A stretch of 44,019 nt of DNA, from IMG/VR virus record IMGVR_UViG_3300005077_000034, positions 1-44,019 of that record; one strand, 5' to 3'. A program made the position numbers and the translations under genes. The notes below the pieces were generated by a model. It did no database searches. It was not told where the DNA came from and worked only from the letters and a program-made list of their open reading frames with translations. Positions 1 to 44,019 of this stretch are shown here, piece by piece (position 1 is the stretch's first letter; the number at the start of each line of letters is the position of its first letter). Source of the stretch: a virus (Duplodnaviria; Caudoviricetes).

Positions 1-2
1 GG

Positions 3-110
3 AGGGAAGATTGTACGATTACGTATACTCACGGAGATACGTATACACATGAATTTTCCAGACGGAAAGCGAAAAAGGAGTCGGAAACGCAGGAGGCGAA
101 TGATGAGTGA
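3..110 (+). CDS. 3' end of a hypothetical protein (truncated by window edge)
   Basis: Frame 3 is open from the window start to TGA at 108-110 (..KKESETQEANDE*) and overlaps the next start. Confidence 0.45.
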   Translation, partial: REDCTITYTHGDTYTHEFSRRKAKKESETQEANDE

Positions 111-567
111 CCTGAAGCTGTGCCCGTTTTGTGGAGTGGGTAAGTTCCGGCGTATAAACATATACGGCTATACGGGGCAGATTATGATGCCGCCACATTA
201 TGCTTGCAACAATTCTAATTGTGGAGTGCATGTAACATGGTATCCCGATGGGTCTATCTATTATGGTATCGACAGTCGCCCGCTGGAAGATGCGCTGGAA
301 GCGGAAATCGACCGCTTGGAAGCAGAGAACCAGAGGTTGCGAAAGTCTGTAATTCACCTAAGCGCAGGGCTTGATGATGCAGTGGGATTTATACGAGCGT
401 CGGCCTATGAGCTAATGCACGACTATGACATGTATAACATGCCCGGTCTTCCCGACACGATGCTGTGCGCCGCAAAGGAGCTGGAAGATAACAGGAGGGA
501 ATATCGCGCAGTGTTGCGCGAGCCGAACAACGGGCACGATACGGGCAACGAGGAAGATGATGATTAA
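100..567 (+). CDS. Lar-like (restriction alleviation) zinc-finger protein with coiled-coil extension
   Basis: AGGAGG at 91-96 then ATG. N-terminal LKLCPFCG plus a later CNNSNC pair is typical of Lar-family phage proteins; heptad segment LEAEIDRLEAENQRL follows. Confidence 0.6.
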   Translation: MMSDLKLCPFCGVGKFRRINIYGYTGQIMMPPHYACNNSNCGVHVTWYPDGSIYYGIDSRPLEDALEAEIDRLEAENQRLRKSVIHLSAGLDDAVGFIRASAYELMHDYDMYNMPGLPDTMLCAAKELEDNRREYRAVLREPNNGHDTGNEEDDD

Positions 568-859
568 CCATGATCCTCGAGCGTCTTTTCTCGAACTTCG
601 TTCCATCCTGCAAGATGTGACCACGGCTGTGGGGCGGTTTGATTCCAAGGAGCCGCCGGAGGATGCCTTGCTCCGATTCCGTTCCAAGGAAAAATTATGG
701 ACATTGACACAGGAGTTTATTGCCAGCTTCTCCCCGGGTATGTTTATATCTCTGGTGGAGTACCTGGAGCATAACCGCGGACTCCTTGACACAGCCAACT
801 ATTTACGGGATGTGTACACTGTTACGCATATCCCGCCTCCGGAGGCAAACAATGACTGA
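557..859 (+). CDS. hypothetical phage protein (about 100 aa)
   Basis: ATG at 557 overlaps the upstream gene end, after GAGGAAG; in frame with ORF 425..859. Confidence 0.6.
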   Translation: MMINHDPRASFLELRSILQDVTTAVGRFDSKEPPEDALLRFRSKEKLWTLTQEFIASFSPGMFISLVEYLEHNRGLLDTANYLRDVYTVTHIPPPEANND

Positions 860-884
860 CATAAAGACGCTGTGCCCGTTTTGA
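852..884 (+). pseudogene. truncated remnant of a second Lar-like gene (MTDIKTLCPF*)
   Basis: GGAGG RBS plus ATG; shares ctgtgcccgttttg with 118-131 but TGA replaces the second Cys codon. Confidence 0.45.
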
Positions 885-896
885 TGAAGATGTTTT

Positions 897-932
897 ACAA
901 AAAGGCCCCGGTATAACCGGGGCCAATTTTTT
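897..932. terminator. bidirectional intrinsic terminator
   Basis: GGCCCCGGT-ata-ACCGGGGCC hairpin (904-924) with an A-run on the left and a T-run on the right, between convergent genes. Confidence 0.85.
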
Positions 933-933
933 A

Positions 934-1272
934 CTAACCAGCCGGGCCATCAGGCACGGAAAAGCCGAGGCTTTCAAACACAGCCTTCAAAAACATATTA
1001 TAGAATAATGTGATCAGCGCCATCAATGCAGATGCGAGAGGAAGTAATGCATTAATCATGGCGACAACATCACCCTCAAAAGCCGGAAGAGGCTCGTGTG
1101 GAGACACAAAAAACACAATCGCTCCGCCAACAATAGAGAGAATAGAGACGATGAGCGTCACGGTCTCTCTCGAGATTTCCGCTCCGCGACGGGCCTGCCA
1201 TAGTTTCAAAAGCTGCACCAGGACAGGAACAACAATTGCAAGCAAAATAACTTCGACATACTGTGGGATCAT
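934..1272 (-). CDS. holin-like membrane protein
   Basis: 112 aa with three hydrophobic segments; last gene of the lysis-containing operon. Confidence 0.55.
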   Translation of the reverse strand: MIPQYVEVILLAIVVPVLVQLLKLWQARRGAEISRETVTLIVSILSIVGGAIVFFVSPHEPLPAFEGDVVAMINALLPLASALMALITLFYNMFLKAVFESLGFSVPDGPAG

Positions 1273-2426
1273 GGTAACTCCTTTTCTTTGGCTTCCTCAA
1301 GTTTTTCCAACAAATCTTTATTCAACGTAATTCCAAGGTAGTGTTCTATATCCTTGAAATCGTAAATCCTCTTAATTTCATGCCTGTCCGGATACAGCAC
1401 AAAGATAGGCCATTCAAAAATTCCATTTGACCACCCGCGAATAGTATGCGGATCCGGTCCAATTTTCGGGGACCCAATCTGAACAAGATGCGCGATGCGG
1501 TTTTTGTGAAGCCCCGCAAGGAACGCCTGTTCATGGTGAACAACTTCCTGGTATCCGAAATTGTGTGTATGGGCAGAGATGATGAAGTCTGCCTGCGGAA
1601 CATCCCAGAGAAGAGCTTTTACCTGTGGATGGTTTGTGTTATATTGGCTATTCCCCCTTAGCTTATGCCCGCCATAAATAATGTACTGCTCCGCAGTCTC
1701 ATACTCTTTTCCAACACGAAGTGTCACAACGCCCTTGCCGTGGAAATATGGAACACGGCCTCGCCATACCGGAACCTCTGGATCCTCACCGGTTTTTTTC
1801 TCAGAAAAATGATTGTGATTTCCCCAGAACGCGAACAAAACCTTTTTCTCATCCATCAACTTCTGGGCTACCACCTGTATAAGGCGCCATTGGTGCATCG
1901 GCTGAATAACCTGCATGATTGCAGGGGGCATCCAATCAAGCGGAAAATTATCGGCCAGATCGCCAAACAATCCCCAGTAAAACCTTGGTGTATCGATCAC
2001 GAGATCCAACAAAGCCCTAAATGTTTTGTAGGCAACAAACCTGCTGCCGAGATGCCAATCTCCGCTCGGGCTGAAAATAATTGGCTTATCCGTTGGAACC
2101 CATACCATCGATGATGTGATGATGGGATCCAGCTCGTTTGTTTCTTCAGAGAGCTTATCTACGAGCTTGTACCATTCATCAAAATCAAAGTCCTTCGGAA
2201 CCTCAAGGTCGGCATATACTGGACCGTCGTCAATCTCCTCTTTGAATTCATCAACATCAATTTCATTGAGGAGTTTATTAAACCTCCTCATAACACTGTA
2301 CTTGCTGGTCCCTATCTTCTTCCCGATGCTTGAAAATGACATCGGAGATCTCTTTAATCTCTGCTCCAAAATATAACGGTCGTGCTCTGGGTGATCATCC
2401 CACTTAATAGCGGTATCTTTAGACAT
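1269..2426 (-). CDS. calcineurin-like metallophosphoesterase with N-terminal HTH-like segment
   Basis: Motifs GDWHLG, GDLAD, GNHN, GGH and AHTH in canonical order; N-terminal SFSSIGKKIGTSKYSVMRR resembles an HTH. Confidence 0.8.
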   Translation of the reverse strand: MSKDTAIKWDDHPEHDRYILEQRLKRSPMSFSSIGKKIGTSKYSVMRRFNKLLNEIDVDEFKEEIDDGPVYADLEVPKDFDFDEWYKLVDKLSEETNELDPIITSSMVWVPTDKPIIFSPSGDWHLGSRFVAYKTFRALLDLVIDTPRFYWGLFGDLADNFPLDWMPPAIMQVIQPMHQWRLIQVVAQKLMDEKKVLFAFWGNHNHFSEKKTGEDPEVPVWRGRVPYFHGKGVVTLRVGKEYETAEQYIIYGGHKLRGNSQYNTNHPQVKALLWDVPQADFIISAHTHNFGYQEVVHHEQAFLAGLHKNRIAHLVQIGSPKIGPDPHTIRGWSNGIFEWPIFVLYPDRHEIKRIYDFKDIEHYLGITLNKDLLEKLEEAKEKELP

Positions 2427-2438
2427 GCGCTCTCCGCC

Positions 2439-2888
2439 CTAAAAGATTGTCGTAAGATCGACGATGGACACATGCCCACTAAAGACAAGATAGACGATCA
2501 ATACGATAACAAGAGACCACGGAAGCAAAACTTTTGGGTTGCTCCACATTTGCCACCCAAGGTTATGCAATGGAGAATTGCGATGCTTATCGATGGCAAG
2601 CTCAGCGGCCTTATTGGCAGCGGACTCTGCATTGGCCCTAATACTTGCGCAATTCTCTTTAAGTTCAGCAATGGCCTTCCCGAGCTCGGCAATATGAATA
2701 GAATTCGTCTCAGTCAATGCAGCAGTCCTATCGAGGGAGTGCTCCATTTTGGTCATACGATCCCTGGCTCCTGGCTGTCCATTCCCATTAATCCACTTGT
2801 GAATATCGTTCACCTTTTGATTAATCCCAGACACCAACGAATTCAGCTCCACAAAATCCTCCAACGTAATACCGTCGCCCATCATCAC
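2439..2888 (-). CDS. coiled-coil protein with C-terminal membrane anchor (lysis-associated)
   Basis: Heptad-rich middle, C-terminal hydrophobic helix LLPWSLVIVLIVYLVF; near the endolysin. Confidence 0.55.
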   Translation of the reverse strand: MMMGDGITLEDFVELNSLVSGINQKVNDIHKWINGNGQPGARDRMTKMEHSLDRTAALTETNSIHIAELGKAIAELKENCASIRANAESAANKAAELAIDKHRNSPLHNLGWQMWSNPKVLLPWSLVIVLIVYLVFSGHVSIVDLTTIF

Positions 2889-2894
2889 ACCGTC

Positions 2895-3182
2895 TTAGTC
2901 CTTCTCCGAAGTATTTGCCGTCTCTGCCTCTTTTTCTGCGCCCCGAATAATAGCCTCACGTTCCATTGCCTGAAACTTCTTGCGTGCCATATCAAGCATC
3001 TCGTAAATCACTTCATAAGGAGCTTGTCCCAGGAGCTCTATCCATACACCTCCGGTATATGAATTAACAGCCATCACAACTACGGCAGGAGGAGCGTTGG
3101 CTGCGCTCGTCAATCTTTTCAGCAATTCAAGCCGCTGGTCTTCATCCAAACCCAAAAACAACTTCTCTACTGCCTCCGACAT
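2895..3182 (-). CDS. hypothetical protein
   Basis: 95-aa ORF tightly packed in the operon after the endolysin. Confidence 0.65.
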   Translation of the reverse strand: MSEAVEKLFLGLDEDQRLELLKRLTSAANAPPAVVVMAVNSYTGGVWIELLGQAPYEVIYEMLDMARKKFQAMEREAIIRGAEKEAETANTSEKD

Positions 3183-3185
3183 TTC

Positions 3186-5312
3186 TTATATCCTCTCTGT
3201 ATATCCAAGGTGGACCCACTCGGGCTGCTTATCCATGGGGTTAATACGCCCCCATACAGCATCCTTAATAGAAACTTGCTGGTAAACAGAAATTCGCTCG
3301 CCATTCCTCAGAGGCGACCTTGCAAGTGAAAAGCTCGTTCCGGGGCCAGTGCGGACATTGAGGCCCAACGAAGCTTTTACTGCGGCGACATATAACGGAT
3401 CTTCAATTGGAAGCATGGCCAGTTCATCAATCCGCTCAATGGCTTCTTTAATGGCAAGATAAACGGCGTGCTCAACATTTGAAAGAGCTGCCGGCTCCGG
3501 AAACGAATCAGAAGTAGTTAAAAGCGCATTTGATACAGATCGCCAGAAAACGGCGTCATACTGAACCTCATTCTTCATTGCCTCGACGAAAACATCTACT
3601 GCATTTTTTTCGTCGATACAATAATCCTCCCCCGGGGGAGTTTCTTCTACGGGAGTTTCCCCTGTAGTCCACTCGAAATTAGCGAATGCCTCCCACAATT
3701 CCGGGGTAGTCTCATTACTGTCCATTGCCCACATGAATGTCGCTGGAATATCAGGATCGTCACGACAAATCTCAAGATACCTTTGAAGGGCGTTTACCGT
3801 CGGTTTAATTCCATGCTCGTAATACATATCCCCGGCTGGAATAAACGGAAGTTTTGGGGACATTGCCCCAAACTCAAGTCTTGATTTGTCAATGTTGTAT
3901 TCGGGATCCCCGTTGCGATAATACACCTGCGGAGAATCAAAGTCGGTACCGCTTCGCATAATATCCCATGCGATTTCCCTATGAAGGCTTGGATACCGAA
4001 AAGAGTTCAACGATATAGGGATGTTCAAGAAATTCATTGCGGGCACAAGGCGATCCATAAATTTCTTTGAATTGACTCGCTGATCCTTTGCCTCGGCCTC
4101 GGCGTCGATAAGGTACGCCAGGGCAACATCTTTATATTTCTCGCATGCCTGAATTGCGATGTCTGCCTCACGAATTGGATTGTATTTTATGTAGTTGTAT
4201 CCCCACAGAACAACCTTGATGTTATTCCTGCGGCAGAGGTTAATAAATGGGTCGATCTGAACATAATCCTCGTCCCATAAATCCCACCCGTTGTGAACCT
4301 TGATGGCCACGCCGGACACCTTCGCCCTCTTTAGTTCAGCGATAATTTTGTTGAGATCGCCGTTGAAAATCTGGCGCAATAGCCAAATATAAACCCACTT
4401 GCCGCGGATTTGATTTACCTTCTGCTGCTTGGTCATACTTTCAATATCCATGTTATCCTCTGCCTGGTCATTACCAGGGTTGATTACAATCGGAGTCTCG
4501 TCATCCTCGACAATGGCCGGAGGGTCTTTCTTCCAAATCAGCTTGTACTCATCGAGTTTGATGTAATTAAGATCCACGTAGGTCTCATCTTCTTCGTCCC
4601 AAATCGGATCGATCTTTCCCTTGCTCGTGAATTGGAACGCAAACAATTGCTCGTCAGTCACGTAGTAAGCACGTTTAGGAATGTGAGTCTCTGTAATTGG
4701 CAGAAACTTGTCCACTTCCTCAAACGTCCACGCCTCTCGCCACTCCTTTTCCTCGCCCTCGTGCCTCTCCCAGTAGGGATAGTGGGAGGTCCAGAATTTC
4801 TCGTTTCGCTCCCATCCCTTGATGATATTGTCGTTCCACCAGTTCTTGGAATAGATACGAACAGCAGAGAGTGGCCATTCTCGTCGAATGGTGGCCAAGA
4901 CCTCTTTCACATGGGCGGTCGCCTCTTCCGGCGACTTGCGGTCATGCCACTTGCCCTTCTCGTCCTTCCAGCCGTTGACCTCCGCATCCATGACAATCAG
5001 CGGCGGTTTGCGGCTGCCGATACCGGGACCCCACCATTCGTTGAGCATGTAGTCCACCGAATAGTAAGGGTTGGCATTGAGGTAGAGGCCCTGATCAAAC
5101 CCGGCCTCACCGCACTCATCGTAGTTATGATCGAAGTGTGGATCAAGACTACTGGCCCCGGCCAAGCGCGAAATCACTACCTGGACATTCGGGTTCCTGC
5201 GCTTCAGCTCGAAGAAATCGATCAATTTGCCGGCGGCAGCGTTCTTCGCAGAAACATTGTGCTCAGACAAATCAATTGCTTTCACATTCTCGGACAGTGG
5301 TCCCCACGCCAT
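3186..5312 (-). CDS. endolysin: GH25-like muramidase + second glycoside-hydrolase-like TIM barrel + SH3b cell-wall-binding domain
   Basis: N-terminal AIDLSEHN, MDAE, FQFTSKG and VDLN are GH25 motifs; second domain GKWVYIW..GVAIKVHNG..LIDAE..PQVY; C-terminal LNVRTGPGT..WGRI..WVHLGY is SH3b-like. Confidence 0.8.
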   Translation of the reverse strand: MAWGPLSENVKAIDLSEHNVSAKNAAAGKLIDFFELKRRNPNVQVVISRLAGASSLDPHFDHNYDECGEAGFDQGLYLNANPYYSVDYMLNEWWGPGIGSRKPPLIVMDAEVNGWKDEKGKWHDRKSPEEATAHVKEVLATIRREWPLSAVRIYSKNWWNDNIIKGWERNEKFWTSHYPYWERHEGEEKEWREAWTFEEVDKFLPITETHIPKRAYYVTDEQLFAFQFTSKGKIDPIWDEEDETYVDLNYIKLDEYKLIWKKDPPAIVEDDETPIVINPGNDQAEDNMDIESMTKQQKVNQIRGKWVYIWLLRQIFNGDLNKIIAELKRAKVSGVAIKVHNGWDLWDEDYVQIDPFINLCRRNNIKVVLWGYNYIKYNPIREADIAIQACEKYKDVALAYLIDAEAEAKDQRVNSKKFMDRLVPAMNFLNIPISLNSFRYPSLHREIAWDIMRSGTDFDSPQVYYRNGDPEYNIDKSRLEFGAMSPKLPFIPAGDMYYEHGIKPTVNALQRYLEICRDDPDIPATFMWAMDSNETTPELWEAFANFEWTTGETPVEETPPGEDYCIDEKNAVDVFVEAMKNEVQYDAVFWRSVSNALLTTSDSFPEPAALSNVEHAVYLAIKEAIERIDELAMLPIEDPLYVAAVKASLGLNVRTGPGTSFSLARSPLRNGERISVYQQVSIKDAVWGRINPMDKQPEWVHLGYTERI
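3627..3640. repeat. CTCCCCCGGGGGAG palindrome, intragenic (endolysin)
   Basis: Exact copy of the dispersed 14-bp palindrome. Confidence 0.9.
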
Positions 5313-5325
5313 AGAGTATCTCCAT

Positions 5326-5355
5326 GTATACTTTTGTTCACACCCTATTATAGCA
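5326..5355 (-). promoter_or_regulatory. extended -10 promoter (TGcTATAAT) for lysis genes with a degenerate GAAC-N4-GTTC-type box downstream
   Basis: Minus-strand TGCTATAAT at 5347-5355; gtatac-tttt-gttcac at 5326-5341. Confidence 0.55.
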
Positions 5356-5387
5356 CGGATGTTCTGACGGCTTATATCAAAGCCTAT

Positions 5388-6146
5388 TTATATTCCTTGT
5401 GGAACAAGAAGGCCTTTATCTTTTCTCCGCCATCCATCAGGCGTTTCTAGCGGGAACTGCTCCAGGATGGGGCGCTTTAGGATGTCCTTCGCCTTTTCGA
5501 TAAAACAGCCGCCGAAGATCTTGCTGCCACTGCCGCCACCTGTATCTGGCAGAAAGACAACTGGGCCGATCCCGTAACTGACTGTATTTGTCGTCCATCC
5601 AAGCGTTGGCGCTCCGCTTCCGGTTGCTTGATATTCAGACGCTACGCCACGGCTGCCGGCACTGGAGCTGCCTATCGTGCGCAATGATAATCTTGTTTCG
5701 CCAGATGTTTCCGCCGCAGTGTAAGTGCCGCCCCTTTCATGCCCATGTGCCAGCCAGAATATGCCGCCCTTGGCATGGGCGTCAGACCACGTTCTATCTG
5801 TTGCCGAAAAGCCATGCGATGACGTAACAATATTGGCAATATCAACACCTTCGTAACACGCAAAATGAGCCTGCTCATAGGTGCTGCTAGATCGCCAGTA
5901 TATCGTCGTGCTGCCGGTGCCGGTCACTTCCCTATAAAAGTATCCTTGACAGGTACTCAACAACACCTTGGTGAAGTCATTCGCTGTCGTGCTGTTTTCT
6001 CGGACCCAGGAACCACAAGCGTTCTCCCCGGCTATAAAGACAACTGCAAATCTGTTCGCCTCGGTGCCGAGATTTAGAGTGACGCTGCGTGTCACCCCAG
6101 CACTACCTGTGCTATCCGATGTGTAATCAGTTCTCGCTACGGCCAT
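5388..6146 (-). CDS. minor virion / tail fibre-associated protein
   Basis: Ser/Thr/Gly-rich, beta-type composition; ATG overlaps the upstream TAA (TAATG); end of tail module. Confidence 0.55.
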   Translation of the reverse strand: MAVARTDYTSDSTGSAGVTRSVTLNLGTEANRFAVVFIAGENACGSWVRENSTTANDFTKVLLSTCQGYFYREVTGTGSTTIYWRSSSTYEQAHFACYEGVDIANIVTSSHGFSATDRTWSDAHAKGGIFWLAHGHERGGTYTAAETSGETRLSLRTIGSSSAGSRGVASEYQATGSGAPTLGWTTNTVSYGIGPVVFLPDTGGGSGSKIFGGCFIEKAKDILKRPILEQFPLETPDGWRRKDKGLLVPQGI

Positions 6147-7405
6147 TATCGCCTCCATCCCCACAGCGCAACGGACAACCAGGTAGCTGTGTCAAAGTCC
6201 CCGGTGATCGCCAGCCGCCACGACTGACTTCCGAATTCCCTCGTCAGCCCCGAAAGAGTAGTGTCATTCTTGAACTGTTCGCTGGAGTGATCCCAAGCCG
6301 TCAGCACGGTAGCCGGTGCGGCACCGACACTTCCGTAGAGAATGTCCGCCTCTCCGTCCCCGGATGCGTCCGTGCTAGAATAGATGCCCATCAAATAAAA
6401 CGGTGGCGTCCACGGCCATTCAGGTGACGTATTGGTAGTGGCCAGAGCGGACCCAGCGCCGTCAACAAACAAGCCAATAACCATCATCTGTACATTGCTG
6501 GCGATCTCGACCCAGTTGGTGCCGTTGTATGCCAGCACGATGCTGCTCATGCCCTCATAGGAGAGAACTTTGTCAACCTGGCTCGACAGCAAGATGTTAC
6601 CGGCGGCATGATCGATCAGAATATTCTGCGCGCCAGCCTGCAGCACAACCATGTTTCCAGATGCCCCGCCGCTGATCGTCACAAGCGTGTCGTCGGCAGA
6701 CCCCTCTCCCAGGACGGTGTACCATCCATCTGTTCCGACAGTGATGGCACCAGAGGAAATGGTAAGATTGCTGCCGATGGCGGCGTGCAACTGGTCATTT
6801 GCCTCCTCAATGCCATCAAGCCTGTCCGCAACGTCCGAGTAACCTCCCTCCGGACTTGTTCCAAGCGTATCGTCGATGTCATCCAACCTGGCGGCGATGC
6901 TGGCAAATCCACCCTCCGGAGATGTTCCAAGCGTATCCTCGATATCGGAAATATCTCCCTGGGCGGTCGACATGTCGCCCTCGATGTCGGAAATACGACC
7001 TGCGACCGTGCCAGCTCCGCTACCAGTCGAGTTAACGTCCACCCCGAGCGTCTCTTGCAGATTCTCAATGCCTCGAATTAACTGGCTGTACTGCGGTGCG
7101 GACAGCCCGAAGTACAACGCCTCGCCGGCATCGTGCGTGGCTGCCGTAGACCCGTTCTCTCCGCGGGCTACGGTAAGTTCCTTGGTGCTGTCGTTCTTTG
7201 CCGTAACCCACAAGAATTCGCCGGATGCGAACCTGGCCAGGTATGGAAGATTGACGCCAGACGTATCTTCAGATACGGTACAAGTCGTGTCGCTGGCGCC
7301 GATGGCGGACGCCAGCGTAAAACTTTGGCTGTCCTCCGGGAAGCCCATAAAGGTGTTCTCATCATCTAACGTAGTTGGAAAAGAAATGGTCTCAGGAGCA
7401 CTCAT
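6146..7405 (-). CDS. tail fibre-like structural protein with coiled-coil repeats
   Basis: N-terminal LTVARGENGSTAATHDAGE virion-type module; 22-aa repeats DIxDTLGTSPEGG (66-nt period at about 6846-6946). Confidence 0.65.
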   Translation of the reverse strand: MSAPETISFPTTLDDENTFMGFPEDSQSFTLASAIGASDTTCTVSEDTSGVNLPYLARFASGEFLWVTAKNDSTKELTVARGENGSTAATHDAGEALYFGLSAPQYSQLIRGIENLQETLGVDVNSTGSGAGTVAGRISDIEGDMSTAQGDISDIEDTLGTSPEGGFASIAARLDDIDDTLGTSPEGGYSDVADRLDGIEEANDQLHAAIGSNLTISSGAITVGTDGWYTVLGEGSADDTLVTISGGASGNMVVLQAGAQNILIDHAAGNILLSSQVDKVLSYEGMSSIVLAYNGTNWVEIASNVQMMVIGLFVDGAGSALATTNTSPEWPWTPPFYLMGIYSSTDASGDGEADILYGSVGAAPATVLTAWDHSSEQFKNDTTLSGLTREFGSQSWRLAITGDFDTATWLSVALWGWRR

Positions 7406-7416
7406 GTGCTAACCTC

Positions 7417-9957
7417 CTAAACATATTGTGCGCCGGCGGTAGCAGAACCGAACGCATCGCCAGGAAAATAAGTTGCCCCGCCGCCGGCGGTATCGATCAC
7501 AGAATTGGTATAGGCCCAATACCTCGTGCCGACTATGGTGTAGGAGCCGACATCGAAGGTCGTGTAGGTAGATAGAATGCGTACCATGCCAAGGCCAGAG
7601 ACTTGAACAAAATTTGAAAAGGTTATATCGTCCAAAAACGTGACCGTCGAACCGCTCCCAGACGACACGTAGCTTTGGTCCTCGCACTGGATAAACACCC
7701 ACGCATCGCCAGAAATAGAGAAGTCGTTTGCCAGATAGATATTGCTTCTGGCAAAGGCGCCTATATGCCCGTAGTAACAAGCGCCAAATTCCAAGTCGCG
7801 AATATTCAAAACGGATCCGCTTGCCGTCGCAACACCATAACCAGCATCGGCCTCTACTTTGAAACCACTCACAGCCCACACGGTTGTAATGCCACGCGCC
7901 GTAATGGCGTTGCTGGTGCTTGTGCTGATGACAACATTGGATGGCGTCGTCTCGTCGCCGATTAACAAAAGATCATCTCCGCCAGTAGCGGCGGAAACAG
8001 CGTCAAAGCCAAATACGTTCTTGAGTTGAACGGCCTCGTTATACGTTCCAGCACCGACCTGAATTGTTACCTGGTATCCCGCTATGTTGAGTGAAGAAAC
8101 AATGTCCACGGCATGCTGAATAGTAAGAAAGGCACCCTCCGCGTCGTTGGTGAGGCCATCGTTGTCATCGTCGCCGTCTGCCCTGACATAATACGTCCTG
8201 TTTTCCGTCAGGGTGTCCAGGACGGCGGTCAGTGTCTTCTCGACTTCCGTATCTCCGTTTTTCATACGCGTCTTGAGGCTTCCGGCGCTGTCGGACCACA
8301 GAACGACCTTGCCATCCCAGTATTCCGGCGCATCATCACGCCCATCAAAGGTCACGCGGTCAACCTGTAACCCATCATCATCAATGATCAGCTTGCCGTC
8401 ATCTGTTTGCAGCTTCAGGCCACTTACGTAGCTGTACAACAGATAGCGGCTGGCATCGCCAATGGCAACGCCGTACTCCGTGTCTGTCACGCCCAGAAAG
8501 CCGCGGAGCATGCCGAAGCGGGCAACGTCAGAGATCTGGTACGGGTGCGCCCCAAAGCGCCGGGCAACACCGAAATACGGACCGTATTGCCTGGAGCCCT
8601 CCAATGTGAGAAACCCGCCGAGTGCAGCAGTACCGCTGCCGCCGAAGACGCCTTCGCCAAACTGCATTTCGCCAAACAGCGGCATCGGATCTGGCCAGGA
8701 CGCAGCGCCCGTGCAGTGGACCGACATGCCAGCGTACAGGTCATAGGCAGGCTCCCCGTCGGCTCCGCGCTCAACAGGGTAACTATATCCGTCAGCCGTC
8801 ACTGTATAGTCTCCAGTGACGCGTATCCATTCTTTGGTCGTAGAGGATGGCTTTACGTATAGAATGTCATTCTCTTCAAAGACGGGATCCTGAAAAACGA
8901 GCGTCGTGTCCGTAGACAGTGCGTCTACGGCGATATTGGTGCCGTCTGCAATGCGCTGGCGCCCGGCGATCACAGAAATCTCTTCCGTCTTGAACGTGGC
9001 TCCGATAATACCGCCGCGCACTGTAACATCATTGAATTCGGCCCAGCCGGAACTGTCGATATGCCAACCGGAAATTCCAGAGGCATAGTTTGTACTCTCA
9101 AGAATGGCTGCGAAATGAGCATCGTCCAGCCATACCTCGCCAGACTTGGTAACACGGAATGGCGCGCTGTTCGGGTCTGCGGCGCCGATCCACAAGCGAA
9201 AGTCGTCCTCGTCTATGGAGCTCAGCACCGCTACATCATCGCCGCTGCCTACGGTAATCTGGCCAGACGGATCCAGGTCTATATCATTTTTTGTGAGCTT
9301 GTCTTCCTCAATATCCCAACCAGCGATCTCACCAGCAGTAGCAAATAACTCCCCGGAAATAGAAACCTTGAAGGTAGCATCTGCCGGATCAATTGCGCCG
9401 GCCCACAAACGATATTCATCATCAAGGCTATCGAGCTTAACTACATTTTCATCACTGCCAAGAGAAATCTGGCCAGACGGATAAATAAAAGTCGTTCCGT
9501 TGAAGATCGCTCCAGACTCCGTGACCTGCCACCCGCCCATTGAAAATGGATCATCACGATGTACGTGGTTCTTCATCGCCGGCTCAAAATTCAAGTGCTG
9601 CAATCCAATGCCGCCCGTCTTTACTCGCAGACCGTAAGGCGATGATTCAATGGTCCTATTATCCAGAGGATAAAATCCGCCCCCGCTTGCCGTCGCGATG
9701 CCAGAAGCAGCATTGGCGACCATTACTTCTGGGCGATTATCTCGCCAGCGTATTGCAACATCTTGCCCTATCTGCAAATCACCAATATCGCCAAGAACAC
9801 GCACATGACGAATAATACCGGATGAATTTCGTAAACGAATGTCCACGCGGTCGGCGTCGATTGAATGAATTATGGCCTCTGTTGCCCTGCTGATTTCAGA
9901 CCTGCTTACGATCTGCTCAACAACCGAGCGAACAGATGTTCTATCAGTTAATGGCAT
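7417..9957 (-). CDS. tail fibre / receptor-binding protein with C-terminal beta-helix
   Basis: Two approx. 60-aa internal repeats (PSGQI..RLW.GA.DP..F.V..SGE), SGW.I..SG.AEFN motif, and TYYVRADGDDDNDGL..AFLTIQHAVD preceding a pectin-lyase-like region. Confidence 0.7.
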   Translation of the reverse strand: MPLTDRTSVRSVVEQIVSRSEISRATEAIIHSIDADRVDIRLRNSSGIIRHVRVLGDIGDLQIGQDVAIRWRDNRPEVMVANAASGIATASGGGFYPLDNRTIESSPYGLRVKTGGIGLQHLNFEPAMKNHVHRDDPFSMGGWQVTESGAIFNGTTFIYPSGQISLGSDENVVKLDSLDDEYRLWAGAIDPADATFKVSISGELFATAGEIAGWDIEEDKLTKNDIDLDPSGQITVGSGDDVAVLSSIDEDDFRLWIGAADPNSAPFRVTKSGEVWLDDAHFAAILESTNYASGISGWHIDSSGWAEFNDVTVRGGIIGATFKTEEISVIAGRQRIADGTNIAVDALSTDTTLVFQDPVFEENDILYVKPSSTTKEWIRVTGDYTVTADGYSYPVERGADGEPAYDLYAGMSVHCTGAASWPDPMPLFGEMQFGEGVFGGSGTAALGGFLTLEGSRQYGPYFGVARRFGAHPYQISDVARFGMLRGFLGVTDTEYGVAIGDASRYLLYSYVSGLKLQTDDGKLIIDDDGLQVDRVTFDGRDDAPEYWDGKVVLWSDSAGSLKTRMKNGDTEVEKTLTAVLDTLTENRTYYVRADGDDDNDGLTNDAEGAFLTIQHAVDIVSSLNIAGYQVTIQVGAGTYNEAVQLKNVFGFDAVSAATGGDDLLLIGDETTPSNVVISTSTSNAITARGITTVWAVSGFKVEADAGYGVATASGSVLNIRDLEFGACYYGHIGAFARSNIYLANDFSISGDAWVFIQCEDQSYVSSGSGSTVTFLDDITFSNFVQVSGLGMVRILSTYTTFDVGSYTIVGTRYWAYTNSVIDTAGGGATYFPGDAFGSATAGAQYV

Positions 9958-12900
9958 ATCTGGCCTCTACGCTCATATCAAATATCGGCTGATCTCCAGA
10001 TACATCAAGCGTATAATCAACCGCATCTATAATTATTGTCTCATACCCAGAAGGAATATACACCCTGGCTACATCATTGCTCTCTATCCTGGGATCAGCA
10101 GCCCCGACGAAGGATACCGTCTCCGCCGACGATTGAACATCATATAAAATTGCAGTGGCCTCCATAGACGTCTCCCATTCATCGGTGGCCTCCGGAGCGT
10201 TAAACATACCGAATAGAAAACCGTGCTCTGCGATTTGGTCATAGTCTACGAGCTCGACAATCTCGCCGCCCTCGGATCGAATGACCGTCTTTAACTCTGC
10301 GTCTGATATGGATCGGCCAACGTCCACGACTATATCTGGAATCGTATAATCATAAGATCCGCCGAAGGCTATCCTGGCCAAATGAATACCGCCATCGTCC
10401 TTGTCGATAATGCCAATTCTCTTGGCCCCTATCACCTGAGTTAGAAGCTGGTATCCCCGGACCCCCATATCAAGAATGAAATTATCCACACGACGATCTA
10501 TGAGTGGCGCAGAAATATCAACGACAAAGGTTGCCGCAAGATAAGAGACGATCCCAATATAGTCTCCGTCCAAATATGTTCCATCTGTAAATGAGTGAAC
10601 GAAACGACCGTTTACCCATATAGAAAAATGCCCCATATCATATTCAAGATCTGTCTGGACAGAAATAGTTACTTCTCCCCCGGGGGAGAAACTCATTGGA
10701 TATTCTTCAAGCAGGGTCCATCCAGAATCATAGATATAAAAATTAACATTATCGTCATCGTCTATTGTAATTCGATAACCCTGCGCTGGAGTTGTTGGAT
10801 CATCAAGCCTGAACTCTAGGCCAACCTCTCCGCCAGCCGCCAGCGTTGGCATATCAAACTTAACAATGGCATGTCTATGCTGATCGAAATATTCTCCATT
10901 CCACCCAGCATCCGTGAACTCGACAGACTCATCAATGTCTTTTTCTGCGGTAAAGTTGAAAACCCCGGACTTACCAGCGATTTCTGCCGCCATATCCTCG
11001 ATACGCATATCAATATCAGTGGAATGAACCTCAAATGAATCACACAGGACACGGTTTGATCTATAAATACTAACTTCTGTTTCTCCGTGTGATGTAACAG
11101 TTGTGTCATCTACGCCACGAAGAAGCTCCCCATCAACATCGGTTCCAATCATAAGGGCCGGCTTAATAAGAAACTTGCTGCCATCCCCGAAAGAAGATGG
11201 CCTCTCGTCTACAAAAATGCGCCTAGCATCTGGATCCTCCCACGCCCCATGATTGGTATCATTAACGTGATCCTCCCAATTATCAGGAGGCAGGTAAGAC
11301 CTATTTGGAACCCACTGCGAAGGAGCCTGCGAATCATAGCCAACGATCCTCATTGCCCTACCTTCGCCGGGGCCCTCTATGCAAACGAGTGCCATGTCGT
11401 TATATGTGTCCTCATCGATTGTAACTGCATCTGCATCGGCCACATAAATCTCATACGCATCTGCCACAAATGGCCCGGCCCCAACAAGCTGGAATGGTAG
11501 GGACCCAGAACAATTGTTCCAATGCGGAGATCCATCTTTCCAGTAAAGAGTCAGTCCCAGAGCCTCAGAATACGAAGCATTAAGCTTAACCTGGTAATAA
11601 TTGCTTGCATCGGCATACGCAGAATAAGTTTCACTGGAAGACCCTATTGATGGAGCAGTAGACAAGAACACCCAATATGCCTTCCCATAACCAGATGCGG
11701 CCAGCGTTCTATTTGGATAGTCATTATGCGTCCACGACTCGCCCGTAAAATCAAATTCAATCCAATCATATTCTGTATCTATATCGGCTGCCGCAACGCC
11801 AGTGGACCTTCCAAGAACTGCGGAGGCGACTGGATGATAGTCGTTATCAAATGCATCAAGAACAAAGTACGCATAAAGATCGCCAGGGCTTCCAACCTTT
11901 TTAACGGGTACATAAAGCTTGTCTACACGTTCTCGCCCGTATGGGCCGCGGAATGCCTGCCCGACAAACATACTCTCTGTATATGAGCGGCCAAGATTTA
12001 TTTCACCAGTCTCATCTCTCCATGGCTGGTTATATAAAAGAATATTGTCCCAGCTCGCATTATTATGTGGAGCCTGACGAAAAGTATATCCCTCAATCCA
12101 CTCCATCTCATCAGGAAGCGGAGACGCCGTAGCCACTCCGTCGTATGTAATCTTCTCGTTATCCACAATAACGGTCTCTGTGGTCGGAAAGTCAGTTACA
12201 TCATCAACGGGAATAATGGCGGCGCTGCTGCTAAATCCCACGGTATCGGAATACACAGATCCGTTACGCATATATAAAGCGCCGCGCCCAACATCATCCT
12301 GATCTCTAAACCATGGTTCTGTATCATCTTCCTCGAATACTGTTTCGATTACTTCAACCCACGACGTCGTGGCGTCTTCTCTGTACGAAACCCTAATATA
12401 ACCATCCTGAAATAAAATCTCTATCCAATACCATGTGTCGGCATCAAGCTCCAGTGAGGACGTCGCAATCTCAGTCCATACGTCAGTAACAATACTATAT
12501 ACTTTCATATCTGTACCGTCGTAGATGGCAAAGATGCCGCTATTCCCGTACTGACCTTCTGTTACCTCCGAGGCCTCTACGCCAAGCCTCGTGGCGGCCT
12601 CATACTTTGTTTCCTGGTAATAATTTACGCCAACGCCGAAACTCGGAGAATAACCGCTATCCGTCGTGTACTTGAACCTTGCCTTTGAGGACCCGCCCCT
12701 GGTAGCCCGCTCAACGGTATAGGCAAATCCATCTATGTTAAGGTCTTCCATAGAGAGAACAGAGTCGTCCGAATTCCAGTCTCCTGGAGACAGGACGATT
12801 TCCTCTAACTCAGATGGATTACAATACCCTTTATTCTGAGACCAGAAATCATACGACTGATCACTTTCCCATTGATCCATTTTTTTGGCGCCAATGCTTC

Positions 12901-14152
12901 TACCGCCAAGAGCAAACCTTCCACCGGACAGTGTATCAGACGGAGAAATAACATCGAGCCCAAATTTTCCAAGAGTAGAGCTGTTTCCGTTAATCGTAGA
13001 GAAAATCTCTACCTCGCCACCTTCACGAATGATCGGATCGTCCCGTAATGAATTTGATATTTCGCCAGAGAATTTTCCAGCATTAGACGTCCTGAAGTTA
13101 ATGGATGCGCCAAAAACCTCGCTGGTTGTTTTCTTTCTAGTGGAGTTATCCACCCCAACGAGCATGGTGGCCGGCGAATATGCTTCGCCGCCATACCCGG
13201 AATAAACAAGATAATTCCCAATAAGAAAGAGCTTTCCGCCAATCGTATCGCTCCAATGATTGCTGATGTACATATCTCTTGCGGAAGAGAAATTATCTCC
13301 GTTGCCGAAGGAATACATCTCAAATTCCATGAATTCCCCGCGCGAGTATCTACCTGCAATCCATATCTTCCCATCAATTACAGACACAGAGCCAAGCTGA
13401 AAGAAGGCGGTATTATCCACAACGTCCAGCGGAACGACCTGCTTAAGCTCAGACCAGACCCCGTTCGATACTTTAGTATACAAAGATCTCCCAGTGTCCT
13501 TGTCCGCAGCAAAAATATAATCATAGTCGCCGAGGGTAACGGCGTCGAATCTGGCGTCCGCCGTTGCATCGCCGTATACCCGCCCATGAAATGTGCTTTG
13601 AATAGATCCAGTGCTTGAAACTGCATATATAGCACTGTATTTCTGAACGCCACCATCAGGCCCGACCTTCACATAACACAAATCTGTGTTTACAGGAGCC
13701 AGGCGAACATCAAGTGTCAGCCATGTTGAAATATCAAGAACCTGAACTTCTGTTCCCCAGGTATCTGTTCCGCTATCATAATCAATATAATAAAGATACC
13801 CGTCGTCCTTTGCGAACCACGCCCTTGAATCTTCAACGGCAATATTGCAATTCGAATTTCCAGAAAGAGCATTAATCTGAGACCACGCTCCCCACGGCTG
13901 CCACGTGTCCGTGATTATTTCAACCGGATCATCAATATACACATACTGCAAAGTACCGTCGTTCTTTGTGGCTACACGCAATATGCCAGAGCCGTCCTGG
14001 CAGGCGTCTACATCGTAGACACTATAGACGCCAATGCTCTCAGAGTTATTTCTCGCAGAGAAAACAAGGCGATTGTCTCTAAATATAAACTGACCGCCAA
14101 TGGCTCTGGAATTTCCCAGCAAGGATTCTACGTCCCATGATGTAGTTCTCAT
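9944..14152 (-). CDS. large tail hub/baseplate (Tal-like) protein
   Basis: About 1400 aa, acidic and beta-rich; second gene after the tape measure; start at 14152 gives an ATGA overlap; C-terminal ADPRIESNDV resembles hub proteins. Confidence 0.65.
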   Translation of the reverse strand: MRTTSWDVESLLGNSRAIGGQFIFRDNRLVFSARNNSESIGVYSVYDVDACQDGSGILRVATKNDGTLQYVYIDDPVEIITDTWQPWGAWSQINALSGNSNCNIAVEDSRAWFAKDDGYLYYIDYDSGTDTWGTEVQVLDISTWLTLDVRLAPVNTDLCYVKVGPDGGVQKYSAIYAVSSTGSIQSTFHGRVYGDATADARFDAVTLGDYDYIFAADKDTGRSLYTKVSNGVWSELKQVVPLDVVDNTAFFQLGSVSVIDGKIWIAGRYSRGEFMEFEMYSFGNGDNFSSARDMYISNHWSDTIGGKLFLIGNYLVYSGYGGEAYSPATMLVGVDNSTRKKTTSEVFGASINFRTSNAGKFSGEISNSLRDDPIIREGGEVEIFSTINGNSSTLGKFGLDVISPSDTLSGGRFALGGRSIGAKKMDQWESDQSYDFWSQNKGYCNPSELEEIVLSPGDWNSDDSVLSMEDLNIDGFAYTVERATRGGSSKARFKYTTDSGYSPSFGVGVNYYQETKYEAATRLGVEASEVTEGQYGNSGIFAIYDGTDMKVYSIVTDVWTEIATSSLELDADTWYWIEILFQDGYIRVSYREDATTSWVEVIETVFEEDDTEPWFRDQDDVGRGALYMRNGSVYSDTVGFSSSAAIIPVDDVTDFPTTETVIVDNEKITYDGVATASPLPDEMEWIEGYTFRQAPHNNASWDNILLYNQPWRDETGEINLGRSYTESMFVGQAFRGPYGRERVDKLYVPVKKVGSPGDLYAYFVLDAFDNDYHPVASAVLGRSTGVAAADIDTEYDWIEFDFTGESWTHNDYPNRTLAASGYGKAYWVFLSTAPSIGSSSETYSAYADASNYYQVKLNASYSEALGLTLYWKDGSPHWNNCSGSLPFQLVGAGPFVADAYEIYVADADAVTIDEDTYNDMALVCIEGPGEGRAMRIVGYDSQAPSQWVPNRSYLPPDNWEDHVNDTNHGAWEDPDARRIFVDERPSSFGDGSKFLIKPALMIGTDVDGELLRGVDDTTVTSHGETEVSIYRSNRVLCDSFEVHSTDIDMRIEDMAAEIAGKSGVFNFTAEKDIDESVEFTDAGWNGEYFDQHRHAIVKFDMPTLAAGGEVGLEFRLDDPTTPAQGYRITIDDDDNVNFYIYDSGWTLLEEYPMSFSPGGEVTISVQTDLEYDMGHFSIWVNGRFVHSFTDGTYLDGDYIGIVSYLAATFVVDISAPLIDRRVDNFILDMGVRGYQLLTQVIGAKRIGIIDKDDGGIHLARIAFGGSYDYTIPDIVVDVGRSISDAELKTVIRSEGGEIVELVDYDQIAEHGFLFGMFNAPEATDEWETSMEATAILYDVQSSAETVSFVGAADPRIESNDVARVYIPSGYETIIIDAVDYTLDVSGDQPIFDMSVEARYAIN
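10675..10688. repeat. CTCCCCCGGGGGAG palindrome, intragenic (tail hub)
   Basis: Exact copy; extends to the 18-bp palindrome TTCTCCCCCGGGGGAGAA. Confidence 0.9.
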
Positions 14153-14532
14153 GTGTTCACCTTTATGAGATTCACGGAATAAAAGAAATTGGCGTTTGTC
14201 GAATCCCAAATTGGGATAGTGCTCTTCCTGCTCAACGCGCCGATAACATGAACGCTGCAAGAATTTCCTTCATGATCTACGAAAGTAACAGATGTCGTTT
14301 TGTCGTATGTCGTCAGGAAATTTGCTCTTGTTCCATATCCAGCAGTTATTAAATCTGAATTAGCTGTAACCCTGATAAGACCGGCCCAGCTTTCTTCTGA
14401 GGCGGGGCCGTATGTAACATCCGTCTTTCCGCTTAATGTCATTCGAACAGACGACGGCTTGTTCCTCGATGGCTCCCATTGACCAAACGGGCAACTGTAC
14501 TTATATCCATCCAGTGTAATGTAATTATTCAT
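14149..14532 (-). CDS. distal tail (Dit-like) protein
   Basis: 127 aa directly after the tape measure, with TAATG coupling; call is positional. Confidence 0.55.
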   Translation of the reverse strand: MNNYITLDGYKYSCPFGQWEPSRNKPSSVRMTLSGKTDVTYGPASEESWAGLIRVTANSDLITAGYGTRANFLTTYDKTTSVTFVDHEGNSCSVHVIGALSRKSTIPIWDSTNANFFYSVNLIKVNT

Positions 14533-17500
14533 TACAGCACCTTTAATAGATTGCCGACGTCGCGAACGGCATTGGCGTCCATACGATTAAGCTTATCGAG
14601 CAAATCAATAACGGCCTTGACGACCTCAACTGCATGAGTATTTGATCCAGCCCCTGACAGTCCTGTCAAAATATTGGAAGAGGCGCTGTCAAACCCAATA
14701 GACCCAGGCTGGGCACTTCTTAACCGTATCATTTCATCTATATCGGGAACACCAGTCAATGAATTGAGATTTTTCGCTCTGCTCATTGGAACGATGTCGC
14801 CAGGAACATCGGGAACGAAAATCTCTGGCTCATTCTCTCCAATAAGATAACGCTCGCCAGGCAAAACGTGCCCTCCGATTGCCTTCAATCCACTAAGAAG
14901 TTTACTTCCCGACCCGGTTGAGCCTGTGCCCAAATTCCCCTTTTGAACGATCGGCGGTGCAGTTATTGTCGTCCGCCCTCCGCCGCTAACATTAATATTT
15001 CCAGATCCATTAACGATAGCGTTAATGGCGACATCTACCTCACCAGACATACTCCATTCAATACTTGCAAAAACCTCTTGCAGCTTTTCCCTAAACAGAT
15101 CTGTATCTTCGCCAGCCATAATAGCCGCTGTTTGAATGGCGGCATTCAGAATCTCCATGTCCCGCTGATAGTTCATCATTGTTTCTTGATTGGCAATCTG
15201 AGCAGCCTGGATTCCAAGAGATGCTTTCTGAAGTTCTTCCTGCGCGAGATAAAACTCGCGCTGCATATCGCGCTGCTCATCCTCAAGTTTCCTGCGCTCC
15301 TTGATGAACTTAAGCTCTTCTTCGTGGGCCTCACGAGTAAGTTTCATGCGATCATCAAACTGCTTTTTCTGAAGATCAAATTCTTCATTCTGCCACTCAA
15401 CAGTTTGATCGTGACGCTCCTGCTGCTTTTCAAATGCCTCGTCTTCCCAGCCCCACTTTTCCTCCGTGCGCTGTCTCTCAACATCTATCTGCTCGGATTC
15501 AATGTTATGAGAAATCGTGGCCCTATCTCTATCCCTGATCGCATACCTACGTTCACGCCCCGTGCTAAAACGAATCTGCTCATAGGCGTCTTCCATCGTC
15601 CATCCCCACTGGATCGCCCGGGTATTATCCTGCCTGTCCCAATCTTCTCTTGTCCACTCTCGCCCTCGAGCCATTTGATATGCCTGAATGGCAAAATCCT
15701 GCTGTTTCCACGCAGTCTGAACATCAAATTTCTCTTTGGAAAAGGCCATATTCTCAGCAAATGTTTGCTCTTGAAGATCAAGCTGCTGAGTCGTCATCAT
15801 ATAGTTATAGTTTTGCTGCTCGCGCGTGAGCTTCGTGAAATCCTCCTCTATTTGCCAGAAGCCACGTCCGCCAGGCATTCCCTCGCCAGTTGTATACATG
15901 TGCTTCAGGGCAAATTGAGCCCCCTGTATACCAAGAGACGCCCTCGAAAGCGCAAGACTTTGCTGCTGCTGCTGCCAGCCCAACGCAGCCTGTCCACCAA
16001 TTCCACCGAACATTTCACCGGTCCAGGCAGACAGCATGTCACCAGACAGCCCAAGAGCTTGCCCAATTTGCTGAGCGCCTTGACCAAAAATCCCGCCCTG
16101 ATACTGGAACATTTTTCCAGCCAGCCCAGATCCGCCAGGAACAGTCATGCCGGGATCGTATCCAGATCCAAGCACCCCAAGAGCAGCGTTTCCAGTTCCA
16201 CCAGCCCACAGGAAGAAATTGGACCTTGGGTCATTTTGAAGAATTTGCGTATAGTATCTGTCTTCAGATACACCAGCTTGCGTTGCCCAGGAAAGACCAC
16301 GCTCAACCATATCTGTATTGCCGGCGCCATAACGATATCCGACCTGCCCAACGGCCTGCATTTGCACGGATAATTGATTGGCCTCGGACATGCTTGAGAC
16401 ATTATTAATCATCTCTTCCGCATCGGACTGGGATACATATCCTCTCAAAACATTGTTATATACCGCCGATGTAGCAGCGTTCTCAATACTTGTTTTAAGA
16501 CGCCCGCGCGTCTTACTGAAGCCAATAGGAGACATGCCCATTTCTCTGCGCATATCATCAATGGACTGGGCACCAGACTGAATATAGTATTGAGCCGCAA
16601 ACTCATTTTCTTTTATCTGATCCCACAAATCTGAATCTGGGTTTATGCCGGGGAGATAAACCTCCCCCGTCAGGGTTTCCGATATTTGCCCATAAAGATC
16701 GTAGACGCTCACTCCCGTTGTAGCCAACGACTTGGCTTCATCAATAGCCAGCCCATAGTACGAAGACAATTCACTACGATCGGAACCCATTATATAGGCA
16801 GAAGCATAGGCCTCAAGCGCTATATCGTATGAGTAGCCATACAAAGCTCCGCCTTGCTCCACGGATGTATTGGCTAGATTTTTCAGCACGGCATTTCGCT
16901 CTGCCGCAGACATATTCGCCAGGGTTCCCCTATTAACCCTGCGTGTATACGCTTCACCATACATTCCGGCCCAAATAGATGCATCAATAAGCCTTTGGGC
17001 TGCGCTCCAATGCGTTTCACCGTCTTCAGGGCTTCTCGATCCTGCCGCTGTCCACAAACTGAATTTCTGCCACCAATCTGGAGTGCCGTTCTCAAGCCCC
17101 CAGGTGTTTGGATCATTTTTTATAGACAGGCCTGTTCCAACAGCGCCAGCAAGAGCAACTCCTGCGCCAATGAAAGGTGCGGCAGGGCCTGCACCAAACC
17201 CGGCGGCAACAAGACTGACACCAACGCCAGCACTTAGACTCGGAAGGGCACTGCCGAAGATTCCCCCGCCAGCAGTAATCAAATCAGACAAACCGCCATA
17301 CGCATCGTCAAAACTACGACCCATACCAAGCATAAAATTAGAGCGAGTGTTAGATCGTCTAATTCTTTCTGGAATTACAGCACGATCAATGCCTTCGTAT
17401 GCGGCCAAATGAGAAACCATTGCCTGCTCATTTGCGGCATCCCTATCGGCTGCCTGCGAAAATGGACTGATGAACATCCCGGCCATTCGCGCTGAATATA

Positions 17501-20500
17501 TTAAATCAAAACCGGAAATAAATCTCCTTTGGCCGGTAAGACGGCCCAATAGATTCGATCTAGTTCCATCCGAGTCTTTTCCATCTATTAGATTTTGCCA
17601 CCAGTTTTTTTTCTCTGGCGGTTGTGAGGCGGCAACAATCCCATCACTTATTCTTTTTTCCTTACTTTTCGCCGCTTTAACGGCCAATTCTCTGGTTTCC
17701 AGCTCCTCTTGGTAGGCTTCATCAAATGCATCACCATTGAGCCCTCCAACTTGCTTTTTCCATTGTTTGTAAACTTCCCCCTTCGACACAAATGACGCAA
17801 GCTCTGTTTCTTTTTTGCGAGCTTCGATCGTCGCAAGCATAAGCTTTTCATTCTCTTGCATTAATGGATTCATTTTCTCTAATCGCTGCGCTGCCTCAGA
17901 CACGGCCTTAGAGAAAGCCTCTGTCCCAGCTTGCGCCCCTGTTATGCCAGAGGCCAAGGAAGCACCGCCAGAAGCAAAGCCTTGAGAAATCACTCCAAGC
18001 TTATTCATAAATTCTGGTCTGCCAACAGCGGCGACTGAAGGATCTCCAAATTTAGGAGTATGAGAAAGCCATGATATATTTGTATCGGAAAGAACCCCAG
18101 ATATATGTGTTCTTAAAAATTCAGCGTCACTCCCCTGCGCGCCCTGAAGAGAGCCTAATGACTCCATGAGTGTTTTCTTCTGGGAAAGCAAACCATACGA
18201 TCCTTGATCGCCTATATCTGCAAGGGCAACACCAAGATTGTCGACCGACATAGCCTGACGCGCCGTAAGACCAGCGTTGAGCATATCAAGATTTCTCTGG
18301 CCCAAATCTTCAGAGCCCATCGCTGCGCCCATCGCGCCGCGAAGAATGGCGGTGGACTGCTCCTCGCTATATACAGTGCGGCCAGCGGCCCCTCCGCGAG
18401 CCGATGATCTTCTCGGGGCGAATCCACCAGCGGCGTCCTTTCGCCGCTGAAGTTCCTCCCTGAATGGAAGAAGAACATCTTCTGCTATTCCTGAATGAGC
18501 GCCACTACGCTTCGCCCTTTGAGCAAACTCAGATAAAGAACGATATTCCGATTCTGTTGGAACCATGTCTGGATTCATGGCCAGCATGGACCACTCGTCC
18601 AAATGCCGCTCCTTAACCATTGAGTCTGAGAAATTAAGATTAAAGAACGCAGATCTCATTTCCTCGGTAATTGGATTGCCACTTAATATGTCGCGGAACA
18701 ATCCAGCCGCAGATCCCCAATCAACACTATTTGCGCCCTGCGGTGGAATTGCAGGATTAATAATGCGTCCCATGACCTGACCCGATGTTGTCCCGGAGGG
18801 CATAGATGAAGATGCGACACCGGAAGAAGATGCGCCAACCGGCCTGCTCCCTATGCCAGAGCTTGCTCCACCTGGATTTTTCGAATCGAAGCCAGTCAAT
18901 TCGCTAACGTTTTCAACGAGATCGTACTTTTGTACAAGTTCCTCAACGGCCCTTTTCTTCTCCGAAAATTTTCCGTGTTTTAAGCTCTCGAGAATTTCTG
19001 GATGCCTTCCTTTATTAAGAGCTTCCGCAATCACCGGGGCTATTTCATCAACATTATCCTGCATCGCCCTGGATGCGCTAACAACACTACTTAACTGCTC
19101 ATCAGAAAAAGCATCAATATCAACTTCCCTAAAGGCAACGCCGGATCCCTCAACACCAACGCCTTTAATTAAATTTAAAATCTCTTGATCGGTTGCCTGA
19201 GATGGGTCAGTAAAAGATCCGTGATTTTTTCCGGTTCCGACAAAATATGCGCCATTAACTTTATAGCCCTTATCGCGAAGAGTCTTCGCATAGAGAGCAA
19301 GCTGCAATGGATTGGCATTATCAAGATCGCCGGTTTTCCAGTCTACAATAATGCCTCTTTCTGCGTCATAATAATCAATCTTCATTGACGATCTTGTATC
19401 CCCTTCGCCAATATTATGCTCAAAGGATCTCTCTGCGAAAGATCCTTCACCAAGCCTTTCAGACTTAACAAGATCGTTTACTCTATCCCCCATTGCCCCA
19501 TGCCATAAAGATCCATCTTTCGCCGAGGGAGATTTGCCAGCAATACCCATGTCCTGAAGTTTATTTAATAACCTCATGGATGATCTTGTCCCAGTAGACG
19601 TAACTGCAATTGGTTTAATAGACATATCCCCTTCATACCTATTAGACTTTTTAGCAGTTCCATTCATTTGCTGAATGGCGTCTTCTGCGCCAAGAAATTT
19701 AGTTCCTTCTTCCGCTTCGACAGTCTCTTTTGTGGATGCAACAGCAACCCCAAGTTTTGCATCTGCCGCGGCCTTTTCCTGCTCCTTCAGCTTGGCCTCA
19801 AGTTTGTTATATCCACTCTCGGTAAGAATGTCTTTTGTCGATATTGGATCCCCGGAGACAAGAGACGAAAAACCAGACATATTTAACAATTTATCAATAT
19901 TAGCATCTTGTCTTCCGCTATCCATCAAATGCTGGATATACGACATGCCAAATGTAAACTGCCGGCCATACGGCTTTGCCCCTTGTGCAATTGCAGCAGA
20001 GTTTCCGCCTGCCATAATGGGGGCAAGAACTCTCTGAGCCTTTGCAATGGCCTGGTCATATTCGCCAGTGGCCAGCCCCTGATAGGACGCCATTGCGCTT
20101 TGTATTTTCCAGTCCTCTACCTCTTCACCATTTTCAACGGCCCTAAGTACGCTTTGATAATTATTCAAAGCTTTAAGACCGGCCATGCCAAATGTCATGG
20201 CGCCCCATGGCGTCTCATTAATCAGCCACTTCCTAAACTCACTTGCCTTCTTTCCAGTTATATTGGTCGTTGGATAATCATTCGATGCGATTTCAGCTAT
20301 CATCGACGCAAGCTCGGGCTGCGCCTTTGAAAGAGCATCTATGCTCTCAAACCCAAACATGCCAGCCGTCTCGTCTACGCTTAATTGACCAATGCTTGTC
20401 ATGCCCCTTATACTTGTAGCCAAAAGCTGGTTCATGCCTACTTCATAAGTATCTCTAACAAGCTTGCCATTTCTAACTTGCATTAGCCCAATGTTCTGAA

Positions 20501-23500
20501 GTCTCATCTGGGCGCCGCTTGAACCCTGGAATAACTCAAGCGTGGCCGGAGCGAGCGCGCTTGACGCCGCATAAGATAATGTCTCAAATTTATCTGGCGT
20601 AAATCCGCCACTCAGCTTCCCGTGATGCATAATAGATCTTGTCAAAGACTGTGTGTCCACAAGGCTTTGTTTAATATTGGCGCCTAGTTTATCAAACGCA
20701 GAAATAACGTTATCGGGTCTTTTCTCGCCGGAATTCATTTCATCATAAAATCCGCCAAGCGCTGTCGTCATAATATCTGCGTATCCAATAAACTGCTTTC
20801 CAAGAGCAGCCATAGCCCTCATTTGCTGAATGGATCCCAGGCTTTGCTCGCTTCTCTGATAAACAAGGCTATCGACATATCCTTGCATGTTAGCAAAACC
20901 CTTGGACATGGGGCCGGTTATATCTGGTAAAACCTTCATTCCAACAACTTTATTTCTGGCGGCGTAGCCAAGTAGAGCCATTGGATTTAATTGAGATGCA
21001 TCACTCACGCCAGCGGCCTTCATTGCCTGCTCAACAACTTCTGGGGCGTGGCGCTGGAAATGGCCCAAAACAGCCTGGCCGCGCTCTTCATCCAAAGAGA
21101 TATTTGGCGCAAAATAATTTAGGAATGTAAACAGGCCGGCTGTATCTTTATCGTAGTCAGCAAAATTCGCGCTCGATACAAACGACCCCGTAACACCCAA
21201 ACCAGCGAATTTTTTGGGATCAACATTGTATCCAACGTTCTTGGCCATAGTAGCACTGATTACGCTACCACCCGTATAGTTTGCAAGATTAAGAACATTG
21301 CCAGGCCAGCGCTTAAAAAGACCCTTAAGATCAAGAGCTGACGTTTGGACTCCTTCAGCCTCCATAATATCAACGTTATAGCGTTGTTTGTATTCAGAAG
21401 CCAAACGGTCGTATGTTTCGTCTGGAACGATAAATCTCAAGGGATCATCTTCTTTTGCACCTTCTACAAAAGTGATGACGCCACTCAAGCTGCTTAAGGC
21501 GCTTGATCCGGTCATTGACGATTTAATAACACCCTGCTGCGTAGCATATTTCCCTAATTCTTCATTAAATGCGCCAATGGCAGCGGTATTTCTTTCCCCC
21601 ATGGAATTACTTATTAAACTGAGAGTATTTTCGTATGCGATCCCCAACCTATCTATTGGTTTTCCGAGCGCCCCAAAAGTAGACGCCTTTATCATAGACT
21701 CGGCAGGAGGTAGCACACCAAGAACCTTTCCTTCCCCGTCTTTTATTTCAATAAATTTCCCCTTTGTGTTTTTATCTTCGGCCATTGCCTGAAGCCTATG
21801 ATAAAGAGGCTGCTGCCCGCGCGAGCGGAGCATTGCAAGCACGGCTTCATTACCAGCAAATTCTTTTGCTACAGAACTCTCTCCGCTTGGAAATTCAAAA
21901 GTTTCTCCTGGAGAAACAGTTATTTTTCGGTGCTCAGGTACCATTCCAGATGCAGCCATAACAATATCACTATATGGCGATGCGCCTTCCTGGAGATTTA
22001 AGAATATATCTTTCGCAAGATCGGGATTGTTTCTGCCAAGCTCTATAATATCTTGCATATTAATTCTGGCATCTCTGCCTCTTTGCGGAGATTCACCAAA
22101 TGAATGGACAAGCTTATGCTTGAGCACGTCTTGTTCTGCGACGGCATATACGCGCCCGTCCACTTCCCTTAATTTACCGCCAATAGCGGCGAGGGCCCCG
22201 GCTTCACTTCCGCCCTCCCTATACTGCGGAACAAGATGCGGATCCAGATATGACCAAACCTCTTTTCTAACAAGATCGCCGCCATGCCCCTGAAGAGTTT
22301 TTCTAAACTCTTCTTTCATTGGGCCGAACATATTTTGCAAAGCGGTAGAGAAAATCTCGGCCCCGTTATATCTAATATAGGTTTGATTAAAAATATGTTT
22401 TTGAAATTCTTCCCATCTTCCTTGAGGAACAAACTGCTTCCACTCCTCTGGGTCAATAGTATTAGCTATGGCATCCACAAGATAGGGGAGCCCCTTAACA
22501 GACTCCGCAGTTACGAAAAGATCCGTGTCTCTATCAACGCCCCTTGGAAGCTCTGGAACAAATCCAACAACGCCTTTCAATCCCGCAACGCCAGCAATAG
22601 AATGGCCCGTCATGGGAGAATAATGAACATTGTATGCTAACTCTACGTTGGGCTTATTTCCGCCACTCCCCCACATAAAGTTCACACTTCCGTATGCATC
22701 TCCTGCAATATTTTGCTCAAGGCCTCCGCCCTCGTTAAGAAGGCCGATCCATTTGTGCATGGCCAATATTTCGGTGGCCGTTCTCGGTTTTTTAGTCAAG
22801 ATATTCGGGCTAAAAGCCTGGTCTTTTCCAGTTTTTGGATCTGTGACAGTAACGTGTTCGCCACTTCTAAAAAGATGCTTCTTATTTTCTGGTGTATACG
22901 CATAAAGAAAGTCATAAAACTCTTGTCCACCAAAAGGAAGATTTAACGTAATATTATTGGGAGTATATCCAATAAAACCAGGGCCGGCAGTATGGTTTTC
23001 ATCCGGCCTTAATGAGAGAGCGTCTGCATCCCCTCCAAGAAGACCAAGAAAACCACCCCTTCCATTAATCCTGCCATTTGGCATCTGACCGGAAAACAAC
23101 GGCCTATCCGTAGAAGATCCATAGTTTGCCATATCCAAATATGAAATGCCGATGCTGCGACGCTTGCCCTGCGCCATTTCAAGATTTGAAAAAGATTCGG
23201 ATCTCGCATAAACCATACCGGGCGGAGAGACCACACCAGGAGCAAACTCGGCCCACCTGGTAACGCCTTGATTACGAAGAAAATCATCATCCCTGGCAAA
23301 TATTTGTTGCATACCAAGCAGCGCGTTATAAGTCGTACCCTCGCCATTTGTCGAGGTAAGAAAATGCGTTCTTCCAGGATTCATTTTTGCAGAAAGTTTT
23401 ATTCTGGACTCTGATTTTCCCAAATTATATGCAGAGGTGACAAGGGGATCGTATACATCTCCCGAAAGACCAAATCCAGGTATTGCCTCCAGAGCCCAGT

Positions 23501-24128
23501 TATGAACATAGGATGGGCCAGCATTTGTACGAGAAGAAATCATCGAGGTATCTGAATACGTGCCCGGATACGCATTTTGTTTATACCAAAATGGACTTGA
23601 TTTTCCGTTTTCATCAACGCCCATATACCCCCTGGCCATTTCAAATGCAGCAAACTCAGGAGTAACTGGACCGCCAGTTCCAATAAACGGATCTCTTACA
23701 TAGGGAGAATGCTCAAAGTTTGCTGTGAATGTTCTTCCCATTATCGCCTGAACATTCCAGTCATCGTCTTCGTTAAGGCCGACTACACCAAAGCCGCGCG
23801 AAACTCTTGATATTGCGCCAAGCAGAGCTTCTGAACTGCTTGTTTCCTGTAAGCCATTACCAAAAATAGGGGAAATGCCACTACCGGCAACAGAAAACTT
23901 CCCCAGTCCCATATCGAAAGAAAAATCGAAGCTCTTTGCCTGTCTTTTACCAGATGGATCAAAAATAAATGCTGTAGCTCGACGTGCGCCACCAGGACCA
24001 ATTGGATCGTGAACATAAAAATCAACAAGCTCGTCTAGGCCAAGTTGATCTCTCAAGGAAAATAGATCGGCAAATGCACTTTGTTCGCTTATGAAATTTC
24101 TTGGGCGATTGGAGACTGGACGATCCAT
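14532..24128 (-). CDS. tape measure polyprotein with N-terminal two-barrel RNA polymerase-like region and central PD-(D/E)XK nuclease domain
   Basis: Follows the tail tube and frameshifting chaperone. C-terminal coiled coil and GGHVLPGERYLIGENEPEIFVP tape-measure tail motif. RNAP-like motifs AGVAGLKGVV (K518), KLVH (H675), RWP (R940), ADYDKD (D991-D995). Nuclease motifs IDYYD..IVDWKTG..QLALYA near aa 1585-1612. Confidence 0.8.
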   Translation of the reverse strand: MDRPVSNRPRNFISEQSAFADLFSLRDQLGLDELVDFYVHDPIGPGGARRATAFIFDPSGKRQAKSFDFSFDMGLGKFSVAGSGISPIFGNGLQETSSSEALLGAISRVSRGFGVVGLNEDDDWNVQAIMGRTFTANFEHSPYVRDPFIGTGGPVTPEFAAFEMARGYMGVDENGKSSPFWYKQNAYPGTYSDTSMISSRTNAGPSYVHNWALEAIPGFGLSGDVYDPLVTSAYNLGKSESRIKLSAKMNPGRTHFLTSTNGEGTTYNALLGMQQIFARDDDFLRNQGVTRWAEFAPGVVSPPGMVYARSESFSNLEMAQGKRRSIGISYLDMANYGSSTDRPLFSGQMPNGRINGRGGFLGLLGGDADALSLRPDENHTAGPGFIGYTPNNITLNLPFGGQEFYDFLYAYTPENKKHLFRSGEHVTVTDPKTGKDQAFSPNILTKKPRTATEILAMHKWIGLLNEGGGLEQNIAGDAYGSVNFMWGSGGNKPNVELAYNVHYSPMTGHSIAGVAGLKGVVGFVPELPRGVDRDTDLFVTAESVKGLPYLVDAIANTIDPEEWKQFVPQGRWEEFQKHIFNQTYIRYNGAEIFSTALQNMFGPMKEEFRKTLQGHGGDLVRKEVWSYLDPHLVPQYREGGSEAGALAAIGGKLREVDGRVYAVAEQDVLKHKLVHSFGESPQRGRDARINMQDIIELGRNNPDLAKDIFLNLQEGASPYSDIVMAASGMVPEHRKITVSPGETFEFPSGESSVAKEFAGNEAVLAMLRSRGQQPLYHRLQAMAEDKNTKGKFIEIKDGEGKVLGVLPPAESMIKASTFGALGKPIDRLGIAYENTLSLISNSMGERNTAAIGAFNEELGKYATQQGVIKSSMTGSSALSSLSGVITFVEGAKEDDPLRFIVPDETYDRLASEYKQRYNVDIMEAEGVQTSALDLKGLFKRWPGNVLNLANYTGGSVISATMAKNVGYNVDPKKFAGLGVTGSFVSSANFADYDKDTAGLFTFLNYFAPNISLDEERGQAVLGHFQRHAPEVVEQAMKAAGVSDASQLNPMALLGYAARNKVVGMKVLPDITGPMSKGFANMQGYVDSLVYQRSEQSLGSIQQMRAMAALGKQFIGYADIMTTALGGFYDEMNSGEKRPDNVISAFDKLGANIKQSLVDTQSLTRSIMHHGKLSGGFTPDKFETLSYAASSALAPATLELFQGSSGAQMRLQNIGLMQVRNGKLVRDTYEVGMNQLLATSIRGMTSIGQLSVDETAGMFGFESIDALSKAQPELASMIAEIASNDYPTTNITGKKASEFRKWLINETPWGAMTFGMAGLKALNNYQSVLRAVENGEEVEDWKIQSAMASYQGLATGEYDQAIAKAQRVLAPIMAGGNSAAIAQGAKPYGRQFTFGMSYIQHLMDSGRQDANIDKLLNMSGFSSLVSGDPISTKDILTESGYNKLEAKLKEQEKAAADAKLGVAVASTKETVEAEEGTKFLGAEDAIQQMNGTAKKSNRYEGDMSIKPIAVTSTGTRSSMRLLNKLQDMGIAGKSPSAKDGSLWHGAMGDRVNDLVKSERLGEGSFAERSFEHNIGEGDTRSSMKIDYYDAERGIIVDWKTGDLDNANPLQLALYAKTLRDKGYKVNGAYFVGTGKNHGSFTDPSQATDQEILNLIKGVGVEGSGVAFREVDIDAFSDEQLSSVVSASRAMQDNVDEIAPVIAEALNKGRHPEILESLKHGKFSEKKRAVEELVQKYDLVENVSELTGFDSKNPGGASSGIGSRPVGASSSGVASSSMPSGTTSGQVMGRIINPAIPPQGANSVDWGSAAGLFRDILSGNPITEEMRSAFFNLNFSDSMVKERHLDEWSMLAMNPDMVPTESEYRSLSEFAQRAKRSGAHSGIAEDVLLPFREELQRRKDAAGGFAPRRSSARGGAAGRTVYSEEQSTAILRGAMGAAMGSEDLGQRNLDMLNAGLTARQAMSVDNLGVALADIGDQGSYGLLSQKKTLMESLGSLQGAQGSDAEFLRTHISGVLSDTNISWLSHTPKFGDPSVAAVGRPEFMNKLGVISQGFASGGASLASGITGAQAGTEAFSKAVSEAAQRLEKMNPLMQENEKLMLATIEARKKETELASFVSKGEVYKQWKKQVGGLNGDAFDEAYQEELETRELAVKAAKSKEKRISDGIVAASQPPEKKNWWQNLIDGKDSDGTRSNLLGRLTGQRRFISGFDLIYSARMAGMFISPFSQAADRDAANEQAMVSHLAAYEGIDRAVIPERIRRSNTRSNFMLGMGRSFDDAYGGLSDLITAGGGIFGSALPSLSAGVGVSLVAAGFGAGPAAPFIGAGVALAGAVGTGLSIKNDPNTWGLENGTPDWWQKFSLWTAAGSRSPEDGETHWSAAQRLIDASIWAGMYGEAYTRRVNRGTLANMSAAERNAVLKNLANTSVEQGGALYGYSYDIALEAYASAYIMGSDRSELSSYYGLAIDEAKSLATTGVSVYDLYGQISETLTGEVYLPGINPDSDLWDQIKENEFAAQYYIQSGAQSIDDMRREMGMSPIGFSKTRGRLKTSIENAATSAVYNNVLRGYVSQSDAEEMINNVSSMSEANQLSVQMQAVGQVGYRYGAGNTDMVERGLSWATQAGVSEDRYYTQILQNDPRSNFFLWAGGTGNAALGVLGSGYDPGMTVPGGSGLAGKMFQYQGGIFGQGAQQIGQALGLSGDMLSAWTGEMFGGIGGQAALGWQQQQQSLALSRASLGIQGAQFALKHMYTTGEGMPGGRGFWQIEEDFTKLTREQQNYNYMMTTQQLDLQEQTFAENMAFSKEKFDVQTAWKQQDFAIQAYQMARGREWTREDWDRQDNTRAIQWGWTMEDAYEQIRFSTGRERRYAIRDRDRATISHNIESEQIDVERQRTEEKWGWEDEAFEKQQERHDQTVEWQNEEFDLQKKQFDDRMKLTREAHEEELKFIKERRKLEDEQRDMQREFYLAQEELQKASLGIQAAQIANQETMMNYQRDMEILNAAIQTAAIMAGEDTDLFREKLQEVFASIEWSMSGEVDVAINAIVNGSGNINVSGGGRTTITAPPIVQKGNLGTGSTGSGSKLLSGLKAIGGHVLPGERYLIGENEPEIFVPDVPGDIVPMSRAKNLNSLTGVPDIDEMIRLRSAQPGSIGFDSASSNILTGLSGAGSNTHAVEVVKAVIDLLDKLNRMDANAVRDVGNLLKVL

Positions 24129-24162
24129 GGCGCACTTCCCTTAATTATTGTCGAGGGCGGAA

Positions 24163-24504
24163 TTAATCCGCCCCCGCAGCACTATCCGATTGGCGTCTTG
24201 TAACAGAGTTCCTGTACAAAGCCTTGGCCGTTAATGCAGTTTCACAAACTTTCATAATAATCCACGGCTGATCTACATATCCGCCGCTCAAGAATGTTTG
24301 CCCCGTTGCTATTAACGTCTCTGCGAGAATTAATTCCTCTGGCTTTTCCACGACTCTTTGATTATCGCCCTCCATCTGCGCATATCCTGGCATGGCTGAC
24401 CTATATTCATTAGTCGTGAAATAATCTAAAACCCTGTCTTGGACTCCTTCTATATACTCTACAATCCCATCGAATCCTGAGACGCCAGAGTCCCCTGGAA
24501 AGGG
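24163..24504 (-). CDS. frameshift extension of tail assembly chaperone (gpGT-like)
   Basis: -1 frame relative to 24459..24947, entered at the slippery heptamer C CCT TTC. Confidence 0.7.
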   Translation of the reverse strand, partial: PFPGDSGVSGFDGIVEYIEGVQDRVLDYFTTNEYRSAMPGYAQMEGDNQRVVEKPEELILAETLIATGQTFLSGGYVDQPWIIMKVCETALTAKALYRNSVTRRQSDSAAGAD

Positions 24505-24947
24505 TCCCACTGAGGATTTTTCCTCATAACCTTCTCATAGATCTCGTCTGCAACTTCCTGCGGCAGCCTTCCCCACGCGTCGGCAAAAGAAACTCTGTCC
24601 ATATCGAGCCGAGGCTCATTCAAATTTGTCTTTCCAAACTTGAACAGAGAAACGGCATCGCCGGACGGTTCTCCATTTGCACCAAGCGGTTGATATGTGA
24701 TATTGCAATCAACCATTGTCAGGAATACTTCAAGAGCTTTCCTGGTCGATGGAGTTGTTTCCCCGCGAATCTCAATAGCATCCGGCTGGCCAGCGCGATA
24801 AGTTCTCACCTGATTGGAAAAAAGCTCATCACGCTTCGCCTGCTCCGCCACTGTGGCCGGCTTAATAACCACATAGGTTTCGCCAGACGGATCCGAACGA
24901 TCCAGCTTATATGTTTCCGGCAGACCTCTGGTAATAACAAGACTCAT
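24459..24947 (-). CDS. tail assembly chaperone (gpG-like)
   Basis: 162 aa between tail tube and tape measure; GGAGG RBS; slippery site near the 3' end. Confidence 0.75.
   Translation of the reverse strand: MSLVITRGLPETYKLDRSDPSGETYVVIKPATVAEQAKRDELFSNQVRTYRAGQPDAIEIRGETTPSTRKALEVFLTMVDCNITYQPLGANGEPSGDAVSLFKFGKTNLNEPRLDMDRVSFADAWGRLPQEVADEIYEKVMRKNPQWDPFQGTLASQDSMGL
24498..24504 (-). other. programmed -1 ribosomal frameshift site CCCTTTC
   Basis: X XXY YYZ pattern: GAC CCT TTC (D-P-F) shifts to CCC TTT CCA (P-F-P) of the overlapping ORF. Confidence 0.75.
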
Positions 24948-24987
24948 CTTAAACCTCCGTTTTCATTCAATAAGTTTTTGTGGACGG

Positions 24988-25016
24988 GGTGGGGAGACGT
25001 TTAACGACTCCCCACC
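24988..25016 (-). terminator. hairpin after the tail tube gene (attenuator or stability element)
   Basis: GGTGGGGAG...CTCCCCACC inverted repeat in the intergenic gap; no clear U-tract on the minus strand. Confidence 0.5.
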
Positions 25017-25036
25017 ACTATTACAAGGCAGTCGAA

Positions 25037-26383
25037 TTACGACGGCCAAGTGTAGCCTGTTTCCGCATTGATCAGAGTGATCGTTGCGTATTCCTCAGTT
25101 GAGCTGGTAGGCTCAAGCGCCGTTCCGACATACTCAACGGCGATGGTCTGGTTCCCCGCAAGCCTCGGCGCCCCGTTCGGAGCGAAGTTTACATTCGCCA
25201 TATCAAACTGCAAGCGATAGGGCTCTGCAACTGAACTGCTGATATTGGCGGGTGTGCTTACGCTTGCCTGAACACTCGTAGTAAATACTTCAGGAGTGAA
25301 TGATTCTGAGCCACTGTCTGCGCCGGTAAGAATGTGACGATAAAGGGCAGGATCACTCCACTTCATAGCAAACCGCACGACGGCCTGGCGGCTGCGAACG
25401 CCGAAGTCTTCAGGATAATACGACCCGACAACCATCTCTTCCTGCGGACTGGTGAGGCCATTCGCAAAACCAAACATCATACCGGCAACGCCGACCGATG
25501 ATGCGCTCCACCCGGGCATCTTGAAGAAGCCTGTCGCATTAGAAATCGGGAATGAAGAACCGGAATCCATACCGTCCACTGACCATGTTGGGGATTCAGG
25601 GAACGACGGATTACGTCCGACGGCCGCAAATCGAGCGGCGACCGGCCCAGCCTGCGGAATAGTAAATTCGCCACTTGCGAGACGATTATCAAGCACATCC
25701 GTATACATCTGAGTGCTGTCACCAGGGATCTTCTTGCCGATGTTCAGCCACGGCAGAGATGATACGTCTGAAGCAAACTTGAAAACGTGCTTATACGCGC
25801 CAGTGGTCCAGCCAACGGCCACCTGATCGCCGGATGCGGTCCGAGCGGGAAGAGTAACCGACGTAACTGTTTTGAACTCAGTCGTGCCCGTTACCAGGGT
25901 TGTACCGCTCAGGGCAATCGTATCCGTCGCGGCATCATCAGAGGAATCTGTGCCGACAAGCTCAACGTTGCCAGTAATACCGGCCGCACTGCCCTGCACG
26001 GAAATGGTCTTCGCGGTAGTCCACGGACCGCCATCAACGATTGAGGGAGTGCTGGTTGCGCTGTCCGCAAGCGTAGACCATGCGCAAACTTCCTGGATAT
26101 GCGCATCTTCTGATGCTACGTTGCCCATAAGGGCATAAAGCAGCCAACCGATATCGTTTTCGAGGCGGGGGATCATAGAGAATCCACCGCCAGCAAAGAT
26201 ACCGGACTTATAGGCGCCGGTCGGAACCATAATACTTGCAATCTCTGGAGGCAATACTCCCCCGGGGGAGAGAGCCCCATAATCAATATCAGTCGCGCGA
26301 TATTTATAAAACGTCGATGCGGCTGACCCTTTCGCGGCCTGCGGGCCGAAGACAATATAGCCGTTCTGTCCACTCTGAGACAT
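25037..26383 (-). CDS. major tail tube protein with inserted domain
   Basis: 448 aa upstream of the chaperone; N-terminal G.Q.AKG and GWLLYALMG..YKHVF features of siphoviral tube proteins; Thr-rich insertion. Confidence 0.75.
   Translation of the reverse strand: MSQSGQNGYIVFGPQAAKGSAASTFYKYRATDIDYGALSPGGVLPPEIASIMVPTGAYKSGIFAGGGFSMIPRLENDIGWLLYALMGNVASEDAHIQEVCAWSTLADSATSTPSIVDGGPWTTAKTISVQGSAAGITGNVELVGTDSSDDAATDTIALSGTTLVTGTTEFKTVTSVTLPARTASGDQVAVGWTTGAYKHVFKFASDVSSLPWLNIGKKIPGDSTQMYTDVLDNRLASGEFTIPQAGPVAARFAAVGRNPSFPESPTWSVDGMDSGSSFPISNATGFFKMPGWSASSVGVAGMMFGFANGLTSPQEEMVVGSYYPEDFGVRSRQAVVRFAMKWSDPALYRHILTGADSGSESFTPEVFTTSVQASVSTPANISSSVAEPYRLQFDMANVNFAPNGAPRLAGNQTIAVEYVGTALEPTSSTEEYATITLINAETGYTWPS
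26257..26270. repeat. CTCCCCCGGGGGAG palindrome, intragenic (tail tube)
   Basis: Exact copy. Confidence 0.9.
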
Positions 26384-26401
26384 AGTAATTCTCCTTTATG
26401 G

Positions 26402-26971
26402 CTACGCGCCATCCTTAGCAGTCAAAGCTTTCCACCAGATCTTTATATGCCAGATAAACTGCCTGGGGCCACCAGCTTCGCGTGCATGAGACTTGGTTGG
26501 ATAAAACACAATCGTTTGTTCACCAAAGGAATCTACCAGGCCAACTCCAATAGCACCGTTCCCTTCGCCAAGCAATCTCTCAGCCCTGGCTCTTACAATA
26601 TTGGCTTTCTCTCTTGACTCATCCCTGGATAACTCGGGGTTTCGCACAAAGAATACTTCTATTTTGACTACGCCCTTCCTCCACCAGTGAATACCGGAAT
26701 AATCTCCACCTACTTCCATAAACGCAAGGTGTGGGATATGCGGATCATCTGGCAAGGCAACCTCGTCGGCCCAGTCATCTCCAAGCTCGTCTGGATCGCC
26801 AATATGAGCCGTAACGGATATGGTGTACCCAACAGGATTCTCTTGCAATTTCCCGCCCTGCACCTTGTTTGCCCTTGTAACGTCAGCTTCAGGAATCTCC
26901 GTAGAGAGCCTCGACGTTAAGCCAGAGACAATAGCGTCTATAATGACGTCGGAAATCGCAGAGTCAGCCAT
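26402..26971 (-). CDS. tail terminator / tail completion protein
   Basis: 189 aa immediately upstream of the tail tube; call is positional. Confidence 0.55.
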   Translation of the reverse strand: MADSAISDVIIDAIVSGLTSRLSTEIPEADVTRANKVQGGKLQENPVGYTISVTAHIGDPDELGDDWADEVALPDDPHIPHLAFMEVGGDYSGIHWWRKGVVKIEVFFVRNPELSRDESREKANIVRARAERLLGEGNGAIGVGLVDSFGEQTIVFYPTKSHAREAGGPRQFIWHIKIWWKALTAKDGA

Positions 26972-27690
26972 TAATTCCTACTCCCCTGGGTAAATACCAT
27001 AGTTCTTTCCTGCCTCGGGAAACTCGCGAGAGCATCTCGATACCGCTTCATCAGCGCATCATGCGCCTGAATTAGCGGATTGTGCAACGGACTCCCAGAG
27101 TCCACTTTGGTTTTGTACTCGTTCAAAACACTGGCGTCTGAGAAGTTTGGAATATTAGACATCGCCAATGTATACAACTGTAAAGCTTCGTGCGCCCACA
27201 AAGGCGGCTCAATGACGCTTGAGTCCACGCCCTCTTCATCCTCAACTACCTCTGTCCAATATCCGTAATACCATACCTTCACAACAGAGCCACTTGCGGG
27301 CGCAATGAAAAGGTCAAGATAGCCACGAGGCCACTCAATATACCCAAACGGCCTTGGCACATTTGGTACGAGGCTTACGCTGGATGCCGCAGAGGTATCC
27401 GTGTCCTCAAGACTCCATTCTGTCCCAGGACGCAAATCCTTTGGCTCTAGCATCCCATCTGCGTCTTCCTGAAATACACCGTATATCTGTAGATAATCGG
27501 CAGGCAGCGCAAATGATCGAGTGCTTCCGTCGCCGGTGAAGGTTGTTGTGCGCAGGGCAGCCGTATGAGTGGCTGCAAAATGCCTTTGCGCCTTATTAAA
27601 CCAAGAAACCAGCGAAGCCTCGGAAAGGTTGGCCGTGTAACCGGCCAACCCTTCAATACTGGAGACTATATCAGTCCAGATAACGCTCAT
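26971..27690 (-). CDS. head-tail adaptor protein
   Basis: Follows the capsid gene; pattern WFNKAQRHF..FALPADY..LFIAP..VWYY..P.WAHEAL..Y resembles adaptor proteins. Confidence 0.65.
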   Translation of the reverse strand: MSVIWTDIVSSIEGLAGYTANLSEASLVSWFNKAQRHFAATHTAALRTTTFTGDGSTRSFALPADYLQIYGVFQEDADGMLEPKDLRPGTEWSLEDTDTSAASSVSLVPNVPRPFGYIEWPRGYLDLFIAPASGSVVKVWYYGYWTEVVEDEEGVDSSVIEPPLWAHEALQLYTLAMSNIPNFSDASVLNEYKTKVDSGSPLHNPLIQAHDALMKRYRDALASFPRQERTMVFTQGSRN

Positions 27691-27705
27691 GGCTCACCTA
27701 AAGGC

Positions 27706-29109
27706 TTATGAACCGCTTGTCGGGTAATTGATGGAGCGAGCCCCAACGACGCGGGTTGAACCAGCCGAGAACGCAATTTCTGCAACCTCTGGGCGGTAGA
27801 AGTTTGCGCCTTCATAGCCGTTCCAGGAGAAGCGGAATACCTGTGCGAAATCATCGACGGGAGGCGGAGCCTTCATAACCGGAGCACGACCAACGCCCAT
27901 CACAACTGCATCCGGGCCGGCCATGAACAGGCTTGCGTGCACGTGGCCACCGATGGTGACGTATGCATAAACGCCAGATTCAAGCTCTGTGCTGAAGTCG
28001 ATCATGATAGGACGATCCAGGGTAAGGCGATTGTCCGTATCATTCACGGCAACGACACGGCGAACGTGCATGGTGCCATCGTTGAAGTCTGCGCCATCGG
28101 TAACGCCATACTCGTCAGTCTTGTCAGAATGAATGGTGATGATCTGGCCGACGGAAATGCCGGAGAGATCGGCGGATTCAAGCTGAATATAGTGCTTGAT
28201 GTCAGAACGCCCAGTTGATGTCTGGCCCACATAGTATGTGCTATCGACCTGCGTGCTGGACGGATCGGGGGCGCCGTCGCCGGCGGTAATCGCGGCGGTC
28301 ACATCAAGCTGCTGAGTGATATTGCCGCAGTTCCAGAGCGTCATGCGCGGGCTGGCAAGATACCGCGTGTTCTTCGCAGTACCGACTTCGTAGCGCAGAG
28401 CCCTGGAGGGATCGGCGTACTTCACGACAGGAATCCAGTCCTCGTTGTCTGTGGTGCCCTGCTGAATGTCGTAGATAACGCCGGGGCTGGTCAAGCACAG
28501 AATGCTGCCGTTATTGCGCATTGGCAGGGAAGGATCCGACGCCATCGGAACGTCACGATAGCTGAAGCCGAGCCACATTTCCTGAGCAAGCTGCCAGGTC
28601 ATTACGTCTGAAGCGGTCAGATCACTGAAATCTGAGCCGCCACCAACGTAATACTGGAACGGAAGATTCAGGAATTTGTTCCGCAGAACGTAGTCATGCA
28701 CGTCGATCATGTGCTGACCGAGGGCTCCCTGGAGAATATTGCGAACGCCACCGCCCTGGTTGTCCTTCCAGTAGGTGATCATGTCGTCATATTCGTGATA
28801 GGCGACCTTACCGCCGTAGCGGGAGAAGCCAATCCGAACCGCGCGAGAATCAACGTAGCTTGCGGGCATCCAGATGTCACGCATGCCCAGCGGGTCGAAA
28901 TTCGCATGGGGATCCATGAGCTGCGTAATTTCCATCGAAGTGGCATTTACGTTGCCCAGGTTGTAGTAATAACGAACCAGACGGTTAAAGATACTATGCT
29001 GTCGAAACATAGTATCAACGATCGGGTGATACCACTTGCGCTGGTTCTTGTCGAGATTCTGAACCGGGGTATCTCCGTAATAAGTATCGAAACCACTTGT
29101 AGCGCCCAT
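27706..29109 (-). CDS. major capsid protein with inserted beta domain
   Basis: 467 aa after portal and scaffold, GAGG RBS; C-terminal DDFAQVFRFSW resembles N4-gp56-type capsid proteins. Confidence 0.75.
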   Translation of the reverse strand: MGATSGFDTYYGDTPVQNLDKNQRKWYHPIVDTMFRQHSIFNRLVRYYYNLGNVNATSMEITQLMDPHANFDPLGMRDIWMPASYVDSRAVRIGFSRYGGKVAYHEYDDMITYWKDNQGGGVRNILQGALGQHMIDVHDYVLRNKFLNLPFQYYVGGGSDFSDLTASDVMTWQLAQEMWLGFSYRDVPMASDPSLPMRNNGSILCLTSPGVIYDIQQGTTDNEDWIPVVKYADPSRALRYEVGTAKNTRYLASPRMTLWNCGNITQQLDVTAAITAGDGAPDPSSTQVDSTYYVGQTSTGRSDIKHYIQLESADLSGISVGQIITIHSDKTDEYGVTDGADFNDGTMHVRRVVAVNDTDNRLTLDRPIMIDFSTELESGVYAYVTIGGHVHASLFMAGPDAVVMGVGRAPVMKAPPPVDDFAQVFRFSWNGYEGANFYRPEVAEIAFSAGSTRVVGARSINYPTSGS

Positions 29110-29139
29110 TTTATTTACCTCAAAATAGAATTAAACTAA

Positions 29140-29901
29140 TCAAACAACACCATACGAATCTACGGAAGATGTCTGGAGCTCACGGTCCATCATGTCCACA
29201 AGGATATTCGTGAGGCGAATTGCCTCGTCAAAATTTCCGGACTGATTTGCCTGGATAATCTTATCCTGCAAAGACTCCGCCGTATCAGCCTGGTTACGCC
29301 CTCCGGACTGGTGTTCGTGCCCGGGAGTGAACCCAGCAGACTGGTCTTGAATATTTTTCGCGCCGGCCTCAGACAAAAGAGAGCGGAAATCGTTCAACGA
29401 CTGAACCAGATCGTCTCCCTCTTTGTCCTTTGGCAAGAGGCCCTTGGATTCATACGAAACCAAATCAGGAAATTGACTCATAATGATCTGGTTCCGCTCA
29501 AGAGCTTTGTTCAAATCTGTTTTCTCAACTTCAAGACCCTGAGACTTCTGCTGCCCTTCTTCGATCTGGCCATTGAGAGTGGTGATCTGGGCCTCGAATT
29601 CCTCGACCCTCTGTCCCATCTCGTCAATCTGGCCCTTAAGCTGCTGCCGCTCGGTATCCCAAGATTTCTCGGACTCCTTGAGATTCTGATAAAGAGGTTG
29701 AAGGTTTTTATACTTCTTTTCCCAATCAACGTTCTTCTCGTTGCCCGCTGTGTTGTCGGTAGATCCACCGGTAGGTGCAGCGGCCGGTTTCTGATCGCCA
29801 GGCTGGCTATCAGTACCGCCGGTTCCATCTGCGGCTGAACCTGCGCCCTCATCTGGGGCATAATAAAAACTACCAAGCGACATACGCATCAGCTTACTCA
29901 T
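29140..29901 (-). CDS. capsid scaffolding protein
   Basis: Low-complexity acidic N-terminus, DWEKKYKNLQ then a long coiled coil; lies between portal and capsid. Confidence 0.75.
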   Translation of the reverse strand: MSKLMRMSLGSFYYAPDEGAGSAADGTGGTDSQPGDQKPAAAPTGGSTDNTAGNEKNVDWEKKYKNLQPLYQNLKESEKSWDTERQQLKGQIDEMGQRVEEFEAQITTLNGQIEEGQQKSQGLEVEKTDLNKALERNQIIMSQFPDLVSYESKGLLPKDKEGDDLVQSLNDFRSLLSEAGAKNIQDQSAGFTPGHEHQSGGRNQADTAESLQDKIIQANQSGNFDEAIRLTNILVDMMDRELQTSSVDSYGVV

Positions 29902-29914
29902 CCTATAGCCTCCA

Positions 29915-31600
29915 TTATTCAACTTCTACTTTTGCCACGGGCTTCTGCTCATCTGTTTCCAGATCGCCCTTTGACTTCTGAGTAGAATTCCCCGTCGGGG
30001 ACGGTGTGTATTTCTGCATAAGAGCAAGCTCCTGCTCTTTTTCAGACATAATTCTGCGAAGCTCTTCTCCCTGGTCCGGAATATCGCCCATCATTTCCAT
30101 GGCGGTCTCTGTGGACAACTGCCCATCCTGATGCCTCAAGATGACCTGGTTCACTTCGCTTTCACGATCTCTCGGCACAATAGCCGCCCATTCCCAATTA
30201 ATCCTGTGCTCAAGATGATCGTCCGTGACCTTCCTTATCTTGCCGTCGGTCTCGCCTTTTATCTTGAGCATCCTTAATGTCATGTTGGCCATCACGCGAA
30301 GGCCTTCTGTCCAAACCGATCTCTCCGCACGAATGTGGCTTGTCAAAGGCCACATTCTAAAAGCAAGAGTAAGGGCAGACCTTTGCGATCCCTCATCTTC
30401 ACCATAAGCAACGCCAGGTGTAAACATGGCGTGCCACGCCTGCTTTTCAAGGAAGTTCAGAAAATCACCTGTCCCAGCAGGCAAACCGGCGACGGGGGCC
30501 ACATCAATCCTCTTGGGCTGGCTTCCTGGAATTTCACGGCCAGTAGAAAGAATAGAAATGCCGTCACCAAGATTTTTGTACTGAATATCGCCAACGTCAC
30601 AGTTGGATACAACATAAATCCGCTCAATTGAGTTCCGGACAGCATCACCAATATCTGCCGCGCGCCCATTGATCTCCCTTAAAAGTGCAGACGCCTGATA
30701 CACAATCGGGACACCATAAAACTGCCCAACGGTCTCATGCGGAAGATACACAAACGGCACAAAACCAAACCCATGCCTCACAGATAGGGCAACCCTCACG
30801 TTTGTCTTGGGATGGCGATAAAAGGCCGGTTTTCCATCTACGGTAACTTCTACTTTGTCCCTATCCCATTTCTCCAAATAGAGAACGCGGTCTGCGGATG
30901 AGTCAATCCCGTAAATCTCACGAGCCTCATACCTGCTGATTACACGTCCAAGCCTTGCCCCAAGAAGATAAAACCTGTCCTGTGTTGAATAGATCGGCAA
31001 GAAAAATTCTGGTTCAATTGGCCGCCAGGCAATTGGCATATCTCTGTTGAGAGCATCGTTATATGGCTCCCATGAGATCTTCCAAACGCATCCGCCAAGA
31101 ACCTGGGAAACAAATGCGTTCTCTTGCATGGCGGACCTGCTATTGCTCTGATACATGACGGATTCCAGGATCTCATCAACCTCAGCAGCAAGAGCCCTTC
31201 CCATCTTTCTTTTACCACTTTCCTTATAATCTCCCCCGGGGGACACCTTTTCGTCCAGGTCTGCAAGGTACTTCGGAGCAGTTACAGGTTTAACGAGAGG
31301 AGCTCCGCTGTCCGGAACCTCTCCGAACAATGCGTACTTATGGATAAGCGCCGCTGTATATACAGGATTAATCTGAATGGGGAATATAAGGGGCTTCGGC
31401 TCATCTTTCTTTGTTACGGCATATTTATCAATTTCCTGCCAAACGGTTCCATCAGCCCACTGCCAATATTCTCCATAAAGACGAATAGCCTCCTGCCATG
31501 GAGCCACAACAGGATGCGAGAGACCTTCGATCATCTCTGCATAAGAGAGTAAAACCTGAGAGTCTTTTCCAAGACGTTGAAAATTTGTTTTGCTCGCCAT
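29915..31600 (-). CDS. portal protein
   Basis: About 560 aa directly downstream of the terminase; HGFGFVPFVYLPH, SALTL and LSTETAMEMM are SPP1-like portal features. Confidence 0.85.
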   Translation of the reverse strand: MASKTNFQRLGKDSQVLLSYAEMIEGLSHPVVAPWQEAIRLYGEYWQWADGTVWQEIDKYAVTKKDEPKPLIFPIQINPVYTAALIHKYALFGEVPDSGAPLVKPVTAPKYLADLDEKVSPGGDYKESGKRKMGRALAAEVDEILESVMYQSNSRSAMQENAFVSQVLGGCVWKISWEPYNDALNRDMPIAWRPIEPEFFLPIYSTQDRFYLLGARLGRVISRYEAREIYGIDSSADRVLYLEKWDRDKVEVTVDGKPAFYRHPKTNVRVALSVRHGFGFVPFVYLPHETVGQFYGVPIVYQASALLREINGRAADIGDAVRNSIERIYVVSNCDVGDIQYKNLGDGISILSTGREIPGSQPKRIDVAPVAGLPAGTGDFLNFLEKQAWHAMFTPGVAYGEDEGSQRSALTLAFRMWPLTSHIRAERSVWTEGLRVMANMTLRMLKIKGETDGKIRKVTDDHLEHRINWEWAAIVPRDRESEVNQVILRHQDGQLSTETAMEMMGDIPDQGEELRRIMSEKEQELALMQKYTPSPTGNSTQKSKGDLETDEQKPVAKVEVE

Positions 31601-31620
31601 CCGCACTCAACCTGTGTGGT

Positions 31621-31648
31621 GTGAATATACGTTCACATCTTTATTATA
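31621..31648 (-). promoter_or_regulatory. -10 box (TATAAT) upstream of portal with GTGAAT-N4-GTTCAC operator-like box
   Basis: Minus-strand TATAAT at 31643-31648; palindromic box at 31621-31636. Confidence 0.55.
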
Positions 31649-31767
31649 GAGCATTATCGTTATTATTTCCACTTAGCTATCTAATGCGTCTGTATCTTCT
31701 GTTGACGCCTACGCTATCAATATGGCTACGTATGGTGACGCCGCGATCATCCTGTACATAAGTAAAA

Positions 31768-33324
31768 CTATCTACGGGAACTTCGTTGATAGCGGCCACC
31801 CATTTTACGAGCATAGCGACCAAAGCCATCATCGCGCCCGAGGCCATTGTCTTCATCGTCTTCTTTGTTTTGATCCACATAATAGAATTTCCTCAAATAT
31901 CCAGACGCCATCTGTAGCATAGAGACAATATCCTGCGGTATTCCCGTATCAGGAAGTTTATAATTTCCAAGTTGCGCCCTGATACCAGAAAGGTCAGGCA
32001 GCTTTATAAGCTCTTTGTCCATAAACAGCTTAAGGGCAGTATTAAAGGCCATCTTCATGCCGGCGAGGTTCATGCCGACAACGGGAAGACCGTCTCTCTC
32101 AAATACGAGCTCATCCATCATTTTCTGCGTGCCGGTTGAGTCAAAGGCGAGGTCTGTGGATTTATACGTCGCAGCGTATTGCCACATCTGAGATACAAAT
32201 GGCTGATAGGATCCGCGACCGAAACCCCACCAGAACGCACGCATTACAGCAGGGCCCTTCGGAAAATCCGTTATATCAAACACTCCAATAGACGGGGCAT
32301 TTCTGTAGGGAGGATTTCCCTGGCCAGGATCCCCTATAACCATATAGATACGATCTTTGTCAGCCGGCAGTTCCCAATTCCACACGCCAACTTTATCTGC
32401 TTCACGAAGAGCGTATCCCTCCAAATCTTTTTCTATAGCCTCTTTGGTAATTGAAACAAGGGATTCGTCCAGGCACTTCTCTATCATCTCTGCGCTGAAC
32501 TGATCTCCGATACCCTTTGGGCGATGCCCTTTAAGCCAACGATCTCTGTCTTCCTTTGATGTAATCTTTCCCTCTAATTTGCGTATCTGATCGCCGGTAA
32601 GATTCTCGTTATCGTATGTACTGAGAAGTTTCCCCCAATAATAATTCGGCTCCTTATCTGCCATATCGAGGCGCCACCACATATATGGGTTTTCCCAGGC
32701 GTTCGATGACATAGAAAAGCGAGCTTCTCTTGGGCGTTCTTCCCACTGCTTTTTATTCCAGAGATTTTTATGGCGCAAAGTCCCCCGAAGACGAGAGGCA
32801 AGATTTCTGGAAAGATCTTCAAGATCCTGTATAAGACCACATTCATCAATATGAATAGCGTCCCCTTCCCAGGACAGAATCTTGTCACCCTGTTTGTCGG
32901 CAGACATAAATTCCATCGTTGACTCGCCGACGTAATCATTCGCGATAACAATCTTCGGGTATGGACGCTCTACCATCTTAACAACCATAAAATCGCTCAT
33001 ACGAGTTCCGATTAAAGTTTGTTTGATAGAACTCCACATTTGCTTTGACTGCCATGCGACAGGGGCTACGTTCAAGAACTTATAATAAGGAATAGTTGCG
33101 CATCGCACGAGGTAAGAAATACCAAATGCGACTGTCTTTCCGCATCCGAAACCGCCGATAGCAGTCAAATCCCCCTGGGGAGCATGATGCATATCAAGCT
33201 GCCACGGAGTAGCAATTCTATTATCAAAAAGCCAGCCATTTAGCCAATAGTCGGTAAACCATCGAGCGTCCGTCCAGGCACGCTCGATGATAACCCTCTC
33301 GGCATCAGACAGTTCATAAGCCAT
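31768..33324 (-). CDS. terL: terminase large subunit
   Basis: Walker A GGFGCGKT, Walker B IHIDE, RNase H-like acidic motifs IGDPG, FDSTG and QDIV. Confidence 0.92.
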   Translation of the reverse strand: MAYELSDAERVIIERAWTDARWFTDYWLNGWLFDNRIATPWQLDMHHAPQGDLTAIGGFGCGKTVAFGISYLVRCATIPYYKFLNVAPVAWQSKQMWSSIKQTLIGTRMSDFMVVKMVERPYPKIVIANDYVGESTMEFMSADKQGDKILSWEGDAIHIDECGLIQDLEDLSRNLASRLRGTLRHKNLWNKKQWEERPREARFSMSSNAWENPYMWWRLDMADKEPNYYWGKLLSTYDNENLTGDQIRKLEGKITSKEDRDRWLKGHRPKGIGDQFSAEMIEKCLDESLVSITKEAIEKDLEGYALREADKVGVWNWELPADKDRIYMVIGDPGQGNPPYRNAPSIGVFDITDFPKGPAVMRAFWWGFGRGSYQPFVSQMWQYAATYKSTDLAFDSTGTQKMMDELVFERDGLPVVGMNLAGMKMAFNTALKLFMDKELIKLPDLSGIRAQLGNYKLPDTGIPQDIVSMLQMASGYLRKFYYVDQNKEDDEDNGLGRDDGFGRYARKMGGRYQRSSRR

Positions 33325-33349
33325 TTAACACCACCAAAACGCCCAGAAA

Positions 33350-33553
33350 TCACCCACCAACACTTGTGCTTCCGTACATTGTGCTGAGCCCCGGCTGCGG
33401 AACTTCAATGAATATAAAGTCTTTGTTGCTCTTTATGGCCTTCCATCGGTGCCCGCATGCATCGAAAAACCGCGGCTTATTTTTTATGCGAATGTACGCC
33501 ACCAAAACATCGTCGTACAAATCGTCTCCCTTAACCAATCGCAACCTGTCCAT
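33350..33553 (-). CDS. hypothetical protein
   Basis: GGAGG RBS before ATG at 33553; lies in the operon upstream of terL. Confidence 0.5.
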   Translation of the reverse strand: MDRLRLVKGDDLYDDVLVAYIRIKNKPRFFDACGHRWKAIKSNKDFIFIEVPQPGLSTMYGSTSVGG

Positions 33554-33666
33554 CACATCCTCCAATTATTTTCGTCATCTACTATGTGAGACAGAACGAA
33601 AAACATCCCTGCGCCAATGATGAAGCTGCTAACGATAATGACCCATACTGGTGGCATAGTGTTCCC

Positions 33667-33897
33667 TCAATCGTATGGAGTAAAAGACTCTGGGCTTTCT
33701 GGCGTTCTTCGAATTCTTTTCAGAGCGCCGGTCCACCCATTTCCTTCATATCGAACGGGCGGCATTTCTTTCTGGCCTCCGAAATACCGCTCCATCTTCC
33801 CGCCGCAAATAGGGCATTTCGTTGGATGCGGCACTTTCAACGAATGCTGAAACTCAATCTCTCCACAATTCTCACACAGAAAATCATAAGTGGGCAT
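33667..33897 (-). CDS. FmdB-family zinc ribbon protein
   Basis: MPTYDFLCENCG..CPICGG..V.Y.G.GW signature. Confidence 0.8.
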   Translation of the reverse strand: MPTYDFLCENCGEIEFQHSLKVPHPTKCPICGGKMERYFGGQKEMPPVRYEGNGWTGALKRIRRTPESPESFTPYD

Positions 33898-34153
33898 AAT
33901 GTTCATCACCAATTTCAAGAATGTTGTATCTTCGGCTTTCAATGCAAAAACTTCCGTCGCCCTGATCGACAATCATGGAATCAGGGATATACACGAGAGA
34001 AACGTCGACGTTATCTTTTAGAGTGTCAACAAGTGTCACTCTGTGATTAACGAGCACGCCGTCCCCAGCGCTCATGGCGGACGTCTGCTGACAGAGGCGT
34101 CCGGCGTCATCAAGACTCTCACTTATAACCACCCAGGACGACTTACCCGTCAT
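33884..34153 (-). CDS. hypothetical protein
   Basis: ATGA-coupled to the upstream gene, GGAGG RBS. Confidence 0.6.
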   Translation of the reverse strand: MTGKSSWVVISESLDDAGRLCQQTSAMSAGDGVLVNHRVTLVDTLKDNVDVSLVYIPDSMIVDQGDGSFCIESRRYNILEIGDEHYAHL

Positions 34154-34434
34154 GATCGCGTCCTCCACTTCAGCGGAGCAACCTTTTCAGCAACCATAAC
34201 CTCTTCATACTTCAAAGTGAACGTTTGTTCATCACACACCGACGTTCCCTTGACTGGATGCATGATGATCCAGTCCCCTGCCTCTCCGCGCTCGAATCCA
34301 TTTGTCGTTGCAATCTCAAACGGAAACGGCACTTTGCAAGCCCTGATCGGAACCGTCCGCTTTTCACGCACAGGAATCACGGGGGCCTTGAAGAGCTTGT
34401 TCTCATCTATGAATAGATACTTTTTCGCTTCCAT
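34150..34434 (-). CDS. PGDYG-like small phage protein
   Basis: F.IATTNG...GEAGDWII..G...CD..TF...YE pattern common in phage hypotheticals. Confidence 0.6.
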   Translation of the reverse strand: MEAKKYLFIDENKLFKAPVIPVREKRTVPIRACKVPFPFEIATTNGFERGEAGDWIIMHPVKGTSVCDEQTFTLKYEEVMVAEKVAPLKWRTRS

Positions 34435-34747
34435 CTAAAGCAACTCCATCAAGCATCAGGTCATCCACGTCAATGAAAAGCACTATGTTTATTTTTTCCG
34501 ACACACGATCAACTGGTTCAATCTTGACGGCTCTAATTCCATCGACGGTCACGCCATTAATTCGCGTGATCCATTTTTGCTCGCCAGTTCTTACGTTCTC
34601 CGCCAGATGAATGCTTACCTGGTTTCGCTTATCAAATCCCTTCAGGGATCTCCGCACCTTCCCGTAAGATTCGACGGCAAGCAGGATCATCCAAAAAGAA
34701 GAAAGTGCCAGCGCTGCCAATGTCAACACATCCATTGGCGTTTTCAT
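34403..34747 (-). CDS. hypothetical protein with N-terminal membrane helix
   Basis: Hydrophobic N-terminus; overlaps both neighbours. Confidence 0.6.
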   Translation of the reverse strand: MKTPMDVLTLAALALSSFWMILLAVESYGKVRRSLKGFDKRNQVSIHLAENVRTGEQKWITRINGVTVDGIRAVKIEPVDRVSEKINIVLFIDVDDLMLDGVALDGSEKVSIHR

Positions 34748-35220
34748 CGCATATCCTCATCGACGTCGAAATATTTGATAAGCTCTTTCATGAAGTCCAC
34801 ATTATCCTGCATGAACCGGACTGCCGAGAAAGCGATAGCATCGATTACTCCCTCTTCGATTTCCTGGCCGGCTTGCTGCTCAATAATATGAAGCAGCTCA
34901 TGAACGAGTGTGGTGAACTTTTGTTCACAGGAAAGCTCACGACAGATCTCGATGATCTGCATCTTATGATCCACACGACCATAAAGCTCATCGCCATCTT
35001 CGCTCTTGAGATCCTCAACTTCTTTTACGAAAATTTCGAGCGGGCCGACTGTCAAGAAGAATGGAGCCATCCATTTCCCGCCAGCATATTTTTTATCCAT
35101 GCCGACCCCAGAATAAACATGGTTCGGCCACCGCAAATGTGCGTACTCACGATCCTGGATCCCGCGAATAAGATCATCCACCGGAACGCCACCATCGCTC
35201 GCCCTGTATTCTTTTGCCAT
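34744..35220 (-). CDS. HExxH zinc metallopeptidase-like protein (ImmA/IrrE-like)
   Basis: LYGRVD..I.I...L......TLVHELLH..EE motif; start chosen at the ATG with GGAGG, downstream of the predicted promoter. Confidence 0.65.
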   Translation of the reverse strand: MAKEYRASDGGVPVDDLIRGIQDREYAHLRWPNHVYSGVGMDKKYAGGKWMAPFFLTVGPLEIFVKEVEDLKSEDGDELYGRVDHKMQIIEICRELSCEQKFTTLVHELLHIIEQQAGQEIEEGVIDAIAFSAVRFMQDNVDFMKELIKYFDVDEDMR

Positions 35221-35339
35221 GTCAACTGCCTCCATATTGGGTGTGGTATAAGCCTCCTGGAGTGGATGAAGGTGAGGTTCGCCGTGGGAGCTAACGCCAG
35301 TTAACTTTTCCGCATGACCCCGGAGGCACAAGGTCAACG

Positions 35340-35396
35340 ACGAACCTCTGTCCACACCTATTTTGATTATAGCATACCCCGTGAATATTTGTTCAC
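35340..35396 (-). promoter_or_regulatory. leftward late-operon promoter (TGcTATAAT) flanked by GAAC-N4-GTTC-type boxes
   Basis: Minus-strand TGCTATAAT at 35366-35374; gtgaat-attt-gttcac at 35381-35396; degenerate acgaac-ctct-gtccac at 35340-35355. Confidence 0.6.
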
Positions 35397-35511
35397 ATGG
35401 CAACCACCAGCATCCCCGATGGGGCTTTCAACCCCAAAAAATTTTTGAGAATAGGGAACACTCCCCATGCCGCGGCCAGGGTATGCACTCTATTATATGA
35501 ACGTTCGTTCA

Positions 35512-35525
35512 CTCCCCCGGGGGAG
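35512..35525. repeat. CTCCCCCGGGGGAG palindrome, intergenic
   Basis: Exact copy abutting TGAAC-gttc-GTTCA at 35498-35511. Confidence 0.9.
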
Positions 35526-35662
35526 AAGCGTTGTGATGTGTGTGGAGATGATATGTGAGCGGAGGTGGGGAAGAAAGTGAACCCACCCCCCTCCTCTCCT
35601 GTCGTCCGCACATATCAGGGGCGCTGACGACAGATAGGCCCCGCCCCAGGGCCGGAGCTAAC

Positions 35663-35851
35663 ATGTTGTCCACACTCGAAAGCCTGCGGCTGGAAGGCCG
35701 CACCCCCGAGGTCTATCGGGGGGAGCTCGTCCGGATCGTGTCAGCCCGCACGGGCTGGCAAGAATCCATGGTGAAGACAATGACAACGGGGGCGCTGGAG
35801 GAGATGGTAAAGCGCCTTGAGCCGGCGGCGCACAACCCGCTGGCCCAGTAG
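35663..35851 (+). CDS. hypothetical protein (62 aa)
   Basis: GGAG RBS before ATG at 35663; first rightward ORF. Confidence 0.5.
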   Translation: MLSTLESLRLEGRTPEVYRGELVRIVSARTGWQESMVKTMTTGALEEMVKRLEPAAHNPLAQ

Positions 35852-35852
35852 C

Positions 35853-35903
35853 CCCAGACGTGGTTCCAGGATCACCACGTAAAACACCTGGATGATCCAT
35901 CAG
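35853..35903 (+). ncRNA. putative pseudoknot RNA element, copy 1
   Basis: ACGTGGT/ACCACGT stem; loop TCCAGG is complementary to downstream CCTGGA. Confidence 0.55.
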
Positions 35904-36021
35904 GGATCATGAGCCCTGGGGTTCGTGGTCCCTGACGGGTCAGGAATTCGCCCGATCACGACATATATACGGTATCTTGTGCAGCGCCGCCGCCACCATG
36001 TAGGTGGCCTACTGGCACATT

Positions 36022-36035
36022 CTCCCCCGGGGGAG
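36022..36035. repeat. CTCCCCCGGGGGAG palindrome, intergenic
   Basis: Exact copy inside the longer imperfect inverted repeat GGCACA..TGTGCC. Confidence 0.9.
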
Positions 36036-36123
36036 TGTGCCGGTGGAGCATCTACATATCGGTAGATGACTATATGCCCCAAAAGGGCACACACCCTAGA
36101 TGGGTGGAAAGGACAAGAAAGAG

Positions 36124-36570
36124 ATGTTCGAAAAAACAATGGAATACGTGTTTTACAAGCGGATGATCATCCTCATCCATGGGATGCTTCCATGGGCGAG
36201 GATGATGGCCCCGTACGGCGAGGGGCCTTTGAGCTACGCGAAAAGAACGCTCGATGAAATGAAGAAGAGGGATGGGGCCGCCGCGGCGGTCGCACAGGCG
36301 CTCCTCCTGACGGAGCTCTATGCTCCGGACAGGATGTCCGGGATGGCGAGCAAGATCAACGCCACCGCAGAGGAGGCGGATTCCCGCCATGTGTTTGTGG
36401 TGGTGAAGACGCACGAGTCAATGGGGGTGGCAAAAACACGCGTATTCCAAAAGGGGGAATCCCTCCGCCGATACCTCCGCATGGAGGGGGTGGAAGAGGA
36501 AAGCCTGGAAAAGGAAGTCATTGTCCTTGGAGATTACGTATACGTAATCTCCGAGGAGATCGCGGGGTAA
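36124..36570 (+). CDS. hypothetical protein
   Basis: ORF with coding-like composition; start uncertain (36100 or 36124). Confidence 0.6.
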   Translation: MFEKTMEYVFYKRMIILIHGMLPWARMMAPYGEGPLSYAKRTLDEMKKRDGAAAAVAQALLLTELYAPDRMSGMASKINATAEEADSRHVFVVVKTHESMGVAKTRVFQKGESLRRYLRMEGVEEESLEKEVIVLGDYVYVISEEIAG

Positions 36571-36572
36571 AT

Positions 36573-36621
36573 CCCAGACGTGGTACTGGATAACCACGTT
36601 AAACACCAGTAGTTCCATCAG
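36573..36621 (+). ncRNA. putative pseudoknot RNA element, copy 2
   Basis: Same stem; loop ACTGG pairs with downstream CCAGT, with compensatory changes relative to copy 1. Confidence 0.55.
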
Positions 36622-36646
36622 TGTGCCTATCTACAAATAGACATAC

Positions 36647-36992
36647 TGATGGGCCTTGGCACAGCATGATGGGCCTTTGGCACAGCAATAACGACCCATG
36701 AGATAACTACACCATACTCATGGGCAACGCGGTGCCCGATAAGAGGCAGGCAATGTGGGTGCAGCCACACCCTGCCCGCCCTATCACTATGTCTATACAC
36801 ATAACACATAGGCATAGTAATAGGGTGACATTTATCACCCTTTTTGCTATGACTGTCATATTTTGACAGTCTCTGTTATAGCAAAATAGCCCAGAAAAGA
36901 CTTAGAAAACAGGTCATTTGACCTGTTTTTCTGTTTTACAAGGCTGTTTTGCTTAGTTATGGTCATGATAACTATAAATTATCGAGACCATA
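36647..36992. other. non-coding region dense in inverted repeats plus one tandem repeat
   Basis: Tandem TGATGGGCCTT(T)GGCACAGCA x2 and at least seven inverted repeats. Confidence 0.6.
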
Positions 36993-37006
36993 GAAAGGAA
37001 CAATAA

Positions 37007-37303
37007 ATGAGCAAAGAAATAGTAATCGTGGGCTGGTTTAAGGACCAGCTCTTATATAGTTACCACTCCCCAGGGCTGGGGGACGTGGTAATTATTGCGC
37101 TCGATTTTGAGCGCAATGCCTTCCGTGCGCACAACAAACGCACGGAAGAGATACTGGCATCCGGCTCTTTTGATCCGATGCTGTCGATCGGGGCCGCGCG
37201 CCACGATATTGAAGAACGGGTCGATTACAAGATCGCGGAACTTCAATATCTGGAGGACGCGGCAGACGCCGCTGGAGACCTGATGGTCTCCCAATTTGGA
37301 TAA
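37007..37303 (+). CDS. hypothetical early protein
   Basis: AAAGGA RBS, 98 aa. Confidence 0.7.
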   Translation: MSKEIVIVGWFKDQLLYSYHSPGLGDVVIIALDFERNAFRAHNKRTEEILASGSFDPMLSIGAARHDIEERVDYKIAELQYLEDAADAAGDLMVSQFG

Positions 37304-37312
37304 GGAGAATAG

Positions 37313-37567
37313 ATGATGAAAATACTCTGGCGCTTCAACTGCCAGATGTTCTATATCCACGTCACAAAGCGGTCGATAGTGATGTGGACAAACACGGGAG
37401 TGTCGAAGAAATTCGGCGCCTCCCTTCGTATAGGGTTCCCAGAACTGTGCGGGAACTACATCTGGGTGGGCGACTATGAAGGAGAGAATGGCCTCTCCTT
37501 TAATTTGAATTGGGGGATTAATTTTGTCTGGAAAGGAGCATGGCTGCGCTACCTTCCAGAATACTAA
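37313..37567 (+). CDS. hypothetical early protein
   Basis: TAAGGAG RBS, 84 aa, aromatic-rich. Confidence 0.65.
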   Translation: MMKILWRFNCQMFYIHVTKRSIVMWTNTGVSKKFGASLRIGFPELCGNYIWVGDYEGENGLSFNLNWGINFVWKGAWLRYLPEY

Positions 37568-37618
37568 TGCGTTCGTTCTGCCCATCACATCTGTGGCGGG
37601 CAGAGCGGCACTCATTAG
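37564..37618. repeat. 55-bp hairpin direct repeat, copy 1
   Basis: Identical to 37971-38025; begins at a stop codon. Confidence 0.9.
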
Positions 37619-37647
37619 AGTGACTATCGAAGTGTGGGAGAAATGAA

Positions 37648-37974
37648 ATGACTTTCTGGAAAGAACTGAATATTTCAGAAGGCGTCGCTTCGGTGGCGTG
37701 CGACGGGGCCGATATTAAGGCGGTCTACTGTCCTCACCAGGGCCTGTGGGCCGTGTCGACCCGCCACACCGTTGCGGTCTATGAGGACCGCGATCTCGTC
37801 ATCGCGATGTTTTTTAATGCGATGACGAAGCCGGTGTACACATCGCCGGCTTTTGCCCAGATCGTCCACCGGGGGATCAAGAAAGCCCTCCTGGATGAGG
37901 AGCTCCGGGCCAAGAAAGAGGCCAAGAAAGAGTACAGGGCGTTTAACGATGTCCTGTACGATGGCCCCCGCTAA
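37648..37974 (+). CDS. hypothetical early protein flanked by 55-bp repeats
   Basis: GGGAG RBS, 108 aa. Confidence 0.7.
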   Translation: MTFWKELNISEGVASVACDGADIKAVYCPHQGLWAVSTRHTVAVYEDRDLVIAMFFNAMTKPVYTSPAFAQIVHRGIKKALLDEELRAKKEAKKEYRAFNDVLYDGPR

Positions 37975-38025
37975 TGCGTTCGTTCTGCCCATCACATCTG
38001 TGGCGGGCAGAGCGGCACTCATTAG
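37971..38025. repeat. 55-bp hairpin direct repeat, copy 2
   Basis: Identical to 37564-37618. Confidence 0.9.
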
Positions 38026-38050
38026 TGAGTGACTATTGCAACAAGGAGAA

Positions 38051-38260
38051 ATGGAAATGAGCAAGACATGGAAAGATGGCAAGGTTTTCATGGTTATTCC
38101 GGCGGAATTCTGCCCGGAAGAAAACGTAACCATGCCGCCCGTTCCCGCTGAAATTAAGCGAGAGAACGAGGGGCGCGTGCTCCGCATGGAGCCATACACG
38201 CGCTCAGAGCGGCGCGCATGGAAGGAGGATGCCTGGAACGAGGCATATACCATCATCTAG
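38051..38260 (+). CDS. hypothetical early protein
   Basis: AAGGAG RBS; ATG at 38051 or 38057. Confidence 0.65.
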   Translation: MEMSKTWKDGKVFMVIPAEFCPEENVTMPPVPAEIKRENEGRVLRMEPYTRSERRAWKEDAWNEAYTII

Positions 38261-38268
38261 TCTTTAAT

Positions 38269-38358
38269 GGCGGGTAACGGGAGAGTTTGGAGCGCAGAGA
38301 GGGCCGGGAGAGGGCCCTCTTTGCGCGTATGCAGGGGTTCGAGTCCCCTGCCCCGCCT
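38269..38358 (+). ncRNA. tRNA-like RNA lacking a normal anticodon arm
   Basis: GGCGGG/CCCGCC closing stem, D-loop-like AGTTTGG, T-arm GCAGGGG-TTCGAGT-CCCCTGC, central 14-bp hairpin; no CCA. Confidence 0.55.
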
Positions 38359-38380
38359 GTGCTGTATCTTCCCCGGACCT

Positions 38381-38394
38381 CTCCCCCGGGGGAG
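38381..38394. repeat. CTCCCCCGGGGGAG palindrome, intergenic
   Basis: Exact copy. Confidence 0.9.
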
Positions 38395-38468
38395 AAAATC
38401 ACACATCAGAAAGGAGGTGATATATCGGCTTCCGTGGGGAGAGGAAATAAACCCACAGAGGAGGGCAC

Positions 38469-39749
38469 ATGCCCAAGTTTAACGAAATGACTGAGTTGGA
38501 AATCGAGGCTTTCATCGACGCTCGCCAGGAGTCCACAAATTTTGACGAGCAGTCGGAGCTTATCGAGGCCATTATGTACCTCGATTCGCTCGGCGCGAAG
38601 AAGGCCGAGAGCAATGTCGTTTCCGTGGAAGCCAACCATTCAAACAAGGAGAGCAACATGAATATCAACGTGAGCAATGTAGGTACAAAAGCAGTGGCGG
38701 CAGCAGCAGTCAGCATCACCAAGGAAAACGTGCTCCAGGCTGAATCCGGCAAGAAGTTCCTGGCCGAAATCTCGCTCGCCGAGCTGAAGCAGCATATCGT
38801 CATAGTTACTGACGATAAAACCGGCGAAGAGACACAGATGATTGCGGTATTTGGCAATCTTCCCGCTGAGCGCCTGAACGACTCAGAGGGGCGGTACTGC
38901 GATTTCTACAGCGACTACGAGGACTGCAAGCGCGTAGCCCGTGGCGTTGGCCTGCAACTGGCCGGCGCCGTGCAGGATGACGGCGCGGTAAAGACCAACT
39001 CCGGGTCTGTTTACTTGGTAGACGACGGATGCCGCAAGATCGTTTTCGGCAAGCCTATCGTTGGCTTCGACGGCAGTGTGACACGCCGCCAGAAGTTCGA
39101 AGTGTGTGAAGGGCGTGTTGTAAAGCGTATGGAAAACGGGAAGTTCTACCCCGTTGTACGCACGGATGATTTCGGCAACAAGTCCGTGGTGATGGCGAGC
39201 CTCTGCAAGCACGAGGCGGCGTCCACCGCCGAACACCGTTTCTTCGCCATGCCGCGCAAGTACCACGAGATGGTGCTTGCGGCGATGGCCGCCGAGGTTG
39301 GCGATGCGGACGCCCGCGCGTGGGCAGATGCCTATTATGCCGAGAAGGGCGAGGCCTATGCCGAACGCCAGATGGCAAACAAGGTATTCAAGATGGCAAA
39401 GAACGACGCCATTAACCGGGGCGATGTTGGCTCCGATGGACGCCTTCTGCCCGCTAACGCCATTCTTTCGCTGCCGTTCTACAAGCTCGAGGACGGCATC
39501 TTCAACGAAACTGGCGAAACTGTTGCCGACGCTATTACCGGCACCGCCCGCGGCCGTTCGTTCTGGCTGAAGGTGGCACATCCGCTCGTGAACCCTGACA
39601 CCGGCGAGGATACCGGCAAGGTAGGTCTGGCCGGCTTCATTGCCGGTTGCAGCAATGTCAATGACGTTGCCAAGAAGGGGGCCACGCTGTACCGTGCATA
39701 CGGGGATCAGATGATGGTCTACGAGGTTCATGTGATGGGCCTCAAGTAA
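38469..39749 (+). CDS. hypothetical protein (426 aa), possible internal start at 38658
   Basis: GGAGG RBS; strongly biased codon usage; second AAGGAG before ATG at 38658. Confidence 0.75.
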   Translation: MPKFNEMTELEIEAFIDARQESTNFDEQSELIEAIMYLDSLGAKKAESNVVSVEANHSNKESNMNINVSNVGTKAVAAAAVSITKENVLQAESGKKFLAEISLAELKQHIVIVTDDKTGEETQMIAVFGNLPAERLNDSEGRYCDFYSDYEDCKRVARGVGLQLAGAVQDDGAVKTNSGSVYLVDDGCRKIVFGKPIVGFDGSVTRRQKFEVCEGRVVKRMENGKFYPVVRTDDFGNKSVVMASLCKHEAASTAEHRFFAMPRKYHEMVLAAMAAEVGDADARAWADAYYAEKGEAYAERQMANKVFKMAKNDAINRGDVGSDGRLLPANAILSLPFYKLEDGIFNETGETVADAITGTARGRSFWLKVAHPLVNPDTGEDTGKVGLAGFIAGCSNVNDVAKKGATLYRAYGDQMMVYEVHVMGLK

Positions 39750-39766
39750 GTAGTTGATGTTCATTC

Positions 39767-39793
39767 GGGGGAGGGGCGCAAGCCCTTCCCCCC
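39767..39793 (+). terminator. GC-rich hairpin after the 426-aa gene
   Basis: GGGGGAGGGGC-GCAA-GCCCTTCCCCC; weak U-tract. Confidence 0.5.
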
Positions 39794-39956
39794 TCCTTAA
39801 AGGCCGCCAAGTTTTATTGGCGTCCTTTTAGGGGGCACAATATCATATAGGTTTTCGCTCAGGCGATAGTTTCAATGCGCGACGCAACTATCAGCCGACT
39901 AGTATTTATCCGTGACACGGTCTTTGGACGGATAAATGGTTTCTCAGGAGATGAAA

Positions 39957-40148
39957 ATGGATATATTATTTGGACTTGCCGCAATATTGTTCATGTTTCT
40001 TCTTGTCGCCGCCATTGGCGATACGAGCCCATCATCTGGTGGAGGCACTGGGGATCCCCGATACGACGCCCTGAAGCGATACCAGAAGCTCGACGGGCTC
40101 GATGGCGAATTCGATGGCGACATCCACTTCAGCGACTGGCTCAAGTAG
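39957..40148 (+). CDS. small membrane-anchored protein
   Basis: AGGAG RBS; N-terminal hydrophobic helix and acidic tail. Confidence 0.6.
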   Translation: MDILFGLAAILFMFLLVAAIGDTSPSSGGGTGDPRYDALKRYQKLDGLDGEFDGDIHFSDWLK

Positions 40149-40164
40149 CCAAAGTAGAAATATC

Positions 40165-40647
40165 ATGGATAAATACGCATTAGAAATTAATGAACACGGA
40201 ACGATGATGGTCAGCAGAAGTGAAGATCCCACAAGCAAGTGGAATTCTGGGACCACACTCAAAGACGGATTCGACAGCTACGCGGAGGCCTGGGACTGGT
40301 GCAGCACTCCGGAGGCTTGGCTTTTGGGCTATTCCCTTGGTTATATTTCCATTCAGAATATGGAATGGTGTATCGACCTGATCACTACCAGGCACGAGGG
40401 GGCTATCGAGTGGCTGCGCCAGCAGGGCGTAATGGCCCCGGTGAAGCAAGATAACGCCACGGCTGAGGATGTAACCGGCAAGATAGTATGCGGTGTTTTG
40501 CCAATGCACTTGGCTGCGCTGACAGAATACTTCATCAGTATTGATATCCCCAACATGCCGGCTGACAAGCGTGCCCTTGAGCTCACGGCTGAAGAAATGT
40601 ATCAGTACGGAGCCTACCTCTCGATTTATAAAGTTACAAAGATGTAA
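40165..40647 (+). CDS. Csx16 (Cas_VVA1548)-like protein with N-terminal extension; putative ring nuclease / anti-CRISPR
   Basis: C-terminal approx. 90 aa: TRHEGAIEWL..G.LPMHLAA..R..ELTAEEM..YGA.L..YKV, matching the Csx16 pattern from memory. Confidence 0.7.
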   Translation: MDKYALEINEHGTMMVSRSEDPTSKWNSGTTLKDGFDSYAEAWDWCSTPEAWLLGYSLGYISIQNMEWCIDLITTRHEGAIEWLRQQGVMAPVKQDNATAEDVTGKIVCGVLPMHLAALTEYFISIDIPNMPADKRALELTAEEMYQYGAYLSIYKVTKM

Positions 40648-40650
40648 TTT

Positions 40651-40664
40651 CTCCCCCGGGGGAG
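40651..40664. repeat. CTCCCCCGGGGGAG palindrome, intergenic
   Basis: Exact copy 3 nt after the stop codon. Confidence 0.9.
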
Positions 40665-40683
40665 CTCATTGTTGATTAAGCAC

Positions 40684-40817
40684 GTGAACATTGGTACACT
40701 TTCTTCCGTGAACCTTTGTTCATCATGGTGAACAGATGTTCGTGAACTCTTGTTCATATGAACGTCTGTTCATCTTTGTGCGTGAACGTTTGTTCTGTAC
40801 AGTGAACAAGTGTTCAT
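40684..40817. promoter_or_regulatory. array of seven RTGAAC-N4-GTTCAY operator-like palindromes
   Basis: Boxes start at 40684, 40708, 40728, 40742, 40758, 40782 and 40802. Confidence 0.75.
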
Positions 40818-40833
40818 GCTAACGGAGGCTGAG

Positions 40834-41052
40834 ATGCCCAACAAACTGTTTGAAGTCGGTTGCGAAGTCGAAAATGAGGGGCGGATCGTCCGCGTGAGGT
40901 ATCTCACGACTGATGATTATGCCGTGGATCAGTGGGATGCCCAGCTCCAGGCCATTGATTTGGCCAGAATGGTGTACCCAAACAGCAATGTGGGGCCGGC
41001 GGCCATGGCGGACATGTCGATTATCAACCTGAGGGGGAGGGTTGTCGCATGA
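40834..41052 (+). CDS. hypothetical protein downstream of the operator array
   Basis: GGAGG RBS then ATG at 40834 (MPNKLFEV). Confidence 0.65.
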   Translation: MPNKLFEVGCEVENEGRIVRVRYLTTDDYAVDQWDAQLQAIDLARMVYPNSNVGPAAMADMSIINLRGRVVA

Positions 41053-41187
41053 TTATTGGCATAATGGCATAAAAAAACAAAGAATATTGCCTGAGAGGGC
41101 TCGCAGGGGAGGGGAGCCATCATTTCCCTCCCCTAACAGCCTCCGTCAATCAGAGCCGTATGCATATCTCATCAAAAGGAGAGAGCA

Positions 41188-41409
41188 ACAGAAAAGCTGT
41201 ATGACGTTCCCGTTTTTGATCTAATCACAAATGAAGAGGCTCACTACTCTATCGCAGGTTATGACTGCTCACATGTATTAGCTATAGCTTTAAATAGATA
41301 TTCCCTGAAGCATATGCATCCATGTGTTGGAATTGTAGAGCACATCAATGTCATTGATCGCGATTATGAAAACAGGAAGTTGAATTCACCTTTAAATGAG
41401 ATGAAATGA
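41188..41409 (+). pseudogene. approx. 70-codon ORF with strong RBS but no canonical start
   Basis: AAGGAG at 41176-41181 is followed by ACA/CTG instead of ATG; frame open to TGA at 41407-41409. Confidence 0.3.
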
Positions 41410-41425
41410 ACCTGGGAGATAAATC

Positions 41426-41689
41426 ATGAGCGTTATGAACTATATCAAGAGAGCTTTGTTGCTTGTTATCTCACGCCTTACTGGATATGACCCCAAGTCC
41501 GAGTATGGATGAAGTTATCAGAAGAACCTATGGGGGGACAAGTATACAGATGATAACAATATCTGGATTGATATTCAGATGGGAAAGAACCATTCCTATA
41601 TGAATATATGCAAAGGATGGATACGTATAGGACGCATTGAAGCTGATATGCATTTACATCAAATTGGAGGTGAATATGAATCGAGATAG
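41426..41689 (+). pseudogene. ORF interrupted by one in-frame TGA
   Basis: GGGAG RBS; MSVMNY..SEYG*SYQKNLWG..ESR* with TGA at 41510-41512; fills the gap between neighbours. Confidence 0.45.
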
Positions 41690-41873
41690 AGAAATGAGAG
41701 AGCATGAAATGCAGCAACACCGAGAGTATCTCAAGAATCTTAATGAGCAGAGAAAGTCTCTTGTAAAAGAGCATCAATTCCAGGAAAAGATATTCGCCGA
41801 AAAACTGGGGCGACTCGATAACATCATCAACAAAGTACAAGGATTTATCGAAATCCTCATGTCTGAGGAATAG
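41676..41873 (+). CDS. small coiled-coil protein
   Basis: GGAGGT RBS, ATG at 41676. Confidence 0.7.
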   Translation: MNRDREMREHEMQQHREYLKNLNEQRKSLVKEHQFQEKIFAEKLGRLDNIINKVQGFIEILMSEE

Positions 41874-41884
41874 AAAGGGAAACT

Positions 41885-42070
41885 ATGACTAACTTGAAAG
41901 AAGTTTTAATGCAAGAAATGCCCAAGCATGAGGCCGAGGAACAGATTAAGGAGGCCAAAGAAAAACTTAATGAGATGCTCGCCAATGGCGAGGATCCATC
42001 AGATTTGATGGAAGAAATGTTTGGTCTTGAACCGGATTATCTGGAAGACATCTTGTTTGACATTATTTAA
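41885..42070 (+). CDS. small acidic hypothetical protein
   Basis: 61 aa; ends with FGLEPDYL..L. Confidence 0.7.
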   Translation: MTNLKEVLMQEMPKHEAEEQIKEAKEKLNEMLANGEDPSDLMEEMFGLEPDYLEDILFDII

Positions 42071-42084
42071 CTCCCCCGGGGGAG
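42071..42084. repeat. CTCCCCCGGGGGAG palindrome, intergenic
   Basis: Exact copy between a stop codon and the next RBS; one-mismatch copy at 42643-42656. Confidence 0.9.
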
Positions 42085-42098
42085 AAAAGGAGAATAAC

Positions 42099-42668
42099 AT
42101 GAGCGCATTTGTGGTTTCTATGGAGCACATCAATGCAATACTTCAAAGATATGAGCCTACTCCTGAGTTGAGTTTCGAACAGGCTGGCCAGCTATTAATT
42201 GACTGGAACTTCAAGTCAGTTAATTACAGATATGGAGAAAATGCTGAGCCGTATCGCTTTTATAAGATTCCGATCAAGAAACTATCTGATGTTCAGATAT
42301 ACAAAGCAATAAATTGCTATGAATATCAATCTTGTGAACATACAGATTATTTCTCCAGCGAGGCAAGCGCTTTAATTAAAAACATAGTGTCCACCTTATC
42401 CGATGAATTTAGTCCATCGGAGTATGAAGAAGCCGAATGGTCTATCGAGGGCAAAAAGTGGCACGCTGATGAAACACTTGTTTCAAAAACAGAAAATGCC
42501 ATGTGTGCCATCGATGCCGTCTATAGTATGTTGATTAATCATTTGGACTCCGCCGGCAAAGACAAGTCGCTTATCGAAATGATCAGTAATGAGCTTACAA
42601 CCGCCTGGGATATTCTGGATGATCTCAGAGATAAATTTGATTCTCCCCCAGGGGAGAAAGGAGAATAA
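42099..42668 (+). CDS. conserved-type phage hypothetical protein (MSAFVVS..HI..N..SVNYRY..CYEYQSCE) with extra C-terminal helical domain
   Basis: AAGGAG RBS, ATG at 42099. Confidence 0.7.
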   Translation: MSAFVVSMEHINAILQRYEPTPELSFEQAGQLLIDWNFKSVNYRYGENAEPYRFYKIPIKKLSDVQIYKAINCYEYQSCEHTDYFSSEASALIKNIVSTLSDEFSPSEYEEAEWSIEGKKWHADETLVSKTENAMCAIDAVYSMLINHLDSAGKDKSLIEMISNELTTAWDILDDLRDKFDSPPGEKGE

Positions 42669-42670
42669 TC

Positions 42671-42955
42671 ATGAATGACAAATTTATCAAATGTAAATGT
42701 GGATCTGAGATGTTAGCTCTTTCGGCCTGGGAAGATGAAAGGATTATGTATATTTCCATTTGGTCATACGGAGACCGATACAAACTATCTCTACGAGATC
42801 GAATCTACTGGGCATGGAAAGTCCTCACTACGGGACGATCTACAACAGATCAGATGGTACTTGGACATTACGAGATGATAATTCTAAAGAATTTTATTAT
42901 CCAAGAATTTGATCGCTGGACCGCCCAAGACAAGAAGGAGAATTCAAATGACTAA
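42671..42955 (+). CDS. hypothetical protein
   Basis: AAGGAG RBS; N-terminal FIKCKCGSE. Confidence 0.7.
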   Translation: MNDKFIKCKCGSEMLALSAWEDERIMYISIWSYGDRYKLSLRDRIYWAWKVLTTGRSTTDQMVLGHYEMIILKNFIIQEFDRWTAQDKKENSND

Positions 42956-43304
42956 AGAATTGAAGGACAAAATTGAAAACGCAATAACTCTCACCGATGC
43001 TCTATATTATGTGGTTCTTCGCGATACAGATTTCGATCCAGAAGAACTTAATACAATTTGGGATGCCCTGGATAAGGCCAGGGAATATCTCGTTAAGAAA
43101 ACCAGATACTCTGAAGAAGAGCGCCGTGCACTCGTAAACGTGGCCATCGCGCAAATGATGAAAACAATCTGTGCTTCAGTCAATTACGAATACCATGGCA
43201 TAGAATTCCTGGCCCAAATTAGGGACTATGTTGTAAACATCGTTTCTGAACTGGCGTATATCGATAAAGAGGTTGTATACCCGAAAGGAGAAAATCATGG
43301 ATGA
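42948..43304 (+). CDS. hypothetical helical protein
   Basis: AAGGAG RBS, ATG at 42948. Confidence 0.7.
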   Translation: MTKELKDKIENAITLTDALYYVVLRDTDFDPEELNTIWDALDKAREYLVKKTRYSEEERRALVNVAIAQMMKTICASVNYEYHGIEFLAQIRDYVVNIVSELAYIDKEVVYPKGENHG

Positions 43305-43572
43305 TTATGAGCTGGACGCATTTGAAGAAAAGTTTGTGAACGATGGGGCAAGCTATTGTCCTATCTGTAATTCTGCTGAAATCGAATATGGAGTAGACGA
43401 ACATGAGGGTGATCCGCCCAATTTCTTTATGGATGTTAAATGCATCGATTGTGGCAGTGAGTGGGAAGCAATCTTTACCCGCCACCAAGACGAATGGGGG
43501 GATTACGCCATCATGACTGATGTGAATCTGGAAAATCTCAGGCAACAATTACCCGAAAAGGAGATGAAATGA
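43297..43572 (+). CDS. zinc-ribbon protein
   Basis: CPIC..CIDC pairs; AAGGAG RBS. Confidence 0.7.
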   Translation: MDDYELDAFEEKFVNDGASYCPICNSAEIEYGVDEHEGDPPNFFMDVKCIDCGSEWEAIFTRHQDEWGDYAIMTDVNLENLRQQLPEKEMK

Positions 43573-43630
43573 GACAGTATTATATTCCAACTTTAATCAT
43601 GAAGGATGCTATATCCCAAGGAGGGATCAA

Positions 43631-44019
43631 ATGATTGGAGACGTTAAGAGCATAGGACTTCTTGGTGAACACATGAATTTGACTGCGCCTGAGTATTCTT
43701 TGGTTGCGAGTCAAGAGGATGTCAGGCATACTCTAGACTTGATCGGATGCGATGAGGATTTTGGAAGTCTCATCATCAAAATCCATGAAGGGGACATCAC
43801 AGAAGCCTACGGGATGCTATCCATTGTCCCGAGGTTTTCGAATTTTGTATATCAGATCGCTCTCGGTTTCCTTGTAATGCCCGGAAATAAACGATTTATC
43901 AATGGGTTCAGCCGTCTCAAAATCAAGCTCATCAACCCACGGTTCCGAAACGAAGGTCTTGACTCCCATCTCCTTCGCGAAGTCGAACTTCTTCCGGTAG
44001 CCGGCGGTGTCCTTCCCGA
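43631..44019 (+). CDS. hypothetical protein running to the window edge (3' part doubtful)
   Basis: ATG at 43631 after GAGGG; frame open to the end. Confidence 0.4.
   Translation, partial: MIGDVKSIGLLGEHMNLTAPEYSLVASQEDVRHTLDLIGCDEDFGSLIIKIHEGDITEAYGMLSIVPRFSNFVYQIALGFLVMPGNKRFINGFSRLKIKLINPRFRNEGLDSHLLREVELLPVAGGVLP

What the first reader, a model, noticed from the sequence alone, without database searches (positions are those of the whole stretch)
35853..36621. Duplicated H-type pseudoknot with compensatory changes after two consecutive genes
Seen: CCCAGACGTGGT-loop-ACCACGT-(A/T)AAACA-partner..TCCATCAG at 35853 and 36573, each starting 2-3 nt after a stop codon. The loop/partner pair changes from CCAGG/CCTGG to ACTGG/CCAGT, two compensatory substitutions, which supports a real RNA structure. 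The 5' half recalls the pistol ribozyme P1/pseudoknot but P2 is absent. Inference: an unclassified ribozyme, nuclease-blocking element or riboswitch-like motif.
Basis: partly seen in the sequence, partly recalled or inferred. Interest (0 to 1): 0.7.

Follow-up and report, generated by a model that had tools for sequence, protein, structure and literature searches.

The report
Phage mini-pseudoknot behind stop codons
Two early genes of this uncultured phage each end in a small knotted RNA fold plus a long hairpin; the knot belongs to a family found in many unrelated phages, is absent from the RNA family catalogue, is neither a pistol ribozyme nor a preQ1 riboswitch, and likely protects the cut end of the upstream message.

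Summary
Scans of IMG/VR found homologues in many unrelated phages. In 78 of 192 unique pattern matches the unconstrained stem-1 pairs were complementary (permutation mean 17). 17 of 27 full members lie within 30 nt after a same-strand stop codon (controls 18 of 126). One phage carries 10 copies. There is no Rfam match. Pistol is rejected (no P2, no G40-C41-G42). The closest fold is preQ1-I, but its specificity cytosine is an A here, and 0 of 35 members overlap a ribosome-binding site. In one gut-phage lineage a twister cut site lies 3-4 nt behind the knot. My best reading (0.5, inferred, no RNA data) is a ligand-free 3'-end cap for processed phage mRNAs, with the window's hairpin a likely RNase III site. 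Some homologues sit after promoters or between tRNAs, which argues for a broader boundary role. Earlier AI notes of this scan reported what appears to be the same family on other DNA.

The parts
35555..35851 (+). Upstream small ORF 1 (98 aa from GTG; a shorter ATG start with a GGAG upstream is more likely), no known family
   Evidence: no PHROG or Pfam hit
35853..35857 (+). Copy 1 leader CCCAG; shared only by the two window copies
   Evidence: not conserved in homologues
35858..35880 (+). Copy 1 stem P1 (35858-35864/35874-35880) enclosing L1, the S2 5' strand and the inter-helix loop ATCA
   Evidence: P1 covariation in the family
35866..35891 (+). Copy 1 pseudoknot stem S2 (35866-35870/35887-35891; a 6th pair 35865/35892 is possible) and A-rich L3 35880-35886
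35893..35942 (+). Copy 1 long hairpin P3 (22 bp, one A-C mismatch); candidate RNase III substrate (inferred)
36100..36570 (+). Upstream ORF 2 (156 aa), orphan
   Evidence: (only itself found)
36573..36577 (+). Copy 2 leader CCCAG
36578..36599 (+). Copy 2 stem P1 (36578-36584/36593-36599) with the S2 5' strand and inter-helix loop ATAA
36585..36610 (+). Copy 2 pseudoknot stem S2 (36585-36589/36606-36610) and A-rich L3 36599-36605
36611..36656 (+). Copy 2 long hairpin P3 (about 18 bp, with mismatches); candidate RNase III substrate (inferred)
36822..36930 (+). Three terminator-like hairpins with T tails, about 170-270 nt after copy 2: the likely true end of this transcription unit
   Evidence: 7 terminator-like sites in the region vs 1.9 in shuffles

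Best explanation
The element is a compact H-type RNA pseudoknot of a family found in many phages, sitting just past stop codons, and it likely acts as a ligand-free cap that protects the 3' end of the upstream mRNA piece after the polycistronic early message is cut just downstream. Steps: (1) two stems and an A-rich loop form a pseudoknot: shown by covariation. (2) The fold resembles preQ1-I, with the ligand site predicted to be closed by the RNA's own U-A pair or invariant A: inferred from sequence and a published structural motif. (3) A cut is made right behind the knot, by a twister ribozyme or tRNA 5' processing in homologues (positions shown, cleavage inferred), and in this window probably by RNase III in the long P3 hairpin (inferred). 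(4) The knot then stalls host 3'-to-5' exoribonucleases and tunes per-gene mRNA levels: inferred, untested.
For: Position: 17 of 27 full members, and 8 of 8 of a subtype with a C-A mismatch in S2, have a same-strand ORF of >=45 codons ending within 30 nt upstream, against 18 of 126 pattern matches with a broken P1 (Fisher p=6e-7, relatedness not corrected). Stop-to-P1 distance is 5-48 nt in 29 of 35, with 13 at 5-8 nt. Phage G002 has 10 copies, each after a stop codon. Of 21 stops I listed there, 5 others carry a second pseudoknot type (by eye), 3 a hairpin and 1 a hammerhead-II-like ribozyme (E 0.09), so the post-stop slot is filled interchangeably. In 9 of 15 subtype loci examined (one related gut-phage lineage) a twister-P1 match (five of them scanned: E 4e-11 to 2e-7, below the gathering score) has its U-A cleavage dinucleotide 3-4 nt after the knot. 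In 3 of 15 a twister-P5 site lies 24-36 nt after it. In L388 a tRNA-Pro begins 3 nt after it. Cutting there leaves the knot on the upstream piece. Only 5 of 35 have a U tract and 0 of 35 overlap an SD-like sequence. The window's P3 has no U tail and covaries; it exceeds the 34-nt minimal E. coli RNase III substrate (PMC1540722, passages). An engineered preQ1 pseudoknot is used for 3'-end protection in human cells (bioRxiv 10.1101/2024.08.05.606586, passages).
Against: There are no expression, cleavage or decay data. The twister-linked copies are the mismatch subtype and one lineage, not the window's perfect-S2 subtype. 10 of 27 full members have no ORF end within 30 nt: 4 at 31-48 nt behind another hairpin, 6 with none found, some of them probably chance hits or short flanks. 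L257/L258 lie after a terminator-like hairpin and about 35 nt before a start codon; L431 lies after a TTGACA-type promoter-like sequence; L388 and L204 lie between tRNA genes (by eye). These fit a 5'-leader or general boundary role. Several members are followed directly by an RBS with no visible cut site (L100, L125, L137). RNase III box rules were not tested against P3, and the host is unknown. The pseudoknot-protection precedent is engineered and eukaryotic.
Confidence: 0.5

Rival explanations
1. A general boundary or 5'-leader element: the knot protects or activates the downstream message (blocks 5'-to-3' decay by RNase J, or presents the next ribosome-binding site) or insulates neighbouring genes.
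For: L257/L258 and L431 sit after terminator- or promoter-like sequences and before a start codon. The T4-like group lies between regA-region genes and an hsp20-like gene (annotation from translated sequence and recall). In G002 an RBS follows most copies within tens of nt.
Against: Where a twister site follows at 3-4 nt, or a tRNA at 3 nt, the cut separates the knot from the downstream RNA. After window copy 2 the next + strand gene is about 400 nt away, behind terminator-like hairpins. Distance to the upstream stop is tight.
Confidence: 0.17
2. A binding site or decoy for a protein: a host or phage RNA-binding factor, or a mimic of type III antitoxin pseudoknots that soaks up ToxN/CptN/TenpN toxins.
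For: Many dispersed copies in early regions. The invariant loop bases could be a recognition surface. Type III antitoxins are short H-type pseudoknots (PMC3401426, PMC4627078, passages).
Against: Loop geometry differs: CptI has one L1 base, no inter-helix loop and a 9-nt A-rich loop; ToxI has 3-4 nt then 1-2 nt loops. This element has 0-2 nt, then 3-4 nt. There are no tandem repeats. S2 sequence varies freely even within one phage, whereas antitoxin recognition is sequence-selective.
Confidence: 0.1
3. A ribosome-directed signal: the knot meets the terminating ribosome and promotes read-through, pausing or re-initiation.
For: 13 of 29 measured spacers are 5-8 nt, similar to recoding pseudoknots (recalled).
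Against: Spacer length is not frame-constrained and ranges up to 48 nt. L100 has two stops in a row. Read-through would add unrelated 28- and 13-residue tails in the two window copies. Copies also occur between tRNAs.
Confidence: 0.08
4. A riboswitch-like aptamer: a preQ1-I variant with changed ligand specificity.
For: Same architecture (5-bp P1 closed by G-C, U often first in L1, G-C pair next to the inter-helix loop, A-rich L3). The best PreQ1 model hit in the genome is copy 1 (11.5 bits, E 0.36).
Against: The specificity C is an A in both window copies. The inter-helix loop varies (11 forms in 35). 0 of 35 overlap an SD. Downstream genes share no pathway, and 10 copies occur in one phage.
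Confidence: 0.06
5. A new small self-cleaving ribozyme.
For: Context typical of self-cleaving ribozymes (small phage genes; PMC6765202, passages). A hammerhead-like RNA fills the same slot in G002.
Against: Pistol's P2 and catalytic residues are absent (no model hit). The conserved core is only about 30 nt and the flanks are not conserved. A twister directly behind it would be redundant.
Confidence: 0.05
6. A DNA-level repeat: an attC-like single-stranded recombination site or a homology patch for gene shuffling.
For: It alternates with single small genes, as attC sites do (PMC5737381, passage on DUF1874). The same gene is followed by different modules in related gut phages.
Against: G-U pairs are frequent in S2 (6 of 9 at one position). 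It is a pseudoknot rather than a hairpin, and it sits next to ribozymes and tRNAs. No integrase was found among the 36 window proteins scanned.
Confidence: 0.04

Closest known systems
preQ1-I riboswitch aptamer (Rfam RF00522)
   Same: Small H-type pseudoknot; 5-bp P1 closed by G-C; U often first in L1 (18 of 35); G-C pair flanking the inter-helix loop; A-rich L3; weak model hit on copy 1. The quintuple-base motif described in PMC11625349 section 5 maps onto these positions (inferred).
   Different: A instead of the specificity C before the P1 3' strand; 11.5 bits vs cut-off 39; no SD overlap or terminator platform; 3' of stop codons in phages; not linked to queuosine genes.
Pistol ribozyme (Rfam RF02679)
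   Same: P1 whose loop forms a 5-6-bp pseudoknot after an A-rich linker; phage context.
   Different: No P2, no G40-C41-G42, no G-U cleavage junction between P2 and P3; 4-nt inter-helix loop; no model hit.
Intercistronic 3'-stabilising and processing structures of phage early mRNAs (T7 RNase III sites, ribozymes flanking phage genes; T7 details recalled)
   Same: One structured element per gene boundary in an early polycistronic region; long hairpin of RNase III substrate size; ribozymes suggested to process polycistronic transcripts (PMC6765202, passage).
   Different: The conserved unit is a pseudoknot, not the hairpin; what follows it varies (hairpin, twister, tRNA, RBS).
Type III antitoxin RNAs ToxI and CptI
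   Same: Short H-type pseudoknots with A-rich minor-groove loops.
   Different: Different loop lengths; no tandem repeats; no toxin gene seen beside the window copies; freely varying S2.
Engineered evopreQ1 3' cap for pegRNA/retron RNA
   Same: preQ1-type pseudoknot placed at a 3' end exposed by cleavage.
   Different: Synthetic, shown in human cells; a natural phage counterpart is only inferred here.

Membership tests
Pistol ribozyme RF02679 | Match to the covariance model at the gathering score (34.5 bits) | tested here: not met
   no hit on either copy at E<=10; searches also none
Pistol ribozyme RF02679 | P1 loop forms a ~6-bp pseudoknot | tested here: met
   5-6 bp with covariation
Pistol ribozyme RF02679 | Stem P2 and G-U cleavage junction between P2 and P3 | tested here: not met
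   L3 runs directly into S2; definition from PMC6154101 passages
Pistol ribozyme RF02679 | Catalytic purine 32, G40, C41, G42 | tested here: not met
   The bases after S2 differ between copies and are paired in P3
Pistol ribozyme RF02679 | Self-cleavage in vitro | not testable with these tools
   needs bench assay
preQ1-I riboswitch RF00522 | Match to the model at the gathering score (39 bits) | tested here: not met
   11.5 bits on copy 1, none on copy 2
preQ1-I riboswitch RF00522 | H-type fold with G-C-closed P1 and A-rich L3 | tested here: met
preQ1-I riboswitch RF00522 | Specificity cytosine (UC or AC) just 5' of the P1 3' strand | tested here: not met
   A in both window copies; A in all 35 members was fixed by my search patterns; definition from PMC11625349
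preQ1-I riboswitch RF00522 | Expression platform (SD in or beside P2, or terminator) before queuosine genes | tested here: not met
   0 of 35 SD overlap, 5 of 35 U tracts
preQ1-I riboswitch RF00522 | Binds preQ1 | not testable with these tools
   needs probing or ITC
Type III antitoxin (ToxI/CptI) | Tandem 31-62-nt repeats upstream of a terminator and toxin gene | tested here: not met
   Dispersed single copies; flanking ORFs have no Pfam/PHROG hit
Type III antitoxin (ToxI/CptI) | Loop geometry of ToxI or CptI | tested here: not met
   versus 85, 87
Intrinsic terminator | GC hairpin followed by a U tract | tested here: not met
   Neither copy was called; no T tail after P3
RNase III processing site (P3) | Duplex at least as long as the minimal substrate | tested here: met
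   22 bp and about 18 bp; 34-nt minimal substrate in PMC1540722
RNase III processing site (P3) | Proximal and distal box base-pair rules at a defined scissile bond | not tested
   The consensus is in figures I could not see; cut site and host unknown

The most novel reading that the evidence does not exclude
Phages of many hosts share a natural, ligand-free preQ1-like pseudoknot that serves as a ~30-nt exonuclease-proof 3' cap. It is paired modularly with a cutting device (twister ribozyme, RNase P site or RNase III hairpin) to split early polycistronic RNA into individually stabilised messages. This would answer what many phage self-cleaving ribozymes are for, and suggest a structural ancestor or sister of the preQ1-I riboswitch.
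Probability: 0.35. Interest if true: 0.8.

Novelty: new variant of a known kind. Interest (0 to 1): 0.6.

Why it matters
The biological purpose of most genomic self-cleaving ribozymes near phage genes is open (PMC6765202, passages). A conserved cap sitting 3-4 nt upstream of a twister cut makes one answer directly testable: cleavage creates a protected 3' end. It would also add an uncatalogued, very small RNA family, link it structurally to preQ1-I riboswitches, and offer natural 30-nt RNA stabilisers for engineering. If the function proves to be generic insulation, it remains a real new Rfam-level family of moderate interest.

Tried and rejected
Rfam scans: no family matches the pseudoknot in the window or in any scanned locus.

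Pattern scans that gave little: the strict pattern found 0 in viral contigs. The metagenome scan gave 49 hits, of which I kept 1 (L023); L007 lies in coding sequence, and L005 and L016 were left unexplained. A looser viral pattern gave 24 hits, 1 kept (L065). The prokaryote-genome scan gave 15 hits, 1 convincing (L158), 1 doubtful (L151).

Model search of 5 bacterial genomes: 0 matches. This is uninformative, since only 150 candidates were scored per genome and L158's own copy was missed.

blastn against cultured phages found nothing for the element or the T4-like variant; three hits covered only the twister part and had no clear knot upstream.

Only one related phage contig was found (L001). 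It does not reach the early region, and its one descriptor hit is weak and probably coding. ORF 2 and the 426-aa ORF gave no relatives. Sequencing runs: none was listed, so no reads were laid.

Rejected readings: read-through product, CptI/ToxI identity (recalled resemblance failed against the papers), hammerhead or C/D-box readings of the CUGAUG-like word, intrinsic terminator. The three-way alignment of P3 with the 55-nt repeat was meaningless.

Literature: 10 searches found no description of this family. PMC10690425 supplements 1, 2 and 4 and the PMC5737381 supplement could not be searched and may contain it.

Full report
Setting. The window is a 44-kb linear fragment of an uncultured tailed phage (portal and major head protein hits; 52% complete). 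Structural genes run on the minus strand up to about 35400, and small orphan ORFs run on the plus strand after that. The finding lies after the first two plus-strand ORFs, neither of which has a PHROG or Pfam family; the second has no relative other than itself.

Observation. Each has a 7-bp P1, a 5-6-bp pseudoknot stem S2 with two double-sided changes, a 4-nt inter-helix loop and a 7-nt A-rich L3. In register, P3 shows 3 compensatory pairs and one G-C to G-U change, and one A-C mismatch in copy 1 is A-U in copy 2. Whole-element z-scores are -5.8 and -4.8. A descriptor found only these sites in the window and none in 3 shuffles. Folding favours the plus strand for copy 1 but not for copy 2.

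Family. A strict pattern found nothing. Looser scans gave L023 and L065, then L100, L137, L141, L144, L125 and a gut-phage group. Three further viral scans left the two middle P1 pairs and S2 free (278 loci). Among 192 unique matches, 78 had both free P1 pairs complementary, against a permutation mean of 17.0 (maximum 29 in 2000). S2 scored 4 or more in 24 of 78 versus 9 of 114 (Fisher p=6e-5). The best register was chosen per match and relatedness was not corrected.

Covariation. On alignments of members chosen for pairing, so partly circular: P1 had 98% of cells paired, with 2 of 6 pairs changing on both sides (18 sequences). S2 had 82.5% paired with 4 of 5 pairs covarying and 12 extra pair types (16 sequences, including 7 of the mismatch subtype), and 97.8% with 3 of 5 covarying in a T4-like subgroup (9 distinct of 11). 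Covariation scores exceeded all 500 shuffles and all slid registers. The shared CCCAG leader and P3 are not seen in homologues, so they belong to this phage's duplication. The conserved unit is the ~30-nt knot.

Context. I call full members the 27 unique cores with intact P1 and S2 score of 4 or more; four of these (L151, L213, L352, L367) are doubtful but were kept in the counts. 17 of 27 have a same-strand ORF of at least 45 codons ending within 30 nt, as do 8 of 8 of a subtype with a C-A mismatch in S2. The figure is 18 of 126 for matches with broken P1 and 9 of 52 for matches with P1 but weak S2. Distances run 5-48 nt in 29 of 35, with 13 at 5-8 nt. Phage G002 carries 10 copies with P1 and S2 covarying inside one genome. 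Of 21 stop codons that I picked in its small-gene cluster, 10 are followed by this knot, 5 by a second pseudoknot type and 3 by hairpins (by eye), 1 by a hammerhead-II-like RNA (E 0.09) and 2 by nothing obvious.

What follows the knot. It varies: P3 here; twister-P1 or -P5 ribozymes; a tRNA; or an RBS. Twisters cleave at a U-A dinucleotide (PMC5408937, passages). In 9 of 15 subtype loci examined, all one gut-phage lineage, that dinucleotide is 3-4 nt after the knot; in 3 it is 24-36 nt after; in 1 a tRNA starts 3 nt after; 2 have neither.

Against a purely 3' role: L257/L258 follow a terminator-like hairpin and precede a start codon, L431 follows a promoter-like sequence, and L388 and L204 lie between tRNAs (by eye). 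6 of the 17 stop-proximal members also have an opposite-strand ORF end nearby. No RNA data were available.

Comparison with known RNAs. Eight Rfam scans gave no match to the knot. Pistol needs P1-P3, a G-U junction and purine-32/G40/G42 (PMC6154101, passages). These are missing, and the model does not hit either copy. The preQ1-I model's best hit in this genome is copy 1, at 11.5 bits against a cut-off of 39. All class I aptamers use a specificity C just before the P1 3' strand (PMC11625349, passages and section 5). Here that base is A in both copies, opposite a U (U follows P1 in 18 of 35 members). That review says preQ1 replaces a cross-strand pair in the quintuple-base motif; I infer that this RNA supplies the pair itself and needs no ligand. 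The A is invariant in my set only because the patterns fixed it. No member overlaps an SD-like word (0 of 35) and 5 of 35 have a U tract. CptI and ToxI loop geometries differ (PMC4627078, PMC3401426, passages; PMC12283969, abstract only).

Mechanism. Shown: the fold, the family, the position and the neighbours. Inferred: early RNA is cut just 3' of the knot, here probably by RNase III in P3. P3 is long enough by the E. coli minimal substrate (PMC1540722, passages; PMC11780869, passages), but box rules were not tested. True terminator-like hairpins lie 170-270 nt beyond copy 2. The knot would then stall 3'-to-5' exonucleases, as an engineered preQ1 knot is used to do (10.1101/2024.08.05.606586, passages). 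The 5-nt minimum spacer may keep it just outside the terminating ribosome (my inference from recalled footprints). Confidence 0.5; rivals are listed separately.

Novelty. Ten literature searches found no description of the family. In PMC10690425 (passages; 6 supplements searched, files 1, 2 and 4 not) and PMC10085705 (sections 12 and 17, supplement searched; first two places per term seen) I saw no match. The PMC5737381 supplement was unreadable (passages only). The family could therefore sit unnamed among published candidate alignments. Earlier AI notes of this scan describe what appears to be the same family on other DNA, with the same 3'-protection idea. I had the family, the twister link and the preQ1-I likeness before reading them (note), and they are not independent support. 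Verdict: a real, uncatalogued RNA family; a new variant of known kinds (preQ1-I-like fold, intercistronic end-defining structure); function untested; interest 0.6.

Noticed in passing
window 34219, 34915, 35499, 40710-40811 (six in a row), also 1521, 9930, 11508, 13744: 13 GAAC-N4-GTTC palindromes versus 0-2 in 20 shuffles. They resemble the Gram-positive/Chloroflexota LexA box (label recalled), which suggests host SOS control of this phage.
   Followed up: partly
window 3627, 10675, 26257, 35512, 36022, 38381, 40651, 42071, 42643: Nine copies of a 14-bp C5/G5 palindrome, six in the early region near gene boundaries; candidate operator or short RNA hairpin.
   Followed up: partly
window 37564-37618 and 37971-38025: Identical 55-nt hairpin starting at the stop codons of two consecutive genes (z -8.0). 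It is a second post-stop element: RNase III-size, with ends loosely like integron attC cores (recalled).
   Followed up: partly
window 38268-38358: tRNA-like fold by eye (acceptor-like stem, T-arm with TTCGA loop, one long central arm), not called by ARAGORN or Rfam; possible tRNA mimic.
   Followed up: no
window 40102-40647 (+): C-terminal half matches Pfam Cas_VVA1548 (PF09652, E 1e-15) in a phage early region. This family is recalled as Csx16, a predicted ring nuclease, so it may be an anti-type III CRISPR candidate.
   Followed up: no
window 36647-36690: Short tandem duplication of about 20 nt overlapping the 3' arm of copy 2's P3.
   Followed up: no
window 14532-24128 (-): 3198-aa virion-region protein with almost no family hits.
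   Followed up: no
L174 (G002) after stops at 6198, 6595, 11235, 11590, 12540: A second, different covarying post-stop pseudoknot family, five copies in the same phage; no Rfam hit.
   Followed up: partly
L178, L181, L185, L192, L223, L235, L245, L264: T4-like phages carry the knot, preceded by a conserved hairpin, between regA-region genes and an hsp20-like gene (gene names from translated sequence and recall).
   Followed up: partly
L089, L138 versus L091, L112: The same gut-phage gene is followed by a twister-P5 alone in some genomes and by knot plus twister-P1 in others: interchangeable 3' modules.
   Followed up: partly
L204, L255, L265, L335 and kin: A variant with intact P1 and weaker S2 recurs inside phage tRNA arrays.
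   Followed up: partly
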